Virus record (IMG/VR): IMGVR_UViG_3300050343_000142 | Reading direction: 5' to 3' (one strand) | From: an uncultured virus (IMG/VR IMGVR_UViG_3300050343_000142) | Taxonomy: Duplodnaviria; Heunggongvirae; Uroviricota; Caudoviricetes | Length of the DNA stretch: 64,000 nucleotides | In this document: piece by piece, positions 1 to 64,000 of the stretch | Numbering within the stretch: position 1 is the stretch's first letter | How the letters are laid out: each line of letters begins with the position of its first letter | Notes under the pieces: model-generated | What the model saw: the letters and a program-made list of their open reading frames with translations, nothing else | Database searches by the model: none | Told to the model about the DNA's origin: nothing | Translations under genes and position numbers: made by a program

Positions 1-1
1 A

Positions 2-124
2 GGCTCCACCCTCACAACAAGCAACTACCTTTTGACTAAATTGTGGACATTTGTCGTTATAACAGTAAAGTCCTGCGTGTCTCTCGAACAATGTCGAGTT
101 GCATATTGGACAAAGAGGGTTCAA
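2..124 (-). CDS. small Cys-rich zinc-ribbon-like protein, runs off the window edge
   Basis: Manual translation from a TTG overlapping the upstream TGA: MNPLCPICNSTLFERHAGLYCYNDKC...ACCEGGA. Confidence 0.55.
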   Translation of the reverse strand, partial: MNPLCPICNSTLFERHAGLYCYNDKCPQFSQKVVACCEGGA

Positions 125-393
125 TTTTTAAGTGTGCTAGCAGTAAGTATTGCACCGAATGATAAGTGAAACAATCCGCCACCTTGAAGAGTGAATGGTT
201 CGTGTTGTGATACAAGTTTCTTTAGATATTCCATTTGTACTAAAGGGTCTTCTATAAGAGTTAGATACTGCATATAGTCAGCTAAATCTAAATCCATTCT
301 TGCTATTCCGTAATATATAGGAACTAGCATAAAGTCGTACACACATATTACTAGATAAACTATTAACGCAGCAAAACGCCATTTATCTTTCAT
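121..393 (-). CDS. holin-like membrane protein (GTA 3TM holin-like)
   Basis: Hydrophobic N-terminal helix (YLVICVYDF) and C-terminal PFTLQGGGLFHLSFGAIL motif. Confidence 0.6.
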   Translation of the reverse strand: MKDKWRFAALIVYLVICVYDFMLVPIYYGIARMDLDLADYMQYLTLIEDPLVQMEYLKKLVSQHEPFTLQGGGLFHLSFGAILTASTLKN

Positions 394-503
394 TTCAATC
401 TACATCTTGGACAAATGTTATGTTCTCCCATTTGATAAAAGTAATCACTACAACCATCATATTCACAGTAAACCATATTGTCTGTCTGTTTGTTGTCAAT
501 CAC
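390..503 (-). CDS. 37-aa Cys-rich micro-protein
   Basis: GTG start directly after the upstream TAA; CEYDGC...CPRC; stop overlaps the next ATG (ATGA). Confidence 0.5.
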   Translation of the reverse strand: MIDNKQTDNMVYCEYDGCSDYFYQMGEHNICPRCRLK

Positions 504-581
504 TTAATTCCTTTGCGAACCAATATAAGCAGAAACATAAAGCAATGTAACTGCAAGCAACATAAAAATCCATTGACTCAT
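504..581 (-). CDS. 25-aa single-TM micro-protein
   Basis: MSQWIFMLLAVTLLYVSAYIGSQRN; ATGA coupling to the upstream ORF. Confidence 0.45.
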   Translation of the reverse strand: MSQWIFMLLAVTLLYVSAYIGSQRN

Positions 582-658
582 TCTTCTTCTTCCCACTTAA
601 CGTACTCATTATCATGAGTAGCTTTGTGGGTATGAAAGTTAGCGTGTGAATAAATCAT
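578..658 (-). CDS. 26-aa micro-protein
   Basis: MIYSHANFHTHKATHDNEYVKWEEEE; ATGA overlaps at both ends. Confidence 0.45.
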   Translation of the reverse strand: MIYSHANFHTHKATHDNEYVKWEEEE

Positions 659-768
659 ATCTTACAGGCATCTCCACAATCATCATCAAATTCACTTGAG
701 GTATCTACAAATACAGGTTCATCTGTAAACATATTGTCTGGAAGTACAAAGTCGTTATTAGTGCCCAT
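655..768 (-). CDS. 37-aa acidic peptide ending in DDDCGDACKI
   Basis: Manual translation; overlaps both neighbours in the same operon. Confidence 0.5.
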   Translation of the reverse strand: MGTNNDFVLPDNMFTDEPVFVDTSSEFDDDCGDACKI

Positions 769-1240
769 GGAGATTTGCTTCTAAGTATGCCAACCTAGTT
801 TTTAAATCGTTAAGTTCCCACATACTATTAGTAACGCCTTGAACCTGTGTTTCGGCTCTCGTTATTGAGTCATTAAGGTCTTGATACTCCCACTTTTCTA
901 GTAAGTAATATCTATCTAAATCAAACCCACCTTCTTTTACTGTTTGCTCTAAGTTATATAAGTTAGCTGATAAGGTAGCTATCTCTTCATTAAACTTGCC
1001 TACATTCTGTGCAGCTATTTCTAAGTCTTGTATTTTTTCATAAAGAACTGCAATATCATTTGAAACCATTGTGTCTTGTTTGAGTTCTTCAAACTCTATT
1101 TCTATTCCAACCATTCTTTCATCAATACCTTGAAGTGTATTTACTATTTGACCGACTGATTGTATTCCTGCACCAATTGAACCCATAAGAGCAATAGCTG
1201 TAGCAAATAAACCTATATTATCTTTAATCTTACTTAGCAT
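758..1240 (-). CDS. membrane-anchored coiled-coil protein
   Basis: N-terminal hydrophobic helix followed by heptad-rich sequence. Confidence 0.7.
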   Translation of the reverse strand: MLSKIKDNIGLFATAIALMGSIGAGIQSVGQIVNTLQGIDERMVGIEIEFEELKQDTMVSNDIAVLYEKIQDLEIAAQNVGKFNEEIATLSANLYNLEQTVKEGGFDLDRYYLLEKWEYQDLNDSITRAETQVQGVTNSMWELNDLKTRLAYLEANLHGH

Positions 1241-1463
1241 TTTTAGCCTTTAAACCTGCGTTGATGACGAGTAATTGTATTTTTTCATCATGCTCTAAAT
1301 CTAATTCGTGTTGTAAACTATCTAAAGCTTCTTCTAGTTCTTGAATTTTTAAAGTTTTTTTACTTAACTTAATCTTTGCACTTAACTGTACTAATAGATT
1401 TATTAAGACCATAAAAGCTGCACCAATTGCAAATATCATTCCTTCGTATTCTAAGCTATACAT
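1230..1463 (-). CDS. small membrane protein with coiled coil
   Basis: TM segment MIFAIGAAFMVLINLLV; fits the operon packing. Confidence 0.65.
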   Translation of the reverse strand: MYSLEYEGMIFAIGAAFMVLINLLVQLSAKIKLSKKTLKIQELEEALDSLQHELDLEHDEKIQLLVINAGLKAKNAK

Positions 1464-1464
1464 T

Positions 1465-1662
1465 TTACATCAAAGCTTGAACGACAACTGATAAGGACGC
1501 TACGGCAACAACCCAACCGCTTAACTCTGTTCTTGAAATTTTTGTATTTACTTTTTCGTGTAAACTATCTATTCTATCGTTTATTTTCTCTTGACCATCT
1601 AAAATCATTACTAACATTTCCTTCTGTGTGAATCCATTACTGTTTGGGGGAAGACTATTCAT
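1465..1662 (-). CDS. small coiled-coil protein with C-terminal TM
   Basis: C-terminal WVVAVASLSVVVQALM. Confidence 0.65.
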   Translation of the reverse strand: MNSLPPNSNGFTQKEMLVMILDGQEKINDRIDSLHEKVNTKISRTELSGWVVAVASLSVVVQALM

Positions 1663-1751
1663 TAGTTTTTACCACTACAGTATTCACTACCGTACTTAGA
1701 GTTACAAATCTGTACGAAGGAATCATCATTTTTTTTATCTATAAAACACAT
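1662..1751 (-). CDS. 29-aa Cys-containing micro-protein
   Basis: MCFIDKKNDDSFVQICNSKYGSEYCSGKN exactly fills the gap, with a TAATG overlap. Confidence 0.5.
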   Translation of the reverse strand: MCFIDKKNDDSFVQICNSKYGSEYCSGKN

Positions 1752-2012
1752 TTACTTTTTTGTCCTATCTATCTTTGAAAAGGCTTGATTGATTTCATCA
1801 AGTGTTAGAACACCGTCATCAAGAAAAGCTCTTGCTAGGTCTTCTGCAACCTTAACTACACCTAGTGTACCAGCCAAGATTATGGCATCGAGTATTTCTA
1901 TACCAATGATGCTACCAGCACCTACAACTGCTAATCCATTAGCTGCAAAAGTTGCAACCATACGCCAAAAGATAGTTTTTAATTTTTGCCAACTTGATAG
2001 TTTCTTAGTCAC
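1752..2012 (-). CDS. holin-like membrane protein
   Basis: Two hydrophobic segments and a charged C-terminus. Confidence 0.6.
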   Translation of the reverse strand: MTKKLSSWQKLKTIFWRMVATFAANGLAVVGAGSIIGIEILDAIILAGTLGVVKVAEDLARAFLDDGVLTLDEINQAFSKIDRTKK

Positions 2013-2015
2013 GTG

Positions 2016-2279
2016 TTAGTCCCTTGTGTATATGGTCAATAACCAAATAACAATAGAAACTATTATTGCAATACCTACAATGTCCTGTGCAGAACCTGTG
2101 AGTGTAAACCAAGCTATGAAAAAACCTAGTATGGTAAAAATTTGTGCAATAGATTCTTTGATAGCATCTATTACCCATTTACCTACAAACTTTAGATTTT
2201 TTACTTGTACGACATATTTTATTAATTCAAAAGGAATGCCTAGTACCTTGTATAATAATTTAATTGTTTTTTTAATCAC
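2016..2279 (-). CDS. 2-TM membrane protein
   Basis: FTILGFFIAWFTL and IVGIAIIVSIVIWLL segments. Confidence 0.7.
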   Translation of the reverse strand: MIKKTIKLLYKVLGIPFELIKYVVQVKNLKFVGKWVIDAIKESIAQIFTILGFFIAWFTLTGSAQDIVGIAIIVSIVIWLLTIYTRD

Positions 2280-5159
2280 TTAAAATCTCCTAGTCATTAG
2301 TGCACCAGCTTGAGCTATTATCTGAGAAGCAATGATTACAGGAACCACAACTTCTTTAGATTTTTGACGCTGGTCGCTTGTCATGTCGGCTCCTAGTGAC
2401 CCCAAGTCCATCTCTGTTATATTAACATCAATTAACGCAGCAACTGGGTTTTCAAGAAACACCTCTACTTGTACCTCAGTAACAACGTCTGCAAGTGTAA
2501 AGTTTTCTACATCTGCATTTTCTATAGCTCTTTCTACATATTCCTCAACAGCAGTAGCTATATTCTCTTCTTTAGAAGCAGCTTCTGCAATAAGTTCGAC
2601 GTCATCAGCAGCTGTTTCTTCTGAGAAACCTAGTAGCTCTCCAACTACTTCTTTTTCTTCTTCGTTTAACTCAGCAACTGTTTCAACTTTTGTAACCTCT
2701 TGAACTACAGCTTTTACTACAGCTTTGGTTTGAGTGTCTGCAGTAGCTAGGTTTTGGACATCAGCAGTAGCTACTTGTTCTACAACTTGTACAAGTTCTT
2801 CTGTTTCTAATTCAGCAACGACTTCTGCTACGGCTTCTTCAACAGCTTCGACATATGCCTCTGCTTCTTCTTCAGATAATTCCTCAAGTTCTTCTTCTTC
2901 TATGATTTCTATATCTTGAGATTCAAAAACTTCTTCTAATTGTTCAGTATCTACAACTTCTGTAATAGCTTCTTGGACTTCTTCAACAAGAATTTCTACT
3001 TCTTCTTCTGTGAGTTGTACCTCTTCGTCTCCCTTATCACTAGGAAGTGGCTCAACCTCAAGTATCTCGTCAATTTCTTCATCTGCAAAATCTTCGATGA
3101 TAGGTATAGTTGTAGTTGTGGTGCTCGTAGTAGTAGGAGCAACAATAATAACTTCTTTAAACTCAAAAACTTCTTCTTCAACTTCTATAACCTCTAATGT
3201 TTCTTGTAACTCTTGTATTGTATCAACTAATACTTTTAAATCTTTTTTTTCATCGTCAGATAAATTATCAGTATCTACATCTTTAAGTATAGACTCTTCT
3301 AACTCCTTTTGTATTTTAGCCTCAGCTTCAGCCTCGATACGAGCTAACTCTTCCTGCTCAGCCTTGATTCTAGCTTCTTCCTCTAAACGAAGACGCTCCT
3401 CTTCAGCTAAACGCTCTTCTTCTGCAATACGCTCTGCTTCAATACGAGCCTCTTCTTCAGCTTTTTCTTGAGCTATGCGAGCCTCCTCAGCCTTACGAGC
3501 TTCTTCTGCCTTACGAGCTTCCTCAGCTTTCTCTGCGGCAATACGATTTTCCTCAGCTATACGAGCTTGTTCAGCTTCATAAGCTGCTTGGGCTGCTGCG
3601 TCTGCATCGTCTTTAGCTTTTTGGTTAAATACAGTTAATGTCGGTTCGGTAGAAAAACCACTATAAGCATTATCATCAGAGCTATAACCTCTGACTGAAA
3701 ACTCGTAAGTTCCATTAGGAATGCTTGCATAAGGAATAGTATATTCTGTTTCTGTAATGTTATAAACAATTGTTTCATTTTCTGCATCTGTCCTAAAGTA
3801 CAATTCATAAGTTTCAGCAGTTAGAGTTCCTGTATTAGCTTCATCCCAATCTACATTTACACCGACATTGTATTCTTGCGTTACTGCTGTATTCATTGGA
3901 GGTCCCAAGAACGCAGGAATAGTTGTTGTAGTTGTAGGAGTAGTAGCATTAACTGTTATTTGAACAGGACTAGTTCCTTGATTCCCATGACACCAGCTAC
4001 CATTTTGTGTGCAAGCATAAAAACTAAACCAATAAGTTCCTGCTGTTATAGATTCAAGATTATAAGTTGTAAGACTTGCATCTGTTATATTTTGACTGTA
4101 AACATCATCGTCATCATAATTCCAAGTGTTATCTCCATCACTATATTCTATTTTATAACTTGTAGGACTTGACCAACCTGTTCCTGGATTTGTCCAAGTA
4201 AATTTTAATCCTTGATACTCAGTATTTTCTATAGTTAAATTAGTAACCCCTGCTGCTACATCTTGTATTACATAACTAGCTACAGAAGTCCAATTTGAGT
4301 ATTGAGAGTTGGTATCATTGTCTGCTCTTACTTTAAAGTAAATAGTATCGCCTACATCAAACTCTGAATTTAAATATGTTTTAGTAAATGTATATTCTGT
4401 ATTAAGAGCATTAGCACCACCTACATTACCTGTTGCTACTGCGTAGTTCATACTTTGGAAGTTGTCGTTGCTAAAAGCTACTGCGTATCTTTCTGCATTA
4501 TATTGGTATCCTGTAGCTGCATCCCAATCAATACTTATACTACCACTATGTAAGTTTGCAGAAACAGTTAGATTAGTTGGGTCTCCTATTCCACTAGCTA
4601 ATGTTGTAGTAGTCGTAGTAGCAAAGCTACCAGTAGAAGTTGAGTCATCATATTGCCAATATAAAGTATCTAGTAAAGATAAATCAGATAATATAACTTC
4701 AAACTTTGTAATAAATTTATCTGTGTTTTCTGCTACAGCATTGTAATCAGTGTATGACTTGTAGATAGTTTCATACATATTATCTAAGTTTTGGTTGTTT
4801 TGTGCATTTTTACTTACAGTTTCATCTGTTCCATCAGCGTAATACCACTTAATAGACCAAGCATAATTTACTGCACCTACAACAAAACCTACTTCATATA
4901 CATCAATGTCACTAGAAAATTCAAAAGTATAAGTGCCACTTGTAATTCCTAATGAATTACCTGTCGTTCCATACCTACCGTTTTCGTTTGTATAAATAAA
5001 TGCAGCTTGACTACCACCACTAATAGTTAAACCTGCTTGATAAGTGCTATCAGTAAAGTCTTCATTGACTGTTACTTCTGCACCCATAGCAATAGGCATA
5101 GGATATATTAGCAGTAATACTACAGATAATCTAAGGAATGTATTTAACTTGTTTAACAA
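2280..5159 (-). CDS. large secreted/surface protein with FN3-like domains, EA-rich coiled coil, acidic stalk and C-terminal hydrophobic anchor
   Basis: Signal-peptide-like N-terminus; three FN3-like repeats (PTNLTV..IDW..Y..VRA); poly-Thr linkers; C-terminal EVVVPVIIASQII. Confidence 0.75.
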   Translation of the reverse strand: MLNKLNTFLRLSVVLLLIYPMPIAMGAEVTVNEDFTDSTYQAGLTISGGSQAAFIYTNENGRYGTTGNSLGITSGTYTFEFSSDIDVYEVGFVVGAVNYAWSIKWYYADGTDETVSKNAQNNQNLDNMYETIYKSYTDYNAVAENTDKFITKFEVILSDLSLLDTLYWQYDDSTSTGSFATTTTTTLASGIGDPTNLTVSANLHSGSISIDWDAATGYQYNAERYAVAFSNDNFQSMNYAVATGNVGGANALNTEYTFTKTYLNSEFDVGDTIYFKVRADNDTNSQYSNWTSVASYVIQDVAAGVTNLTIENTEYQGLKFTWTNPGTGWSSPTSYKIEYSDGDNTWNYDDDDVYSQNITDASLTTYNLESITAGTYWFSFYACTQNGSWCHGNQGTSPVQITVNATTPTTTTTIPAFLGPPMNTAVTQEYNVGVNVDWDEANTGTLTAETYELYFRTDAENETIVYNITETEYTIPYASIPNGTYEFSVRGYSSDDNAYSGFSTEPTLTVFNQKAKDDADAAAQAAYEAEQARIAEENRIAAEKAEEARKAEEARKAEEARIAQEKAEEEARIEAERIAEEERLAEEERLRLEEEARIKAEQEELARIEAEAEAKIQKELEESILKDVDTDNLSDDEKKDLKVLVDTIQELQETLEVIEVEEEVFEFKEVIIVAPTTTSTTTTTIPIIEDFADEEIDEILEVEPLPSDKGDEEVQLTEEEVEILVEEVQEAITEVVDTEQLEEVFESQDIEIIEEEELEELSEEEAEAYVEAVEEAVAEVVAELETEELVQVVEQVATADVQNLATADTQTKAVVKAVVQEVTKVETVAELNEEEKEVVGELLGFSEETAADDVELIAEAASKEENIATAVEEYVERAIENADVENFTLADVVTEVQVEVFLENPVAALIDVNITEMDLGSLGADMTSDQRQKSKEVVVPVIIASQIIAQAGALMTRRF

Positions 5160-5171
5160 TTGTGCTCCCTG

Positions 5172-5540
5172 TTAGCGAGCACCTCCATCATATTCGGTAA
5201 CTAAACCTTCTGCTAACATCATTTTGTTGATTGATTGTTTGCGACTTCCACTAACGATAAATAATTCACCGATTACACGACCATACTTCCCATACTCATA
5301 TGATTTAAGAATAATATTTTTTGATGAACCCACTGCTTCTGGGTCTATTTTATTTATAAGCCATTCTTTGGCTATAAGTCCTCGTTTTTTTTCTTCCTTA
5401 TCTCGTGTACGAGTTTCTGGAGCATTGACTCCAGCGAATCTGATACGCTTGTGAATTTGGAGATTATAACCCAAATCAATCCAGCAGTCAATAGTATCCC
5501 CATCGACAACTCTGTCAACTCGAATATTATACTCATACAT
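5172..5540 (-). CDS. thermonuclease (SNase-like)
   Basis: RVVDGDTID, RIRFAGVNAPE and GKYGRVIG motifs. Confidence 0.9.
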   Translation of the reverse strand: MYEYNIRVDRVVDGDTIDCWIDLGYNLQIHKRIRFAGVNAPETRTRDKEEKKRGLIAKEWLINKIDPEAVGSSKNIILKSYEYGKYGRVIGELFIVSGSRKQSINKMMLAEGLVTEYDGGAR

Positions 5541-5679
5541 TTTTTAAATCACCATTCTTATCAACTTCTTCGTTGAAATGTGTACAACTTCTATTATCGC
5601 ACACCATTGGTGATTTATTGGTCTTTATTGAATTTGCACAATAGTTGCAAAAAATGAAATTAATATTGTCATATCTCAA
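5533..5679 (-). CDS. 48-aa zinc-ribbon-like micro-protein
   Basis: AAGGAAG RBS, TTG start, CNYC...CDNRSC. Confidence 0.5.
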   Translation of the reverse strand: MRYDNINFIFCNYCANSIKTNKSPMVCDNRSCTHFNEEVDKNGDLKNV

Positions 5680-5712
5680 ATAGACTTCCTTGTAGCGGAT
5701 TTTTAAGAATGG

Positions 5713-5780
5713 TCCTAGGGGGTATATACCCCCCAGAGCCTATGCACCTGTCGTATCTCTACGACTTCCCTGTTGGGAAC
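5713..5780 (-). promoter_or_regulatory. structured intergenic element (three hairpins) downstream of the holin
   Basis: TTCCC-AACA-GGGAA, GTCGTA-GAGA-TACGAC and the palindrome GGGGGTATATACCCCC (5718-5733). Confidence 0.45.
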
Positions 5781-5781
5781 C

Positions 5782-6000
5782 TTAACCTTTCGGAATCTTT
5801 GACATAAATGGAAAGGGTGCGTCTTCTAACGCATTTTGAACTACGCTGACTAAAGCTGCAGCTCCAGCTACTAGACCTGCTAAAAGCACGTCTGCTTCAA
5901 ACATTCCTGCTTGATTTGCAACTAGAACAGCAACAAATGCTTGTGCACCTGTTCTGAACGCTCTAATCATTGATGTTCTTATATAATCTGGCATATTCAA
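5782..6000 (-). CDS. holin (actinophage r1t-like)
   Basis: RAFRTGAQAFVAVL motif, two TMs, directly after the candidate lysin. Confidence 0.75.
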   Translation of the reverse strand: MNMPDYIRTSMIRAFRTGAQAFVAVLVANQAGMFEADVLLAGLVAGAAALVSVVQNALEDAPFPFMSKIPKG

Positions 6001-6004
6001 CTCC

Positions 6005-6556
6005 TTACAGTATTCTTCTGCCTTGTTTTTCTGCTTCGAGAATTTTTACTTGTCCTCGTAAGTCAGAAACTTGTAATAATAATTCATCTATATTCAACAT
6101 GTCTTCAACGTTGGAATATTTTATAGTGACTTTTTCACCAGCTAAAATAGCATCAGCAACTTTAGGGTACATTTTTTTGTATGCAACACCACTGTTCCCG
6201 ACAAATCCATCTTTGCCTTTATCTAAATCTGTTTGAGTTTCACCAATTATGTAACATCCACTGGTGTGCTGGTCGGTGTTCCCCGTATGGATTAATATCC
6301 ACTGGAATCCAGGAACATCTTGTAACCAAAGCATACCTTTATGAAAGGCACCATATTTTGCTACATACTTTGAATGAAAGCCACCTTCTGTTCTTAGCTT
6401 GATTTCGTATTCACCTTCGGGAATACAGGTCTCATGCATAACCTTTACATCTCTATATTCATCTTCGAGACCGTAGCATTCAAATTCTCCATCAATAAAT
6501 AGAAGGGAATTTGTTGCATCTGCACCGAATTGAAATCGAATTACATCTAACTTCAT
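6005..6556 (-). CDS. DUF5675-like protein, candidate endolysin (L,D-transpeptidase-like His/Cys motif)
   Basis: CIPEGEY, DVPGF.WILIHTGN...TSGC; next to the holin. Confidence 0.75.
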   Translation of the reverse strand: MKLDVIRFQFGADATNSLLFIDGEFECYGLEDEYRDVKVMHETCIPEGEYEIKLRTEGGFHSKYVAKYGAFHKGMLWLQDVPGFQWILIHTGNTDQHTSGCYIIGETQTDLDKGKDGFVGNSGVAYKKMYPKVADAILAGEKVTIKYSNVEDMLNIDELLLQVSDLRGQVKILEAEKQGRRIL

Positions 6557-6561
6557 AATAC

Positions 6562-7776
6562 CTATAATACCTCAAGATTCTGAAAAGGTATTCTTTCTTC
6601 GGTCTCAGAAACGCTGAAAGTAAGGGTTCCAGAGAAACTTTTTTTACCAGAAAGGTTTTCAAACCACTCAGAACCACCATCCATTGATAAACATTGCATA
6701 AGAACTCTCTTACCTTCATTAATAACAAACAAATGATGGAAGTGACCAGATATTAAAATATCAACATCTCCCATGTCTGTCATACCAAATGCTTGATTGC
6801 TTAACCAATTTATAGCTTTTTGATGTGAATACTTACCACCAGTTCTAAACTGATGACCATGTGCAAGACCGATAATCTTACCAGAAACATTTAAAGTTAA
6901 CCATAAATCGTTATCTGGGATTATGAAGTTTACATGGTCATAAGCTTTGTTCTCTGAAAACATTTCTTGTAGGTTATCAAATAACGTAACATCAAAGTTG
7001 TCTCCAAATGTAGTGTAAGCTTTACCATTTTTTCTATTTTCACCATGATTACCTGGAACACATGCAACAACTACATTGTCAAAATCTTTAGACCATCTTT
7101 TTATAGCTTTAGCTAACAGTCTTCTTGTAATCATAAGTTGTCTTCTTAAATCATATTCGACAGTAGCAGTTTGCATTGCATAGAAACCATCACAGTTTTC
7201 TATCATGTCACCAAGCGAATAAATATAAAGAGTACCTAATTCAACACCTTGTTTTCTAAGTGTCTTATATCTCTCCTCTACACTAGGTATCATTGTTTCA
7301 ACTCTTTCAACTATACCTGCTGTACCATCTCCATCTCTCTTTCCCATTTGCCAGTCAGATAAGCAAACAACAAAACTAGATGGTCCTGATGTTTTAGCTG
7401 CTGATTTAGGTTTGGAGGTTTTTATTTCTTTAAGAAGTGCTTTGTAATCAAAGTCTTTTTCGTTTTCAAGGTTTTTAGATATTATCTTTGCTTTGTAGTA
7501 ATAGAACTGTTGAGTTTCGCCACCACCCATATTTGCAGTCCATGTTCTGATTTCAAATGGCTCTATTATCTCAAAGTCATTTGGATTAAAACCTAACTCA
7601 GTTAGATAAGCATCCCATCTATGGTCTTCAGGTTTTTCTGCTTTAGCCATAGGCTTAGAAATTATTTCTTTTTTAGCAGTATTTAAACCTGGTTCCCAAC
7701 CTTTTGGATGTTCCTGCCTCTGTCTTTTCGCATTTTCTATATTACGAAAATTGGAAGCGTATTCATCTAAACTCAT
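6562..7776 (-). CDS. calcineurin-like metallophosphoesterase
   Basis: SDWQ, GDMIE, GNHGE, HGH and GHFH motifs. Confidence 0.88.
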   Translation of the reverse strand: MSLDEYASNFRNIENAKRQRQEHPKGWEPGLNTAKKEIISKPMAKAEKPEDHRWDAYLTELGFNPNDFEIIEPFEIRTWTANMGGGETQQFYYYKAKIISKNLENEKDFDYKALLKEIKTSKPKSAAKTSGPSSFVVCLSDWQMGKRDGDGTAGIVERVETMIPSVEERYKTLRKQGVELGTLYIYSLGDMIENCDGFYAMQTATVEYDLRRQLMITRRLLAKAIKRWSKDFDNVVVACVPGNHGENRKNGKAYTTFGDNFDVTLFDNLQEMFSENKAYDHVNFIIPDNDLWLTLNVSGKIIGLAHGHQFRTGGKYSHQKAINWLSNQAFGMTDMGDVDILISGHFHHLFVINEGKRVLMQCLSMDGGSEWFENLSGKKSFSGTLTFSVSETEERIPFQNLEVL

Positions 7777-7994
7777 CGCTTAGCGTCTGAGATTAGTTGG
7801 TTACGTACTGTAGATTCTGTTAAAGGACAATTCTTTTTGTCCACTAACCAACGATAAACTACTGATGCAGATAATCCACTCTTATATCCATCTATGGCTT
7901 CTTGCCAAGCATTTCTGTTATCGTTATTTAAGTCTTTCCAAGCTGTGTAGCCTGTTTTGACTGAGTCTTCTTTAGCGTACTCTGCTAACGTCAC
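7773..7994 (-). CDS. hypothetical, possible HTH protein
   Basis: Coupled to the phosphoesterase; helical pattern. Confidence 0.6.
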   Translation of the reverse strand: MTLAEYAKEDSVKTGYTAWKDLNNDNRNAWQEAIDGYKSGLSASVVYRWLVDKKNCPLTESTVRNQLISDAKR

Positions 7995-8009
7995 GTTTGC
8001 CTCCCTGTG

Positions 8010-8240
8010 TTATTCTTCCTCTTGATTTCCATCATCAGCTGGTTTTGGAGCCAGTGATTGTACCATTGCTTTTAATTGAGAGTTTTCAACTTCAATCTTT
8101 GCAATCTTTGCACCTAGGTCTTTGACCATGGCGTTCATTTGATTATTCTGTGCTTGTAAGCTATTAGCTATTTGTACTAACTGTTCAGTACTTAATTGCA
8201 CTTTTTCTGCGTCTTGTGATTCTTGCATTATCACCTCCAT
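8010..8240 (-). CDS. coiled-coil hypothetical protein
   Basis: Heptad pattern; GGAGG RBS precedes the second Met. Confidence 0.65.
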   Translation of the reverse strand: MEVIMQESQDAEKVQLSTEQLVQIANSLQAQNNQMNAMVKDLGAKIAKIEVENSQLKAMVQSLAPKPADDGNQEEE

Positions 8241-8286
8241 TAGTATTTTACATTAGTTCAGTAAAAATGGAAGTATTTAAGTCTGT

Positions 8287-8484
8287 TTATTCAGGGAACT
8301 TTTTAGCTATTTTAAGATATAAATTTACTAAGTCATCTGCGTCTTGAACTAGATTGATTCCATTTATACGCATATAATTAAACTGTTTAAGAACTATTTC
8401 ACGTATATCATCATGGTCAATTAATTCATCAATAACTTGTTCCCTTTTAGTACCTTCTGCAAAGTTATTTAATTTTTCATCCAT
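8287..8484 (-). CDS. hypothetical protein
   Basis: ORF track; plausible composition. Confidence 0.6.
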   Translation of the reverse strand: MDEKLNNFAEGTKREQVIDELIDHDDIREIVLKQFNYMRINGINLVQDADDLVNLYLKIAKKFPE

Positions 8485-8500
8485 ATTACAATGCTAGTAT

Positions 8501-9355
8501 ATGACATCACATCCAAGGGTATTTATAAAATTAGCTTCTTTAGATGATTCAGAACTATCTCACACTATAGAAAATGCAGTAGAGTCTGCAAAGTATCCAG
8601 AAAGATTAGTATTTGGTGTTTACTTACATTACTCAACTGACGTAGCTAAACAAGAACTATTGGACTACACTGATAGACTTAGTTCACGCTCATCCTTTAG
8701 ATTAGAGCTCGAAACCTTCAATAAAGCTCATTTAGGTGTAGGTAGAGCACGACACAAGGCAGAATCTATGTATGATGGTGAAGATTATGTACTACAGGTA
8801 GACGCACATTCATGGTTTTGTAAAGATTGGGATGAACTCTTAATAGGACTATTAAAGACTCAAACAGATAAAACTATATTGACTGGATATGCTCCTGCTT
8901 ATATATCTAAAAATGGAATCAGAGAACCTAAAGGTAAAGGTTTTTTACTTCCTATTTACAACAAAAAAGTGGAACCAGTTGATTGGCTACTTAATTGGCA
9001 TGCAATTACTCCACCTAGTTCACTACCTTTTATACCTACTAAGTTCTGTGCGAACTTTGCTTTTGGTACAAGTGAATGGGGTAAGTACTCTGGACTAAAT
9101 AAAGAATCTATATTTTGGAGTGAAGAACCTTTACAAACTAAAAATTTAAAAGATAGAAGTTTTGAAATGAAACTACCTAATGTAGATTATCCACTTATAT
9201 GTCATCTCTATGAAAGAGACATAGAAGGTGAAGGAGGAAAGCGTTCTGATATTGGAGCTTATATTTCTGATGAAGAAAAAGAATATTTAATTAATGTTGT
9301 AGATAAAGAAATTTATTTGTCGAATTTTTTACAACCACATTCACAATCACTATAG
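8501..9355 (+). CDS. GT60/Gnt1-like GlcNAc-transferase family glycosyltransferase
   Basis: VFIKLAS..D.EL..TI, GVGRAR, YVLQVDAHSWF..WD, CANFAFG, EE motifs. Confidence 0.8.
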   Translation: MTSHPRVFIKLASLDDSELSHTIENAVESAKYPERLVFGVYLHYSTDVAKQELLDYTDRLSSRSSFRLELETFNKAHLGVGRARHKAESMYDGEDYVLQVDAHSWFCKDWDELLIGLLKTQTDKTILTGYAPAYISKNGIREPKGKGFLLPIYNKKVEPVDWLLNWHAITPPSSLPFIPTKFCANFAFGTSEWGKYSGLNKESIFWSEEPLQTKNLKDRSFEMKLPNVDYPLICHLYERDIEGEGGKRSDIGAYISDEEKEYLINVVDKEIYLSNFLQPHSQSL

Positions 9356-9453
9356 TCATAAATATGACCTTTAACTTCTGATGATTGAGGTGCTCTGTCT
9401 GTAACTTGACTTTTTTTAATTAATTCCCATTCTAAGTTGTATCTATTAACCAT
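9313..9453 (-). CDS. 46-aa micro-protein with CECGC motif
   Basis: Manual translation; follows the ferredoxin and overlaps the GT 3' end convergently. Confidence 0.4.
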   Translation of the reverse strand: MVNRYNLEWELIKKSQVTDRAPQSSEVKGHIYDYSDCECGCKKFDK

Positions 9454-9457
9454 ACAC

Positions 9458-9721
9458 TTAGGGTACTATAAAAATACATTCTCCTGGGCATTCTTCAGCT
9501 GCTTCTGTAACTATATCTTCGTCACCCTCTGGAACTCTTGCTAAACCTTCTGCACCTTGGTCGTTGCCATCAATAGAACTAAATATTTTAAGGTCACCAA
9601 AGTTTCCAACAGTTTCCTGAACATAGGCTAGACCATCATTTTTCATAGTAAAGATGTCTGGTGCTATTTCTGCACATAGTCCGTCACCTGTACATAAGTC
9701 TTGGTCTATCCAAACTTTCAT
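9458..9721 (-). CDS. single-cluster ferredoxin (actinobacterial type)
   Basis: MKVWIDQDLCTGDGLC...ECPGECI (CxxDxxC...CP). Confidence 0.92.
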   Translation of the reverse strand: MKVWIDQDLCTGDGLCAEIAPDIFTMKNDGLAYVQETVGNFGDLKIFSSIDGNDQGAEGLARVPEGDEDIVTEAAEECPGECIFIVP

Positions 9722-10458
9722 CTGTTCTTCCTTGTAATTTCTCTATACCCATTAGTCATCTTACTACGTAAGTTCCAAGATTCTTTGCTATTAGATTCGT
9801 AATCTTGTTTTGAAAACTCTTCAACTTTTATTTTATGTTTACTTCTTTTAAATGGTATTACATGTAAGAAAGGTGTACCTCTTTGTAAAACTCTATCTCC
9901 CTCACTATGCCATATGCTTGGAAAGTTTACTTGATGAAAACTATCTGTTTCAACAATTCCTGGTAGTAATGTGAAGTCATCATTTCTTTCTAATAGGGGA
10001 GGTATGAATAACATTGACCAACCTGGTGGTGTATAGAAAAACCAAGGACTTGTAAATTTAACAGCTCTTCTTAAATCACCTCTCTTAAATGGGTAAGTAG
10101 CAAATTGTGCTTCATTGTGAAACTCTATAGTACTACCTATACCATTGTCTCCATGATTAGTATCAAAATGAAACTCATCACCTTGTCTTTGTATAAAGAT
10201 GTCAGACCATAGTGGTATTATGTATCCTTCTGCAAAGTAATCAACAACAGCAGGACATTTTTTAAGAGTATGCGAAGACCATTTTTTAAGTATTTGACCA
10301 AGCACAGGAAACGGCTTATGGTCTGGTCTAGGTAAGTCCATTGGTAGTTTGCGAAACCATTCAGGTATCATTTGACTTGCAGGTACTGGTGGTTCTAATT
10401 CTACTAAAGCAGGTATCTGCGTTTTAAAAGTTATATTGTTGCCTTTGAAACTATTCAT
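9718..10458 (-). CDS. DUF6065-like protein (family name tentative), paralog 1
   Basis: IPEWF, KKCP, GYIIPLWSD, TPPGWS, GIVETDS motifs shared with 27760-28515. Confidence 0.7.
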   Translation of the reverse strand: MNSFKGNNITFKTQIPALVELEPPVPASQMIPEWFRKLPMDLPRPDHKPFPVLGQILKKWSSHTLKKCPAVVDYFAEGYIIPLWSDIFIQRQGDEFHFDTNHGDNGIGSTIEFHNEAQFATYPFKRGDLRRAVKFTSPWFFYTPPGWSMLFIPPLLERNDDFTLLPGIVETDSFHQVNFPSIWHSEGDRVLQRGTPFLHVIPFKRSKHKIKVEEFSKQDYESNSKESWNLRSKMTNGYREITRKNR

Positions 10459-10945
10459 TGAAAAACCAATGGTCAGGTTCTACGAAATGAAAAAACATTT
10501 GACCTACTTCATTTGTTTCTGGATTAGGAAAATCTTCACGCCAATGCTCTTGGTCTTCTCCGTAGAAACAAAGTGCTTCATTAGGTTCTAAGTCATACTT
10601 ATTACCTTCTACAAATAAAGACCAATTATCTTTTTGATATAAGCATAGGTCAATAGTGTATGTGCAGGCATTGTTATCTTTATGAGATTGTAACTTAGCA
10701 TGCTCACCTTCATAGTGAACAAACATAGAATAACTTGGTAGAAGTGTATCTGATTTAAATACTTCTCTAGCCATTGGAACAAGCATCTCATTGTAAACAT
10801 TTAAAGTTTTCCAATCATGATTAATAGCACCATATCTACCAAACTCTTCACTAAAAGGAAATTTATACTTTTGTCTGTAACAAGTATCTTTCAACTTATT
10901 AAAGACAGACTCTGGAAATAAGGGAGATAACTTTAGAATATCCAT
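10451..10945 (-). CDS. 2OG-Fe(II) oxygenase-like protein
   Basis: HKD...HWR metal triad; start reassigned to MDILKL. Confidence 0.75.
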   Translation of the reverse strand: MDILKLSPLFPESVFNKLKDTCYRQKYKFPFSEEFGRYGAINHDWKTLNVYNEMLVPMAREVFKSDTLLPSYSMFVHYEGEHAKLQSHKDNNACTYTIDLCLYQKDNWSLFVEGNKYDLEPNEALCFYGEDQEHWREDFPNPETNEVGQMFFHFVEPDHWFFNE

Positions 10946-11792
10946 TTTTTCTTTGGCATTAACTTTCTTAGCTCTTCTTTCTAGTAGCATAAAGGATAGA
11001 GCATATTTGTTTCACGTCTGTTCTTACGGAAGATTGTGTAATCTGATTCCAAGCTCTTACTGAATGTTTCATTCCATTCAACATACTTCTATCTTTACAG
11101 GCTTGCTGAATAGTACAGGTTGAACATTACAGTATCGTGATTTAAGATTTAGTTCTCTGTTATTCATAGGTCAGTCCCATTCAAAAGCCCATGAAAGTCC
11201 TCTTGACCATGCGTATATAGGCATAAAGCCTGGGATAGTAGATATAGGTAAGTTTTGTCCTGCATTTCTATCACTGGTATTACATCCATCCAAACTTCTT
11301 CATCATCAGTAAATAACATAACTGGCATAGATATTTGCATTACTGGTTTATCAGGGATATCCCCAAGCTTCTTTTTCTTCCATAATTACATCATTAAATG
11401 GACCATGATGCTTTAACAGCACCATAATAATTAGCACTATAGCTTGTAACCACCAAATCTATCTACTTCATCACTAAACTGATTTCTTACTAACTTTACT
11501 TTTACATAAGACCATGGAAAGTTTACTTCGTACATTCTGTTTCGCATAAACTGTGTAGATACACATCCATTAGGAGCTTTTATAAACTTCTTTGGTGTTT
11601 CAAAGTTAATTGGTGGTGTTTGATAAGTAGTTGTGGGTCTTGATTCTCTAAACTGACCCCATTGTTGATTTGGTCTAGGTAAAGTGAATGCAACTTCAGG
11701 CATTCCTTTATGAATAGTGAACTTAACTTTTCTGACCAAGTATCTGTTAATCTTGGTATTTTGAATCCTTTAGGTACTGGACATTTACTCAT
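10930..11792 (-). pseudogene. single hypothetical gene broken by several frameshifts (real or assembly error)
   Basis: Fragments 11580-11792 and 11437-11739 plus unannotated downstream frames (e.g. IPGFMPIYAWSRGLSWAFEW) join into one protein. Confidence 0.6.
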
Positions 11793-12621
11793 CTATAATC
11801 CCATCTTCTTTCCATCTTTTTCTTATTCTGTTGTGTTTGCCAACGATACCAACCATTTTGTCTTGTTCTCTCAGCAGCTCTAGTCTTATGCATAATAGGA
11901 TTTCTCATCTTCATCCATAACCCTAGATTCATAAGAATCTAAGTCAAAACCACTTCTCTTGTATGGTATTACTTGTACTAATGGCATTCCTTGTCTAAAT
12001 GTTCTTTTGCCAGTTCCGTGATACAAGAAAGGTATATTCATTTGATGATAACTATCAGTTTCAACAACACTAGGCATAATCTCTATTTCCCAGTATTCTG
12101 TGATACCAAGGTTGCGTTATTAGATCACAGACCAACCTGGTGGTGTTACTAATATCCCAGGGATTTGCAAACTTTAAAGCTGTATTATAACTAGTACCGT
12201 CTGGTATAGGTAAGTTACCAATTGATTGCAGGCTCATGATAGGTAATAGTGTCTTCATTAAATGCATGCTTGTTATACCAGTTGAAATCCTGATTGTTGT
12301 CATCGTGATTGATTTTCAAGATCTAAGCCACAAAGGTATAATGTAACCACTAAACATTATGTCTTTTACAGTAGGACATTTTTTCATAGAGTGGTCTTTA
12401 TATGGGACAGTATTCCAGCTATCATCATGCTCTCTCATTTCTGACCATTCTCTTTGTAAATGCTTATAATAAGCTGGCATGAACTCAGTAGCTCTTTGAG
12501 GGGGTGCTAAGTCTACATATTCAGGGCTTGAAGTTAAGAAAAGTATTTTTTCGTCGCCTACTTTATGTTTCTTTACTTCGAGAAGTCTACTATATTCTTT
12601 TTTCTCCCACCATTTTTTCAT
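11789..12621 (-). pseudogene. DUF6065-like paralog broken by several 1-2 nt insertions
   Basis: KKCP, GYIIPLW, KFANPW, TPPGWS and VVETDSYH occur in the right order but in different frames. Confidence 0.75.
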
Positions 12622-12622
12622 G

Positions 12623-13318
12623 TTACTCCAGTAGTAAATCTGCAGTAATTACTGCTTCTAATATTGTATCACTTGTTTCCTTGTAAGAAATAGCATCTCC
12701 TACTTTTTCCCAGTGTACTAATTTGATTGTTTTTCCTAATGAATTTAAATATTCTATATCGGAAGATACGTCTTCAAGTAAATCTGTGTCCCATCTAATC
12801 CATATTTTCATATCGGAATTATTAGCGATAGTATCAGTAGCACCTTTTAAAACATCTATTTCAGTTCCATTTGTATTTATAAATAAAACATCTGGTGATA
12901 AGTCTAAGCTATCAACTGTTACTACTTCTACTGATTCGCTTGCATTACCCATAGTTTTATCTATAGAACCTTTTGATTGATTATCTTCAAAATAAACTAA
13001 ATCACTATTACCAGAACTGCTACCAGCAGCTTTATTAATATTTGTACCAGTTGGAGCATTTGCTTCAAGTAAACTAAACCTAGAATCATTAGGTTCTAAT
13101 GAAGTTACTGTTACCTCATTCTCAATTAATTGTTTACTGTTTAATCCAAATCCTGCACCTATTACTAATGCTTCGTCTATTGTCTCTGCATTGTTAAATA
13201 TCCAGAACTCTAAAGAAGAGTTAATATGTCCTAGTTCTTCTACTCTTGATTCAAATTTGTCTGAGTTGTCATAATCAGCAGTAATACCGCATCTAAAACC
13301 TTTTTTTACTATAGCCAA
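12623..13318 (-). CDS. FkbM-like SAM-dependent methyltransferase
   Basis: VIGAGFG, LEPN, V.VVTVDSL, INTNGTEIDVLKGA (divergent version of KIDVEGxE). Confidence 0.75.
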   Translation of the reverse strand: MAIVKKGFRCGITADYDNSDKFESRVEELGHINSSLEFWIFNNAETIDEALVIGAGFGLNSKQLIENEVTVTSLEPNDSRFSLLEANAPTGTNINKAAGSSSGNSDLVYFEDNQSKGSIDKTMGNASESVEVVTVDSLDLSPDVLFINTNGTEIDVLKGATDTIANNSDMKIWIRWDTDLLEDVSSDIEYLNSLGKTIKLVHWEKVGDAISYKETSDTILEAVITADLLLE

Positions 13319-13872
13319 TCTTTAATCACCTCTGATTCACTTCTGCCTGATGGAAATTGATATCCTTGTTTTGTGTGTTGTCCTAAAACAAAGTGATAAT
13401 TATCAGGTCTTGCAAAGTTAAAATATAAACACAAACTTAATCCAGTGTTATTTTTAACATAATGTTCAAATTCTTGTCCGTTGTAAGCTATTGCCTCTTC
13501 ATTTTGGACAACAATTTCTTGTCCTTGGTATTCTAACACAAGTTCATTTTCGGAGAAGTAATTATAAAGTATGGTGTGTTCAACAGGACCAGTGTCATGA
13601 TGACTACTTGTTTTCCTATCTTCATACCAGCTAAGAGTTGCAAATGTAGGTAGTAGGTCATGTATTGCAAAAGTTTCTCTAGCTACATCAATAAGAGAAT
13701 TGTGATACATGTTTAATTCATTACATTGTTTAACCATGTGTGAACCATCTGGACTTTCTTTCCATTTACTGTCTTCATAGTATGGAGATTCATTGTCCAA
13801 CCAATATTTCATTTCTTCTAATTTGTTACCTTTAAATATTTCATTTAACTTAACTGCGTTCATTATTAACAC
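13309..13872 (-). CDS. 2OG-Fe(II) oxygenase-like protein
   Basis: HHD...H triad; resembles 10451-10945. Confidence 0.65.
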   Translation of the reverse strand: MLIMNAVKLNEIFKGNKLEEMKYWLDNESPYYEDSKWKESPDGSHMVKQCNELNMYHNSLIDVARETFAIHDLLPTFATLSWYEDRKTSSHHDTGPVEHTILYNYFSENELVLEYQGQEIVVQNEEAIAYNGQEFEHYVKNNTGLSLCLYFNFARPDNYHFVLGQHTKQGYQFPSGRSESEVIKDWL

Positions 13873-14533
13873 CTTCCCTGTATTGCAGAGGCATGCCTTC
13901 CCAATCCATAGGATGACCTAGCCATGTTACTATTGCATATTTAGTTCCTTGAACCACGGGCATTGCTTGGTGTACATATGCGTAGTTACTAGGAAACAAT
14001 ACTAAAGCTGGTTTATCTGGTTTTATCATTTCATCAAAATGTACAAAGTATGTACCTCCACCTTCATATTCAGATGGGTTTAAAAGTATTAATGCTGATA
14101 AGTATCTAGGTATATGTGGTGCGTAATCAGCGTGTGGTTTATATTCTTGTCCACCACCATATTTAAGTAATTGGAAACCTTCATCAAACAATATTGGAAA
14201 CTCATATTTTTTAGTATATTCATTTACAGCTGCTTCTAGTTTAGATTGAACCATTGTGCATATCTGTTGTATATCTCGTATTAAGACATCATTACCAGCT
14301 TTTACAGCCTCTCTTACTTCTCTTGATTCAGCAGGTAAGGAAGCTATGCCTGATAAATTCATTAATAGATTACTTCTAACATCTCCACCTTTATGACCTT
14401 TACCAATAGATGCATTCTCATAACCTAAAGGTATTTGACTGTTCTCTAAAGCTTCTGCTGCTTTTATTACTTCTTCTGCTTGTGTTCCTGAAAAGAAATC
14501 TTCATAAATTTCTACTACACCCATATTATTCAT
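13850..14533 (-). CDS. prolyl-4-hydroxylase-like 2OG-Fe(II) dioxygenase
   Basis: QLLKY, HAD, LN..YEGG, FPSN..HQAMPV..GTKY; start reassigned to MNNMG (ATGA overlap). Confidence 0.88.
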   Translation of the reverse strand: MNNMGVVEIYEDFFSGTQAEEVIKAAEALENSQIPLGYENASIGKGHKGGDVRSNLLMNLSGIASLPAESREVREAVKAGNDVLIRDIQQICTMVQSKLEAAVNEYTKKYEFPILFDEGFQLLKYGGGQEYKPHADYAPHIPRYLSALILLNPSEYEGGGTYFVHFDEMIKPDKPALVLFPSNYAYVHQAMPVVQGTKYAIVTWLGHPMDWEGMPLQYREGVNNERS

Positions 14534-15261
14534 CGTATTTCCCTTCTCTGTATGTCTTCTATATCTGCACCTTCTTCTAAACTTGCAATATCGTAATGTG
14601 AAGCACATGACACAAGAAAAGCTGCTTTCCTACCATTTAAAAGAGGCGTAGTTGCATGTGACCACATATATGAACTTGGCATAATAACTACACTACCAGC
14701 TGGTGGTTTGTAAGGGTCTACTTCAGGAAAATATCTAAAACTTAAAGCTCCTCCATCAAAATCATCATTCAAGTAAGTTAGAGCAGTTATTCTTCTAAAG
14801 TATGGTGCAGGATAGTTTTGATTTGTATTAGGATTTCTTACAGAGTGATTGTCACTATGGTAAGTCATGTGTTTAGGTGGTCTGTATGTTATATACTGCC
14901 AATTTTCCATCCAATTCACTTCTCTTGAGACTTCTTCAAACATATCAAAGTAATCTGCAATTTTATCTAAAACATTTTTTTGACAATATTTTAAAAAGGT
15001 TTTTGAATCTTCGTGTTTAAAATCGTTTTCAGGTGAAAATCTAATAGGTCCATTTGCTAAAGCTACAGAGGATTTTGCATTTTTTTGTTTAATGTCTTGT
15101 TCAGTAACAGTAGGTACCCAAGCGTCAACTTCTTTATTCATTGTATCGATGACACCTTCTGGTACATCTAAGCAGTTTTCCCAAGACCAAACGCCTTTAA
15201 CTACCTCTATTGGTTTTACTCTACGCCAAAGATTATTCTTCTTCACTCGGTGGTGCCTCAT
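14530..15261 (-). CDS. prolyl-4-hydroxylase-like 2OG-Fe(II) dioxygenase
   Basis: HSD, YLNDDFDGG, PSSYMWSH..P..GRK; start uncertain. Confidence 0.85.
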   Translation of the reverse strand: MRHHRVKKNNLWRRVKPIEVVKGVWSWENCLDVPEGVIDTMNKEVDAWVPTVTEQDIKQKNAKSSVALANGPIRFSPENDFKHEDSKTFLKYCQKNVLDKIADYFDMFEEVSREVNWMENWQYITYRPPKHMTYHSDNHSVRNPNTNQNYPAPYFRRITALTYLNDDFDGGALSFRYFPEVDPYKPPAGSVVIMPSSYMWSHATTPLLNGRKAAFLVSCASHYDIASLEEGADIEDIQRREIR

Positions 15262-15706
15262 ATATAGATATTTCTTTTGTTTGTATTTCTGTATCTTCTA
15301 ATTTCAAAACTAAATCATACCAACCAATAGGTAATCTTATATGCTCAGTATGAAAGAAACCTGCTCCTACATCATATTGAAGTATGTGAGTTGCGTGTAT
15401 ATTCTGAGATTCGGAAGGCTTATCTAAGTTCTTAGTCCACACTTCTAGTACATATTGAGGTAAGTTTTTTCTATCAGCAAAGTCATCTACATAAGCAATT
15501 TGAAAATAAGAAGCATCGCTTTCATTTGCGGGAGCATGCATTTCTTGAAACTCAGGTATAAATAACCAACCAGCTTCATCTGGACTTTCTACGTATTGTT
15601 CTATATTAGGAAATATCCCATGATGGACTTCGTTAGTATTATGTTCCCATTCTGACTTAAAGTCCTCAATATCAAGACTTTCGGGTACGTAGTATACTCT
15701 CCTCAT
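15233..15706 (-). CDS. hypothetical protein
   Basis: GGAGG RBS; in the operon. Confidence 0.7.
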   Translation of the reverse strand: MRRVYYVPESLDIEDFKSEWEHNTNEVHHGIFPNIEQYVESPDEAGWLFIPEFQEMHAPANESDASYFQIAYVDDFADRKNLPQYVLEVWTKNLDKPSESQNIHATHILQYDVGAGFFHTEHIRLPIGWYDLVLKLEDTEIQTKEISIYEAPPSEEE

Positions 15707-15725
15707 CTATTCCTCCCAAATTAAA

Positions 15726-16604
15726 TTAACTGCTAATTGCTGCATGTGCTTCAAGCGACTCTTTTAGATAGTCTATGACAACTTCATGGACTTCATTTTT
15801 AGTAGCTTTGTAAGCATCTACATCAGCAAGAAAAGCGTCTTCATCAAAAGCATCTACATCTTCGCCTAATTTAAATAAGCAGTTAGCAATAGCTTTTTCT
15901 AATGTTTGCTTTGCGTCTGCTTTTTCAATAGCTAATGCATCAGCATCTATTGATAAGTTCATATCATTTTCTCCTACGGTATAAGATTTATTTATTAAGT
16001 ATAGCATTTGAACTCTAGGTATGTCGTTTTTCCAAAACTCACTCCATGGAAGATACTTTTGAGCCCATCTTTCAGATTCTGGTATATAAACATCTTTATA
16101 TTCCGATAAGCTGAAAAATATTCTTATATAATCGTCTTCTACTCCAACACCATCTTCTCCATCACCTTCATCTTCTTCACCTATGAATGCAGTACCTGTT
16201 GCATAAATATCTGTGTAATCAGATGAGGTATATATGTAGGGTGAAGTATTTTTTATATAAAAGTTAGTATGAGGAGCTATGTTGGTATCAATATTCCACT
16301 GGTATCCTATTTCATAACAGAAGGTACATGTTGAACCACAAGTTAGTTCTCCATATTCACAGTGTTCTTGGTTGTAATCAAAATCTCCGTCTTTTCTTTT
16401 TATGAAAAATGAAAATTTATAATCTGAACCTGTATCTATGTCTACGTATTCATTACTTCCAAAAGATACTTTAGTTCTTGGAAAAAAGGGTATTGATAAA
16501 TCGTCATGAGATTCATCTGGATTAAAATATCCTTTAAAATGCCATAAGTCATATTCAGACTGATTTCCATCTTCTCTATCGTAATAGACTCTTACAATAG
16601 CCAT
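15726..16604 (-). CDS. hypothetical acidic protein
   Basis: Long ORF in the operon. Confidence 0.75.
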   Translation of the reverse strand: MAIVRVYYDREDGNQSEYDLWHFKGYFNPDESHDDLSIPFFPRTKVSFGSNEYVDIDTGSDYKFSFFIKRKDGDFDYNQEHCEYGELTCGSTCTFCYEIGYQWNIDTNIAPHTNFYIKNTSPYIYTSSDYTDIYATGTAFIGEEDEGDGEDGVGVEDDYIRIFFSLSEYKDVYIPESERWAQKYLPWSEFWKNDIPRVQMLYLINKSYTVGENDMNLSIDADALAIEKADAKQTLEKAIANCLFKLGEDVDAFDEDAFLADVDAYKATKNEVHEVVIDYLKESLEAHAAISS

Positions 16605-16605
16605 G

Positions 16606-17271
16606 TTAAACCTTAAATGTCTTGACGGTACCTGAAGCGTATCCTGTTACGTCTGTTAATACTCCTGTTAGTGGAATATCTTGTGAAACTATAAATATAA
16701 CTCCACCACCAGTAGTTGTTTCACCACTAGCTTCTATTGTTCCATAACCTTGTATTTTTCTAGCACAAAGAACTACAATTCCTCCACCATAGTTGACACT
16801 ATCTCCTGCACCACCATTTAAAGCTGTAGGTGTAGTTGAACCACCATGTTGTATAACTCCATCAACTGCAATATCAGGATGATTAAAATAATCTGCACCT
16901 TCTGTTGGAGCAGTAGCAGTATAACCGTTACCATTTCCTCCAAGAGAATCAATCACTGCTGCTTGACCACCACCTTTTAAAGTTCCTGTTGTGGATACTC
17001 CACCAACTCTACCTATTTTGGTATCTCCTTGATTAGTTGATGTTGCAGCCATAGCTAGATTATTTCTTACAAATACTCTATATCCTGCTGTATCTAAAAC
17101 TATTCCTGGGTTTATTGTTAAATTGTTATAGTACATATCTCTAGCGAGAGTTGTATTAGTTGAGATAGTTACATTACCATCCATCCCTGAACCATAAATA
17201 CTGTCAGGTATTACATCGAATGTTTCAAAGTCTGAAGGTACTGCACCATCACCGTATTCTGTTATTGGCAT
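16606..17271 (-). CDS. glycine-rich virion/fibre-associated protein
   Basis: Paralogous to the non-repeat part of 17273-18625 (IYG.G.DGNVTI..LARDM.YN.LTIN..LDT.GYRVFVR). Confidence 0.75.
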   Translation of the reverse strand: MPITEYGDGAVPSDFETFDVIPDSIYGSGMDGNVTISTNTTLARDMYYNNLTINPGIVLDTAGYRVFVRNNLAMAATSTNQGDTKIGRVGGVSTTGTLKGGGQAAVIDSLGGNGNGYTATAPTEGADYFNHPDIAVDGVIQHGGSTTPTALNGGAGDSVNYGGGIVVLCARKIQGYGTIEASGETTTGGGVIFIVSQDIPLTGVLTDVTGYASGTVKTFKV

Positions 17272-17272
17272 A

Positions 17273-18625
17273 TTAAGCTCCTGGGTCTGTGTCGTCTGCG
17301 TCTATATTAAATACTGTTACTACTGTTCCTGAGCCAGACGTTCCAGCTCCACCAGTTCCAGCTGCTGCTGATAAAGTTAAACTTCCTGGAAGTGGTTTTG
17401 TACCAGTTACAAAAAGAACTGTTCCTCCACCTGCGTTATAAGCTTCTGAAGAGGCACCACCTGAACCACCAGCACCACCTGGATGATAGTTAGTAGGGTT
17501 TGATTCATTATTGTTTTCAGTATTATTAGCATTGTTATTTCCATAGTTTGCACCATAGTTTGCACCATAATTAGAACCGTAGTTAGTAGGGTTTGAACCG
17601 TAGTTTGTAGGGTTAGAACCATAGTTAGTATTTGAACCATAGTTTGTATAAGGATGTGAATGTGCATAGTGATAATGGTAACTACCTGTTGACCAGTTAT
17701 TAATTGTTACTGGATGCCAGTGATAATGTGTGTGAGGATTAGAACCACTATAAGAATAGTTACTTGTATATGAATAGTTGTTACCTGAGTATGAGTAGTT
17801 ATTACCTGAATAACTATAACCGTAAGAATATCCATATGAATAGCCATAAGAGTATCCGTATGAATACCCATAGCTATAACCATATGAATAGTTATTTCCT
17901 GGTGTTTGTGCGTCTGGGGCGGCTGCACCATCTGAACCTTGTACTGAAGCACTTGAATCATCTCCGTCAGCTCTTATTGTTCCATCACCAACAACAGTTT
18001 TAGCTACGACTATTACAACTCCACCACCTTCTGCTCCAGAACCAGCAGAAGCTGCATTACCATCTGCACCTCTACCACCTGGTTGACCTACAGTTTGATA
18101 GTCAGCCCAATTAGTATCTGAACCATCTGTTCCTGCATTAGCATTATTATTAACAGCACCTTGTCCTCCACCTGAACCACCACCTACGAATTTATATGCT
18201 TCAGCTGCTGCATCAAACATTCTTCCAACAATTGCTGCTGATAAGTTAAACATTTCATTTTCTCCAGCAAAGAATTGATTAGCATCATGTGTATTTTGAG
18301 CTTGTGAACCAGATTTACCACCTAGTGTATCAGTTGCTGCTGTACCTTTAGTAAAACCACCTTTAAGAGTTCCTACTGTAGTTTTATTAGTAAATCTTCC
18401 AATACGGGAAGAAGCATCTGTAAAAGTTAAAGTACCTCTAACGAACACACGATATCCATTTGTATCTAAAGTACAACTTGAATTAATTGTTAGGTCATTG
18501 TAGAACATATCTCTAGCAAGACTGGTGTCGGCAGCAATTGTAACATTACCATCTTGACCAAATCCGTAGATTTCGTCCCCACCAAGCCTATCTAAAAAGA
18601 TTGGGTCTGGTTCGATGATTGGCAT
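17273..18625 (-). CDS. glycine-rich putative receptor-binding protein with Tyr/Asn/His repeat insert
   Basis: Gly-rich frame containing (YSYG)n, a His cluster and (TNYGSN)n. Confidence 0.75.
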   Translation of the reverse strand: MPIIEPDPIFLDRLGGDEIYGFGQDGNVTIAADTSLARDMFYNDLTINSSCTLDTNGYRVFVRGTLTFTDASSRIGRFTNKTTVGTLKGGFTKGTAATDTLGGKSGSQAQNTHDANQFFAGENEMFNLSAAIVGRMFDAAAEAYKFVGGGSGGGQGAVNNNANAGTDGSDTNWADYQTVGQPGGRGADGNAASAGSGAEGGGVVIVVAKTVVGDGTIRADGDDSSASVQGSDGAAAPDAQTPGNNYSYGYSYGYSYGYSYGYSYGYSYGYSYSGNNYSYSGNNYSYTSNYSYSGSNPHTHYHWHPVTINNWSTGSYHYHYAHSHPYTNYGSNTNYGSNPTNYGSNPTNYGSNYGANYGANYGNNNANNTENNNESNPTNYHPGGAGGSGGASSEAYNAGGGTVLFVTGTKPLPGSLTLSAAAGTGGAGTSGSGTVVTVFNIDADDTDPGA

Positions 18626-18954
18626 TAGGTAACCTCTACGCCAGAAACATGAATATTAACAGATGTTGCTGCTGAACATTTTGCAGCTATTGATGCTGAA
18701 GCAGGTACAACCATAGCTAAGTCAATAACTGTAGTTGTGTTTGCTTGAACAGTTGTATCACCAAAAATGATATGTTGGTCACCAGTTGTATCCCCTGTAG
18801 GAATAACTTTGACTTCTACTGTTCTATCAGTTGCTGTATAGTTCGCTAGCAAGATTTGCTTAATAATACACTTATTAGAATTACTGAATACTTGTGCTTC
18901 AGATGTTCCAAGTGCAGTTACTTCTGCAAGTTCTGCTGCTGTATATATTGCCAT
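18625..18954 (-). CDS. small beta-rich virion protein
   Basis: Beta-sandwich-like composition; located in the fibre cluster. Confidence 0.65.
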   Translation of the reverse strand: MAIYTAAELAEVTALGTSEAQVFSNSNKCIIKQILLANYTATDRTVEVKVIPTGDTTGDQHIIFGDTTVQANTTTVIDLAMVVPASASIAAKCSAATSVNIHVSGVEVT

Positions 18955-18963
18955 TTATTCTCC

Positions 18964-19422
18964 TTATAGTCCCATCCACTGAAGTGCTTCTGTTGTGTGT
19001 AGCTGTTGAGCTTTCACTTTAACCATTGCACTAGCGGAATTGTCATATAACATTACTAAATCGTTGTCTTCATCCACATCAATTGATGTTCCGTCTGTAA
19101 GTCTTGTTGCATCTATGTTTAAATCTACTGCACCAGAACCTGCACCTCCAGATATACCTGATAATGCATCAGTGGTAACACCAACAATGTCACCAATGTC
19201 CATTGATAACCAAGAGCTTGCAGTTCTAACTTGTAGACGGTCATCAGTACTGTTGTATATAATCATACCTTCAGTAGCTGTGGTGATTGCGTCTCTTTCT
19301 GTATCTGTGTATGCAGGTATTAATGGTCCACCATCAGCTGAACCAGCTATAAATTCAGATAAACCATTTGAGTCTCCACCTGCTGTGGTAGCTACTCTAA
19401 TAAGATGTTGTCTTGTCGCCAT
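18964..19422 (-). CDS. fibre-associated structural protein
   Basis: P.YT.TERDAI..A.EGMIIYNST motif typical of phage fibre proteins. Confidence 0.7.
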   Translation of the reverse strand: MATRQHLIRVATTAGGDSNGLSEFIAGSADGGPLIPAYTDTERDAITTATEGMIIYNSTDDRLQVRTASSWLSMDIGDIVGVTTDALSGISGGAGSGAVDLNIDATRLTDGTSIDVDEDNDLVMLYDNSASAMVKVKAQQLHTTEALQWMGL

Positions 19423-19619
19423 TACTTAGTTCCTTCTCCATGACTAAAATAGTTCTCAGGGTCGTACTTGCTATTTACAAATTCTCCCACAGACTTTTCA
19501 ATCATATTATAATCTAACTCTTCTTCCTCTGTGTCTTTTAAAAAAGGTAGCATTTTTACTAACCATGAACTAGCCCAACCTATTGCAAAACCTGATATAA
19601 AAGCTATAAATACTTCCAT
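19422..19619 (-). CDS. small single-TM protein
   Basis: Hydrophobic N-terminus; TAATG coupling. Confidence 0.6.
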   Translation of the reverse strand: MEVFIAFISGFAIGWASSWLVKMLPFLKDTEEEELDYNMIEKSVGEFVNSKYDPENYFSHGEGTK

Positions 19620-22600
19620 TATGCAATCACATCCACAGCTATTCTTAAAGAGCCATTACTTGTTTGTCCAACTTCTATAAATCCAGAACCACCTCTTTCA
19701 GTATCTAAACCATAAAGATTTACAACAGTTGCATTGTTAGATATTTCTGCAATTAAGTCTGGATGATTTAACTGTGAGTTATTGTATCTTGAGCCTAAAC
19801 CATAACCACCTAATTGATGAACGCTACGATAAGTTGAACTAGATGTTACAGGTAAACTAATTGCTGTAACTATAAAGTCTGATGATAAACCAAGTGAAGA
19901 CCTAGTAATTGCTGGATAGTTAACCTTGTATAAGTTTCCAATTTTTGTGTAATTAGCTGTTGCAGTAGCAGTAGTCCAGTTACCACTATCAAAACTACCA
20001 GTAGTAGTTAATGTAGAGCTGTAATAAATTGTGGCTGTAAATGTTCCTGTTTCCCAAGTAAGCGTAGCAGTAGCTTCACCTGTGTTATCAATTTTTAATC
20101 TTTCGCTACCTGCTGTGTGCATCCTAATTGTGTCATCATCAGCAGTATCTTCTACCTTAATAAATGTATCTGTGTCGCCATCTCTAAATACTGTTGCAGA
20201 GTTTGAAGTTCCTGTAATGTTTATTGGGTCGCTAGAACCATCAGCAAGAACTAAGTCTATGTCTGTAGCTGAGGTACCAACATTTGTAAATTCTATTGGG
20301 TCTGAACTTGCATTTGCAAGTGTAAGAGGCATCTCATCATTAACACTAAAGCTAACTGCTGCTGCGATATTTGATTTTGCAACTTTCTTTAATGCAGAAG
20401 CACTTGTATCAAATGTTACTAAGAAGTCATCTTCTGCTGGAGAGGTATCTTCTGTTAAAGCAGTTATAGCTGCTGTTGTAATACCTGTAGCATTACCTTC
20501 AAATGTTCCAGCTACAAAAGTCTCTGAGCCAACTGTCCACTTGTCTGTACTTTCGTTCCAAATAAGTGTTTTGTTAGTGTCGTCACCTCTCTCAATTTCA
20601 ATACCACCATTCTCTGAAGCAGAGCCAGTTGCATTGGAATTAAGAACGATTTGATTATCAGCTAAAGCTATTGTTTCTGTATTGACAGTAGTTGTAGTAC
20701 CAGAAACTGTTAAATCACCAGATACAGTTAAGTCATTAAATGTTACATCAGATGTTGTAGCTACAGGCTGTCCAATAGATATTGCTCCAGCGTTATATGT
20801 AACACCAGTTCCACCAGAAAGTCTTGCATCAACTCTAGCGTTAGTAAAGAATAATTGTCCACTACCTTCTGTGATATCGTCTGTATCAGGAACAACATTA
20901 ACCCAAGCACTTCCGTTATATTGTAAGAACTCTCCTGAAGCTAATGAAGTTAGAGTAACATCTGTTAATTGTGCTACTTGTGAACTAGCATCTCCAGGTT
21001 CCCATGTAGAACCAGACCATTTAAGAGCTTGACCACTTGATGGTGCTGAAGTTGTAGTATCTACATCACTTAAATCATCTATTGATACAGTACCAAAGTC
21101 TATATCTACTTCACTATTAGAAGTGTCATCAGTAATTGTAATCTTTGCAGAACCTGCATTAATTTTCTTAAACTCTAAATCTTCTCCAGCTTTTTGTTTA
21201 AATAATCCAACACCAGCAGTTCCAACATTAGAAGCTGTGTTAGTTTCACCAGAACCAGATAGACCAGATACTGAGGATAATACAAATGTTCCTGCACTGT
21301 TATCCCAAGAAACAACCTTTTGGTTTTCACTTGAACCTGGTGTAGAGAATCCAACATTTGCTAAATCTTGTAAGTTAGCTAATGCTATTCTTGCGTCTGC
21401 TCTTGCATTTGTATAATAAAGATTTGATGAGCCTTCTGTTAGCCCGTCTGTATCACTAGGAATATCAGAAGTTAAAGCTAATGTACCAGTACCACTAGGA
21501 ACTGTATGTGTATTAAGAGTTCCAGATAATGTTGTACTACCAGCAACTGTTAATCCAGTATCATTTAATAATTGAAGACTGTCACTTCTTAGTCTTGCAG
21601 TAATAGTACTTGTACCTGCTTTCATATTTGCAAATTCAATAATTCCGTCTTCAGTACCATCAGTTACATCTTGTATCTTTCCAGAAATTTTTGCATAAGT
21701 TCTTTGAGTACTGTTATCACTTTCACCAAAGAATTTAATTTGTCCTAAGTAATCTGCATCAGCAGGGGATGAACTATCTCTAACTAATTCAATTATTGGT
21801 CCAGCAGATGAGCCAGCATCTGTACTTTTAGATTGGAAAGTTCCATTCTCCATTAAGATACTTCCAGCTCCAAAGATTTGATTGTTGTTTAAATCTAAGT
21901 TACCACCAAGTTGTGGAGTAGTATCTTCTACTACATTGTTTATAGATACTGCTTGTGCTCTAGCATCTGTGTAATAAAGATTTGAGCCTTCTGTTAGGTC
22001 ATCAGTAGTTGCTGCTGCTATTCTTGCATCAGCTCGTGCATTTGTGAAATATAAGTTTGTTCCTTCAGCTAAATCGGCTGTATCTTTTGTAGCTAATTGT
22101 GTATCAAAGGTTGAGTTAAAGTCAGCAGTAGCTAACTTAGTTGCAATACTATTTGTTACAGTAGTAGAGAAACTAGCGTCATCTCCTAAAGCAGCTGCTA
22201 ATTCATTAAGAGTGTCTAATGTACCTGGTGCTGAATCTACTAAGTTTGAAACTTGTGTGTTTACATAGCTTTGAGTAGCGTATGTATTATTTGTTAAGTA
22301 TGTACCAACTCTTGTATCTGTATAGTAAAGATTTGAGCCTTCTGATAAATCTCCTGTATCAGCAGCAGCCATCTTAGTATCCCATCTAGCTGTGGTGTAA
22401 TATAAGTTTGTTGAACCTTCTGTTAAATCATCAGTAGTACTGTCTGCTAAAGAAAGTCCTTGTACAGATATAACTCCATCACCACCCATACCAGAGTGAT
22501 GTTGACAATAGTAGTAAAGAGTATCAGCAGTAGCAGCGTCTACAACAATTTGTGTATAAGCACCTGATGTACCTGGAGTTCCGTTTGTTGTAACACCAGT

Positions 22601-25600
22601 TGTATAGTTAGCACCAGAAGCATGAGTACCATTTTTAGTTGTAGATAAAAGTATAGGATGTCCAGAGTTAGAATTATCAGATTGGTCGAACCTATATGTA
22701 ATACCTGGAATAAGTTGTACATTTGCATTTAGCTCTGTATCTAAATAATATTTGTTGCCAGAGCCAGGGTTAGAAACAGTAACTGCAAACTTTATAATTG
22801 CAGTATTGTCTTCAAAGTTTATTGTTTTATTTGTAAGAGTATCAGTAGAGCTTTCAGTTACTACTGTTGAGTCTATTGATATAGCACCAGAGCTAAAATT
22901 AATTCCTGTGCTACCACTTACATAACTATCTATCTTATTTTGTACTCTTGTATCTGTATAATATAAATTATTTGAACCTTCTGATACGTCATCAGTATCT
23001 TGTGTTTTTACACGAAGCATTCCATCATTACCCATACCAGAGTGTGCTGTACAGTAGTAGTACAAGTTAGGTGTCATACCGTCTACTACTATTTGTAGAT
23101 ATGAACCTGTTGAACCTTGTGAACCATTAGTTGTTACACCTGTTGTGTAACTAGAACCACTATTATGTGAACCGTCTTTAGTTTCAGATAAAGCAAATGG
23201 ATGACCAGATGTTGAGGAGTCTGATGTATCAAATCTATATGTTACACCTGGAAGTAGTTGTACAGTACTTGCTAGTTGTCCGTCTAAGTAAAATTTATTA
23301 CCACCTGAAGCATTGGATACTGTTACAGCATATTCAATTATTGCTGTGTTGTTTTCAAAATTAACTACTTTATTAGTTAGTGTTTGAGAGTCAGCTAACG
23401 TAGCTACAGTACCATCAATACTTATAGCACCTGTGCTGTTGTCATAAGTAATTCCTGTACTACCTGTTAAGGATGCTCTAGCTCTTGTAGCAGTATGATA
23501 AAGGTTTGTAGTACCTTCAACCATACTATCTGTATCAAACTCTGAAAAGTCTATGCTTATTGCTCCAGAGCTATATGTTATTCCAGTTCCACCTGTGTGG
23601 TAAGCTGAAACTCTAGCATCTGTATAATAGAGGTTTGTTCCCTCAGATAAGTCAGTAGTTGAATGATTAGATATGTCTGAAACAGTACCTGTGACATTTC
23701 CAGTCAAAGCTCCTTCAAAAGTCCCTGCTACAAATGTCTCACTACCTACAGACCACTTGTCTGTGCTTTCATTCCAAACTAATGTCTTATTACTATCATC
23801 GCCTCTTTCAATCTCAATACCTGCATTCTGAGAAGCATTACCTGTAGCGTTTGAGTTAAGAAGGATAACATTATCTGCTAATTCTATTGTCTCTGTGTTA
23901 ACAGATGTTGTTGTTCCTGATACAGTTAAGTTACCATCGATAACAACGTTTCCGTCTGCATCTATGTTATTAAATGTTACGTTGTCAGTAGTTCCAACTG
24001 ACTGACCTATTACAATTTCACCTGATGTAATTGTTACACCAGTACCACCAGATATGTGTGCTCTGACTTCTGAAGCAGATGGTCCAGTATATGTTATAAC
24101 TCCTGTCGAGTTGTCATATGACAGTGAACCATCTCCTCCAGAATCAGTAACAGAAACAGAAGCTCTAGCTTTTGCATCGGTATAGTAAAGATTAGTTGAG
24201 CCCTCTGTTAGAGAGTCTGTATCATGATTTGCTATAGATGAAACAGTACCAGTAACGTTACCAGTTACATTACCTGTGACATTACCTGTGACTGCACCTG
24301 TATGCGTACCAGCTGTGTTACCAGTTACATCACCTGTAACATCTCCAGTTAAATCTCCAGTTACATTACCTGTTACGTTACAGTTACCTGTGACGTTTCC
24401 AACTAAGTCAGCAGTAACCTGATTAAAAGTTACATCGCTTGATGTTCCTACTTCTTGAGGTATGGTTAAAGTTAATGTTCCAGCAGTGTCATCATAAGTA
24501 GATGTTATTCCTGTTCCTCCAACTACAAGTCCATTTACGATGTCTTCTAAAGCATCTTCTACTTCTGGTAGGTCTACAGTTAAAGTTAATTGATTGTTTG
24601 TGTCGTCATAGCTAATGTCTATTCCACTTGATGTAGAATCTACTAATAATGCAGCGACTCTATCGTCTACTCTTTCTGAGGTAAAGTATAAATTACTACC
24701 TTCAGTTAAATCATCTGTAGTAGCAGCTGCAATTCTAGCGTCAGCCCTTGCGTCTGTGTAATAAAGGTTACTTCCTTCAGACAAGTCACCAGTATCTTTA
24801 CCTGTAAAAGCTGTATCAAATCTTGCAGTAGTATAGTAAAGGTTTGTTCCCTCTGCTAAGTCAGTAGTACTAAAGTCACCAAAATCAACTGTAATAGTTG
24901 GTGTTGCTGTTTCTCCAGTATTGTTAGAAAGGTCTATACCTGTTCCAGCAACAAGGCTTGCAACGTATGCACCTTCAGTATCTGTTCCTAAATTAAGTGG
25001 TTCATTAATAAATGCTGAACCATTGTATCTAAGGATGTCACCTGTTTGTGTAGAAGTTAAAGTTATATCAGATAAATCTCCAACACTAGCTGCTGCTATA
25101 CGAGCATCTGCTCTAGCGTTTGTATAGTAAAGATTAGTTCCTTCTGTTAAATCAGCTGTGTCAAATGAAGACATTGTTACTGCTACTGTTGGTGTTTGTC
25201 CTTCACCTGAGTTAACACTAACACTGATACCAGTACCAGCTACTAAGCTTTCTACATAATCACCTATAGTGTCTGTAGATAAGTTGACTGGGTCATTAAT
25301 CCAGTTAGAGCCATTGTATCTTAAAAAGTCACCACTAGCTAAACTTGAGAATGATACATCGTTCATTTCTTCTAATGTATCTTCTGTCGATACTTGAGCA
25401 TCAACATAAGCGGTAGTTGCTAATTTAGTACTATTATCACTAGAACTTTGAGTTGTAGCTGTGACACCATCTTCAATTGTAGATGTAGCACTCAATGCAC
25501 CAGTGAAAGAAGATGCAACAAATCCGTCTGAACCTACTGTCCAATAATCATTTGTTTCGTCCCATAGTAATGATTTATTAGCTGATGTTCCTCTCTCAAT

Positions 25601-26077
25601 TTCTATACCAGCATTTTCTGTTGGAGAGCCAGTTACATTATTGTTTAAAACTATTGTGTTATCGTCTACTGTTAATGTTTCAGTATTAAGAATTGTTTGT
25701 GTACCGTCAACAGTTAAATTACCTGTAATTGTTACATTGTTAGTAACAGATAAACCACTAAATGTGACTGTATCAGATGTACCTAAACCTAAAGAAGTTC
25801 TTGCTGTTGCACCACTTTCGACAGTCCATGCAGAACCATTGGAAACAATAAAAGCACCATCTGCGTGAGATAGTCCTGCTATTGTTGCTAAGTCTTGGTC
25901 GTAACCTTGTACGTTAACGCCAATCTCAATACCTAATGCAGTTCTTGCACCAGATGCAGTAATGGCACCAGTACCACCATCATCTATACCTATAAAATCT
26001 GCTGCTTGTAATTCAGCAAAGCCGATAGCGTTATTACTACCGTCATAATTAACTCTTACTGGCGTTTTTTCTGCCAT
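19619..26077 (-). CDS. long modular tail fibre (2152 aa)
   Basis: 14 copies of D.L.EG..NLY[YF]T..R, three GIEIERG modules, (GNVT)n, APGTLDTLNELAAALG and two YYYC..H.GM domains. Confidence 0.85.
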   Translation of the reverse strand: MAEKTPVRVNYDGSNNAIGFAELQAADFIGIDDGGTGAITASGARTALGIEIGVNVQGYDQDLATIAGLSHADGAFIVSNGSAWTVESGATARTSLGLGTSDTVTFSGLSVTNNVTITGNLTVDGTQTILNTETLTVDDNTIVLNNNVTGSPTENAGIEIERGTSANKSLLWDETNDYWTVGSDGFVASSFTGALSATSTIEDGVTATTQSSSDNSTKLATTAYVDAQVSTEDTLEEMNDVSFSSLASGDFLRYNGSNWINDPVNLSTDTIGDYVESLVAGTGISVSVNSGEGQTPTVAVTMSSFDTADLTEGTNLYYTNARADARIAAASVGDLSDITLTSTQTGDILRYNGSAFINEPLNLGTDTEGAYVASLVAGTGIDLSNNTGETATPTITVDFGDFSTTDLAEGTNLYYTTARFDTAFTGKDTGDLSEGSNLYYTDARADARIAAATTDDLTEGSNLYFTSERVDDRVAALLVDSTSSGIDISYDDTNNQLTLTVDLPEVEDALEDIVNGLVVGGTGITSTYDDTAGTLTLTIPQEVGTSSDVTFNQVTADLVGNVTGNCNVTGNVTGDLTGDVTGDVTGNTAGTHTGAVTGNVTGNVTGNVTGTVSSIANHDTDSLTEGSTNLYYTDAKARASVSVTDSGGDGSLSYDNSTGVITYTGPSASEVRAHISGGTGVTITSGEIVIGQSVGTTDNVTFNNIDADGNVVIDGNLTVSGTTTSVNTETIELADNVILLNSNATGNASQNAGIEIERGDDSNKTLVWNESTDKWSVGSETFVAGTFEGALTGNVTGTVSDISNHSTTDLSEGTNLYYTDARVSAYHTGGTGITYSSGAISIDFSEFDTDSMVEGTTNLYHTATRARASLTGSTGITYDNSTGAISIDGTVATLADSQTLTNKVVNFENNTAIIEYAVTVSNASGGNKFYLDGQLASTVQLLPGVTYRFDTSDSSTSGHPFALSETKDGSHNSGSSYTTGVTTNGSQGSTGSYLQIVVDGMTPNLYYYCTAHSGMGNDGMLRVKTQDTDDVSEGSNNLYYTDTRVQNKIDSYVSGSTGINFSSGAISIDSTVVTESSTDTLTNKTINFEDNTAIIKFAVTVSNPGSGNKYYLDTELNANVQLIPGITYRFDQSDNSNSGHPILLSTTKNGTHASGANYTTGVTTNGTPGTSGAYTQIVVDAATADTLYYYCQHHSGMGGDGVISVQGLSLADSTTDDLTEGSTNLYYTTARWDTKMAAADTGDLSEGSNLYYTDTRVGTYLTNNTYATQSYVNTQVSNLVDSAPGTLDTLNELAAALGDDASFSTTVTNSIATKLATADFNSTFDTQLATKDTADLAEGTNLYFTNARADARIAAATTDDLTEGSNLYYTDARAQAVSINNVVEDTTPQLGGNLDLNNNQIFGAGSILMENGTFQSKSTDAGSSAGPIIELVRDSSSPADADYLGQIKFFGESDNSTQRTYAKISGKIQDVTDGTEDGIIEFANMKAGTSTITARLRSDSLQLLNDTGLTVAGSTTLSGTLNTHTVPSGTGTLALTSDIPSDTDGLTEGSSNLYYTNARADARIALANLQDLANVGFSTPGSSENQKVVSWDNSAGTFVLSSVSGLSGSGETNTASNVGTAGVGLFKQKAGEDLEFKKINAGSAKITITDDTSNSEVDIDFGTVSIDDLSDVDTTTSAPSSGQALKWSGSTWEPGDASSQVAQLTDVTLTSLASGEFLQYNGSAWVNVVPDTDDITEGSGQLFFTNARVDARLSGGTGVTYNAGAISIGQPVATTSDVTFNDLTVSGDLTVSGTTTTVNTETIALADNQIVLNSNATGSASENGGIEIERGDDTNKTLIWNESTDKWTVGSETFVAGTFEGNATGITTAAITALTEDTSPAEDDFLVTFDTSASALKKVAKSNIAAAVSFSVNDEMPLTLANASSDPIEFTNVGTSATDIDLVLADGSSDPINITGTSNSATVFRDGDTDTFIKVEDTADDDTIRMHTAGSERLKIDNTGEATATLTWETGTFTATIYYSSTLTTTGSFDSGNWTTATATANYTKIGNLYKVNYPAITRSSLGLSSDFIVTAISLPVTSSSTYRSVHQLGGYGLGSRYNNSQLNHPDLIAEISNNATVVNLYGLDTERGGSGFIEVGQTSNGSLRIAVDVIA

Positions 26078-27273
26078 TATTCAGCTACTTCCATGTCTAT
26101 TATGTCTTCTGTACCTGAGCTATCTAAGTATGTAAGTTGTAAAGTTGAATTGTCACTTTTTGCTGGCATAAGTATGTCTACTACAGAACCTGAGCTTTGT
26201 AATAAAGGTAGACTTCTGGTGCTAACACCTACGTATCCTCCACTTCCAGAAACAGCATCTGATGTGGCTACATTAAAAAATTTATTTCTTAAAGGCACTC
26301 CAGAATTTTCTCCTAGTTTAGTAACTACGGGTGCTTTACCAACCATTGATAAAGTCTTAGGTACTTTACTGTTCACTTTAACAGTTTTTGTTGAACTATC
26401 GGTTATTATATCTATCTGGTCACGGTCAGCTTTATACCTTGTATCTAAAGAACTTTCGTCATCAGAATCAATAGTTAATGTATCACTTTCAGCATTAGCT
26501 TGTATAGTATTTTGATTTGTAGAAGCTACTTGGGTAAAAGCACTTTGGTTAACATCACCACTTGTACTTGCAGCAATTGTTATAGTATCTGTTGTTGAAT
26601 CTGATGTAATTGTTACGTTAGAGCCAGCAACTAATGTAAGAGTATCTTCATTACTATCGGCAATCATTGTACTGCCACCAGCAATAATATTTTTAAACGC
26701 TTGTGCTGCTCCTCCACCAGAAGCACTTATAGTTAAGGTATCACTACCTCCATCAGTAGAAAGACTTATACCTGAACCAGCTACTAAATTTAAGGTATCG
26801 CCAGTAGTATCTGCTTGTATGGTGTCTTCACCCGTTACAACTATATTTCCAAAAGCTTGTTGTTGATTTGGTAAATCTGTCCAACTTAGATTTCCATAAC
26901 CATCAGATTTCATTACTTGGTTAGCTGCACCAGAATTACCATTTAATTTAAGTTTTGAACTTAATAAATCAAAGTAACCATCAGTAGTAAACTTTGCACG
27001 TATAGTTCCGTCTGTAGCAAAATATAATTCTTTTGATGCTATTGTACCCATTACTAACGAGCCGTCAGTAACCATTGTTTGTGCGTCTAAGTAAAGATTG
27101 TATCCAATTTCATCACCATTACTATCAACAGTGGTGTCGTCAATATGGACTATTGCATTAGATACTTGATATCCATAAGGGTCTCCATTTGAATCAAGAC
27201 TAAATACATGGTCGTTATAATCGGTAGAGCCAGCTATTCGCTGTGCTGCATCATGAGTGGTATCAATAGGCAT
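26077..27273 (-). CDS. fibre/structural protein with three AF..I...ADT..DTL.L.AG repeats
   Basis: Internal repeats; located among fibre genes. Confidence 0.7.
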   Translation of the reverse strand: MPIDTTHDAAQRIAGSTDYNDHVFSLDSNGDPYGYQVSNAIVHIDDTTVDSNGDEIGYNLYLDAQTMVTDGSLVMGTIASKELYFATDGTIRAKFTTDGYFDLLSSKLKLNGNSGAANQVMKSDGYGNLSWTDLPNQQQAFGNIVVTGEDTIQADTTGDTLNLVAGSGISLSTDGGSDTLTISASGGGAAQAFKNIIAGGSTMIADSNEDTLTLVAGSNVTITSDSTTDTITIAASTSGDVNQSAFTQVASTNQNTIQANAESDTLTIDSDDESSLDTRYKADRDQIDIITDSSTKTVKVNSKVPKTLSMVGKAPVVTKLGENSGVPLRNKFFNVATSDAVSGSGGYVGVSTRSLPLLQSSGSVVDILMPAKSDNSTLQLTYLDSSGTEDIIDMEVAE

Positions 27274-27539
27274 TATTCCTCAGTGGGTAATTCGCTGCCT
27301 AATGTTCCTCCATATAACTTAAATAAATAACGTAATCTATCTAGTTCTTCTTTCAATTGTTTAGTCGTTTCTTTCCAATTTTCAAAATCGGAATGACCTT
27401 CTTCTAATTTATCAACCATCATTTCAAAATGTAGTTGTTCAGCTTCAAACATTCTTTGCAAAACATATTGTCTTTTTGCATCATGGTCAAAAAAGAAGTA
27501 ATTAGTATCCCAGTCGTTTTTAGGTTGTTCCTCTGACAT
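27273..27539 (-). CDS. small acidic helical protein
   Basis: TAATG coupling. Confidence 0.65.
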   Translation of the reverse strand: MSEEQPKNDWDTNYFFFDHDAKRQYVLQRMFEAEQLHFEMMVDKLEEGHSDFENWKETTKQLKEELDRLRYLFKLYGGTLGSELPTEE

Positions 27540-27733
27540 TATTCCTCTAGTTCCGATAGCTTAGCTTTTAATGCAGTTATATCTGCACTTGCGTCAGCTA
27601 AATCTTGAATTATCTGCACATCTTCTTGGTCTGCGAGTTCTAATTCAAATATTCTAAGTTCTTTGTTCTCTATTTGTTTTTCTAAATAATTTATTTGTTT
27701 ATCAACAGATAGATATTCGTAATCGTATGGCAT
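27539..27733 (-). CDS. small acidic coiled-coil protein
   Basis: GAGGAG RBS; heptad pattern. Confidence 0.65.
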   Translation of the reverse strand: MPYDYEYLSVDKQINYLEKQIENKELRIFELELADQEDVQIIQDLADASADITALKAKLSELEE

Positions 27734-27759
27734 GATTTACACTCCTCGTGTAAATAATA

Positions 27760-28515
27760 CTATGAGTTATTGAAACTAGAGGTAATTGAACGGTATGCGT
27801 TCTTAAATTTTGTAGATAAATGTAATTTATGTTCTTTGTCTGTTTTCATTTGTTCATCAGACATTTCACCAACATCTAATATAAAGTCATCTCTTTTAAA
27901 AGGAATTACTTGTATAAAAGGTGTTCCTCTTTCTATAATTATGTCTTTTTGAGTATGTATCAATGTTGGAAAGTTAATAGCATGATAAGAGTCAGTTTCA
28001 ACTATTCCTGACAATACTGTAAATCTTTTTTCAAATTGATAATAAGGAGCTAAAAACATAACAGAATACCCAGGTGGTGTATATATTCTCCAAGGGTTAG
28101 AAAATTTAACTCCTTCTTTAAAATCTTTTTTATCTAGTTTCCAATTGTATATTTGTGAATTATTATGAAACTCAATACCATAAGGAAAGTTTTTATTATC
28201 CCACTCTAATAAAGTTCCATCATTCTGTAGTAGAAAGTCAGACCACATAGGAATAATGTAACCTCCAGAAATCAAGTCAATAATAGCAGGACACCTTTTA
28301 ACAGTTCCGCCATGTAATTTTTTTGCTGTATCGCCTACTTTACCAAAGTAATTTGGTGGCTTATCGTTATTGCCAGGCATTTCTATAAAGTCTGACATAT
28401 CTTTAAACCACTGTGGAATAAAGTAGCTAGCAGGCTTTACGGGTGCAACTTTATGAAGACCTGCGACATCGGTCTTAAACTCGATTATTTTTTTGCCTTC
28501 TTTTTTAAATATCAT
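27760..28515 (-). CDS. DUF6065-like protein, paralog 3
   Basis: IPQWF, KRCP, GYIIPMWSD, TPPGYS, GIVETDSYH. Confidence 0.7.
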   Translation of the reverse strand: MIFKKEGKKIIEFKTDVAGLHKVAPVKPASYFIPQWFKDMSDFIEMPGNNDKPPNYFGKVGDTAKKLHGGTVKRCPAIIDLISGGYIIPMWSDFLLQNDGTLLEWDNKNFPYGIEFHNNSQIYNWKLDKKDFKEGVKFSNPWRIYTPPGYSVMFLAPYYQFEKRFTVLSGIVETDSYHAINFPTLIHTQKDIIIERGTPFIQVIPFKRDDFILDVGEMSDEQMKTDKEHKLHLSTKFKNAYRSITSSFNNS

Positions 28516-28731
28516 TTAGAGCTCTGGGTAAGTACCGCCCAAACCTTCATATTCAGTTCTTTTGTCTAAAATATTTTGCTCAAGAACTGCTAACTTTTCA
28601 TCACTTGCACCATCATCTTCTAGTGTTTTGTAATGCTCTTCCATTGATTTTAATTCATTAGCCAATCTCTTTAGCTTTTCTTCAGCTGTCTCAGATGATG
28701 GGGTAATGAATTTATATTCTTCTAACGCCAT
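28516..28731 (-). CDS. small acidic helical protein
   Basis: Abuts the fibre gene; GGAGG RBS. Confidence 0.6.
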   Translation of the reverse strand: MALEEYKFITPSSETAEEKLKRLANELKSMEEHYKTLEDDGASDEKLAVLEQNILDKRTEYEGLGGTYPEL

Positions 28732-30435
28732 TTAACCCTCCAAGGTTGTTATTCTATCTTGTAATGTGTCTATCTTAGCAGACATATCTTTTATTGCTTG
28801 CACTAATACTGCTTCAAGCTCACCATTCAAAAGACCTCTTGAGCCGTGTGCTTGCTTTTCTTCAGATTCATCCTTTAGCCATGGGTCTACATAATAAAGT
28901 CTGTCTATTAACCAAGCTACATCATTAGTATCAATACCGTCATCTTCAAGTGCTTGTTCTACATCTTGTGCTGTAATTCTGTATGTTTTTCTTTTCATTG
29001 AGGAGAAAGAGTCTCTATAAGCTTTATCTGGGTTTGACTCAATCAATCTATCTACATATCCTTCATTAAAGTTTGCTGTTACAGGATTAAGTCTATTGAC
29101 TACATTAAGACCAGGTACAGTATTAGCATTTACTGATATAAACCTATCATCGTGCATCCATGCGTTAATATTTGAATTACCACTTCCATGGTTATGATTT
29201 AAGTTTGCAAAATTATTATGAGCGTGATTCGTGATAGAACTGTGATTATGAAATGAACTTGCATATGCGTGGTTATGACTAGAGTCTGCATAACCATTAT
29301 GGTCGTGGTCATTGTTATGAGTATGACCAGAGTTTGCATATCCGTGGTTATGACCAGAGTTTGCATAAGTATTTCCATGATGTGCATTGGCATTATTGTT
29401 TGTAATATATGCTTCGCTATGCTCACCGTTACCATGAGGGTCTTCAGCTAATCCATAGTTGTGATTATGGTTTGTATGAACTGAGGTATCATTGACATGT
29501 AATACAGCTGCATTTACACCTGATAATGACATACCATGAGCAGAACCTCCACCTTGGTTTGCAGTTATATCTGTATGGTCAACAACAGAGTTAAATGCAC
29601 TGTTGCTGGTAGATATAAAACTTGATAGGTCAGCATTTTCTAAAAAGTTTGAGTGATTATGATTAGCATTTTCTACATACACACTATGTGGATTATTAGC
29701 AAGTAAGTGGTCTCCCTCTAAAAAGTTTGAGTGGTTATGATTATCGTTTGATAATAATGTTCCTGAGTTAGGAAAACTATATCCAGAGTGACTATGACCT
29801 GAAGTTGCTGCCCAATTTGCACCACCTGCATTATTTCTAGTTAGTACTTCACCTGGTGAGCCACTAGCCCCAGAAAAAGATAAAGTTGCACCTACAGGTA
29901 TGTAAATTTCTCCAGCTGTTATTTCTAACTTACCGCTACCTCCACCAGCATATAGTTCTAAGTCATCATTCAAAAATGATGATATTCTAAAAGTATCTGC
30001 ACCACCAGTACCAGCTATAGTTTCAATTCTTCCAGTTGTTGCACTTCCTTGTATAAAGCTGATATAAGTTTCGTTAGTATTACCAATTTCTATTCTGCTA
30101 GTTCCTGATGAAGTTTTTATTTCACCACCAGAACCCATGACAAAACTACCTGTGAGGCTACTAGATTGTACCTCTGCTCTAATAGTTACATCATCAAATT
30201 CAGCAGAACCATCAGATGAAAATATTTTAAAACCTGAAGTTCCAGCAGTGTAGTTTGTATATATACCAGTTGAATCAATTGTAATACCGCCTACTGTTCC
30301 TGCTTGTGCAAATAATGTACCTGCACTCGTGACATAAAAATTAGGAGGACCAGCTGTAATAGCTTGAGTAAGAGTAGTTCCTGTACTACCAGACCCTAAC
30401 CAAACATTACCTGTTGTATCTAAATGAAATCCCAT
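28732..30435 (-). CDS. His-rich tail fibre/spike with C-terminal S74-like intramolecular chaperone
   Basis: About 11 HxH motifs; GL..V.RLNPV, AQDVEQ, LVQAIKDMSAKI C-terminus. Confidence 0.8.
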   Translation of the reverse strand: MGFHLDTTGNVWLGSGSTGTTLTQAITAGPPNFYVTSAGTLFAQAGTVGGITIDSTGIYTNYTAGTSGFKIFSSDGSAEFDDVTIRAEVQSSSLTGSFVMGSGGEIKTSSGTSRIEIGNTNETYISFIQGSATTGRIETIAGTGGADTFRISSFLNDDLELYAGGGSGKLEITAGEIYIPVGATLSFSGASGSPGEVLTRNNAGGANWAATSGHSHSGYSFPNSGTLLSNDNHNHSNFLEGDHLLANNPHSVYVENANHNHSNFLENADLSSFISTSNSAFNSVVDHTDITANQGGGSAHGMSLSGVNAAVLHVNDTSVHTNHNHNYGLAEDPHGNGEHSEAYITNNNANAHHGNTYANSGHNHGYANSGHTHNNDHDHNGYADSSHNHAYASSFHNHSSITNHAHNNFANLNHNHGSGNSNINAWMHDDRFISVNANTVPGLNVVNRLNPVTANFNEGYVDRLIESNPDKAYRDSFSSMKRKTYRITAQDVEQALEDDGIDTNDVAWLIDRLYYVDPWLKDESEEKQAHGSRGLLNGELEAVLVQAIKDMSAKIDTLQDRITTLEG

Positions 30436-30436
30436 G

Positions 30437-33400
30437 TTATGGAGTTCCTCCTATGTGTAATTCTCCTCCAGTAATTGTAACAGAAGTTGCTACGAGGTCA
30501 CCGCTATTAGTTACAGAAAATGGTGCGTTACCAAGAGTATGATGTCCAAGGTATAAGTTACCATTTTCATCAACTACAAAAATATCTGTATCCGTTGTAT
30601 TATCGTATTTAGCACTAGCACCTATAGTCAATGTTCCACCCACAACATCTGACCTAAAAGTACCACTGTTAAATTCAACAGAACCATCATTATTTAAGAT
30701 AAATCCAGAAGAACCAGAAGAGTAATTACCTTTAATAGTTGTATTACCACCATCTAGTTCTAAGTTTCCAGCAGTTAGTTTGTTTGATGCAATACTCCAA
30801 CCACCAATGTTTCCTGTAGTTGCAGTTATATTACCTCTTATTAAAGCGTCATTTATTTCTATAAAACCATCAGGATATGTAGCATTTGACTTTTGTATAG
30901 ACCAACCTGAAGTTCCTGTAGCATAATTGTCTGATTCAATTAAGTTTGCAATCTTAACATTTGATATTGCTGCATCTGCAATCTTTGCTGTTCCCACTGA
31001 TAGGTTTTGTATTTTTGCAGAAGTAATAGCAGCGTCATCTATGTTTTCAGTTGCAACTAGAGCAGCATTACCTTGTTGCTCATCAGAAGGGTCTGATTCA
31101 TTTCCAGCATTATCTACAGCAGTAAATCTAAAGAACATTGTTTGAGCACTATCTAAAGAGTCTCCTTTTAATGTTGCTACTGCTGGAATACTTAATCTTA
31201 GGAAAGAAGCATCACAAGGTATGTTTCCTAATTTTGTTGATTCTGCAACAGTAAACCCAGAAGTAGTAGAACCATAAACATTTAAATAAGATAAGTCAGA
31301 AGGTAGTGTGAAATTTGTAATACTTGACACTGGGTTACCTGCATCATCTGTAGCTCTACCTAAATGGTGTATAACTTGTACTGCACCTTGTATAGTTGCC
31401 ATAGTTGTAGCTTGTGCTGGCTTATTAGGCTGAGCACTATCTACAGCTGTAGTTATAGTTTCATAAACATATCCTGAAGCTGCACCAGTAGTAACAGCTT
31501 GAACACCAACCTTGTAATCAGTGGCTTTTTGCAAACCTTCAACAGTAAATGTTTCATTACCCCATTGAACGAAGTATTTAGTAGCGTCACCTAAATCAGG
31601 GTTGACAGGTTCTACAGATATTTCATAATGTAGACCATTTTCAATAACAGTACCACTTGTATTTCTAGGAGTTCTCCATTCTATAAATATAATTGATTGC
31701 TGTGTACCTACTGCATCTGTATAGAAACTAGATGTTGTTCTTATACCTTCTGAATCCACATTATCAGGGTCTAATACTTTTCCTGGTTTGTATTCTGTTC
31801 TACCAGTAGTAGTACCAGATAATTGGTTAGAGAATCTTAAATCATCACCTATCTGTTTACCCAGGTCTCCGACATCAAGTGAAGTATTTCCTGTCTCAAA
31901 CATAACATAATCAGATAAATCTATATACCTTACTTGATAAGGAGAGGTGCTTGTAACTTTTCTTAAATAAACACCAAAGCTATCTTCTATTGGATAGGAT
32001 ATTCCTATTATTCTTATCTTCTCAGGATTTATATATTGACCTTGCCAAATAGCTTCATAAGGTTCGGTTCTACCATCAGCAATAGCTTTAGTAGGTGTGT
32101 CAACAAAACCAACTTCAGGGTCGTAAACATATATGTTATCCCCTACTTCAAAGTCACCTTTGATGTCATAATACTCAAGTGATAACGACAGAGATTTTTT
32201 AGTTCTAGTAAATTCATCCAAGTATGCTTCTGCTCTTTTTGGAGCCATAAGTGCATTTGTATCAGATTCGTTTACATAAGCAACTCTTTCAAGTGGATTG
32301 CCAAATAAATCATAGTAAGGGACGTCTGTTAAAAATCTCTCTACTAAGTCTATATTTTGACCATCAGAACCTACATTCTTTAAATATTCGACACCAGATA
32401 CCCAATCTTCAGCTTCAAACTGTGTAGTCAGTGCATCAGGATTTAAACCTATAATTCCTGGGTCTTCACCTGATGAATCTCTAACAATGATTGCTTTTGG
32501 TTCATCATCATTATGACCTTGAAACAAGCTTTCACTAGGTCCAGCATCTATTGTTCCGTTAGTGTTTACTTTATATTCTGTGTCCATCTGAGACATAACT
32601 TTTTTTAATGCATTTAGTACAGACTCTACATTGTGTAAACCTGTATAGCTATTAGCAGTATTATCTACTGTTGGTGCTGATGTTGATGGTGTGAAGTTAG
32701 AATTATATAAAGCTTCACCCTTAGTAACTTTTAATCCGTCTATATAACCTTTAAAGTAATCTGCTTGCTGACTTTTTCCTATTGAAAAGTTTAAGGAAGC
32801 TTTTTCGTCAGTTCCACTTGTTTTAGCATCTCTAGTTACTCTCTTTAAAGTTTTATCAGAAGTGAATTGTGAAACTAATGTACCGTTTTCCCATGTAGTA
32901 AACTTATTATCTTTTCTAGTTACAGCTCTATGAACCCATTGTCCATTTTGTCTATCACCTAATTTAATTCCATCTGCAATATCCCATATAGTAGAATCAA
33001 TTCCAGTAATACCATCAATAGTACTTTCTGCTCTAGTACTTGTCATAAAAATTTGTAATTCACCAGAACCATTGTCTAGTCCTAATATGTATGGTGGTAC
33101 TGAGCCATCGTTTTGTGCTGCTATTGCTGGTCCGTTAGTTGTTCTAGGTCTTATACTTGTAAATGTTTGAGCACCTTTGTACCATCTGTTATTTATTTGC
33201 CAAAACTGAGAATAAGCTTTTTGATAGAACGGGTCTTCTTCCCAATAGTTTTCATTGCCAGGGTCTGTATCGTATATTGAAGCATCACCAGTATAGTATT
33301 GTGGTATCTCTGCTTCTCTACCTTGGTCTAATAATGACCTAATAGTATTACTTACAGAACCAGTTGGTAAAGTTGTTTGTACAATGTCTACCCATGCTGG

Positions 33401-34480
33401 TGCATTCGGTCTAGCCATAAAGAAGTCTTGATTTATTGCAGGTCCTAAATACCACTGTGAATTAGTTCTTGGGTCAAGAGGTGTAGCAGTAGGGTTTACT
33501 GCACTGTTAGAACCAAGTAGTTCATCGATGTCTTCCTGTCTTTGTTTAATTAATGCTGGGTCCCAAAGTAATCTATTTTCCCATGTTACCTTTGTACCAT
33601 TTACTACAATTCCATCAGTTCTGTGAGTAAGCATTAAGTTAGAAGCTATAGAAGCATCTCCGTTTGGATAGTCCATTGGTTTAGCTTTAGCACCAAGAAA
33701 CATTAAGGAATAACCTGCATCATTGTAAGATGTAAGATTACTAGAACTTGTTACTGAAGTACCATCTACTTGTTTGTATTCATAAACAAACAAAGTGTCT
33801 TCAAAAGCTTCTTTACCTACTGCAAAGCACAAACCTACCATCATATCAAAGTGTTGTTGAGCTAAAGTAGTGTCATAAGGAAATGAGTCTTCATACCCAG
33901 TAAATACAGCTATTACTTTATTTTTGTAACCAACTATGTCTTCAGCAAGTAATGTAGAAGCTATAGACTCCGAAAAACGTTGGTTTAATGTCGAAGTATC
34001 ATCACCTATGTATTTAACTCTTATACCCTTAGTGATTACGTTATTACTTGAATCTAAGAATTTACCACCATCATCAGTAGTAGCAAATACATCACCTTTT
34101 TGTATTGGGAAAGCGTAATCTATATTGTTAATCTGAAAAGCTGTTGAATTAGCGTCTGATGCATTTTCTTTAACGCTATAAAAATCATAAAACAAAGCAT
34201 CTGAACCTTTCCATTGTGCTCCTTCATTTCTGTAAGTATGACCATAACCAACAACTAGGGAACCTCTTACACCATTATGAAAATCTGGGTCATAAGGAAC
34301 TCTACCTCCAACACTCTCTGCATATATAGTAGAACCAGAAGGAACTGGGTCATTATCTAGGTAGTTACCTAAATTTGGATAGCCTGAGTCATAAACAAAA
34401 GGAACAAAACCAATTCTGTCCTTAACCTTTGTTATTCCACCAGAGCTTATATTTGCGTTTGCTAAATCAAACTGCGGCAT
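30437..34480 (-). CDS. tail-tip/central tail protein with lysozyme-like, partial LamG and FN3-like domains
   Basis: VGYGHT, QQHFD.MV.L.F.VG; WVH.AVTR..F.GYIDG; AITSAKI repeats. Confidence 0.75.
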   Translation of the reverse strand: MPQFDLANANISSGGITKVKDRIGFVPFVYDSGYPNLGNYLDNDPVPSGSTIYAESVGGRVPYDPDFHNGVRGSLVVGYGHTYRNEGAQWKGSDALFYDFYSVKENASDANSTAFQINNIDYAFPIQKGDVFATTDDGGKFLDSSNNVITKGIRVKYIGDDTSTLNQRFSESIASTLLAEDIVGYKNKVIAVFTGYEDSFPYDTTLAQQHFDMMVGLCFAVGKEAFEDTLFVYEYKQVDGTSVTSSSNLTSYNDAGYSLMFLGAKAKPMDYPNGDASIASNLMLTHRTDGIVVNGTKVTWENRLLWDPALIKQRQEDIDELLGSNSAVNPTATPLDPRTNSQWYLGPAINQDFFMARPNAPAWVDIVQTTLPTGSVSNTIRSLLDQGREAEIPQYYTGDASIYDTDPGNENYWEEDPFYQKAYSQFWQINNRWYKGAQTFTSIRPRTTNGPAIAAQNDGSVPPYILGLDNGSGELQIFMTSTRAESTIDGITGIDSTIWDIADGIKLGDRQNGQWVHRAVTRKDNKFTTWENGTLVSQFTSDKTLKRVTRDAKTSGTDEKASLNFSIGKSQQADYFKGYIDGLKVTKGEALYNSNFTPSTSAPTVDNTANSYTGLHNVESVLNALKKVMSQMDTEYKVNTNGTIDAGPSESLFQGHNDDEPKAIIVRDSSGEDPGIIGLNPDALTTQFEAEDWVSGVEYLKNVGSDGQNIDLVERFLTDVPYYDLFGNPLERVAYVNESDTNALMAPKRAEAYLDEFTRTKKSLSLSLEYYDIKGDFEVGDNIYVYDPEVGFVDTPTKAIADGRTEPYEAIWQGQYINPEKIRIIGISYPIEDSFGVYLRKVTSTSPYQVRYIDLSDYVMFETGNTSLDVGDLGKQIGDDLRFSNQLSGTTTGRTEYKPGKVLDPDNVDSEGIRTTSSFYTDAVGTQQSIIFIEWRTPRNTSGTVIENGLHYEISVEPVNPDLGDATKYFVQWGNETFTVEGLQKATDYKVGVQAVTTGAASGYVYETITTAVDSAQPNKPAQATTMATIQGAVQVIHHLGRATDDAGNPVSSITNFTLPSDLSYLNVYGSTTSGFTVAESTKLGNIPCDASFLRLSIPAVATLKGDSLDSAQTMFFRFTAVDNAGNESDPSDEQQGNAALVATENIDDAAITSAKIQNLSVGTAKIADAAISNVKIANLIESDNYATGTSGWSIQKSNATYPDGFIEINDALIRGNITATTGNIGGWSIASNKLTAGNLELDGGNTTIKGNYSSGSSGFILNNDGSVEFNSGTFRSDVVGGTLTIGASAKYDNTTDTDIFVVDENGNLYLGHHTLGNAPFSVTNSGDLVATSVTITGGELHIGGTP

Positions 34481-35169
34481 TATGCCTCCCTATATTCCCA
34501 CCATTCAACTGTAAAATCTTCAGATTCAAACTGGAAATGATAAGAATAGTCAACCTCCAAGTAATCCCTATCACCATCTAAGTATAATGAACTACTTCCA
34601 AATTTAGCTTGGTCAGTACTTATTTTTGCATTCCCATAAAATTCAACATCATGTTTTTTAGTTGTAGCGTCAGTAGTTGTCTTGTCACCATTGTTGCCTT
34701 CAAAGTTTAAAATTAAATCTGTACTTTCTTTTGAGGGATTAGTTATTGTTCCAGGTCTAATTGCTCTTAGTCCAGCGTCTCTTCCATCTCTAAGTATTCC
34801 GTATGGTGTTCCATCTTTGTTATCTAAAACATACTCTAAAGATTTATTTTCATAACTTCTCATATTAGATATGTCGCCTTGGTCAGATATAGGCATACCA
34901 CGACTACCACCATCACCTAAATATGTACCTAAACCTGCTCCTGTTATTTCTACAGCGTCATCTCCTAAACCTAGTGTTTTTATGACACCAACATATTCAG
35001 CTGAAGTTAACATAGCTGAGTCATTTAATTCATCTTCAGTAACTCTTGAAGGAACAATTACTATTTGGTCCCAAGCATCAACGCTATTTAAAACTGAGTT
35101 AGGTAGCTTGTTGTAATCTAGTTGTACACTGAATGAACCCTGAGCCATTAACTTTTCTGTTACTGCCAT
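34480..35169 (-). CDS. minor tail protein ending in the N-terminal half of a LamG domain
   Basis: LILNFEG..GNAKISTDQAKFGSSSLYLDG..DFTVEWW immediately before the stop. Confidence 0.7.
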   Translation of the reverse strand: MAVTEKLMAQGSFSVQLDYNKLPNSVLNSVDAWDQIVIVPSRVTEDELNDSAMLTSAEYVGVIKTLGLGDDAVEITGAGLGTYLGDGGSRGMPISDQGDISNMRSYENKSLEYVLDNKDGTPYGILRDGRDAGLRAIRPGTITNPSKESTDLILNFEGNNGDKTTTDATTKKHDVEFYGNAKISTDQAKFGSSSLYLDGDRDYLEVDYSYHFQFESEDFTVEWWEYREA

Positions 35170-36515
35170 TAGGATTTCACCAGCTTTTGATATTCATAAA
35201 CATTGTCAAAGTATTGGTCTCTAACGGAGGTAGCAGTGTCTGCTGAGTTAATAGATGTATCCTCTTGTGCTAATTCATAACCAATAAATGCTTTCATTTG
35301 AGAGCCATTTTTATACATCATTTCTCTACCTGTATCAAATAATAAAGATGATGAAGCACTATCAGGACTACCTAGTATCCATTTATTTCCATCTTCAGGA
35401 GAAGCAGTATTATCTATTATGTATCCAGTTCCTGTTGCTGCATCAGTTCCAGAATATGTAGATAGTGATAAATTAAACCTACTTGAAGTAAATTGATTAG
35501 CTACTATTGAAACATGATGAGCACCACGTCTTAGTGTAAAATCTACTACTAACCTACCATCTTTGCTGTCAGCATTTAGATAAGTAGTACATCTTACAGT
35601 TGCACATTCAGGGTGATTTTTAAGTATTTGCATAGTTCTCCAACCAAGCCAATTAGTAGAAAGGTGGTCAGTTCCAGAAGGTGTTCCTCTAGTAAAAGCC
35701 CATGTTTTACTAGACTGATAATCTGCAACATCATATATGTAAGTATTAAACAAAGCTTGAGTTGATGAGGGGCTAAATTCTACCTTTACTAATCCATTTT
35801 CTAAAGAAAGACTTCCAGGTTTGTTATTAGAGAATAAACCACATCTTATTTCTTCACCTGTGTCAGTAAGAGTTTGTACATTAGCACTAGAAGTAAAACC
35901 TTTATAATAAGTTCCTGTTTTTATTAAACAAGCTCCTTTATAAAAGTCTTCTGGTTCTACATGGTACTGAGCATTAGCAGTTCTTAAATTGTTATCTGTT
36001 TTAAGTCTAAGAGTTGTATTTGCACCAGTAGCAGTGCTTGTCTCGTCTTTTGCTAACCTTGTACCATCTGTTGGTTCACTTGGGTGATAATAATTGTAAT
36101 GGTCACCAGGTGAGGCATGAAATTGGTTAGTAGTGCTAGTTACACTATGGTCATTGTCTAGTAAGGCACCAGTGAATCGTGATTCAAAAACTACTTCACC
36201 AGACCTACCTAAATATTCAAATTCTACACTATAAGAAAAACCACCACGTTGATATCTTTTAGTTTGTATATTAGATGAGTTAACTTTTACATATCCATCA
36301 TATGTTGAGTCTCCATCATATCTAAAGGGAACTGTTAAACCATATGAAGCTAAAGAAACTAATTCGTCTCTAATATATTTTATGTGTTCTAAGGTGACTT
36401 CTTCTCCACCCATTTTACCTGAGATGCTTAAACTTCTACCACCATCTCCAGATTCAAAACTTAATGAACCAGGTGATGTAAAAGACAATCTACCTATATG
36501 TACTTTGTGAGCCAT
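35169..36515 (-). CDS. minor tail protein (distal-tail position)
   Basis: Immediately downstream of the tape measure gene. Confidence 0.65.
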   Translation of the reverse strand: MAHKVHIGRLSFTSPGSLSFESGDGGRSLSISGKMGGEEVTLEHIKYIRDELVSLASYGLTVPFRYDGDSTYDGYVKVNSSNIQTKRYQRGGFSYSVEFEYLGRSGEVVFESRFTGALLDNDHSVTSTTNQFHASPGDHYNYYHPSEPTDGTRLAKDETSTATGANTTLRLKTDNNLRTANAQYHVEPEDFYKGACLIKTGTYYKGFTSSANVQTLTDTGEEIRCGLFSNNKPGSLSLENGLVKVEFSPSSTQALFNTYIYDVADYQSSKTWAFTRGTPSGTDHLSTNWLGWRTMQILKNHPECATVRCTTYLNADSKDGRLVVDFTLRRGAHHVSIVANQFTSSRFNLSLSTYSGTDAATGTGYIIDNTASPEDGNKWILGSPDSASSSLLFDTGREMMYKNGSQMKAFIGYELAQEDTSINSADTATSVRDQYFDNVYEYQKLVKS

Positions 36516-39500
36516 TATCTCCTCGACAATCCTGTTCCTGAAACGCCTTCCTTTTCAAGATTTACTAATGCTTTTTGTATTTGAACTGCTGCTTTTCTAG
36601 CTTGCAATGGGTCAGTAGGTACACCAGTTACATTTACATTAAGACTACCTACAGTAATACTACCACTTCTTTCAGAACCTTCAGGTGTTACTCTTAATCC
36701 ACCTTGAGGTAAAGCAGTAACCATTTCTGGTCCATACTCACCAACAAGTGCTCTTTGGAATGGCTTCATACCACCACCATATTTTCTTTTTAATATATAC
36801 TGATATTTTTTCTGACCTAATCCATCAAGCAAACCACGAGCTTTCATATAAAGGTCATCAAAATATGCCACATTATTATTTTGTAAAGCTTCTTTATATA
36901 TTAAGTCTTGGTCCATGCTTCCTGATATTTCAAGACCAGTTTTAGGATGAAAACGTTTACCTTTGTTTACACCTGCTGTAACTTGAGGTATTCCATCCAT
37001 TCCAAAATATTCTAAGACTTCTTCCAAACTTCCTGTATTATTACCAGTAGCTCGGTTATACATGTCTATTACATTTTGTCTATTTCTTAGGTTATATGTG
37101 TTCTGATTAATTCCTAGACTGTCATCCTTTACGTAATCGTAAGTAACTTTTTCTTTATCAGATAATCTTGATAAATCTCCAGTATCTCCTAATCCAAATC
37201 CAGTAGTTCCAAGTACAGTAGAACCATAATTTTGGTTAGACCCACTACCTTCTGCTATTGCCAAAGAAGAAGTATCTGCAATACCTAGATTTTCTATTTG
37301 GCTTTGTGAAAAGTTTATTTGTCCCGCACTGTCTAAGTTTGTTGCAACGCCTAAGAATGATTGTAAAGCTCTGTTGTAATCAGAAAATGTAATATCTTGA
37401 CCTTGTTGCACACGTCTTAATGCATTTTGACTAGCTGTGTAGTCATCAAAATCTGTAAATACACTTCTATCGTTACCAGAAGTTTTTCCTAATTGAGTTG
37501 CGGAATTTGCCTTAGCACTACCCTTTCTAAAAAATTCTAGGAAAGGTTCTAAAGCACTACCTTCAAATAGTTGATTAAATTCCTCAGCTCTTCCTACTGT
37601 ATTTCTTCTGTTCATTGCATCATCTGGTGCAGAATCAAAAGAAGTATTTCCAAGTAAGTCTAATGACTGTACATGAGCAAAAGCTGCATTAGCTTCTGTA
37701 ACTATTTCTCTGATTGCTCTAATAGCTCTATCAGCACCAGTTTCTGTTGTAGATACGAATAAATCTGTTTTTTGTTTTATTAAATCTATAGTGCTTCCAA
37801 CTCCACCATATCCATCTACTAAGGCGTTAAATAATTCTGGTGAGCTTTTAGCAAAGTCTGCAAACTTATCTCTAGCATCTGCATATTTCATTTCAGATGT
37901 AAAAACATTTTCAGTAGAGGCGTCAAGGTTGTCATAAGCAGTTTGTAGTTCAAAACTTGAGTTAGCAGCTTCATCAAGAAGTGCTATGTTCTCTTCTCTC
38001 AAGGCAATCAATTCTTGGTCAATCTCTCTAGCTTCTTTCTCGGTCTGCTGTAGTGACTTCTCTGCTTCAGCAAGTTTTAATATCTCTACACGTTGTTCTT
38101 CAATAGTTTTATTTGTACCTTTAAGTTCAGCTAATTTTTCTTCAGCTATCTCAACATCTAAAGAATCAACAATACCTGCTTCGGCTGCGAGCCTTAATTC
38201 TTCTAATTCTTTTTCAGCATCAGCAATTGCTTTACGCTCAGAAGCAGATTTCTTACCACTCATATCTTTTTTCATCTGGTCTATAGATATTTTTTGTTGA
38301 AGAATGTTTAATTCTTCAGTCATGGTGATATTGTTCTTACGTCCCTCTAATTCAGCTTTTTGTAAAGATATTTGATTTTTAAGTATTCTTTCACTTAATG
38401 TAGCATTCTTTCTTCTAGTAGCCATTAAAGACTGTTCAGACTTCTGTACAGCAAAGTTTGCAGCAGTTACACCTCTTTGAGCACCTGTAACAGCAAACAT
38501 CATATTTAAAGCTTTAGTAAGACTACTAACTGCTTCTGGTATAGTCATCAATAATACTTGACCCTCTGCTATTGCATCACTAATTACAGTTGTAAGTGCT
38601 TCTTTGATTGTTCCATCTTCTCTGAAAATACCTAAAGCAATACCTTGTGCTAATGGCTCACCAAGTACTTCAGCTGTTAATTTAGAAGGAGAACCTTCTT
38701 TAATGTAATATCTAGTAGCATCAATAGCATTTTTCATTGTTCCAACAAATACTTCTTCAAGTTCTTTACTGTTATTTTGTATTCCCATGATGATACCTTT
38801 AGATGCGTTTTCACCCAGAATTAAACCAGACTGTTGCATTTTTTCAATTTCTTGCTCACTAATACCTAAGTCTTCAGCTTTAAATGGAGCAATTCTAGTC
38901 ATAGAAGCTTCAAGTGTGAATGCTGCAACTGGGTCTTGGAGTAAATCATCTAATATTTCTTCAGCAGCTAAACCTTGCTCTGCTATATCTTTTGCAAGCA
39001 TAGGTGCAATAGAAGAAAGTCTTTTAACATCGTTTTGGAAATTTTTAAGTCTAGCTTCTTTAATGACCATTTCTTCAAGCATCCTGTCAACACTCTTACG
39101 TATAGTTTCAGGCATACCACCAAAAACAGTTGCTAGGTTACCAGAAGCTCTTTTAAGTGATTCGTTTAAGGCTCTTTCAAATTTAGTCATTTGGAACTCA
39201 AGTATTCCAAGTGATTGAGCACTTGCTTGTGCTTGTGCTATTTGTTGTTGTTGATAAACTCTACTTGCATTTGAAACTTCTCTAATGGCTCTATCCCTAT
39301 CTTTTATAGGGTCTATGTCTTGCATCATTACGCCATTTTGCTTTAGGAAGTTCATTTGTTTAATTAAACCTTCGTTTTGCATTTTTATAAAGGTTGAATT
39401 AGCATCTCCCAAACTATCTACATTTCCTACTCCTTGCCTTCTTGTAACTTCTCCTAATAGGATATATCCATTTAATTGCTCTAATGCATTTTCTATATCT

Positions 39501-42500
39501 GCATCATCTAAATCTTTTTTCAACATAGAAAACAAAGGAAATTTTTCCATCTCAGTTACTACTTCACCATACGAAGTTGTAAACTGTTTTTGTCTTTGCC
39601 TAAATACTTCTACAAACTCTTCAGTACCTCTAGTAACTACTTCATATTGCAATCCAATATTTTTAACTTGGTCGTTAAGTGTATCTGAATCAAGTATCAA
39701 ACTACCTGTAAAAGAGTCTTGAAATATTCCAAAACCATCGCCAATACTTTCGATAATACCTTCAAAATCATCACCAGCTGAGCTTGCAAACTCTTTGAGT
39801 AATTTTCCAGCAGCGAGTTCATCTTTTAATAATTGCATTCGCTCTCTTTCAGCACCAGATTTTATTGGCTGAGCTTCTAAGTCACTCAATTCCTGTTGTG
39901 TTTCTTCAAAGTTCTGAACTGCTGTCAATAAGGAATTAGTTGTACTATTTTCAAAATCTTGTATTTGTCTTCCAACCATTATGAAATATTCTTCAAGGTC
40001 AAAAGTAGTTCCCAATGCTTTATTAATTGCCTCTAACCTAGCTTCTACATTTATACCACTTTCTTTAGTATCTAGTGTTAGACTTTTTCCTAACTCAGCA
40101 GTTGATTTGTCAATATTGAAAGCCGCTTGAGCAATACCTTTATCCATATCAATTAATTGCTGCGTGTAAGTGTCTATTAATCCCTGGTCAGGAGTAGCTC
40201 TTTGTAGTTCCTCATCTAAAGCATTTTGTATCATGTCTCTTTGTAGTCCACTAAATGTCAATTGGTCTTGTAAATCAATGACTGCTTTAATTTCGTCACC
40301 AATTTCTCTAATAGCTTGAGATGTTTTTTTAGCGTTTTCCCACAATTTCATCATATAAGAAAATATAAGTGTACTCGCAATCATTACTCCCATCATTGAA
40401 ACTAATGACATTAAAGCTGCTTTAAGACCCATTATGGCTGCACCTAAACTCTGAGTAGCAACTTTAAATGCTTGTGAGCCTTGTGCTGAAGATAGCATAG
40501 CTTCTTTGTTTGCCATAAGAGCTTTACGTTTCATAAATAAAGCTTTAATTAAGGCTCTAGTTGTTGTAGTAGTTTTTGCTTGTTCTGCACTAAGACCTGC
40601 TAGACCTTTAATTACAGGACCAATCTCTCTGGCAGTTCTACCAAAGCTACTTCTCATTAACCCTGTTTGCTTACTACCAGTATCACCAATACTTTGGGTG
40701 TTAGGTACTAATCTAGTTCTAGCTTCCTTAACTGCAACTTTTTCTAAAAGAACGTCAGTTTCTTGGAGTTCTCTATTAAGAGAATTTACAGAAACTTCCA
40801 TTCCGTTAATACTATCTTTAACAGCAGGTTCTGCTTTTTTAGCAGCATCACCCTGCTTGTTGAAATTTTGAACCGTTTCGAGCATTTCTTGATTCATAAT
40901 TTGCAATTCGTTGTGATAGCCTTGTAAACCTTTTTGGTTTTGCTTGAGTTCTTTCTCTTGGGCTCGCATGCCTTTTTTTGTTTTGTCAATACTCTTAGTT
41001 AACTCTCTAAACTCTGTTGAAGTTTTATCAGTCATGGCATTTAATTGTCGTTCCTGCTCTTCTAGTTTTTCAAATTCCTTAGCCATTAAGCGAGCATCTT
41101 GCCTCAAGTTATCAAATTCTTCTATTTCATTATTTTTTGTCATGAACTCTATTGCCTCGTCACTACCAGCACCAGTTGCGGCTCTATTCATTCCTGCTTG
41201 TGCGTCTATAGCTTTCTGTGAATTACTTTTAGCCGTAGCAGCAGTAGCCTGACCTTTTTCGTTACCAATTTTATCTTCTAGTGCAGCAATCTTAGTAAGA
41301 ATCTGATTACGTCGTTCTTCTAATTCAAGTTGCTTTTTACTTATGGTAATATTTTTTTGTTCCTCTTGATTAATAGCTTGCAATAATCGTATTCTGTCCT
41401 GGTCTCTTGCACCTAATTGTTGTTCGACACCATCATCACCCATCATAGTAAGCTCAGAAGGGTCGCCAGTTGGTAGTTGACCTCCAAATCTATCAAGAAG
41501 TCTTTTATTTTCAGCACTATCAAAAACATCTATACCTTGGATTTGTGCTGCATCAAGTATGTTTGTCATACCAGCTGTGTTTCTTCCTAAAGATGCTTGT
41601 TGTGCTAAATAGCTTTCCCTATTCAAACCAATTTGCTGTTGGTCAGAGCTCATTAGCATAGCTGCATTTGCAAAATTGTTTCTTTCGCCAGCACCACGAA
41701 GACCATCGTTCATTAATCTAATTTTATTATCTACGCCACTACCCATCATTCCAGCACTCATAGCCACTTGATTTAATTGTGTCATTTTTTTAAGTGATGC
41801 GACTACAAGGTTTATAGCTACTGCAGTTGCAGTAAATCCAGCAGCTATGTTTCTTAGATTTCGAGTTGTAGTACCACCAGTAATTGTGGTGAGCATACTA
41901 ACTAATGAATTAATAGGACCAAGAGTATTATTTCCAACTTCAATACCTAATGCATTTACATTGTTTCTTAAAATTCCTAATTGAGATACAACAGTTTCAT
42001 ATCTTTTTTCTGCCTCAGTTTGAAGAGCATTATTAACTGCAAACTCTTCATTTGCAGATTTCATAGCTTCTCTTACATCATCAGAAGCAAGAGCCATAGA
42101 ACGTAAAGCTCTAAGTGTTCTTTGCTGACCTAATCCTAATTCTTCTAATAATTGAACTGTGTTTGCACCAGCGTTACCTACTTGTTGTAATCCATCTAAG
42201 AATGCAACGAAAGCTTGGGCAGGTGCAGCTTGTGCTAATTTTGCAAATGACTCTGATGTCATTCCTGATACTTTTGCAAATATAGATAGCTCTCTACCAC
42301 CTTCCATTACAGATGTAGCCATAATGTCTAATGACCTTGCAACAGCAGTAGAACCAGCTTGTGTTTGCTGACCTACCTGTTTCAAAGCAGCTGCTAAAGC
42401 TAAAGAGTCAGCAGCAGTGTTTGATGTAGATGATTCAAGAACTTCTAAAGCAGAAGCAATCTTCATAGCTGTGTTAACTATTTCAGATTCTGTAGCAGCA

Positions 42501-43066
42501 AATTCGTTACCTAATCTAACTAATACAGACGCTAAGTTACCTAAGTTTCTTTCAGGTAATCTTGTAATCGCTGCAAGCCTTGATAAAGCAAATGATGCTT
42601 CTTCTGCTGACATAGTTGTAGCAACAGTTAATTGAGAAATAGTTTTTGTAAAGTTTGTTATAGCACCAGCAGATATACCTAACTGACCACCAATCTCTCC
42701 AATTTTTGCTAACTCAGTAGCAGCCATTGGTGTAGTCCTAGAAAGGTCAACTAAATTTTTAGATAGGGATTTAAAGTTTGCTTCTTGTGCCTTTGCAGCA
42801 CTTCCTGTGAATGTTAATGTTTTTCTTACGCCTGCGAATGAATCTTCAAATTGTACTGCTGCTCTACCAGCGAATGAGAAAGCGGCGAATGCTGAGGCAC
42901 CAACAGCGGCGAATGCTGGTACGAAGGACGCCATTGAGGAAGCAACAGTTGCAGTCTTTCTTTGAAGACCACTTAATTCATTTGCTATACCTTTAGTTGC
43001 TTTTGAGAGAGAGCTGTTGTTCGATTGGAACTCCAGCATCACCTTTATCGATGCGTCTTTAGCCAT
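36515..43066 (-). CDS. tape measure protein (TP901-like)
   Basis: 2183 aa, helical and Ala-rich; FEDSFAGVRKT, LGNEFAATESEI; follows the chaperones. Confidence 0.95.
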   Translation of the reverse strand: MAKDASIKVMLEFQSNNSSLSKATKGIANELSGLQRKTATVASSMASFVPAFAAVGASAFAAFSFAGRAAVQFEDSFAGVRKTLTFTGSAAKAQEANFKSLSKNLVDLSRTTPMAATELAKIGEIGGQLGISAGAITNFTKTISQLTVATTMSAEEASFALSRLAAITRLPERNLGNLASVLVRLGNEFAATESEIVNTAMKIASALEVLESSTSNTAADSLALAAALKQVGQQTQAGSTAVARSLDIMATSVMEGGRELSIFAKVSGMTSESFAKLAQAAPAQAFVAFLDGLQQVGNAGANTVQLLEELGLGQQRTLRALRSMALASDDVREAMKSANEEFAVNNALQTEAEKRYETVVSQLGILRNNVNALGIEVGNNTLGPINSLVSMLTTITGGTTTRNLRNIAAGFTATAVAINLVVASLKKMTQLNQVAMSAGMMGSGVDNKIRLMNDGLRGAGERNNFANAAMLMSSDQQQIGLNRESYLAQQASLGRNTAGMTNILDAAQIQGIDVFDSAENKRLLDRFGGQLPTGDPSELTMMGDDGVEQQLGARDQDRIRLLQAINQEEQKNITISKKQLELEERRNQILTKIAALEDKIGNEKGQATAATAKSNSQKAIDAQAGMNRAATGAGSDEAIEFMTKNNEIEEFDNLRQDARLMAKEFEKLEEQERQLNAMTDKTSTEFRELTKSIDKTKKGMRAQEKELKQNQKGLQGYHNELQIMNQEMLETVQNFNKQGDAAKKAEPAVKDSINGMEVSVNSLNRELQETDVLLEKVAVKEARTRLVPNTQSIGDTGSKQTGLMRSSFGRTAREIGPVIKGLAGLSAEQAKTTTTTRALIKALFMKRKALMANKEAMLSSAQGSQAFKVATQSLGAAIMGLKAALMSLVSMMGVMIASTLIFSYMMKLWENAKKTSQAIREIGDEIKAVIDLQDQLTFSGLQRDMIQNALDEELQRATPDQGLIDTYTQQLIDMDKGIAQAAFNIDKSTAELGKSLTLDTKESGINVEARLEAINKALGTTFDLEEYFIMVGRQIQDFENSTTNSLLTAVQNFEETQQELSDLEAQPIKSGAERERMQLLKDELAAGKLLKEFASSAGDDFEGIIESIGDGFGIFQDSFTGSLILDSDTLNDQVKNIGLQYEVVTRGTEEFVEVFRQRQKQFTTSYGEVVTEMEKFPLFSMLKKDLDDADIENALEQLNGYILLGEVTRRQGVGNVDSLGDANSTFIKMQNEGLIKQMNFLKQNGVMMQDIDPIKDRDRAIREVSNASRVYQQQQIAQAQASAQSLGILEFQMTKFERALNESLKRASGNLATVFGGMPETIRKSVDRMLEEMVIKEARLKNFQNDVKRLSSIAPMLAKDIAEQGLAAEEILDDLLQDPVAAFTLEASMTRIAPFKAEDLGISEQEIEKMQQSGLILGENASKGIIMGIQNNSKELEEVFVGTMKNAIDATRYYIKEGSPSKLTAEVLGEPLAQGIALGIFREDGTIKEALTTVISDAIAEGQVLLMTIPEAVSSLTKALNMMFAVTGAQRGVTAANFAVQKSEQSLMATRRKNATLSERILKNQISLQKAELEGRKNNITMTEELNILQQKISIDQMKKDMSGKKSASERKAIADAEKELEELRLAAEAGIVDSLDVEIAEEKLAELKGTNKTIEEQRVEILKLAEAEKSLQQTEKEAREIDQELIALREENIALLDEAANSSFELQTAYDNLDASTENVFTSEMKYADARDKFADFAKSSPELFNALVDGYGGVGSTIDLIKQKTDLFVSTTETGADRAIRAIREIVTEANAAFAHVQSLDLLGNTSFDSAPDDAMNRRNTVGRAEEFNQLFEGSALEPFLEFFRKGSAKANSATQLGKTSGNDRSVFTDFDDYTASQNALRRVQQGQDITFSDYNRALQSFLGVATNLDSAGQINFSQSQIENLGIADTSSLAIAEGSGSNQNYGSTVLGTTGFGLGDTGDLSRLSDKEKVTYDYVKDDSLGINQNTYNLRNRQNVIDMYNRATGNNTGSLEEVLEYFGMDGIPQVTAGVNKGKRFHPKTGLEISGSMDQDLIYKEALQNNNVAYFDDLYMKARGLLDGLGQKKYQYILKRKYGGGMKPFQRALVGEYGPEMVTALPQGGLRVTPEGSERSGSITVGSLNVNVTGVPTDPLQARKAAVQIQKALVNLEKEGVSGTGLSRR

Positions 43067-43069
43067 ATC

Positions 43070-43408
43070 CTATCTCGTTTTACCTTGTCGCTTGCTCTCC
43101 TTTACAAACTGTTCAACTGATAATTGCTTTCTTGGTCTGTTACGTCCTCGAATTCTATCAAGTTCTGTTTTGACCCAACCTTTAGGTGGTTCCGTTCCTT
43201 CTTTAGATTTATAAGAAGTACCTTCTTGTGCTGCACTAAAAAATGGAGCATAAAATACGGATTCATCTACAGGAAGATTCACAAGTAACACCATGAACCG
43301 TCTCCAGGTTATTATACCTGCGTCTTCTATAGAATAGTGTCTTTGAAAATCTGCTTCTATTTGAGACCAACGATAAATTATCTCGATAGTCTCAAAAGTT
43401 ATTTTGGG
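43070..43408 (-). CDS. tail assembly chaperone, -1 frameshift extension
   Basis: The -1 frame is open from CCCAAAA: ..IEADFQRHY..TWRRFMVLL.., in frame with ORF 43070-43294. Confidence 0.85.
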   Translation of the reverse strand, partial: PKITFETIEIIYRWSQIEADFQRHYSIEDAGIITWRRFMVLLVNLPVDESVFYAPFFSAAQEGTSYKSKEGTEPPKGWVKTELDRIRGRNRPRKQLSVEQFVKESKRQGKTR

Positions 43409-43770
43409 GTATCGTCTTCGCCTTCTTCAGGTTCGACTTCGACTTCTTCGTCTACGTCTTGAACTATCTGATATTCTTGTAACAAATACTGTAACAATTC
43501 TTCTAACTGTGTCCATGTGGCACCTTCGTCAAGAATTTCTTCCATTGTTTCTTCACCAACTATTGATGACAACCACTCTGGTACAGCTGCTGTAGGCATT
43601 GCTCCTGTTTCATCCATCCAACGCATTTGTGCTAAAACAGTTCTAGCAGGTAGTGCAGGGGGAAATGTATATATTTTTTCGTTTAATTTAACCTGAATAG
43701 GTTCTTTCTCTGATTCTTTTGTTGCAGAATCAAAGTCTTTGTATCTTTTGTCAGCCACGCCGACCTCCAA
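43399..43770 (-). CDS. tail assembly chaperone
   Basis: Between tail tube and tape measure; ends at the slippery site; true start probably the GTG after GGAGG. Confidence 0.85.
   Translation of the reverse strand: MEVGVADKRYKDFDSATKESEKEPIQVKLNEKIYTFPPALPARTVLAQMRWMDETGAMPTAAVPEWLSSIVGEETMEEILDEGATWTQLEELLQYLLQEYQIVQDVDEEVEVEPEEGEDDTPK
43402..43408 (-). promoter_or_regulatory. programmed -1 frameshift slippery site C CCA AAA
   Basis: XXXYYYZ heptamer directly before the TAA. Confidence 0.85.
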
Positions 43771-43801
43771 TCATAATCATTATTATTTAATTTTAACTAT
43801 C

Positions 43802-44449
43802 TTAGTTAATGTCAAACACTTCAGAGTCATTTGTATTATCAATGATTCTGAATAAGTCTGTGTATTGTGACACGGATTTTGGTTTAAGTACCTTAAACTC
43901 AATTCCTATAACAACTTTTTGTGGGGCTTTTTGATGAGCCATTGAGAAAGCTCCAACGTTTATAGAACGTGGAATTTCTACATGTCTATCAGCACCATTA
44001 GGTCCGTCAACAATTAACAGTAATGATTTCTCATCAAAGTCATCTGTTGAAGGTGGCAAAATTGCGTTATATCCTGAGACATAACCATTTGAACCGTCAC
44101 CAGTTGTTATTGTTCCACCACCAAGAGCTACTTGAATGTTAGCTTGTGAAGCTTGTGCAAGTTCACCAGTTAATCTAACTTCTTGAGCAGTCTTGAAAGT
44201 AGCAATTGGGTCTATTTCTTCAGCAACCATTATGTCTTCAAATGTTTTATCCATTTCAAGAGTCCAACCGTCTTCTGAATATCCAACGTCAAGCCAGCCA
44301 GATGCAGGGTCAGCCCATGCATTTGCACCGTCGTCTGTTGGGAATGCTACGTAATCGCCAGATGCATTACCATCATTACCGATTGCTGCAACATAAAGTA
44401 CACCAGTTCCGACAATAACTTCAGATATTGTACCATTTGTACTTGGCAT
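43802..44449 (-). CDS. major tail (tube) protein
   Basis: G.G.LYVA, W.DVGYSEDG motif; gene position. Confidence 0.85.
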   Translation of the reverse strand: MPSTNGTISEVIVGTGVLYVAAIGNDGNASGDYVAFPTDDGANAWADPASGWLDVGYSEDGWTLEMDKTFEDIMVAEEIDPIATFKTAQEVRLTGELAQASQANIQVALGGGTITTGDGSNGYVSGYNAILPPSTDDFDEKSLLLIVDGPNGADRHVEIPRSINVGAFSMAHQKAPQKVVIGIEFKVLKPKSVSQYTDLFRIIDNTNDSEVFDIN

Positions 44450-44462
44450 AATTATCTCCTAA

Positions 44463-44780
44463 TTATTCTTCTTCTACTTCAGTATCTTGCAAGACACTGC
44501 CATTTTTGGCAAAGTCTTCAATGTCTTTACCCACATAGTCATCTGAAGCATCATTGTCTTCTTCTTCAGCGACTTCCTCATCAACTTCAATAAGTAAAGG
44601 ATAGGCTTTTCCAGCTAGTGTCCAAGTCTTATCCTTCAGTCTATTCCAGTCTGAGGACTCAATTTCCACCCATTCGTTTTGACTGAACATAATGCCAGTC
44701 ACAACGTCTTTTGCTTTGTTCTGTGTGAACAAAGGATTAAGCTTTACTTTAATTTTAACTTTATCTTCTTTTCCAAACAT
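44463..44780 (-). CDS. hypothetical protein
   Basis: AGGAG RBS; in the operon. Confidence 0.65.
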   Translation of the reverse strand: MFGKEDKVKIKVKLNPLFTQNKAKDVVTGIMFSQNEWVEIESSDWNRLKDKTWTLAGKAYPLLIEVDEEVAEEEDNDASDDYVGKDIEDFAKNGSVLQDTEVEEE

Positions 44781-44788
44781 AAAATCTC

Positions 44789-45271
44789 CTATACTGCTCT
44801 GTACATCATACTCAATGCTATTGAGTACCTACCTAATCCAGTGGCAGTTTCTTCTACTCTGGTAGGCATCTGCATTATTTGAAACCCGTAAATCTTCGCT
44901 CTTAACGGAGTAGCATCATCAGATGTTATATACCCATTACTATAGTTGAAAGCTGACTGAATCACGGCATTTGAAAGTTCATATGCTTTTCCATAATCAG
45001 GAGTACCAGTGTTAGCTGACCCTCCCCATTTACCAGCAAAACAATCCATAGGCATTAGAGCTGCTTGCATGTGTACTTCTGACATAGGATTTACTAATTG
45101 TCCACCTGCTCTATATAAAGTTAAAAAAGGTAGTGCTGCTTCCCTAGGTAATCTAGTAGCTATATTTTGTCCAACAATGTCAGTAATAGCAGATTGTCCC
45201 ATAGCCCATTTACGCAATATAATTTCTGCGTCAGGTGGTGCTTTTTGACCTGTATCTAATGTATTTGGCAT
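44789..45271 (-). CDS. tail terminator-like protein
   Basis: Size, position before the tube gene, LP....LPFL.L.R.GG motif. Confidence 0.75.
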   Translation of the reverse strand: MPNTLDTGQKAPPDAEIILRKWAMGQSAITDIVGQNIATRLPREAALPFLTLYRAGGQLVNPMSEVHMQAALMPMDCFAGKWGGSANTGTPDYGKAYELSNAVIQSAFNYSNGYITSDDATPLRAKIYGFQIMQMPTRVEETATGLGRYSIALSMMYRAV

Positions 45272-45308
45272 ATTTTCATACTAACTTATTTAAAGAAAGT
45301 TTAGGTTA

Positions 45309-48300
45309 TTACCTTAATCTAACTCTTACAAGAGAAAATAAATCTATCTTACTTTTGTTTGAATTAGTTCTTAGCACTGCTTTCATTTGTTCTATCATAA
45401 ATGAATCTAAAACCCTAGACCCACCACCAAATCTCTCACCTAATGCATGTCCTTTTCTTCTAGCACTTTGACCTGTAGCTAGTTTCCCATAATCAGTTGT
45501 TGGGTCAAATACGGCAATTAGTTCCTTTTTAACTTCTTGATTCTCCTCTACTGCTAGGAATAGGTGTAGAAGGGTAAACATTTCCTCATCACTATAACTA
45601 AGTGAACTAATTCTTGTTAAAGCTTTTTTAAACTTAGGAGTCGCTTTTCCAGTCTGACCACCTGCAATAGATTCAAATTGACCTTCACCACCATATAAAC
45701 CTCCTATTATTGTTCCTGAGCCGTTTACTATAACATGACTTCGTACATCCTTATAAGCACGCATGAGGTCTTTAGATTGAGGACTGTCTAACATACTATC
45801 TACTCCTTCAAGAAGTTTCTCAGAAGATATGTCAGTTGCATTACCAATACCACCAAACAATCTATAATCACCTTTTTTTAATTCCTTTAAAGCTTGTTGT
45901 CCTGTTGGGTCGCCAAATTTATTTGATTTGCTTTTGTTTATGTTTGAACCAACACCACCTATATCATTTAAACCAGCGTTACCTTTTTTTTGGTTTCTTT
46001 CTAAATCTCTATAATTTTTGACACCTGGGTCGTCTTCATCTACTCTAATCTTGTATTTTACTTCTTTACCGTTAACAATCGCAGTTGCTTCTCTATAAGG
46101 GGTGCCCCTAAAAACTTCTACCTCAGTTTGATAATTATTACTCTCTGATAATGGAACTCTTCTATAAATAGGATTACCATTTGCCTGGTTACCAATCATT
46201 TCCATTCTGTATCCTAAATGATTTTCAACTGCTTTTAATTTAATTTTTCCATCGTCGGTCAACTCATTAAGTATGTCTTTAGCTACTGCTCCATCACCTT
46301 TCATTAATGCATTGTGGTATTGGGTATATTTAGATTGAATCATGATAGGTGCCATTTTGAATTGATTTAGATTCCTGTTACCAGAACCTCTAATAACACC
46401 TTCAATCTGCTTGTTTATATCATCTAGTTTTTCTCTTACTACAGGATGAGTAGCATTTAAATTACCGAGAACTTTAGCATTTGCTTGTGTAACAGCATCT
46501 TGATATCCTTTTTCGTACATTTGGTCTGCTTCAAATTCTAAGTCGTTATATGCCCTACGTTTTGCTTCACCTTTAAGTTTTTGTTTTTTGATTGCAGCTT
46601 GACCTTGTTCAACTTTAATCTTTATCTTGTCTTCAATTCCTTTTTGTATAACAGAAAGTTCTGACAAATATTCTGGAAATAATTCTTCTGCTGTTTCAGC
46701 AAGTGCTTGGCTCAAAATGTCATCTTCAGTATAAACACCACCCCTAACTCTAAAGTTTTGTCTTCTTAATTGAGTAGGTGTAAGCTGTCTTCTGTTTCCA
46801 AATTCGTTTCTACCTAAGTCATCACTTAAAATACCTGCTTGTCTTCTTCGAGCATCAGACCTAGCAAAAGCACCTGATAAGTAATATTCATCAGATAAAG
46901 GCATATCTCCAGATACACTTGTGAAATTCTTTTTTAAATCTTCTCTTAACTTATCAAATTCATTTAAAAATTCTGGTGGGTAATCTTTAGGACTTAGAGT
47001 ATGTGATAATCTATTTCCTGCATCATCAGTGAAGTAAACAGTGTTAGCACCTTTTCTGAGGCTATTGTATTCTCCAGCTTGAATTAAATTATCGGATACT
47101 TTCATATCATTAAATTTAAGCTTATTACCGTCTACAACCCTTGGACTTCTGGCTCGTTTTAAATCTTCTTTAAGTATTTCCCTTACTCTCTTATCTACTA
47201 ATAATGTAAATCCACCTTTTGTAGAAGTATGCTGATTTTTATCTTTTTGATATTGAGCAATAGCTTTAGTCTGACGTTGCCTCAGAGTTCCCATAACGTC
47301 TGCTTTACGGTTTGAAAATTTTAAGTCTGCATCTAAACCTAATTTGTTAGCAGCTTTTTGTGCTGCTTGATGAACAAACATACTTCTAGCATATACATAT
47401 CTATCTGTTCTGTTTCTTAAACTTCTTGACAAGTCAGTAGCTGGACCACCATATTCTATTTGTTCAACATCTCGAAGACCTTTATGTTGATAAAGCTCTA
47501 TACCGTAAGCTAAGAATCCACCTTTTGGATTTTTCTTGTGAAGATTTTTAGCATCTATCATTCTTAAACCTTTAATAATATCAGGTCGTGAAGCAATATA
47601 GTTATGCTCTTTGGGATTACTAGAAGAACGAACAAGTCTATAATTAGTATGGTCTAACTGATTGCTTACTTGACTGTATTCTCCAGTCTTATCTTTTATA
47701 GTACCACCAGTAACAACTTCTTTACTTCCTGCATACTTACCAGTTTTTGGGTCAATAATTTTTTGGTAACTTGTTTTCTTAGAATCTTTACCATACTTCA
47801 TTTCACTAGGACCCATTTGAGTACTAGAGCCACCAAAAAAACTTTCAAATATTTGTTGAGGTCCTTTGTATAAATCTACACCTAACGCTTCAGAAAGTAT
47901 CTCATTTACTCTTTGTTGTTGTACTTGAGTGGCATCTTCGTTAAATTGTGTATAACTACCAAATGTATCATCTGTAGTGGAATATTCAATTACAGAAGCT
48001 TTACCACCTCTGATTACAGATTCTTCTTTATTTGCTTTAGGATAAAAACTAGGACCTCCACCAGTACCATCATTAAACTGATTTTGTAGATAATGACTTC
48101 CAAATCCAAGAGTACCTGAATCATCATATCCAGTAATATTGGAAGCTGTTTCCATGACAGGTCTACCCATACTGTCAGTCATGTCTTGCTGAATAAACCT
48201 TGCACGTTGTCCTTTGTGACCTGTAGTTCCACCAGCTCCTAGTTTTGAGTGTTTGTTCAAAGTATTCATTATGTCTGAACTAAGGGCATTATATTTTTTC

Positions 48301-49088
48301 ATTATGTCGTCAGGGTCGCCACCTTGTTCCATTGCTTTTATTAAATATGTCATTTCAGGAGCACTCATACCAGCAGAACCCATATTTTGTAATATGTCTG
48401 CTCTTTTACTTAAATACGAATCTGTCTTACCTGCTTCTGCATCTGAGGCAAAACCCGCATCTCTTTTCATTGTTCTTTCCCTACCACCTTTCATAACTTT
48501 TCTAGCCTGTGTAGCATAAGGGTCAGGTGCTCCAGTTATAGCTTCAGCTAGTGCCATACCAGCCCAAGTTGGTCCTATACTTCCAGCAGTTTGCAATTGC
48601 TTCATTATTTTTCTTTGAGTACCAGCTACATTTTCAAATTCCATAGTCGTTGTAGTAAAGTAATTCATAAAATTACCTAATACTTTTCTTGAAAACTGAC
48701 CACCTTTAACACGTGCAAACCTACCAAAAGGTCCTCCACCCTGTGGTAAAACTTTACCTTGCACTCTACCAAAAGCTCTACCAGCTACAACCCAACCATA
48801 ACGAGCAGCAATAGAACGAACTAAACTATCAGAAGTTGCGAAAGCAGAAACTGTATTTAAAGTTTGTAATATACCATATGATGCATTGGACATGTTACTA
48901 AGAAACTGAGTTTTCATTCCAAATGACTTTGACCAGTTATAATATCTTAGAACACTGAAAGCTGTGGCTTCTTGTTTTCTCGATAAGAGGACATCTTTAC
49001 GACCTTCAGATACGTAGGTCTTTTTTGTTATTACCTTAGTTTCTTCACCAAACTGACCAGCAACACTTTTGGTTGATATATTAGGCAT
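45309..49088 (-). CDS. very large basic protein in the neck-gene (HK97 gp10-like) position
   Basis: 1259-aa ORF between head-closure and terminator genes; internal QIEYGG. Confidence 0.7.
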   Translation of the reverse strand: MPNISTKSVAGQFGEETKVITKKTYVSEGRKDVLLSRKQEATAFSVLRYYNWSKSFGMKTQFLSNMSNASYGILQTLNTVSAFATSDSLVRSIAARYGWVVAGRAFGRVQGKVLPQGGGPFGRFARVKGGQFSRKVLGNFMNYFTTTTMEFENVAGTQRKIMKQLQTAGSIGPTWAGMALAEAITGAPDPYATQARKVMKGGRERTMKRDAGFASDAEAGKTDSYLSKRADILQNMGSAGMSAPEMTYLIKAMEQGGDPDDIMKKYNALSSDIMNTLNKHSKLGAGGTTGHKGQRARFIQQDMTDSMGRPVMETASNITGYDDSGTLGFGSHYLQNQFNDGTGGGPSFYPKANKEESVIRGGKASVIEYSTTDDTFGSYTQFNEDATQVQQQRVNEILSEALGVDLYKGPQQIFESFFGGSSTQMGPSEMKYGKDSKKTSYQKIIDPKTGKYAGSKEVVTGGTIKDKTGEYSQVSNQLDHTNYRLVRSSSNPKEHNYIASRPDIIKGLRMIDAKNLHKKNPKGGFLAYGIELYQHKGLRDVEQIEYGGPATDLSRSLRNRTDRYVYARSMFVHQAAQKAANKLGLDADLKFSNRKADVMGTLRQRQTKAIAQYQKDKNQHTSTKGGFTLLVDKRVREILKEDLKRARSPRVVDGNKLKFNDMKVSDNLIQAGEYNSLRKGANTVYFTDDAGNRLSHTLSPKDYPPEFLNEFDKLREDLKKNFTSVSGDMPLSDEYYLSGAFARSDARRRQAGILSDDLGRNEFGNRRQLTPTQLRRQNFRVRGGVYTEDDILSQALAETAEELFPEYLSELSVIQKGIEDKIKIKVEQGQAAIKKQKLKGEAKRRAYNDLEFEADQMYEKGYQDAVTQANAKVLGNLNATHPVVREKLDDINKQIEGVIRGSGNRNLNQFKMAPIMIQSKYTQYHNALMKGDGAVAKDILNELTDDGKIKLKAVENHLGYRMEMIGNQANGNPIYRRVPLSESNNYQTEVEVFRGTPYREATAIVNGKEVKYKIRVDEDDPGVKNYRDLERNQKKGNAGLNDIGGVGSNINKSKSNKFGDPTGQQALKELKKGDYRLFGGIGNATDISSEKLLEGVDSMLDSPQSKDLMRAYKDVRSHVIVNGSGTIIGGLYGGEGQFESIAGGQTGKATPKFKKALTRISSLSYSDEEMFTLLHLFLAVEENQEVKKELIAVFDPTTDYGKLATGQSARRKGHALGERFGGGSRVLDSFMIEQMKAVLRTNSNKSKIDLFSLVRVRLR

Positions 49089-49435
49089 TATTCGAAATAA
49101 ATAAGTTCAGCTGTTACTGAGAATAATCTGCCTACTCGATTGTGACTTTTCCTTACACTACTAATTTCAAAATATTGGTCTTCATCATCCCAGTAAATTC
49201 TATCAGATGACTTTAAATCTACTGTACCAGTAAAGTATGCTGACCAGTTTTGCACGACAGTATTTCTACCATCTCTACTTTCTGTTTCATTACCAAAGAC
49301 CATACGAGTAGGTACATTAGTAGCTACATTAGTCCATACATCTGAATCTAAACCACGAGTGTCATAATTAGCACCAACAGTTCTTTGAATAGAAATTCTG
49401 TGTATTAATAAACGTTCGGGATATGAGCCTGCCAT
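49088..49435 (-). CDS. head closure / head-tail adaptor (SPP1 gp16-like)
   Basis: HRISIQR, W..VA, DRI...YFEI pattern; position. Confidence 0.8.
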   Translation of the reverse strand: MAGSYPERLLIHRISIQRTVGANYDTRGLDSDVWTNVATNVPTRMVFGNETESRDGRNTVVQNWSAYFTGTVDLKSSDRIYWDDEDQYFEISSVRKSHNRVGRLFSVTAELIYFE

Positions 49436-49456
49436 ACTATAAATCTAGCAGTTAGA

Positions 49457-50086
49457 TTAGGAAGTTAAGTTATTTAGTCTTCTCTTAGACCTACGTTCTT
49501 TTCTTTGACAATTCTTACAAAATAAAGAATATCCGTCTTTCATAGTTCTATTTTTGTTAAAAGATTTTACTGATAGAGATTGCTTGCACATAAAACAAGT
49601 CTTTCTTTTAACATCATCTTTTTCTTCTATAATCTGTTCCTGACAAATCATACAATATCTATTGAATCCATCTTGATACTTTTGACTTCTATTAAATGTA
49701 TCTATGGGTTTTATAATCTCACATTTGTAGCATTTCTTTTCTACTTTATCAGTAGATAAGTATTCCTCTCTAGCTAAATCACATTGTTCTTTAATACTAG
49801 AATCTTTCATCATCCATGTTCTAAATCTGTCGTAACCTACTGGTAATCCTTTATATAGCTCACGATTAGTCAAAGTTGCTTCACCGTTTCTTATTCTCTC
49901 TAAAATTATTTCGACAATACTTAAATCTATTTCTGACATTGGAACTATACCTGCTTCTTTTTTAATTTGCCTTACACGTTCTATAGAGACACCCCAATCA
50001 TTAGCAAAGTCTTTTAACTTGTAATGAGGGTTAGCTTTAAATAATTCTTTTGCCTCTTCTATTGATGGGGTCTGCTTATTAGGCAT
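49457..50086 (-). CDS. HTH plus tandem Cys4 zinc-finger DNA-binding protein
   Basis: WGVSIERVRQI helix; two CxxC..K....F....DG....CxxC repeats. Confidence 0.75.
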   Translation of the reverse strand: MPNKQTPSIEEAKELFKANPHYKLKDFANDWGVSIERVRQIKKEAGIVPMSEIDLSIVEIILERIRNGEATLTNRELYKGLPVGYDRFRTWMMKDSSIKEQCDLAREEYLSTDKVEKKCYKCEIIKPIDTFNRSQKYQDGFNRYCMICQEQIIEEKDDVKRKTCFMCKQSLSVKSFNKNRTMKDGYSLFCKNCQRKERRSKRRLNNLTS

Positions 50087-50742
50087 TACACAAAGTAGGA
50101 CTTTCTATAGGGTGACAATAGATTCATATCTGATTGAGTTAATGGTGCTGTCGATAGTGCATCAACACCTACTCCGTAATCAGCTGAATAATCACCTATT
50201 CTTTCTGACATTGCTAAATTAAAGTTACCAGCAGTCGAAGAACCTTGTGCGGATATTTCTCCAGGTTCTTGTTGTGATGATACTGATAAAGTGTTTTCTA
50301 GTATTCTTGCAGCAGCTCTTGCAGAAACCATTTTTATTTGTATTGGTAAATCAGTTGATACTCCACCATTAAATGCTGTGTACCCAGATACATAAGTTAC
50401 TACAATGTTCTGTTCTTTAGCATAAGACCATCTTTTACCTAATCTTCTTAACCTACCACTATCATAAAAAACAAAATCAGAAGAATTACCTTCTGTTAAT
50501 GTTGTATCATCTTCCACTACAGATGTAATAGAATGTATAGGTAGATGTCTTAAAAATATTTCGTGTGTTTGGTCGCCAGTAAATGTCTCAGTCTTAGTAC
50601 CGTATGAAAGGTTATAACCGACATATTGATTTATAGCGGCATCTACGAAAGGTATAAGATTGTTAGTTAAATGAGTCTCTATGCTTGAGTCAAAGTCTAT
50701 TTGGGTATAAGACTCTACGTCAGCTGCCGTTGAGAAAGCCAT
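50086..50742 (-). CDS. head-tail connector (gp15/gp6-like)
   Basis: A.INQY.G, L..LPI.SI.SV, SERIGDYS.DY, LLSPYR. Confidence 0.85.
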   Translation of the reverse strand: MAFSTAADVESYTQIDFDSSIETHLTNNLIPFVDAAINQYVGYNLSYGTKTETFTGDQTHEIFLRHLPIHSITSVVEDDTTLTEGNSSDFVFYDSGRLRRLGKRWSYAKEQNIVVTYVSGYTAFNGGVSTDLPIQIKMVSARAAARILENTLSVSSQQEPGEISAQGSSTAGNFNLAMSERIGDYSADYGVGVDALSTAPLTQSDMNLLSPYRKSYFV

Positions 50743-50751
50743 TTAGACCTC

Positions 50752-51045
50752 CTACTTGTCTTCGACGTCTTTTTTAACTGCTTTATCTTCTACGTCTGAT
50801 TTTTTAACTGCTTTTTCGGCTGGAGCCTTTTTAGCTGGAGCTTTTTTCTCAGCTTTTTTAGCTGGAGCTTTCTTCTCAGCTTTAGCTTTTTTACCCCAAC
50901 CTTGCTCTTTGAGCCAATCAGTAGGGTATTCTTTACCAGCTTTAGCAATTAGGTCTGCTTGAGAATATGGCACATCAACTGCGTCACCTTCCCATAACTT
51001 TCCATCAGGTAGCTTATAAATGTTCTTTTCTGGAATTGTATACAT
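50752..51045 (-). CDS. small protein with Lys/Ala/Pro-rich basic tail
   Basis: AEKKAPAKK repeats; follows the capsid gene. Confidence 0.75.
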   Translation of the reverse strand: MYTIPEKNIYKLPDGKLWEGDAVDVPYSQADLIAKAGKEYPTDWLKEQGWGKKAKAEKKAPAKKAEKKAPAKKAPAEKAVKKSDVEDKAVKKDVEDK

Positions 51046-51088
51046 AATGATTAATCCTAACTTATAAAATAAAAATTGTTGGTATTAG

Positions 51089-51112
51089 AAAAGGGCTTCC
51101 GAAGAAGCCCTT
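51089..51112 (-). terminator. rho-independent terminator after the major capsid gene
   Basis: Minus strand AAGGGCTTC-TTCG-GAAGCCCTT then TT (cUUCGg loop). Confidence 0.8.
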
Positions 51113-51139
51113 ATCATTAAACTATCGTCTAAATCAAAC

Positions 51140-52387
51140 TTAGAAGTTTGTTATAGAACAGAAAGCTGTTGGTTTATAGACCACAAAGCCCATTCTCATG
51201 GTTAATCTGATAGCTAGTTGATTCTTCGCAAAGAAGTCACTATGGCTGTCAGATACAGCTAGGTCTACACCTTGCTTCATGACAATTTGAGCAGCATCGC
51301 CACCACCGAATTTACCGACTAATGCGGTACCTTCTGCGATTGCTGTGCTTGGAACTACTTTAAGACCCCAGAGTCTTGCAGCAACGTCTCCACCAAAGCC
51401 ACCAGCGGCGACTATTAATGGGTTTTTGCTTGCATAACCTGCTGAGGAGGTTCCTGCTTGGTCTGTTACTGCTGTAACGATTTGATACCAGTCACTTGGG
51501 TGCATAACAACTGCATCAGGCTCTACGAAAGAGTCTTTTCTGATTTCAGTAATTGCTTGATACACTTGTCCAAGTCTGTTCAATTCTCCACTGAATGAAG
51601 AATAGTCAAATGTGTTAATACCAGATTTTGATAATACACCAGTCAAGTTTGGAGCTGAACCATTACCGTTTAGTAATTGGTTGTCCATTCTTAATCTCAT
51701 CATTGTGGTGAGACGTGAATTAACATATCCTTGGATACCAGAAACGTCAGCCAACAATTCATCAGTTACAGGCAAGAAAGTAGCAATCTTACGAATGCTT
51801 TCTGTTCTTTCTGTAAATGCCAATGCACCTTCGCCTGCAGAGGAGATGTCTCCTGCTTCTGCAATTTCAGCTGCATTGTTTGTGAATGTTGTCTCTTCAA
51901 GATATACATATGCATTTTGGTCTGTATTGATTTGGTCAAACAATCCAATTATTGCATTTGGGTCTCTTAAAGCGGTCTCTAATATTCCAGGTGCTCTTAA
52001 TGACTCTGGTGGATAACCTGTGGTATTTAATGTTGTTTTAAATTCTGCTTGAGAATCTACGCCTTTAACACCATTGCTCATATATTTATTATAAGCGTCA
52101 GTGTTTGTGAATTGCTCACCTATTGACTTGATACCAGCTGGAGCTTCTTCGGCTACAGGAAGTTCATTAACAACTTCGTTGCTAACTTCCATAGCTTTTT
52201 CATTAGCAGCTTTAGATTCTTCAATCTTTAGCTCGTCTAATGAACCAGCAAGCTCATCATTTAGACCTTTAATTTTCTCTTTTTGGTCATGAGAGTACTT
52301 GCCTTCTTCAGCTGGAGCATCAAATACAGATTTAAGTTCTTCACGTGACTTAGCGATATTTCCTCTAAGCTCTTCTACTTTACTCAC
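51140..52387 (-). CDS. major capsid protein (HK97 fold)
   Basis: N-terminal delta-like coiled coil, RKIA....TDELL.D, VMHP.DW, F.KN..AIR. Confidence 0.95.
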   Translation of the reverse strand: MSKVEELRGNIAKSREELKSVFDAPAEEGKYSHDQKEKIKGLNDELAGSLDELKIEESKAANEKAMEVSNEVVNELPVAEEAPAGIKSIGEQFTNTDAYNKYMSNGVKGVDSQAEFKTTLNTTGYPPESLRAPGILETALRDPNAIIGLFDQINTDQNAYVYLEETTFTNNAAEIAEAGDISSAGEGALAFTERTESIRKIATFLPVTDELLADVSGIQGYVNSRLTTMMRLRMDNQLLNGNGSAPNLTGVLSKSGINTFDYSSFSGELNRLGQVYQAITEIRKDSFVEPDAVVMHPSDWYQIVTAVTDQAGTSSAGYASKNPLIVAAGGFGGDVAARLWGLKVVPSTAIAEGTALVGKFGGGDAAQIVMKQGVDLAVSDSHSDFFAKNQLAIRLTMRMGFVVYKPTAFCSITNF

Positions 52388-52412
52388 TGTAATTATCTCC
52401 TATTAGATATAC

Positions 52413-53621
52413 TTATACTTCGTCGTTTTGAGCTTCTACATCAATAGCGTCTGCTATTAATCTTTGGCTCTCTATCCACACTTCGTCGTCAAGCTCATCA
52501 TTTTCGACTGATTCTGTGTTATCTACTGGAACTTCTTCAGTAACTTCAGCTTCATCAGATTCTTCAGCAGGTTTCTCTACCTCATCTTCTGGTTCAGCTT
52601 CAACAGCTACTTCTTCAGTGTCTACTAAATCTGTTGGTTCTTCTACAACATCTTCAATATCTTCAGCTTGTTCGTCCTCTAAGTCTTGTTCTAAAGCACC
52701 TTCGGTTCCAACTTGTTCGATGAATTGGTCAATTTCTGTCCATGCATCTGACAAGTCTTCTTGAACAGCCCTTAATGCTTCAGTGGCTTTGACTCCTAAT
52801 TTCCTTCCGTCTTTGGCACGTAACATCGCAATGGCGTTAGTTCGTGTCATCAAGTCATGTAACGCAGCAAGCACGTCTTTGACCTCATCTGAGAAAGTTT
52901 TAGAAACTTCCTCTGAATTCTCTATATCATCAGACTTTTTCATATCTTTGGCACATTTGCCTGTTTTGTCATAGTCACAATTACCATAACTTTTTTCGTC
53001 TGATGATTCTGCTACTGCTGGGGCACAGTTATCTCCACCACAGCAAGTTGATTTTTCTTCTTCGGTTTGCTCTTCTTCAGGCTCTTCATTTTCTAAAAAT
53101 GTAGAATTACCAAGAACACCCTTTTCAGAAGCCATTTCCTCTAATAGTTCTTTATTAGATTTAATAGCCATTGTGTATGTGTCTTGATTAGCACCTACTA
53201 GAACAGGAGATACTTCGTAGACTGATAGGTCTTTTAAGTATCTTGCGTCAACATCCTTATCACCGCTCTTGAATTTACCTCTTTCTGAATCGTTAACTCT
53301 ATAACCAAAAGACCATTGTTGCAGGTCTCCCATAGCTTTAACTAAATTGTATGCTTCTTTACCAGATTCTGTGTCCATGAAAAATTCACCTTCAAAAGTA
53401 GCTTTATCGCCATCTTGTTTGATTGCACCTTTTCCGATTGGCATATCCCATTTATGAGCCCATACCATTGGCACTGAACCTGATTTAAATCCTGATTTGA
53501 TAGCTTCTGGGATTACTACATCTCCATCACTATCTAATGTATTGAAAACTGAGAATACAGCAGAAACTTTACCTTCACCGTCCGCTTTAAATTCTAAGTC
53601 GATATTCTTAATTTCACTCAC
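52413..53621 (-). CDS. HK97-type prohead protease with acidic C-terminal extension
   Basis: DSDGDV, W.H....PIG, WSFGY, EVSPVLVGAN. Confidence 0.92.
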   Translation of the reverse strand: MSEIKNIDLEFKADGEGKVSAVFSVFNTLDSDGDVVIPEAIKSGFKSGSVPMVWAHKWDMPIGKGAIKQDGDKATFEGEFFMDTESGKEAYNLVKAMGDLQQWSFGYRVNDSERGKFKSGDKDVDARYLKDLSVYEVSPVLVGANQDTYTMAIKSNKELLEEMASEKGVLGNSTFLENEEPEEEQTEEEKSTCCGGDNCAPAVAESSDEKSYGNCDYDKTGKCAKDMKKSDDIENSEEVSKTFSDEVKDVLAALHDLMTRTNAIAMLRAKDGRKLGVKATEALRAVQEDLSDAWTEIDQFIEQVGTEGALEQDLEDEQAEDIEDVVEEPTDLVDTEEVAVEAEPEDEVEKPAEESDEAEVTEEVPVDNTESVENDELDDEVWIESQRLIADAIDVEAQNDEV

Positions 53622-53707
53622 GAGTGTATCTCCTATATAAACTGTTAACAGATTTATTTAGGTGCATATATAGAAATAATAACAAATGGTTATAAAGTGT
53701 GTGGTAT

Positions 53708-56434
53708 TTACTTAGTGATATCTTTAATAACAGTCAACTTAGAGATAGGCATAGTAACTTTTCTATCAGTCTTTTTATGACTACCATCTTCGTTAATAGC
53801 CCAAACTAACATAGTGGCTTCTTTGTCTTTTCCATTTACACTTGTTACAACACCATGTACTGTTGAAGGTGGGTCGGGGTCCTTATTGATTGACCAGCTT
53901 ACAGATTGACCTATACGAACAAAACTTGCTTTCATTTCATCATTACCCTTTTTAGATGAGAGTGGGTGTGATGAAGGAAGTAAATCTTGGTCATAAGGCT
54001 TTCTCTTAAATCTTCCTGTTCTCAATGCATGAAGGAACCCGTTAACTCTGGCTACAGCCCACTGGTCAGGTCCTGAAACATTTCCACGAACTGAACCAGG
54101 GTTTGTACGATAAGCACCTACACCTCTGTTAAACACAGCAATCAACATTCTTAGTGTTGCTCTATGCTTAGGTTTTTTTGAGTTGTGTTCTTCAACTTTA
54201 TTTGTTAAAGTTTTTCTTATTCTACTAGATACTGCTTTAGCAGCATTTTCGTCAGCCATTTTACTAGCAAGCTCAAGAGCTTCTTTTCTTCTAGCTCTTA
54301 CGACTTTAACTTGGTCAGCGATAACTTTCTTCATAGCAGGAACACCCATGTTTAAAACACCACCCCACTTAATAGCAGCAACAACACCAGCTAATCTGTT
54401 ATTGTTTTGATGTCTTCCCATAAATCGTTCTCTTCTACGAACCCAGTTAAGTACTGATTCACTTCTATCTCCAGATTGATATTTACTCCATCTGTTGAAA
54501 GCGTCATTACCTGTAAATGAGGTAGGAGGGTTTCCACCATTTCCACCTCGTCTCCATATTTCTGGATAATTCTCTTTTAGGTTTTTTGCATAACCATGAG
54601 GAAACATTTTATATTTAGAATTTGATATTCTTACAGCCATGTCATCCCCAGGACTTGGAAAATTTGTTCTATCTTTTTTAGGTTTTTCTTTTATATTCTC
54701 AGGTTCCATTTCAAAAACTTGCTCCATAACTACTTCAGCTTCTTCTGTAGAAACTTTCAACTCTTCAACAATACCAGCGATAAAAGATTTTTTAGTTCTT
54801 TCAAATGATTCATGAGAGCTGCAAGGCATGTAATAAGTCATCTCTTCAATCTTATGAGTATGAGAACCTTCACAACCTAATTGTTCTGCTCTTTCTTCAG
54901 CAGCTTCTCTAGTTGTAAACATAAACATATTCCTAGAAGGCTTTGGTGCTACTGCTTGTCTTGTTGTCTCTGGTGCGGCATCTACACTATCCATCTTTGA
55001 ATCGTATAATTTTCTTAAAAGTTTAGCTTCATAACTAGCTTCATTGTCGCTAGCAGCTTGAAGTTGTCCAGCTTGTGGATTATTATCTGAACCTTCGTCT
55101 TGTTCTTCTGTCATTGGAGCTGGTTCACTACCATCAGCAGGAACTTGTAACATGTTGAGTGGTCTTAAATAAACATTATGTTTTTCATCTACTTCAAGAC
55201 CTACTACTTTTCTAGCTTCACCAATAGTAATCCAACCACCACTAACGCCTTTGTTAACTCTGTTGTATAAATTGTCCATATCTGTTTGTAGTGCTCTAAC
55301 ATTATTTACATCGTATTCACACATGACATCATCACCACCAAAATCTGGTAGTAACAACTGATGTGTTAATTCGTTAGCAACAGTCTTCCATAGTGGTACA
55401 AGTTTTTGTTCTGTAAAGAATTCTCTAAGTTCGGCAGTATTGTTATATGTCGCTGAATCTAGTCCAGCTCCGAGTCCAGCGAGGATTGCTGGGACACCTA
55501 AAACAGCAGAAACTCTTTCTTCTGGAAGTCTTCTTAATTCTTGTAATTTCATTTGGTCTGGTGAGAAAGAAACAACTTCAACTGACATTGCACCAGATAG
55601 AACCATTGGTTGTCCTCTGTTAGCTCCACCAAACTTTTGTTTATATGAAGAAGCTATAGCTTCAGCTTCTTCTCTAGTAGGACCACCCATTGCATCATTT
55701 CTTGGAGAGAGAACTACTCCTGGAACTGCTAAGTTTGTTAATAGAGCAGATGAATATTGTCCTGCTGCTTCATCACCAATTAATTCTCTTAATATAGATT
55801 TAAGTGGTGCATGACCTCGTCTATGGTCATTTGAGTCAATACCTTGTCTTATATGAATAACATCTTTAGGGTCTATTTTTACTGGTTCTCCAGCTAATTC
55901 ATTTTTTGAGTGTGCGTAGTATTCGTAATGTGTAATTAGCTTTTCAGTATTACCTCTAACTTCTACTAAGTTAGGCATCAAAGGTACAAGTTGTACTACT
56001 TTACCATTTTGATTTCTATTTTTAAATATAAAAGCGTCTCCATGAGCATTTAGAGAAACAACAATGTAATGAGATAAAAGACTTGATGACATAAACTCAT
56101 TTGGTCTTCTATATAGTTCAGCTACAGGATGTTTGTAATCTACTTCTCTATCACCAAATATTTGGTCTCTTTTTACAACTTGTAATTGTGGTTCTGAAAA
56201 AGATGTAGATAGAACATTTAAACAAGCGACGACTGCGGAGTTAGAAGTTCCGTCACCTATTTCTTTTAAAGAGCTAGTTTCCCAAAAACCTGCACCTGTG
56301 TTGTAACCATAAACTGATGAGTCACGACTAGATGATAGGCTTTGATTAAAATTAGCCATTTTCCTAAGTGAAGCTTCACTAGGTTTATTTAAATATTCTG
56401 ATGCTCTTTGTAAAAAATTCTTATTTTCTGCCAT
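53708..56434 (-). CDS. portal protein (HK97 family) with ~470-aa C-terminal extension
   Basis: V.AC, L...PN, G.AF, DVIHIR, GVP..L, TIGEAR. Confidence 0.92.
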   Translation of the reverse strand: MAENKNFLQRASEYLNKPSEASLRKMANFNQSLSSSRDSSVYGYNTGAGFWETSSLKEIGDGTSNSAVVACLNVLSTSFSEPQLQVVKRDQIFGDREVDYKHPVAELYRRPNEFMSSSLLSHYIVVSLNAHGDAFIFKNRNQNGKVVQLVPLMPNLVEVRGNTEKLITHYEYYAHSKNELAGEPVKIDPKDVIHIRQGIDSNDHRRGHAPLKSILRELIGDEAAGQYSSALLTNLAVPGVVLSPRNDAMGGPTREEAEAIASSYKQKFGGANRGQPMVLSGAMSVEVVSFSPDQMKLQELRRLPEERVSAVLGVPAILAGLGAGLDSATYNNTAELREFFTEQKLVPLWKTVANELTHQLLLPDFGGDDVMCEYDVNNVRALQTDMDNLYNRVNKGVSGGWITIGEARKVVGLEVDEKHNVYLRPLNMLQVPADGSEPAPMTEEQDEGSDNNPQAGQLQAASDNEASYEAKLLRKLYDSKMDSVDAAPETTRQAVAPKPSRNMFMFTTREAAEERAEQLGCEGSHTHKIEEMTYYMPCSSHESFERTKKSFIAGIVEELKVSTEEAEVVMEQVFEMEPENIKEKPKKDRTNFPSPGDDMAVRISNSKYKMFPHGYAKNLKENYPEIWRRGGNGGNPPTSFTGNDAFNRWSKYQSGDRSESVLNWVRRRERFMGRHQNNNRLAGVVAAIKWGGVLNMGVPAMKKVIADQVKVVRARRKEALELASKMADENAAKAVSSRIRKTLTNKVEEHNSKKPKHRATLRMLIAVFNRGVGAYRTNPGSVRGNVSGPDQWAVARVNGFLHALRTGRFKRKPYDQDLLPSSHPLSSKKGNDEMKASFVRIGQSVSWSINKDPDPPSTVHGVVTSVNGKDKEATMLVWAINEDGSHKKTDRKVTMPISKLTVIKDITK

Positions 56435-57649
56435 TTAATATGCTGTCCAACTTCTCCTCTGAACTAAACTTTGTGCTCCTAGCACTAAAGCGTCAACTAT
56501 ATCGTCATGTCTACCTACTGGAAAGGTCATTAATTCTCTCTCTAGCTCTTCTAACCACGATGCATTACGACGAAATAGCACATCGCCTGACTCCATCCTA
56601 GCTGATAAAGGTAAAGCCTGTGTTATTTTATCTTTAGAAGTGTCCATTTCTCTAACTCTCATTCCTACTCTCTGTGCAAGCTGAGTAAAGTTTTTTGTAA
56701 AGTTTTGTTTTTCCATACAAACATAAGCCCATTTATATTTTTCATACATTCGTTTAATTGTTGGTACAATATCTGGACCTTCTATTTTTACTCTGACCAT
56801 ATCCTCAATATATATTTTCATATCAGGTGAAATAGCACAAGATAATATAACTGTATAATCTGATTCTGTTTTCGTAGTAACAGCAAGGTCTGCTGTTCCA
56901 AAGTGTAACATCTCAGCTGGATTCCATTGAGAGCCACCACCAATATATAATCTATCTTTTATGTCAAAGTATGTCATCCATTCTGGTTTTAACATTCCTT
57001 GACCAGCTTCAACAAACTCTGCTAAATACTCTTGAGCAAAAACAATAGAACCTACTTCATCTTTAGCTGAATCAATTTCGTCGTCATCTATCATTGGGTT
57101 GTCATAAGTAGAAAATCTAAATCTTTCCCAATTAGGTGCTTTCTCTGCAACTGACCATAAATCATAAAACCAATTGTCCATTCCCATAGGTGTACTAATA
57201 AATAAAGCAGAACCTTTTCTTTCAGTTAAAGTAGGACGTAATACTTCTTGCCAAACATCTGGTTTAATAAATGCCGCCTCATCCATTACTAAGAAATCCA
57301 AACCCTCACCACGTAGTCTTTGGGGATTATCAGCAGATTTACAAGATATAGAACCACCATTTGGAAATATAACTTCCATGTTAGCTAATGAAACTTTAGG
57401 TTGTATTTCTGGAGGAAAAGAATAAGCTGCGTTTTCTAGTGCTCTCCAACCAACTCTAGCTATTGCAAAAGTAGGTGCGACCCACCAAGCTCTACCACCA
57501 TTAAGAGCAACTTCCATACACATGTGTATACCAAGACGAGTTTTACCAAACCTTCGACCAGCACAAAGTATTTTCCACCTACTCTTAGAACGGGCAACTT
57601 CTTTTTGGTTTTCATGAAGTCCTGGAAGTTCTGGTACATATACTGGCAT
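56435..57649 (-). CDS. terL: terminase large subunit
   Basis: AGRRFGKT Walker A, LRGEGLDFLVMDEAA Walker B, ISTP, HDDIVDAL. Confidence 0.96.
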   Translation of the reverse strand: MPVYVPELPGLHENQKEVARSKSRWKILCAGRRFGKTRLGIHMCMEVALNGGRAWWVAPTFAIARVGWRALENAAYSFPPEIQPKVSLANMEVIFPNGGSISCKSADNPQRLRGEGLDFLVMDEAAFIKPDVWQEVLRPTLTERKGSALFISTPMGMDNWFYDLWSVAEKAPNWERFRFSTYDNPMIDDDEIDSAKDEVGSIVFAQEYLAEFVEAGQGMLKPEWMTYFDIKDRLYIGGGSQWNPAEMLHFGTADLAVTTKTESDYTVILSCAISPDMKIYIEDMVRVKIEGPDIVPTIKRMYEKYKWAYVCMEKQNFTKNFTQLAQRVGMRVREMDTSKDKITQALPLSARMESGDVLFRRNASWLEELERELMTFPVGRHDDIVDALVLGAQSLVQRRSWTAY

Positions 57650-57650
57650 T

Positions 57651-58052
57651 TTAGGGTTTAAATTTATATTTCATATCGAGGTATTCAGAAAGTAACTCTC
57701 TATAAGCTCTTTTACTTCCTTTAGTATTTCTACCATCATAAATATCGTGATGATACTTACACAAAATACATACGTTATCTAAATCATATTTCTTATCTGC
57801 ACTTCTACCACCCATACCTATGTCGAGTATATGAGCAAGCTCTAACCATCTAGTTTCATTACAGTCAGACCATTCACATTTAAATCTAGCTCTTTGCATA
57901 GCAGCACTTCTAATTTTAGTGAGACCACCTTCAGGTTTATCTGCATTTTTCTTTTTACCTACACCACCACGCATACCTTTACCTTTAGTACGCATTTTAA
58001 ATTCTTTGTGAGTTTCTTTCTCTGGGTCCCAAAATTCATAATTATCTACCAT
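57651..58052 (-). CDS. HNH endonuclease-like protein
   Basis: CEWSDC..LELAHI..NVCILCKYHH; next to the terminase. Confidence 0.8.
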   Translation of the reverse strand: MVDNYEFWDPEKETHKEFKMRTKGKGMRGGVGKKKNADKPEGGLTKIRSAAMQRARFKCEWSDCNETRWLELAHILDIGMGGRSADKKYDLDNVCILCKYHHDIYDGRNTKGSKRAYRELLSEYLDMKYKFKP

Positions 58053-58291
58053 CGGAATCTCCTTTTTCTAGCTGAGTTATATTGTCTGAAAGATTTCTCA
58101 GATAAATCTTTAGGGTCTTTTTCCCATTCTACATCAACTGGAGTTTCAAACATGACATTCCTAGAAATTTGTCTCTTAGTTGGACTCTGACATTTTGGAC
58201 ATTCTATACTTGGTTCTTCTTTAATTCCATAAGTAACTTCAAATAGAAGTTCGCATTTATCTTTTAAACATTTGTGTTCATATCTAGGCAT
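58046..58291 (-). CDS. FmdB-like zinc ribbon protein
   Basis: MPRYEHKC..C..FE..CPKC..R.IS. Confidence 0.85.
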   Translation of the reverse strand: MPRYEHKCLKDKCELLFEVTYGIKEEPSIECPKCQSPTKRQISRNVMFETPVDVEWEKDPKDLSEKSFRQYNSARKRRFRW

Positions 58292-58296
58292 AACAC

Positions 58297-58599
58297 TTAG
58301 GATAATTGAGTAGGGTCGTACATACTGTATTTAACAGTAATTTCTTCTCCATCTTTAATATCTGTTAAAAAATATAAATATCTAAATCTTTGAACTTCTA
58401 CAATCTTTGCATTAGGTTCTTCACTATGATTAATAAAACCACCTAAAGGCGTTCTGTATAATTTTGTAGTTATAGAGTCTTCTATATGAGTGATACCACC
58501 GTTTACACCTTTTTCTATATCACCTAATGCAAATAGTCCTAATCCATCAATGTTAGATTTATCTATTGTAAGAAATTCAGGTAAAGGTCTATATGTCAT
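58297..58599 (-). CDS. SET-domain protein
   Basis: GLGLFA, GFINHSEEPN, DI..GEEITVKY. Confidence 0.88.
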   Translation of the reverse strand: MTYRPLPEFLTIDKSNIDGLGLFALGDIEKGVNGGITHIEDSITTKLYRTPLGGFINHSEEPNAKIVEVQRFRYLYFLTDIKDGEEITVKYSMYDPTQLS

Positions 58600-59572
58600 T
58601 ATGAAACCAATCTAAAGGAACGTGATAGTTGTGTAAAGATTTTTCTTTAAAATCTACATTCATCCACTTCTCGTATCTTTTTATAGTTTCTTGTAACTTA
58701 GGGTCTTCGTAGTATCTGACAAAGTTTTGCATTTCTTTTTGCTCTAGCATATCTTTTTCTTCAGGACTAACAAAGTGATGCCAATAAGCCCTTCCTCCAC
58801 CTTCAGAGCTTATCTCTGTGTTGTACATGTGACCAACAATTGGTTGTGTATTTGGATAAACAAGTTCCCAACCATCATTAAGCAATTTAAATGTTTTACA
58901 CATATCTTCTTCCATCATCAGCATTTCTGGGTCTTCATCATAAAGAAAGTTTTGACCACTGAAAGAAAAGTTATAACTAAACTTACCAGTAGGAATTAAG
59001 TTTCTATCATCTTTTATAGTATCTTTAACCATCCAAGGTAAGCAATACTGCCATATTGGTTGTGAAAGGAAAGGATATAGTTCTAAGTCCCATTCTTCTT
59101 CCCATCCAATATATGGATATAAATTCTTGTTATCTATAAAAACTCTTTGTTCATCTTTGTAAGCATACTTAGAAGGGTATGCAGTAATGATTGATTTCTT
59201 ATTACCAGTCAACTTAGTAGCGTCTTCGTAAAGCCAAGCTAACTTTTCATCCCAACCCTCAGAAAACTTAGTATGGCTATCAATAGAAAGAACGAAGTCT
59301 TCTCCATCATATAATTCAGAGACACCCTTCCTAGCCTTACCAGTACCAATCTTATCTAATCTATTATCTTCGTTTATATAATCAAAGTATCCTTTAATGT
59401 TTCCACCAAAGGTAGAGATAAGAGTTGAAAGCTTTTTTTCTTCTTCTGGTGATGATGATAAAAATCTTATTCCAAAATGTATGTCGTGTGATTTTGCATT
59501 TTCAAATGCATCAAAGACTGTTGGTAGTAATTCCGTATCGTGCATTGTTGGCATTGCTATAAATATTGACAT
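58589..59572 (-). CDS. GT60/Gnt1-like glycosyltransferase (paralog of 8501-9355)
   Basis: SIFIAM...D.EL..TV, GTGKAR, FVLSIDSHTKF..WD, IITAYP, EE. Confidence 0.8.
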   Translation of the reverse strand: MSIFIAMPTMHDTELLPTVFDAFENAKSHDIHFGIRFLSSSPEEEKKLSTLISTFGGNIKGYFDYINEDNRLDKIGTGKARKGVSELYDGEDFVLSIDSHTKFSEGWDEKLAWLYEDATKLTGNKKSIITAYPSKYAYKDEQRVFIDNKNLYPYIGWEEEWDLELYPFLSQPIWQYCLPWMVKDTIKDDRNLIPTGKFSYNFSFSGQNFLYDEDPEMLMMEEDMCKTFKLLNDGWELVYPNTQPIVGHMYNTEISSEGGGRAYWHHFVSPEEKDMLEQKEMQNFVRYYEDPKLQETIKRYEKWMNVDFKEKSLHNYHVPLDWFHNDI

Positions 59573-59605
59573 AGAGTTATCCTAACAGATTGTTTGTTTT
59601 AGATA

Positions 59606-59656
59606 CAGCTCTCCTAAGAGAGCCGATGATGGGAGGAGGTCGGTGTGGATGCCGAC
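59606..59656 (-). ncRNA. candidate small RNA/cis element displaying CCUCCUCCC
   Basis: GC-rich island: CCGA-CCTCCTCCCATCA-TCGG followed by GCTCTC-TTAG-GAGAGC. Confidence 0.45.
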
Positions 59657-59665
59657 AATTTAACT

Positions 59666-59884
59666 TTAGCTCTTAAACTTAAAACCCATGGTATTTGATA
59701 GTGCAGGATAGCTTGATAATACTATCACTGAAATTCTACTAATTAAATCTCTACCCTCTAAATCTGAAGGAACTCTAAATGTATCTACTACTTGTTTATC
59801 TATAATCATGTCAACACGTATTTTTCCATTGTTTTCTGTGTCTGGATTTGTTTTAAATCTGATTCCGCCGAGAATATAGTTCAT
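59666..59884 (-). CDS. hypothetical protein
   Basis: ORF track; AAGG upstream. Confidence 0.6.
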   Translation of the reverse strand: MNYILGGIRFKTNPDTENNGKIRVDMIIDKQVVDTFRVPSDLEGRDLISRISVIVLSSYPALSNTMGFKFKS

Positions 59885-59946
59885 AGTTTCTTTACCTTAT
59901 CACACTGTTTTCATTTAACATGTTTTTAACATTTCTTACCACATTT

Positions 59947-59964
59947 TTAGAACAAATGTTCTAA
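59947..59964. promoter_or_regulatory. putative LexA (SOS) box
   Basis: TTAGAAC-AAAT-GTTCTAA, with the GAAC-N4-GTTC core, in a divergent intergenic gap. Confidence 0.55.
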
Positions 59965-59975
59965 TATTGAGAGCT

Positions 59976-60119
59976 ATGGATTACATAATTGGATTTTTAA
60001 TAGGATATACATTTAAAGAAATTGTTCTATTCCTTAATAGATTAAGTAAGTGGGATTACGATAATCGTTATCAATCTGAATATGACTTTCGTCCATTAAC
60101 AGAAGACGACTTACCTTAA
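59976..60119 (+). CDS. 47-aa putative single-TM micro-protein
   Basis: MDYIIGFLIGYTFKEIVLFLNRLSKW...; manual translation. Confidence 0.5.
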   Translation: MDYIIGFLIGYTFKEIVLFLNRLSKWDYDNRYQSEYDFRPLTEDDLP

Positions 60120-60440
60120 TAAATCTCCTAAAGAAACATCATCATCATTATCAACGATTGGTTTCATCTTACGTTCTTTACGAATAGCTCTACGTTCTCT
60201 TTCTGATTTTCCTCCCCAAATCCCAAAACGCTCTCCTCGTTCCAAAGCTTGTTCTAAGCAAGGCTCTATTACTGGACATTTATTACATATCTCTTTTGCC
60301 TTTTTAGTAGAACTGCCTCGTTCTGGAAACCATTCATCAGCATCAAGTTCGGGGTGAACAACTGTGTTACAAGCAGCGTCTGAATACCACTCTGGAATTC
60401 CTAAGACATCTGCTAATAGGCTTACCTTATCCATATACAC
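60111..60440 (-). CDS. whiB: WhiB-family Fe-S transcription regulator
   Basis: W...AAC, WFPERG, AK.IC..CPV...CL..AL, GIWGG.SERERR. Confidence 0.95.
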   Translation of the reverse strand: MYMDKVSLLADVLGIPEWYSDAACNTVVHPELDADEWFPERGSSTKKAKEICNKCPVIEPCLEQALERGERFGIWGGKSERERRAIRKERKMKPIVDNDDDVSLGDLLR

Positions 60441-60604
60441 ATAACCTTAAACAAATCTATTAAGTCTTAAAAGGTTTATTAAGAAAACTAAATGCGGATT
60501 GATATGATGTCTAATTTAGGGAAGGGGGAACAGGGGACACAAGGGACACAAGATGTGTGTATGTATGATATGACACGAAAACAAGAAAAATTTATACGGT
60601 ATGC

Positions 60605-61069
60605 TTAGTCCCCATAGGAAATCTGAAACTTTATAGGCTCTCCGCCCTCTGCTCCGATTTCAAGACTGGACCTTTTGCCCCACTTCTTTGGGAAACTTCG
60701 CTCTAGCCACCAAGCACTCGCTTGCCATACTCCATTATCACTAGCCCTACGTATATTACGTATGTGAGCACCCTCAGCTTCGGCTCTTGCTTTTTTTACT
60801 GCCTCCGAAAACTCTGAATACAGGTCAATCACTTCACCCTCGACAGCTGCATCAGCTGGGACTATCTCGACATCATCCTCAGTGTTTGGTGGGTTTAACA
60901 ACTTATTGTCTTCCTTTTCAATGAACTTTTCGCCTCTCTTCATCCATTCATAGTAGGTTGAGGGCGAAATACCAACCATAGTGGCAGCGTCTTCCTGATA
61001 ATAGCCGAGTTTAAGCCAGTTAGTAATGTCTTCTATCAATTGTGGGGTTAACTTAGTAGGTCTAGCCAT
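60605..61069 (-). CDS. terminase small subunit-like HTH protein
   Basis: MARPTKLT, AA.MVGIS.STYYEW, WQASAWWLER; start reassigned to MARP. Confidence 0.75.
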   Translation of the reverse strand: MARPTKLTPQLIEDITNWLKLGYYQEDAATMVGISPSTYYEWMKRGEKFIEKEDNKLLNPPNTEDDVEIVPADAAVEGEVIDLYSEFSEAVKKARAEAEGAHIRNIRRASDNGVWQASAWWLERSFPKKWGKRSSLEIGAEGGEPIKFQISYGD

Positions 61070-61261
61070 CTTGAAAACCATTATATCAGGTTTAAACACA
61101 GGATAGAGCCTTATATACCGATAAGTGTATAGATGGTCAAACTCGAAAACAAGAGATTTTTGTACGGGGTGCTAAGCGTTATAGTTGAGTTACACTAGCG
61201 ATAACTTGACCACCCCCCCTTATTTGATGGGGATGGTGAGATATACGAGAAAGGAGTACAC

Positions 61262-61306
61262 ATGAGCAAAGTAACAGTTACTTTGATATTTGTACCTATT
61301 ACTTAG
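61262..61306 (+). CDS. possible 14-aa leader peptide
   Basis: AAAGGAG-N5-ATG; MSKVTVTLIFVPIT. Confidence 0.3.
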   Translation: MSKVTVTLIFVPIT

Positions 61307-61312
61307 TAATAC

Positions 61313-61355
61313 ACCCGTGACGGTCTTTAATCAAGTTCGACTCTTGATACGGGTA
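61313..61355 (+). ncRNA. tRNA-like minihelix (acceptor stem plus T-arm, no anticodon arm)
   Basis: ACCCGTG/TACGGGT 7-bp stem; TCAAG-TTCGACT-CTTGA T-arm. Confidence 0.65.
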
Positions 61356-61725
61356 CGAGTCCTACACCGAGATACATGGTGACATGTATTGAGGTGAGAG
61401 GATTGTGTCATCCCAGACTTTATGAATCTGGAGAGGGAAAACGTCACATCCCAAACATGCAGTAATGCATTACTAAGTGAAGCGTCTAATTACAGACTGA
61501 CGCCCTGTCGTGGTGAGTGTGTTGAGCCACGGGTTAATAATCAACCACAGGCAGTGAGTACGACTCCTTTGTACTGCGACTGCTTAGGGCAGTTTTACCT
61601 AGCCAGTAGTGACAGTACTGGCGAAAACTCCACAGATAATCACTAGGTAGTCTGGGACGAGTGCTGTTAAGTCAGCTCAGTCTTTGGGACCTCCTACCCA
61701 GTAGCTAGTGACCTGTCGATGAACA
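61356..61725 (+). ncRNA. candidate large structured ncRNA
   Basis: GC-elevated region with many helices, GNRA loops and long-range pairings (61411-19/61649-57). Confidence 0.65.
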
Positions 61726-61815
61726 ATAGCTTGTTGTATAGCTTGTGCTACTTCTTGGTGGAGTAGCCGAAGGTATACACACGGTATGCCGTTTACTAAA
61801 AAAAGGAGGATATCA

Positions 61816-62064
61816 ATGGATATCTATTTACTAGCAGCAATCGTTGCAACACTTACTTATATGTTTATAGGTAGGGAGTTGCTTAACAATATATTTCCTA
61901 ACTGGAGATATTGGATTGGACTTGAGACTGTCGAAGAGTCTCTTGGCTTTGGTGAAAGAGAAGTTGGTTACATACCTATGGAAGACATAGGAGATTCTAC
62001 TTTAAAGAATCAATGTGACCATCATCCTGCCTTAGTACTATCTGATTGCTACGGCTGTTTCTAA
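61816..62064 (+). CDS. small membrane protein with C-terminal Cys/His cluster
   Basis: AGGAGG RBS, start at MDIYLL; ends CDHH..CYGCF. Confidence 0.7.
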   Translation: MDIYLLAAIVATLTYMFIGRELLNNIFPNWRYWIGLETVEESLGFGEREVGYIPMEDIGDSTLKNQCDHHPALVLSDCYGCF

Positions 62065-62148
62065 TACAGCACAACTGCTCATCAAGTTTGACTTGGTGGG
62101 CAGCATGGTGTGTTAGTCCAACATACCACTAAAAGAAAGGAGATGCAT

Positions 62149-62340
62149 ATGCAATGTATCAAAACGGTTCCGTCTTCTAAGACGAAGGAGGAACAGTGTA
62201 CATATCCACCTTATGTCCAGAGTCAAACGGATAAGAGGGAGGTCTTGTGTAGGTTCCATTTGATGGATAAAGTCGTAAGACATGCACATGAAAAGAAGCA
62301 AACAGTTGAACAGACTGTAGCTGATTTAAACATAAGCTAA
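62149..62340 (+). CDS. small C-C-C-H zinc-binding-like protein
   Basis: AAAGGAG RBS; MQC...QC...LCRFH. Confidence 0.65.
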   Translation: MQCIKTVPSSKTKEEQCTYPPYVQSQTDKREVLCRFHLMDKVVRHAHEKKQTVEQTVADLNIS

Positions 62341-62361
62341 AACTGAAAGAGAGGAAGCTAT

Positions 62362-62424
62362 ATGGATGCTAAAGATATAGTGCGTAATCCAAACGCATTA
62401 GAAGCTATGTACGATATTAGCTAA
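62362..62424 (+). CDS. 20-aa micro-protein
   Basis: GAGGA RBS; MDAKDIVRNPNALEAMYDIS; its stop is the TAA of the repeat. Confidence 0.45.
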   Translation: MDAKDIVRNPNALEAMYDIS

Positions 62425-62495
62425 TAGCTCGGAGCCTATTGAAAGGTAGGCTCTAAGGTATTAACACAAGGTTAATCCAATACTAAAGGAGAGAC

Positions 62496-62810
62496 ATGAA
62501 TCTAATCATGAGACTAATACATGCAGTACCACTGTATGTTTTCATGGTCATTGAAAACTATCGTTTCTATGGCGTGAATTATGTTACCAGTTTGACACAC
62601 TGGTGGCGTGTAGAGGTATATACAATTACGGACTACAAGAAGTATGTGTTGTGTGAGCACATCAAGGAGTTCAGTAGTTGGTATGGACCTAAGCGTAGAT
62701 ACAACCATACTAAACATTCTTTAAAGAAGTTAGAGAGTGTTCTGGATGAAGTTGAACAAGAAAATAGAAGGCAACAATTTCTTGAACTAGATACAAATTA
62801 TCCACGCTAA
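62496..62810 (+). CDS. hypothetical early protein
   Basis: AAAGGAG RBS; its stop is the TAA of the repeat. Confidence 0.7.
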   Translation: MNLIMRLIHAVPLYVFMVIENYRFYGVNYVTSLTHWWRVEVYTITDYKKYVLCEHIKEFSSWYGPKRRYNHTKHSLKKLESVLDEVEQENRRQQFLELDTNYPR

Positions 62811-62880
62811 TAGCTCGGAGTTCATTTATGAGGTGAACTCTAGGGTATTAACAATGATACCACTAAAAAAAGGAGACTAT

Positions 62881-63081
62881 ATGAAGAAGAGTCTATTCAA
62901 GAAAATCACTTATCTAATTGAGTGTTTTTATAGTTTAGCAAAAGGTAGATACACTGCTGACATTGAAGCATTGAATATTGCTATGGATGTTTATGGAAAG
63001 TATCTATTTGTGAACCTAGGTGAATTCGAGGGAGCACCTAAGTTAATGTTGTTCACAGCAAACTGTTGTCCCGACTGTTAA
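62881..63081 (+). CDS. hypothetical early protein ending CCPDC
   Basis: AGGAG RBS, start at MKKSLF. Confidence 0.7.
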   Translation: MKKSLFKKITYLIECFYSLAKGRYTADIEALNIAMDVYGKYLFVNLGEFEGAPKLMLFTANCCPDC

Positions 63082-63154
63082 TAACTCGGAGCTCATTGTA
63101 ATGATGGGCTCTAGGGTATTGACACAAGGTTAGTACTAAAAGAAGGAGGGCTAA

Positions 63155-63334
63155 ATGCCTAGAATAAAAGATACTGCCAAAGTTATATTGTCAGACGAGA
63201 CAAGGGACGAGATGGTATATACGTGGAATGCATTCAACTTGGATGTTACCAAAGAAAGAAAACGAGAGCTTATGGGTCTTGTTTGGATACCAGCTTATGT
63301 CAATTGTTTCTTTAAGGAAATGATAGATAGCTAA
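63155..63334 (+). CDS. 59-aa hypothetical early protein
   Basis: AGGAGG RBS; MPRIKDTAK...EMIDS; stop inside the repeat. Confidence 0.7.
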   Translation: MPRIKDTAKVILSDETRDEMVYTWNAFNLDVTKERKRELMGLVWIPAYVNCFFKEMIDS

Positions 63335-63406
63335 TAGCTCGGAGCTCATTCACGTGGGCTCTAGGGTGTTAGTAATTCGACTAACCCACTAAAAGAAGGA
63401 GACTAT

Positions 63407-63565
63407 ATGAAGAAGATATTTGTAATCGAGCAAATTGTCAAAGAACAATATAAGGTCGAAGCAAATAATGAGGAAGAAGCTACCTCTAAACTTCAAGATA
63501 TGACTGCTGAACCATTCTTACAGGAAGGTATCAGTTTGAGAATTCTTGAGACTAGAACTAAGTAA
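63407..63565 (+). CDS. 52-aa hypothetical protein (VEAxxEEEA motif)
   Basis: AGGAG RBS; MKKIFVIEQ..YKVEANNEEEA. Confidence 0.7.
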   Translation: MKKIFVIEQIVKEQYKVEANNEEEATSKLQDMTAEPFLQEGISLRILETRTK

Positions 63566-63580
63566 AAGAAAGGAGGCTTT

Positions 63581-63706
63581 ATGTTATGTAGTCATTGTGG
63601 TAAATCCATGAAGAATACAAAAGTAAAGTTTAGAAAGTTCATGAGGCAAGGTGTAGTAGGTATGGCTCCTACTTGCAATGATTGTTATATGTCATGGGCA
63701 ATATAG
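63581..63706 (+). CDS. 41-aa Cys4 zinc-finger micro-protein
   Basis: AGGAGG RBS; MLCSHC...TCNDC. Confidence 0.7.
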   Translation: MLCSHCGKSMKNTKVKFRKFMRQGVVGMAPTCNDCYMSWAI

Positions 63707-63775
63707 CTTAAACAGCTCGGACCTACTAGATATAGTGGGTCTAGGGTGTTTAACACCAACATTATAAATATTGAG

Positions 63776-63804
63776 TTGACGTAGCAGTATTAATAATGTA
63801 CAGT
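63776..63804 (+). promoter_or_regulatory. candidate sigma70/SigA-type promoter
   Basis: TTGACG-N17-TACAGT. Confidence 0.4.
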
Positions 63805-63862
63805 AAAAACTACAGATTGAGCGTCAACCTCAATCCGTATAACCAATAAAAAAGGAGATAAA

Positions 63863-64000
63863 TTGAAAGTAGAAAATCTATCGTTTAACGAGATGATTGT
63901 TCAATTTGTAGCTATGTTGGAGGAACTACCAAGTCAAATGCATGAGCAATCATGTAACTGGCTTACTGGTGGAGATGCCGACTTTGAGTACGATGACATG
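63863..64000 (+). CDS. hypothetical protein, truncated by the window edge
   Basis: AAAGGAG RBS, TTG start, open to the end. Confidence 0.6.
   Translation, partial: MKVENLSFNEMIVQFVAMLEELPSQMHEQSCNWLTGGDADFEYDDM

Follow-up and report, generated by a model that had tools for sequence, protein, structure and literature searches.

The window analysed here is a 64,000-nt stretch of DNA from an uncultured marine phage, and its + strand encodes, at 61313-61770, a structured non-coding RNA of ∼415-460 nt. The element starts at 61313 if a tRNA-like part is counted with it and at 61356 if not, while its 3' limit is at ∼61767-61790. It occupies the early-gene strand inside a 690-bp gap between the small-terminase gene (terS) and the early genes that diverge from it, upstream of a small early gene whose ribosome-binding site (61803-09, +) and ATG (61816, +, from the list of open reading frames) both lie outside the RNA. 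A preliminary description of this DNA had placed a large, undescribed phage ncRNA, comparable in kind to GOLLD and ROOL, at 61356-61725; its proposal is supported and an RNA is indeed found there, although the element is longer than those limits. On the 5' side a 70-nt stretch with a 14-codon remnant ORF (61239-61308 and 61262-61306, respectively, +) is dispensable since it is deleted in a close relative, and there are relatives with a 37-aa ORF at this position. The window also contains a WhiB-like gene, which is only a hint that the host belongs to the Actinobacteria.

The GC content over 61300-61800 is 0.43-0.51, compared with 0.26-0.42 in most neighbouring stretches, so that the GC-elevated region of the preliminary description is reproduced. 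Its + strand folds better than dinucleotide shuffles (z = -3.82, with 0 of 100 shuffles as good). Of a 74-aa ORF (61422-61646) a relative with 95% identity retains 55 aa and the other clades nothing, on which grounds a protein-coding reading of these nucleotides was rejected, in agreement with the early impression that no credible ORF is present. Within it the 13 substitutions between the window and the relative fall at first (8), second (1) and third (4) codon positions, and conservation follows base pairs rather than the codons of this ORF.

Searches with cmscan against Rfam 15 at the gathering score returned 0 matches over the whole window, the models not matched including GOLLD, ROOL, HEARO, OLE, raiA, IMES, tmRNA, RNase P RNA, 6S, T-box and group I/II introns. 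At E values up to 10 three hits were obtained over 61050-61850, all at chance level, and at E up to 5 nothing relevant emerged in nine relatives from other clades, so that the Rfam comparison suggested in the preliminary description brought up no known family. The top lax hit was to the osmY RNA motif (RF03036) at 61744-61818, with 19.8 bits against a cut-off of 46.9, and in the relative L072 the same motif scored 24 bits, also below 46.9; these hits (E = 0.056 and 0.079) are far below gathering, and the only resemblance to the osmY motif lies in a pair of hairpins with a ribosome site after them. None of the three findings that the preliminary description had set as its own refutation (an Rfam hit, folding no better than shuffles, codon-level conservation of the 74-aa ORF) was obtained. 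The element is one member of a family of large structured non-coding RNAs that had not been catalogued before, and this family seems to represent a new class among large viral RNAs.

Relatives were obtained from 5 viral loci and 27 of 30 metagenome loci, and these fall into five clades with mutual identities of only 50-60%. Each family member consists of a minihelix at or just before the 5' end, a variable 5' domain, and a conserved core and 3' domain. Sizes range over ∼415-750 nt, the window copy (∼415 nt past the minihelix) being the shortest form seen, and the distance from the start of the minihelix to the start codon region of the next gene is ∼505 nt in the window and at most ∼785 nt in relatives. 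The family belongs to uncultured marine tailed phages. The nearest virus record (G001) is without the region, no close DNA relatives were found among GenBank phages, and the core was not found with a sequence profile and a covariance model in 41 more distant terS loci, searched up to 2.5 kb from terS, where the flanks were perhaps too short. Context genes of one relative comprise small ORFs, a glutamine-amidotransferase-like gene and a weak amidoligase-like match, and provide no functional clue.

The tRNA-like part (61313-61355, +), located by a script scan and by covariation, is a minihelix with a 7-bp acceptor stem (61313-19 with 61348-54), an 11-nt linker containing an invariant GG (61320-30), a 5-bp T arm (61331-35/61343-47) that carries a 7-nt UUCGACU loop, and a discriminator A (61355). 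CCA is not encoded, and both the D arm and the anticodon arm are absent. In an alignment of 12 distinct versions (A4) all 144 of 144 cells are paired and 5 of the 12 pairs change on both sides, as high a level being reached in 0 of 500 shuffles; covariation is present in the acceptor stem and the T stem alike, one version having a completely different acceptor stem and further versions other T stems. The window contains one element of this type, compared with a mean of 0.1 in shuffled sequence. The preliminary description had drawn attention to large phage RNAs that occur near tRNAs, and the link to tRNA is closer than was guessed because here the minihelix is fused to the 5' end of the RNA.

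What the minihelix shares with tRNA is a 7-bp acceptor stem, a 5-bp T arm and a 7-nt UUCRANY loop, but only 10-11 nt separate the acceptor 5' strand from the T stem, which leaves no cloverleaf, and ARAGORN reports 0 tRNA or tmRNA genes in the window and in 64 loci. Several features also set it apart from tmRNA: closure of the domain is local, at the 5' end, there is no conserved ORF, and pair 3-70 is C-G, so that the G3-U70 alanine mark is absent from the acceptor stem. A permuted tmRNA was considered and rejected since the 5' acceptor strand stands before the T arm, as was the 3' half of a tRNA of the attP type, given that a 5' strand exists here and that an anticodon arm would have no space.

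Minihelices of this kind recur between small early genes of the relatives. In L072 three of them occupy gaps in a run of small ORFs that follow one another on the same strand, the third directly preceding the RNA core, and in L055 one is found between two small ORFs; in clade C the tRNA-like 5' module is duplicated. In one relative the 70 nt that directly precede the minihelix are missing but the RNA is still there, so any promoter must lie further upstream, and the minihelix would thus be internal to the transcript. Exact-pattern scans for the minihelix and for the 3' block described below, each over one genome from each of 185,579 prokaryote species and such that diverged copies would be missed, gave 0 hits.

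The variable 5' domain opens with S1, a long irregular hairpin on the + strand (61358-61404) seen both in the fold and as inverted repeat I2. S1, like P7 of the core, is not alignable in one register across relatives and both were judged by inspection; by eye, relatives have a long hairpin of other sequence beginning 2-4 nt past the discriminator. The hairpin claimed earlier for these positions is present and, by eye, plausible. S2 (61413-17 with 61427-31; 61413-61431, +) derives from MFE and centroid folds, and 9 of 10 relatives have an equivalent hairpin in one or other of these folds, with stems that differ in sequence; RNAalifold applied to a MAFFT alignment gives no S2 because the rows are out of register. 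S3 (61457-61470, +), read from the sequence, is the ATGCA-GTAA-TGCAT hairpin of the preliminary description, present with its GUAA loop and plausible as judged by eye, as is a similar GUAA-capped hairpin in clade B.

The conserved core on the + strand begins with P1 (61482-86 with 61499-61503; 61482-61503), helix 1 of the covariance alignment, which is 97.8% paired and whose outer pair is GC (11), AU (2) or UA (1). A hammerhead core was considered for the CUGANGA-like stretch of the P1 loop and rejected, as by eye the stretch is not kept across clades. P2 (61509-13 with 61527-31, helix 2) has a 13-nt loop, is 97.9% paired and has 2 of 5 pairs that change on both sides. From the sequences, the real pseudoknot is predicted to be formed by this P2 loop and a 3' strand, 61517-19 and 61521-24 pairing with 61542-48 in the window's clade (helix 3; 7 bp, one bulge), with 4 of 7 pairs changing on both sides, 81% of cells paired in the clade B register, and both a register shift in clades A/E and a U-A to C-G exchange read from alignment A8. 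P4 (61551-55 with 61579-83, within 61550-61584) encloses P5 (61557-61 with 61571-75), and these two, helices 5 and 6, are 100% paired with both-side changes in 5 of 6 and 5 of 5 pairs, respectively. The P5 loop (61562-70) presents the motif CUCCUU (61564-69), the same in 19 of the 19 distinct rows of alignment A8. P6 (61584-88 with 61598-61602, helix 7) is 90.5% paired, and all 5 of its pairs change on both sides. P7 (61603-08 with 61616-21) completes the core; by eye, a hairpin with a different sequence takes its position in clades A, E, B and D and none does in C, and the GCCAGTA/TACTGGC helix put forward for the window is likewise present and plausible by inspection, with a hairpin of other sequence at the same place in relatives.

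A covariance model built from only 8 clade B/B' sequences finds clades A, C, D and E over their full length, with E = 4e-11 to 4e-8. Over 19 distinct rows the 36 pairs of the covariance alignment are 93.1% paired and 22 pairs (122 cells) change on both sides, in an alignment that is fitted to the model's structure and hence biased in its favour, and whose rows represent only about five clades, so that independent events are fewer than the cell counts imply. The covariation score is 0.456 as against 0.154 in shuffles, 0 of 500 of which score as high, and controls in which pairing partners were slid are 33-43% paired with 1-5 pairs changing on both sides. In a hand segmentation based on coordinates 390 of 400 cells pair, and covariation is seen at 20 of 31 pairs. 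Taken as comparative evidence, these counts argue for a conserved, structured RNA fold on the + strand.

The individual helices of the preliminary description fared unevenly, about half of them being other than the conserved ones. GCGTC/GACGC is P1, CGTGG/CCACG is P2, and GCAGT/ACTGC is P4, formed with the second ACTGC copy at 61579-83; all three are supported by covariation. The long-range closing helix (61411-19/61649-57) does exist in the window (12 nt, 92% complementary) but is not part of the conserved fold, because both of its arms sit in covarying local helices, S2 and P9. The pseudoknot had been sought in a different place: its strand pair ATCTGGAG/CTCCACAGAT overlaps S2, and a 2-nt deletion in a relative shortens the pairing, while the TACCTAG/CTAGGTA helix that it was to cross overlaps P6 and loses one pair in that relative. 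CCTGT/ACAGG is confined to clade A, ACTGCT/GGCAGT clashes with P4 and P6, and GGTT/AACC is overlapped by the real pseudoknot in the window's clade.

The 3' domain (61652-61701, +) was folded with RNAalifold from 12 sequences and is arranged as a three-way junction to which an invariant terminal hairpin is added. P9 (61652-56 with 61697-701) has 2 pairs that change on both sides; in a 3-bp helix (61659-61 with 61691-93) the middle pair is AU (5), UA (5) or CG (2); P10 (61663-66 with 61673-76) has one pair that is GC (9) or AU (3), and P11 (61680-82 with 61688-90) is without variation. Beyond it lies a nearly invariant 3' block (61727-61790, +), near-identical across clades that are otherwise 50-60% identical, which contains the hairpins HP-a (61743-70, with two invariant U-G pairs) and HP-b (61772-78 with 61784-90, with one-sided variation GU/GC/AU). 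The block occurs once in the window, and the reading that it is a repeated phage promoter was rejected for that reason. The 3' end of the RNA is probably at HP-a, a hairpin with no U tract behind it.

It could be argued that the conservation is that of a DNA element beside terS, such as a packaging site, a genome end or an origin, and that RNA structure is incidental. The position in the gap between the divergent terS and early genes would suit such an element, and the - strand, too, beats shuffles (z = -3.12). Nonetheless, G-U pairs are frequent (GU in 11 rows at one P4 pair, for example), and pairing is maintained by way of G-U intermediates, for which the opposite strand would have A-C; the covariance model matches the RNA strand only, and the T-loop motif is correct only on +. 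In clade B, where ORFs of 145 and 85 aa on the RNA strand lie between the terS-proximal region and the minihelix, a distance of more than 1 kb with two ORFs separates the copy from terS, and RNA contigs cover the region. We consider this explanation scarcely credible.

Contigs from RNA libraries match the element at 100% identity in three runs, from three separate ocean studies: 61501-61766 in X17, 61460-61633 together with 61608-61763 in X18, and 61544-61748 in X20. Within the 1.3 kb compared they are confined to 61460-61766, the 3' ∼300 nt of the element, and reach no flanking gene. Their 3' ends (61748, 61763 and 61766) are at the invariant hairpin, ahead of the ribosome site of the next gene, and on the 5' side, where their limits are at 61460-61544, they do not reach the 5' domain. 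The gaps in cover give a weak hint of a discrete RNA, the kind of cover that had been proposed as a check, from assembled contigs that cannot show ends, strand or level. In a fourth run, X15, a single 3.4-kb contig passes through the whole region and could be a read-through transcript or DNA. A consensus scan recognised no sigma-70 promoters or intrinsic terminators, other promoter types being outside the scan, and the transcription unit is for this reason deduced from gene order alone.

These 3' ends, and the motif in the P5 loop, bear on the view that the first downstream early gene has in this element a very long cis-acting 5' leader, the fold of which, perhaps as a sensor of a ligand, protein or tRNA, sets the pairing of CUCCUU with the Shine-Dalgarno sequence or a stop at the invariant hairpin, the abundant short RNA being the terminated 'off' product. 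CUCCUU is the exact complement of the AAGGAG found in the downstream ribosome-binding sites, and, because the loop and every one of these sites are invariant, their pairing is beyond the reach of covariation. In every clade ∼15-35 nt separate the end of the 3' block from the ribosome-binding site, the RNA contigs halt just before that site in the way of terminated riboswitch leaders, and the weak osmY hits reflect an architectural likeness to a 5'-UTR motif. The downstream gene, however, differs between clades while the 3' block stays, so that the RNA is not tied to one gene; a length of 415-750 nt with swappable peripheral domains is far above that of known leaders; there is no terminator-like U tract; and a leader accounts neither for the tRNA-like 5' module nor for the fact that clade C has it in duplicate. 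A leader is thus unlikely in our estimation, though by no means far-fetched.

The closest known systems include GOLLD (RF01998) and ROOL (RF03087), large, ornate, pseudoknotted RNAs of phages and prophages that occur next to tRNAs or joined to them; the present RNA is phage-encoded, several hundred nt long, and has covarying helices, one pseudoknot and a tRNA-like element fused to it. It differs in that no match to either model is obtained in the window and 9 relatives at E up to 5-10, in its smaller size (∼415-750 nt), and in having an armless minihelix, not a complete tRNA, as its partner. The resemblance is one of kind, not of family membership. According to a recent study, GOLLD is phage-encoded with a 3' region that is conserved and a 5' region that is less so, and tRNAs are adjacent to it or inside a linker, a marine example lying downstream of a tRNA (10.1101/2024.12.08.627333). 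The variable 5' domain, the conserved core and 3' domain and the fused tRNA-like element of our RNA are arranged as in that portrayal of GOLLD (10.1101/2024.12.08.627333), and they could be taken to indicate an RNA-only particle of the ROOL/GOLLD type, a multimeric cage or lattice formed during infection with the tRNA-like element as cargo or docking handle. Against this, neither sequence nor structure matches the GOLLD or ROOL models in any clade and the window member is about half the size of GOLLD; we regard such a particle as distinctly improbable.

A survey of IMG/VR by Fremin et al. (2023) lists 8495 short structured RNA candidates, some of them tRNA-like (PMC10690425). Its entries are 29-151 nt long, and hence the whole RNA is not one of them; the minihelix or the 3' hairpins could be.

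The minihelix itself resembles the tRNA-like domain of tmRNA and synthetic minihelices, with a 7-bp acceptor stem on a 5-bp T stem, a UUCRANY loop, and a GG strand at the place of the D loop. In tmRNA, however, it is the molecule's two ends that close this domain, the body being inserted between them, and there is a tag reading frame, whereas here a local 43-nt hairpin stands at the 5' end, the body comes after it and there is no conserved tag frame. In mitochondrial tRNA punctuation and in MALAT1-mascRNA, tRNA or tRNA-like folds stand between functional RNAs, which tRNA-processing enzymes thereby separate. By analogy, the placement of the minihelices between cistrons is punctuation-like and fits such a role, although those systems, unlike the phage element, are eukaryotic or organellar. 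We know of no dsDNA phage with armless tRNA-like punctuation, and literature searches for it found none.

Our preferred explanation, to which we assign a probability of roughly 55%, is a new RNA family with minihelix punctuation, from which a processed, trans-acting RNA is made. The RNA would be synthesised as part of an early polycistronic transcript in which the minihelix serves as a punctuation mark recognised by the host's tRNA-processing enzymes. RNase P would cut on the 5' side of the minihelix and RNase Z, or another nuclease, after the discriminator, the properties of the host RNase P and RNase Z being assumed in this model. These cuts would free a large RNA with a defined 5' end, whose 3' end would be defined and protected by the invariant 3' hairpin, and the freed RNA may then act in trans as a stable, compact folded particle. 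Its target might be translation, reached through the exposed CUCCUU and Shine-Dalgarno AAGGAG sequences; this guess is the weakest step. Minihelix substrates are cleaved by RNase P, and are substrates of AlaRS and EF-Tu as well (PMC11221534).

The same minihelices and the same loop could instead act as an anti-defence decoy, the former mimicking tRNA acceptor ends and absorbing host toxins that attack acceptor or CCA ends, the latter mimicking the 16S rRNA 3' end and absorbing nucleases that cut there. Some mycobacterial MazF toxins do cut at UCCUU in the 16S anti-Shine-Dalgarno region, which counts in favour of a decoy, as do the several minihelices per early region, expressed early to judge by their position, and a CUCCUU loop that is exposed and invariant. 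Defence toxins that inspect the tRNA acceptor stem exist (PMC11559606). Set against these points are the absence of an encoded CCA and a search near the element that found no defence or counter-defence genes, and we hold a decoy to be very unlikely. A bolder form of the punctuation model is that the phage lineage punctuates its early transcript with armless minihelices, at which the host's RNase P and RNase Z, and perhaps its CCA-adding enzyme, would cut the transcript into units, one of them being the new ornate RNA, which would act on host translation or defence through CUCCUU as a mimic of the 16S 3' end, through freed acceptor mimics or as an RNA-only particle; put this broadly the idea is a speculative one that we think rather improbable.

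Large, elaborately folded RNAs of bacteria and phages are rare. The handful of known classes are OLE, GOLLD, ROOL, HEARO and raiA; new RNA biology has come from every one of them, and RNA-only assemblies were recently demonstrated for three. With no Rfam match, strong covariation, a pseudoknotted core and contigs from three ocean studies, the element described here looks like a further class of large RNA. Since the window copy is the shortest natural version it is a practical one for structure probing, cryo-EM and RNase P assays. To our knowledge, none of the other large RNA classes has an armless tRNA mimic fused to it, of the sort that is met here again between early genes, and if these minihelices are processing signals they would constitute tRNA-type punctuation in a DNA phage.

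The structured RNA (window positions 61313-61770, plus strand) sits in a 690-bp gap separating the minus-strand and plus-strand gene blocks of a tailed-phage genome. Every sizeable gene (large terminase, portal, protease, major head protein and a tape measure of 2183 aa) is carried on the minus strand, from the small terminase (terS; 60605-61099, phrog_4102, E = 8e-38) down to low coordinates, and small ORFs follow on the plus strand from 61816 on. Identity of the large terminase to its counterparts in cultured phages does not exceed 27%, so that the lineage is an uncultured one, and all of the relatives derive from marine or estuarine metagenomes or viromes. Between the two terminase genes, on the minus strand, lie an HNH endonuclease (57651-58052) and a WhiB-like regulator (60111-60440), the latter hinting at an actinobacterial host despite the low GC content of the phage (∼0.26-0.43 across most of the profiled 58000-64000). 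The interval 61100-61238, adjoining terS, remains conserved (nhmmer E = 1e-17 to 1e-23) even in relatives whose RNA lies at a distance of 1-2 kb; it could hold divergent promoters or a packaging site, and a consensus scan of it found no sigma-70 consensus.

The preliminary description had proposed a GC-elevated, well-folded stretch with no credible ORF and no known family, and these basic properties are borne out. GC content is 0.43-0.51 across 61300-61800, and for 61340-61800 the folding energy of the plus strand is -157.8 kcal/mol versus -135.7 ± 5.8 for shuffled sequences (z = -3.82, with 0 of 100 shuffles equal); the minus strand gives z = -3.12 in the same test. An Rfam search of the whole window returned no match at the gathering score, and just three chance-level matches around the region at E up to 10. 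In a 95%-identical relative the 74-aa ORF is only 55 aa long; it is without counterpart in the other clades, and the 13 substitutions between window and relative that fall within it are distributed 8, 1 and 4 over codon positions 1, 2 and 3, so that conservation does not track codons.

A 19-nt word from the first hairpin led to two viral contigs, one near-identical to the window and the other ∼95% identical with 70 nt (61239-61308) deleted. This indel retains 14 codons of what was a small ORF, together with a good ribosome site, and in relatives its position is occupied by a 37-aa cysteine-rich ORF. Loci around terS relatives supplied a longer, diverged version of the element in three more contigs, and alignment with these revealed a conserved block immediately upstream of the start initially proposed. 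With this block as a pattern 30 metagenome loci were obtained; by profile and covariance model the core is present in 27 of them and in 0 of 41 more distant terS loci. The sequences form five clades, A (which includes the window), B/B', C, D and E, with 50-60% mutual identity among A to D in a pairwise table and with E, added later, nearest to A.

The first 43 nt of the element (61313-61355, plus strand) form a tRNA-like minihelix. Its 7-bp stem encloses first an 11-nt linker, in which a GG is invariant, and then a 5-bp stem capped by a 7-nt UUCGACU loop; an unpaired A comes directly after the 7-bp stem. By its predicted fold this is a tRNA acceptor stem, T arm and discriminator lacking both D arm and anticodon arm; ARAGORN makes no call here. 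Over 12 distinct versions all 144 of 144 cells are paired and 5 of the 12 pairs change on both sides, values that 0 of 500 shuffles reach, and slid partners pair in 19-42% of cells. One version has a wholly different acceptor stem, and a relaxed scan adds others that differ in their T stems and share the linker pattern. The window contains one element of this type versus 0.1 expected, and across the family the distance from minihelix start to the start codon region of the next gene is ∼505 to 785 nt. Contig L072 has three minihelices in gaps between consecutive small same-strand ORFs, the third ∼80 nt upstream of the RNA core; in contig L055 one is flanked on each side by a small ORF and is not followed by a large RNA; and in clade C two minihelices, with a truncated 110-nt piece of the 5' domain between them, precede the RNA. 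Two further tRNA-like stretches, neither called by ARAGORN, were noted in relatives. The first (L023:4036-4114, plus strand, 79 nt) has a standard T arm and an acceptor stem like that of tmRNA/tRNA-Ala, including the G3-U70 pair. The second, a 73-nt stretch between two ORFs (L055:2083-2160, plus strand), has, besides a T arm and an acceptor-like stem (6/7 pairs), the motif that follows the 5' strand in the minihelix, of which it could be a degenerate full-length relative.

Because MAFFT alignments place several helices out of register between clades, the core fold was tested in two ways. In the first, each core was segmented by coordinates and pairs were counted; with this hand-made segmentation, biased towards the structure, six helices of 31 pairs have 390/400 canonical cells and 20 pairs changing on both sides, versus 31-45% paired and 3-5 such pairs for slid partners. 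For the second, out-of-sample test a covariance model was trained on clade B/B' alone (8 sequences); its matches in clades A, C, D and E span the full model (E = 4e-11 to 4e-8) and all fall on one strand. The resulting alignment of 19 distinct rows has 36 pairs in 7 helices, 93.1% paired (33-43% for slid partners), with 22 pairs (122 cells) changing on both sides and a covariation score of 0.456 versus 0.154 ± 0.015 for shuffles, 0 of 500 scoring as high. Helices P4 and P5 are 100% paired with 5/6 and 5/5 covarying pairs, respectively, and the P5 loop reads CUCCUU in every row; the small hairpin P3 is convincing in clade B only. Covariation is seen within P2 and also between its loop and the downstream strand with which that loop pairs, establishing a true pseudoknot; in the window, as read on the model alignment, it joins 61517-19 and 61521-24 to 61542-48 (plus strand). 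Its inner half is offset by one position in clades A and E, within which a U-A to C-G exchange occurs.

Among the helices first proposed, P1, P2 and P4 are backed by covariation, three more (the first hairpin, the hairpin with a GUAA loop, and P7) are plausible on inspection by eye, and six lie outside the conserved fold. The long-range closing helix reflects a real 12-nt complementarity but does not belong to the conserved fold, both of its arms residing in covarying local helices, one of them S2, a hairpin that recurs at the equivalent place in 9/10 relatives. The pseudoknot originally suggested overlaps S2 as well, and a 2-nt deletion in a close relative shortens the pairing. Some of these long-range helices arise from internal repeats and duplicated strand motifs. 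A 27-nt direct repeat (61598-61624 and 61693-61719, 70% identity) lies inside the RNA, and short motifs of certain helix strands occur twice per clade and could permit alternative pairings.

For the 3' domain, RNAalifold, run on 12 sequences, pairs 61652-56 with 61697-701 (plus strand) in a closing helix that has two covarying pairs. It also gives a 3-bp helix with A-U, U-A or C-G in the middle position, a hairpin where A-U replaces G-C in some sequences, and two nearly invariant plus-strand hairpins (61743-70 and 61772-90). The block containing the latter two is the best conserved stretch of the element, with one copy in the window; an exact-pattern scan of prokaryotes (one genome per species, 185,579 species) found neither this block nor the minihelix. 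Frequent G-U pairs, the one-strand model matches and the T-loop motif together establish plus as the RNA strand.

Part of a 1.3-kb stretch occurs in six RNA-library runs, four of which, from four studies, were aligned to the window. In three runs every contig falls within the element at 100% identity (61501-61766; 61460-61633 and 61608-61763; 61544-61748), two of these runs amounting to just 9 and 48 million letters. The fourth yields a 3.4-kb contig, from the 95% relative, that spans the entire region and may represent read-through RNA or DNA. In the three studies the contigs stop within 20 nt of each other, inside the invariant hairpin and ahead of the ribosome site (61803-09). Coming from contigs, which do not resolve true ends or strand, this is a consistent though weak hint of a discrete RNA whose end is near 61767.

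A relative that lacks the 70 nt immediately upstream of the minihelix retains the RNA, and in clade B ORFs of 145 and 85 aa on the RNA strand lie between terS and the minihelix; the minihelix is accordingly placed inside a longer early transcript. In the simplest reading the minihelices would serve as punctuation marks cut by host tRNA-processing enzymes, cutting would release the large RNA, and the invariant hairpin would set its 3' end. The exposed CUCCUU is the exact complement of AAGGAG; both partners are invariant, beyond the reach of covariation, and the match in sequence suggests a role in translation or as a mimic of the 16S 3' end. Downstream genes of one relative gave no functional clue. 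The early region of clade B relative G003 (L107:10308-13177, plus strand) encodes a glutamine-amidotransferase-like protein (GATase_4, E = 9e-10) and, separated from it by a 192-aa ORF, a weak amidoligase-like match (E = 4e-4, just under the Pfam cut-off).

The likeness in kind to GOLLD/ROOL suggested in the preliminary description extends to layout: the 5' part is variable, the 3' part conserved and a tRNA-like element attached, in parallel with the published account of GOLLD (10.1101/2024.12.08.627333). This RNA gives no match to the GOLLD or ROOL models. No published description of it was found in the literature on phage tRNA-like or minihelix elements, GOLLD/ROOL relatives or surveys of phage structured RNAs. 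An IMG/VR survey of short candidate RNAs (PMC10690425) has entries of 29-151 nt only, among which sub-elements of the RNA may already be present. We rate the RNA, for which there is no Rfam family, as a new class within the large ornate phage RNAs, its distinctive trait being a fused tRNA mimic.

Follow-up and report, generated by a model that had tools for sequence, protein, structure and literature searches.

Organization of the small-gene array

The window is a 64,000-nucleotide stretch of DNA from an uncultured virus of the Caudoviricetes (IMG/VR record IMGVR_UViG_3300050343_000142), a marine phage whose host is probably an actinobacterium. It has no DNA match among deposited phages (megablast, blastn), and its capsid protein shows at most 35% identity to the best match. 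Between the small early genes of an array at 61735-63758 lies an intercistronic RNA hairpin, which is conserved and covarying and has a built-in alternative fold. In the list below, hairpin 1 is the main hairpin, hairpin 2 is the alternative one and the bit scores are those under covariance model R1.

61735..61790, + strand: divergent element d1, in the 5' leader of the array, recognised by sequence and fold, with a long imperfect hairpin at 61735-61779
61772-61790, + strand: hairpin 2 of d1, overlapping its long hairpin and followed by ACUAAAAAAAGGAGG and the ATG at 61816
61816..62064, + strand: first small gene, 82 aa when read from the ATG next to the RBS, with its TAA (62062-62064) within the 5' arm of d2
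62061..62128, + strand: divergent element d2, with the 5' arm CUAAUACA, a 13-bp upper stem at 62075-62103 and the 3' arm at 62109-62116
62106-62128, + strand: alternative hairpin of d2, its MFE state
62149..62340, + strand: small gene, 63 aa
62362..62424, + strand: conserved mini-ORF, 20 aa, ending within the 5' arm of copy 1
62416..62478, + strand: canonical copy 1, hairpin 1 62416-62470, hairpin 2 62457-62478, 66.1 bits
62496..62810, + strand: small gene, 104 aa
62802..62861, + strand: canonical copy 2, hairpin 1 62802-62857, hairpin 2 62844-62861, 65.3 bits
62881..63081, + strand: small gene, 66 aa
63073..63137, + strand: canonical copy 3, hairpin 1 63073-63128, hairpin 2 63115-63137, 62.7 bits
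63155..63334, + strand: small gene, 59 aa
63326..63387, + strand: canonical copy 4, hairpin 1 63326-63378, hairpin 2 63365-63387, 62.5 bits
63407..63706, + strand: two small genes of 52 aa and 41 aa, not separated by an element; the second encodes a CxxC..CxxC protein
63704..63758, + strand: canonical copy 5, the last of the array, with a short hairpin 2 (63745-63757) and no RBS after it, 55.6 bits
63776..63804, + strand: promoter-like site TTGACG-17-TACAGT, past copy 5 and upstream of the 666-aa ORF (start at 63863)

The first small gene (61816..62064) has no PHROG match. The mini-ORF (family 0) encodes 20-23 aa in four phages (the window phage, G003, G004 and G005), and copy 5 has the same position ahead of the large ORF in the latter three.

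A conserved and covarying intercistronic hairpin

An earlier note, made from the sequence of this DNA, had claimed five close copies of a hairpin and two divergent ones. The five close copies are clearly present: the canonical element is about 56 nt long and occurs five times across 62416-63758 on the + strand, where a search with CTCGG-N14-30-CTARGGT finds 5 sites (in the window at 62428, 62814, 63085, 63338 and 63716; all +) against 0.02 expected from shuffles. Under R1 the copies score 55.6-66.1 bits, and the next match in the window (14.6 bits) is the reverse strand of copy 1, which scores 66.1 bits on the + strand. The stems listed in that note are found in the sequence and fold as described, with fold z-scores of -2.4 to -4.3 for the window elements. 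The two divergent copies, d1 (61735) and d2 (62061), share the layout of a lower stem, a mismatched middle, an upper stem and an overlapping downstream hairpin followed by ACUAAA..GGAG, but give no R1 match at E<=10; they are analogues or degenerate relatives outside the scored membership. There is no gene upstream of d1, which is conserved in G003 and G004 with its hairpin-2 partner changed.

Hairpin 1 consists of a lower stem of 5-7 bp, an 8-position core and an upper stem of 8-11 bp, frequently closed by a stable tetraloop. The core (5'-AGCUCGGA / 3'-UGGGAUCU) is nearly invariant, and 14 invariant columns adjoin freely covarying stems in 35 sequences; since the core was part of the search pattern, part of this invariance is an ascertainment effect. 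The inner and outer stems had been proposed to covary, and this is borne out on the 35 sequences, in which 96.0% of the cells are paired (31.6-44.0% with the partner slid), both sides vary in 12 of 18 pairs and none of 500 shuffles reaches the score. The lower stem, which played no part in choosing the sequences, is on its own paired in 89.8% of cells (23.7-51.4% slid), and six of its seven pairs change on both sides. The same fold was found independently by RNAalifold, which together with the variants favours a symmetric register with the mismatches G12.G52 and C15.A49 and with U14 paired to R50, instead of the bulged purine that had been drawn on each arm; the variants at 12:52 (G.G, G.A, U-A) leave the two bases opposite each other. 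G-U pairs, which the note had named as most of the non-Watson-Crick pairs on the + strand, are common there (45 of 278 upper-stem pairs), and 13 of the 30 distinct loops are GNRA or UNCG.

Alternative fold and position relative to the genes

The mutually exclusive downstream hairpin that was thought to use the 3' outer arm is a general property of the family: hairpin 2 reuses the 3' arm of hairpin 1 in 39/39 distinct canonical instances. Its mean energy is -6.5 kcal/mol in the native sequences, -3.6 with the downstream parts swapped and -2.5 after shuffling (p 3e-13), and its first paired base is G51 in 31 of the 39. The two folds covary and are mutually exclusive, and the energy of fold A minus that of fold B averages -0.84 kcal/mol (sd 3.0) over 42 cases, of which 25 prefer A and 17 prefer B.

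In all 44 canonical instances a stop codon begins 6-15 nt upstream of C13, and in 41 of them an RBS with a start codon follows 25-68 nt past U53. In the window, the 5' arm contains a TAA at 62062, 62422, 62808, 63079 and 63332, while copy 5 has a TAG at 63704, and ACUAAA..AGGAG follows six of the seven elements; both the five upstream TAA codons and the six RBS motifs had been noticed before. A scan of 60900-64000 for sigma-70-type promoter-like sites gave 5 (8.9 expected), none of them in copies 1-4; a weak match to the consensus (9 of 12) overlaps copy 5, and a second is located past it. The terminator scan gave three U-tract terminator-like sites, none at any copy, and no U tract follows either hairpin on either strand. 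The family acts on the sense strand and occupies fixed positions, and we read its elements as probable cis-acting RNA signals. Because promoters are missing between the internal copies, the array must be read through, and from its layout and the missing internal promoters we infer that it is early and forms a single transcript.

Distribution of the element and order of the cassettes

Instances were collected with a tightened sequence pattern that includes the core; a looser first viral pattern had given mostly chance matches among the matches listed. There are 49 distinct instances across 15 IMG/VR phage contigs, always in the orientation of the genes and in one small-gene array, and within each of ten records every match is on one strand. 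The matches are confined to such arrays (5/5 in the window and 7/7 in the complete 38-kb record G006, within 2915-6519), and G007, G009 (a complete 65-kb record) and G010 have a single copy each. The copy past the 666-aa gene keeps the layout with a changed core, and the motif is absent in G001, the nearest record to the window phage. A pattern scan of genome contigs gave at least 120 loci; none of those listed had the lower stem, which is uninformative on absence. R1 gave no match in 306 sampled genomes of cellular actinobacteria (4 + 151 + 151) under strict filters, which does not prove absence, and no use of the signal by hosts was seen in these 306. Rfam 15, which the earlier note had suggested searching, has no matching family (all overlapping hits are at chance level: the best is osmY with 19.8 bits where 46.9 are required, E 0.42, and three others have E 1.7-8), and our literature search found no published description of the element. 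It adds a well-supported structured RNA family, absent from Rfam 15, from uncultured and mostly WhiB-encoding phages.

The cargo order, whose comparison between related phages had also been suggested, differs in all four of them between the mini-ORF and the 666-aa gene (4-1-5-(24,25); 4-18-31-(1,19); 5-18-21-(1,19); 4-21-5-1), and the hairpins are located at the borders. In addition, an RNA-library contig joins 63124 back to 62477, both inside elements, and by eye the upper stems tend to go with the upstream gene and hairpin 2 with the downstream gene. Because they have about 25 nt in common, the elements would double as crossover points, the shuffled cassettes being a by-product.

Proposed processing of the early mRNA

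Among the readings offered in the earlier note, RNase III-type processing with a refolding 5' hairpin fits best, and we give it slightly less than an even chance: an endonuclease, probably host RNase III, may punctuate the polycistronic early mRNA, leaving a 3' hairpin on the upstream message and a refolded 5' hairpin on the downstream one. A double-strand-specific endonuclease, most likely host RNase III, would cut in or beside the core, as at the early sites of T7. Upstream, the message would be left with the upper hairpin at its 3' end, where it would hinder 3' exonucleases. The 3' arm released by the cut would pair anew with the following ~10-25 nt to give hairpin 2, from G51, and the downstream message would begin with a base-paired 5' end ahead of its RBS, shielded from 5'-end-dependent RNases. 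Cleavage, enzyme, cut position and the effect on stability are what we infer. The earlier interpretation is supported in part: the RNase III-like architecture with its likeness to T7 and the start of hairpin 2 at one fixed base agree with it, and neither a ribosome-triggered switch that opens the RBS nor a classification as PeSLs is supported, as discussed below.

The early RNase III sites of T7, which we take to be R0.3, R0.5, R1, R1.1 and R1.3 with the names and positions of Dunn and Studier 1983, are likewise intercistronic, on the sense strand and in an early gene array; the T7 records that we used carry no annotation of these positions. Two features of a T7-type RNase III signal are found in the element, an irregular two-stem hairpin with a mismatched middle (about two helical turns) and a location between cistrons in the sense orientation. 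As here, the T7 intergenic folds combine a lower stem that varies with a mismatched middle that is conserved (ACUC..AAGG / CCUU..UAUGA), a ~10-bp upper stem and a small loop, and the UGA-UAG stops of T7 genes 0.4 and 0.7, in or beside the 5' arm, resemble the stops of the element. In 20.6 kb of T7 and SPO1, covariance model R1 gives its highest score to the hairpin that precedes T7 gene 0.3 (14.0 bits, E 0.18, not significant), and none of the four remaining hairpins between T7 genes gives a match at E<=10. The element differs from the T7 sites in its core sequence, in its probable host, an actinobacterium and not E. coli, in the conserved covarying second hairpin on the 3' arm (39/39), and in that cleavage is here a proposal.

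Hairpins that stabilise mRNA from its 5' end are exemplified by STAB-SD and the aprE leader, and 5'-terminal stem-loop stabilisers are said to have been described by Emory, Bouvet and Belasco in 1992. Like them, hairpin 2 would sit at most 1 nt from the new 5' end, upstream of a strong RBS; unlike them, this 5' end is proposed to come from processing and not from transcription initiation. A single RNase III cut leaving a folded 3' end stabilises mRNA, according to one study (PMC6993053). The early-mRNA hairpins of the SP82 type are likewise phage early-mRNA hairpins, reported to be cut by the narrow-specificity RNase III of the Gram-positive host (PMC4838370); in the first 14 kb of SPO1, a relative of SP82, R1 found nothing (best 8.9 bits, E 6.5).

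A reading factor from the host is more likely than one from the phage, because G006 and the window phage share the element yet almost no proteins (3 G006 ORFs match at E<1e-4) and because WhiB occurs throughout (5/5 tested motif-bearing records, and the window). No phage RNase III was found in the scanned window ORFs; a SNase-like ORF (5175-5540) sits in the lysis region. RNase III is not known to require a conserved sequence, and a sequence-specific factor could instead account for the near-invariant core. In the RNA-library run X15, contigs span copies 1, 2 and 4 unbroken, which could represent uncut RNA or carried-over DNA; the runs X15-X18 consist of assembled contigs, from which ends, strand and level are not readable. 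Neither the gaps in coverage nor the short, deeply covered contigs over copy 5 are informative in these runs.

If the mechanism is true, T7-style mRNA punctuation operates in probable actinobacterial phages with an added feature, a 3' arm that is used twice: before the cut it forms one side of the cleavage stem, and afterwards one side of a hairpin protecting the 5' end. The mechanism would also illustrate how early genes of small size can be exchanged as ready-to-express units, and operon design in actinobacteria could profit from such compact cistron insulators. Going further, and with considerable doubt, we may assume a cut-and-refold system in which the processing unit is also the evolutionary cassette (5' hairpin 2, RBS, gene, stop and 3' hairpin), each freed as a self-protected monocistronic mRNA by a core-reading factor and moved by recombination among actinophages that are otherwise unrelated; in that case the core would act as a portable, host-clade-specific expression adaptor and not as a generic RNase III stem.

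Alternative explanations

A two-state switch could work without any cleavage, if a ribosome that terminates within the 5' arm, at its stop codon, opened the lower stem and the core; hairpin 2 would then form, and the RNA, now compacted, would couple or insulate translation of the next gene by hand-off, re-initiation or a scanning block. The position of the stop in 44/44 canonical instances, the near-equal energies of the folds (mean difference -0.84 kcal/mol) and the covariation of both are consistent with this, as is the pairing of the freed 5' arm with GAGaCUAU at the RBS, but the latter is limited to some copies. Moreover, the modelled RBS accessibility differs little between the states: it is 0.77 in the full RNA, 0.72 with a ribosome at the stop (p 0.14, n=40), which leaves a ribosome-triggered switch that opens the RBS unsupported, and 0.84 after a cut; d1 has no upstream gene; and a purely structural switch needs no invariant core. 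Such a switch is unlikely in our view; other forms of translational coupling may operate.

The 14 invariant columns beside covarying stems may also mean that a sequence-specific protein of host or phage (another endoribonuclease, a translational repressor or an RNA chaperone) reads the mismatched core, which the stems merely present. In favour of this, the variants at 12:52 stay opposed, and the apex cannot be the recognition determinant because the length of the upper stem (8-11 bp) and the loop sequence vary. We nevertheless regard it as distinctly unlikely, considering that the invariance is partly ascertainment, that d1, d2 and the copy past the 666-aa gene combine the common layout with an altered core, and that the scan of window ORFs revealed neither an RNA-binding nor an RNase domain. 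A phage-encoded reader in particular is hard to reconcile with two element-sharing phages that share almost no proteins, whereas a host reader may exist.

It is very unlikely that the primary role is at the DNA level, that is, that the elements are PeSL-like or attC-like boundaries promoting recombination of early-gene cassettes. The different cassette order in the four phages with elements at the borders, the contig junction (63124-62477) inside two elements and the impression, by eye, that upper stems and hairpin 2 travel with different flanking genes all point in this direction, and this part of the shuffling idea in the earlier note stands. It is opposed by the missing sigma-70-type promoter in copies 1-4, the missing U-tract terminator at every copy, the single-copy records (G007, G009, G010) and the G-U pairs, GNRA/UNCG loops and second covarying hairpin, which make no sense for double-stranded DNA. 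The attC sites act as folded single-stranded DNA with the integron integrase and are, like the element, imperfect hairpins bordering gene cassettes, with conserved ends and a variable middle. Here, no integrase was found in the scanned window ORFs, and no recombinase in these or in the ORFs downstream in L187. The 3' arms of the element vary, and its RNA-type loops and wobble pairs, with a G-U asymmetry favouring the top (sense) strand, disfavour an attC-like role in DNA, as do the single-copy genomes. The PeSLs of T4-type phages combine a strong sigma-70-like promoter with a terminator stem-loop and are short conserved motifs beside small variable early genes that are shuffled between related phages (PMC2839356, PMC4122927). 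The flanking small genes and the shuffling are found here too; the element, in contrast, probably lies inside one transcription unit and has, by the scans, neither the early promoter nor the terminator stem-loop, so it is not a PeSL.

Partial terminators or attenuators without a U tract, grading expression along the array, would explain the strong hairpins directly 3' of genes and the promoter-like site after the last copy, but they are highly improbable given that no U tract lies past any copy, that an array without internal promoters must be read through and that the invariant core and the conserved hairpin 2 would go unexplained. Classical attenuators and intrinsic terminators are rejected by the missing U tract after both hairpins on both strands, REP/MITE-like repeats by the single orientation, the fixed register to stop codons and the occurrence in arrays only, a readthrough or frameshift signal by tandem in-frame stops (UAA UAG) with more stops within the hairpin, and a known ribozyme by the lack of an Rfam match, by unconserved loops, which exclude a loop pseudoknot, and by a core that forms a near-continuous helix.

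The window's version of the element occurs in marine metagenomes, and the covariance model provides a marker for the early regions of such phages in metagenomes.

The element family

The hairpins are a real, conserved family of RNA elements with two alternative folds, absent from Rfam, in which no family matches them. The five close copies described in the earlier note (copies 1–5, at 62416, 62802, 63073, 63326 and 63704, plus strand) stand up to the analysis: the pattern is matched five times against 0.02 expected, and folding gives either the hairpin described or its alternative in all of them (z-scores −2.4 to −4.3). R1, a covariance model of the element made from 35 sequences, scores them at 55.6–66.1 bits, and its next-best match in the window, at 14.6 bits, falls on the opposite strand of copy 1. 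Neither of the elements taken earlier as divergent copies (61735 and 62061) is matched by R1 at E≤10; both have an altered core but retain the layout, with ACUAAA..GGAG and an overlapping second hairpin. The 61735 element is conserved in the IMG/VR phage records G003 and G004, where it precedes a different gene and the partner of its second hairpin differs yet stays complementary. A third divergent copy lies past the window end, 3' of the gene for a 666-aa protein.

IMG/VR was scanned twice by pattern and the candidates were passed through a hairpin filter and then R1, which left 65 matches at 64 loci. They represent 49 distinct instances from 15 contigs, and 44 of these instances have the canonical anchors. 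Searches of whole IMG/VR phage records found 6 copies in G002, 7 in G003, 6 in G004, 6 in G005, 7 in G006, 1 in G007, 2 in G008, 1 in G009, 1 in G010 and 4 in G011, within each record all on the same strand and grouped within a few kb. In G006, a complete 38-kb record with almost no proteins in common with the window's phage, the 7 copies (2915–6519) head a leftward array of small genes. R1 was found neither in 306 sampled actinobacterial genomes nor among the 120 loci listed in the genome scan, and the literature searched held no description of the family.

Pairing and the second fold

The covariation noticed earlier is upheld by the 35-sequence alignment, where 96.0% of the cells are standard pairs against 31.6–44.0% with the partner slid. 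Both sides change in 12 of 18 pairs, although many rows are related and these changes are not counts of independent events, and the observed scores are attained in 0 of 500 shuffles. The upper stem (30 distinct stem-loops) is partly ascertained because a 7-bp inner stem was demanded when the sequences were chosen; the lower stem, which played no part in this choice, is alone 89.8% paired against 23.7–51.4% slid, and both partners change in 6 of its 7 pairs. RNAalifold independently gives a symmetric register (A11-U53, G12.G52, C13-G51, U14.G50, C15.A49, G16.U48, G17-C47, A18-U46). In the three CUAAGG variants U14-A50 is retained while C15-G50 would be broken, and G.G, G.A and U-A are observed at 12:52. 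The core has 14 invariant columns in the 35 sequences, an invariance partly forced by the search pattern; in copies found by the model only, it is mostly retained with limited change. G-U occurs in 45 of 278 upper-stem pairs and GNRA or UNCG in 13 of 30 loops, which, together with the low reverse-strand score, points to sense-strand RNA.

The 3' arm and the core GG can also pair with the following 10–25 nt (hairpin 2) in every one of the 39 distinct canonical instances, with energies between −3.9 and −11.1 kcal/mol. The mean is −6.5 kcal/mol for the native sequence, −3.6 with the downstream sequence of another instance and −2.5 when shuffled (p 3e-13). Pairing begins at G51 in 31 of the 39, at G50 in 5, at G52 in 2 and at U53 in 1, and position 54 covaries with each of its two partners. 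The modelled energies of the full hairpin (hairpin 1) and of the upper stem plus hairpin 2 are close, differing on average by −0.84 kcal/mol (sd 3.0; 25 versus 17 of 42).

Placement and possible function

The stop-codon statements of the earlier note and its six ribosome-binding site (RBS) contexts are correct on the sequence. In all 44 canonical instances a stop codon begins 6–15 nt 5' of C13 (at −6 in 30, usually UAA-UAG), and the frames ending there are open across the ≤60 nt examined, with one exception of only 4 codons. The common 5' arm TAGCTAATAG (62416–62427 and equivalents) holds stop codons in two reading frames, so an upstream gene in either would terminate inside the element. An RBS and start codon follow 25–68 nt 3' of U53 in 41 of 44, the other three being of the "last copy" type.

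We tentatively favour a role as punctuation in an early polycistronic mRNA, which an endonuclease would cut into messages whose ends protect themselves. After a cut at or adjoining G50/G51, the upstream message would keep the upper hairpin and the downstream one could start with hairpin 2. Emory et al. in 1992 reportedly established mRNA protection by 5'-terminal stems for E. coli. Passages of PMC4838370 describe RNase III as cleaving one or both strands, and early RNA of phage SP82 as its substrate in Bacillus; passages of PMC6993053 have a single cut that leaves a folded 3' end stabilising the mRNA and a double cut destabilising it.

The T7 early intergenic regions, folded from the deposited sequence, give hairpins whose lower stem varies and whose mismatched middle is conserved (ACUC..AAGG / CCUU..UAUGA), topped by an upper stem of about 10 bp and small loops. 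In the case of genes 0.4 and 0.7, the 5' arm contains or adjoins the stop (UGA, then in-frame UAG). We take these hairpins to be the RNase III sites R0.3–R1.3 (Dunn and Studier 1983), which are not listed in the deposited T7 records examined. The best R1 match in 20.6 kb of T7 and SPO1 is the hairpin 5' of T7 gene 0.3 (L315:452–505, T7 record 851–904), aligned end to end and including the following ACUAAUA, at a weak 14.0 bits (E 0.18). We regard this as a pointer rather than proof; the likeness could be convergence or a distant common design.

A ribosome-driven switch is unlikely as the function; in the form of RBS occlusion, which follows the coupling idea of the earlier note, it is not borne out, modelled accessibility being 0.77 in the full RNA, 0.72 with the stop covered by a ribosome footprint (p 0.14) and 0.84 in RNA that starts at G51. 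That the element is a site for a specific protein is more doubtful still. None of the ORFs scanned showed an integrase, an RNase III or an RNA-binding domain.

Cassette order

Comparison of cargo order among four related phages showed that gene families between a mini-ORF and the 666-aa gene differ in order, with an element at each border.

Gene-family order from mini-ORF to 666-aa gene
Window: 4-1-5-(24,25)
G003: 4-18-31-(1,19)
G004: 5-18-21-(1,19)
G005: 4-21-5-1

The mini-ORF (62362–62424, 20 aa; 20–23 aa, ..KDIVRNPNALEAMYDIS) is conserved in the four phages, always directly 5' of the first canonical hairpin. In addition, an RNA-library contig joins 63124 back to 62477, both inside elements, and by eye hairpin 2 mostly goes with the gene that follows, and the upper stem more often with the one before. 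Shuffling is therefore real. In view of the single-copy genomes and the selection at the RNA level, it probably results from shared sequence rather than being what the elements are for. A role in DNA recombination is improbable.

Scans for promoters and terminators rule out both an intrinsic terminator and the promoter-early stem-loop (PeSL) cassettes of T4-type phages, as these appear in passages of PMC2839356 and PMC4122927. No sigma-70-like promoter was found in copies 1–4 (5 sites in the region against 8.9 expected), copy 5 is overlapped by a single weak match to the consensus (9 of 12), and none of the copies coincides with any of the three U-tract terminator-like sites found. Attenuation is highly improbable.

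The phage and its host

The window covers most of the genome of a siphovirus-type phage. Its transcription diverges at 61100, and the array of small plus-strand genes begins after about 640 nt of non-coding sequence.

Genome features of the window
~61100 down to 750, minus: terminase small and large subunits, portal, protease, major capsid, tape measure and tail genes
60111–60440: WhiB-like gene
8501–9355, 58589–59572: two glycosyltransferases
5175–5540, 9461–9721, 13853–15261, 58300–58599: accessory genes unusual for a siphovirus (SNase-like nuclease, 4Fe-4S ferredoxin, two 2OG-Fe(II) oxygenases, SET-domain protein)

No close relative at the DNA level was found among deposited phages, to which the capsid protein is at most 35% identical. 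WhiB is encoded in the window and in all 5 of the other motif-bearing records that were tested, and among 14 control genomes gave a signal in Corynebacterium only, which suggests an actinobacterial host. Of the sampled words of 61700–63800, 94–96% occur in 14 public runs whose labels read seawater, marine or viral metagenome; in total, such words occur in 20 runs from 14 studies.

The non-coding stretch (61100–61735), which separates the array from the divergent terminase operon, contains a C7 run and is predicted to form many stems, and no Rfam match was found in it; RNA-library contigs from two runs skip 61239–61308 and carry small indels in the stretch.

G002 is nearly identical to the window and reaches beyond it, with the 666-aa ORF after the array, a GATase_4-like gene and others. 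The 666-aa ORF (TTG start; window 63863–64000, continuing in L187, which runs past the window end, at 1177–3177) is conserved in G003–G005 and G009, and has no match in Pfam or PHROG. The GATase_4-like gene lies 3' of it and a gamma-glutamyl cyclotransferase-like gene farther on, on the opposite strand; the three may form a small metabolite- or modification-related module. At L187:8736–9198, a single 135-aa ORF of G006 is matched by two adjoining minus-strand ORFs (95 and 69 aa); the window's phage may have a split or frameshifted version of this gene. Upstream of the 666-aa ORF, a long inverted repeat at 63765–63840 (GAGTTGACG / CGTCAACCTC) surrounds a promoter-like TTGACG-17-TACAGT and may be an operator or leader structure.
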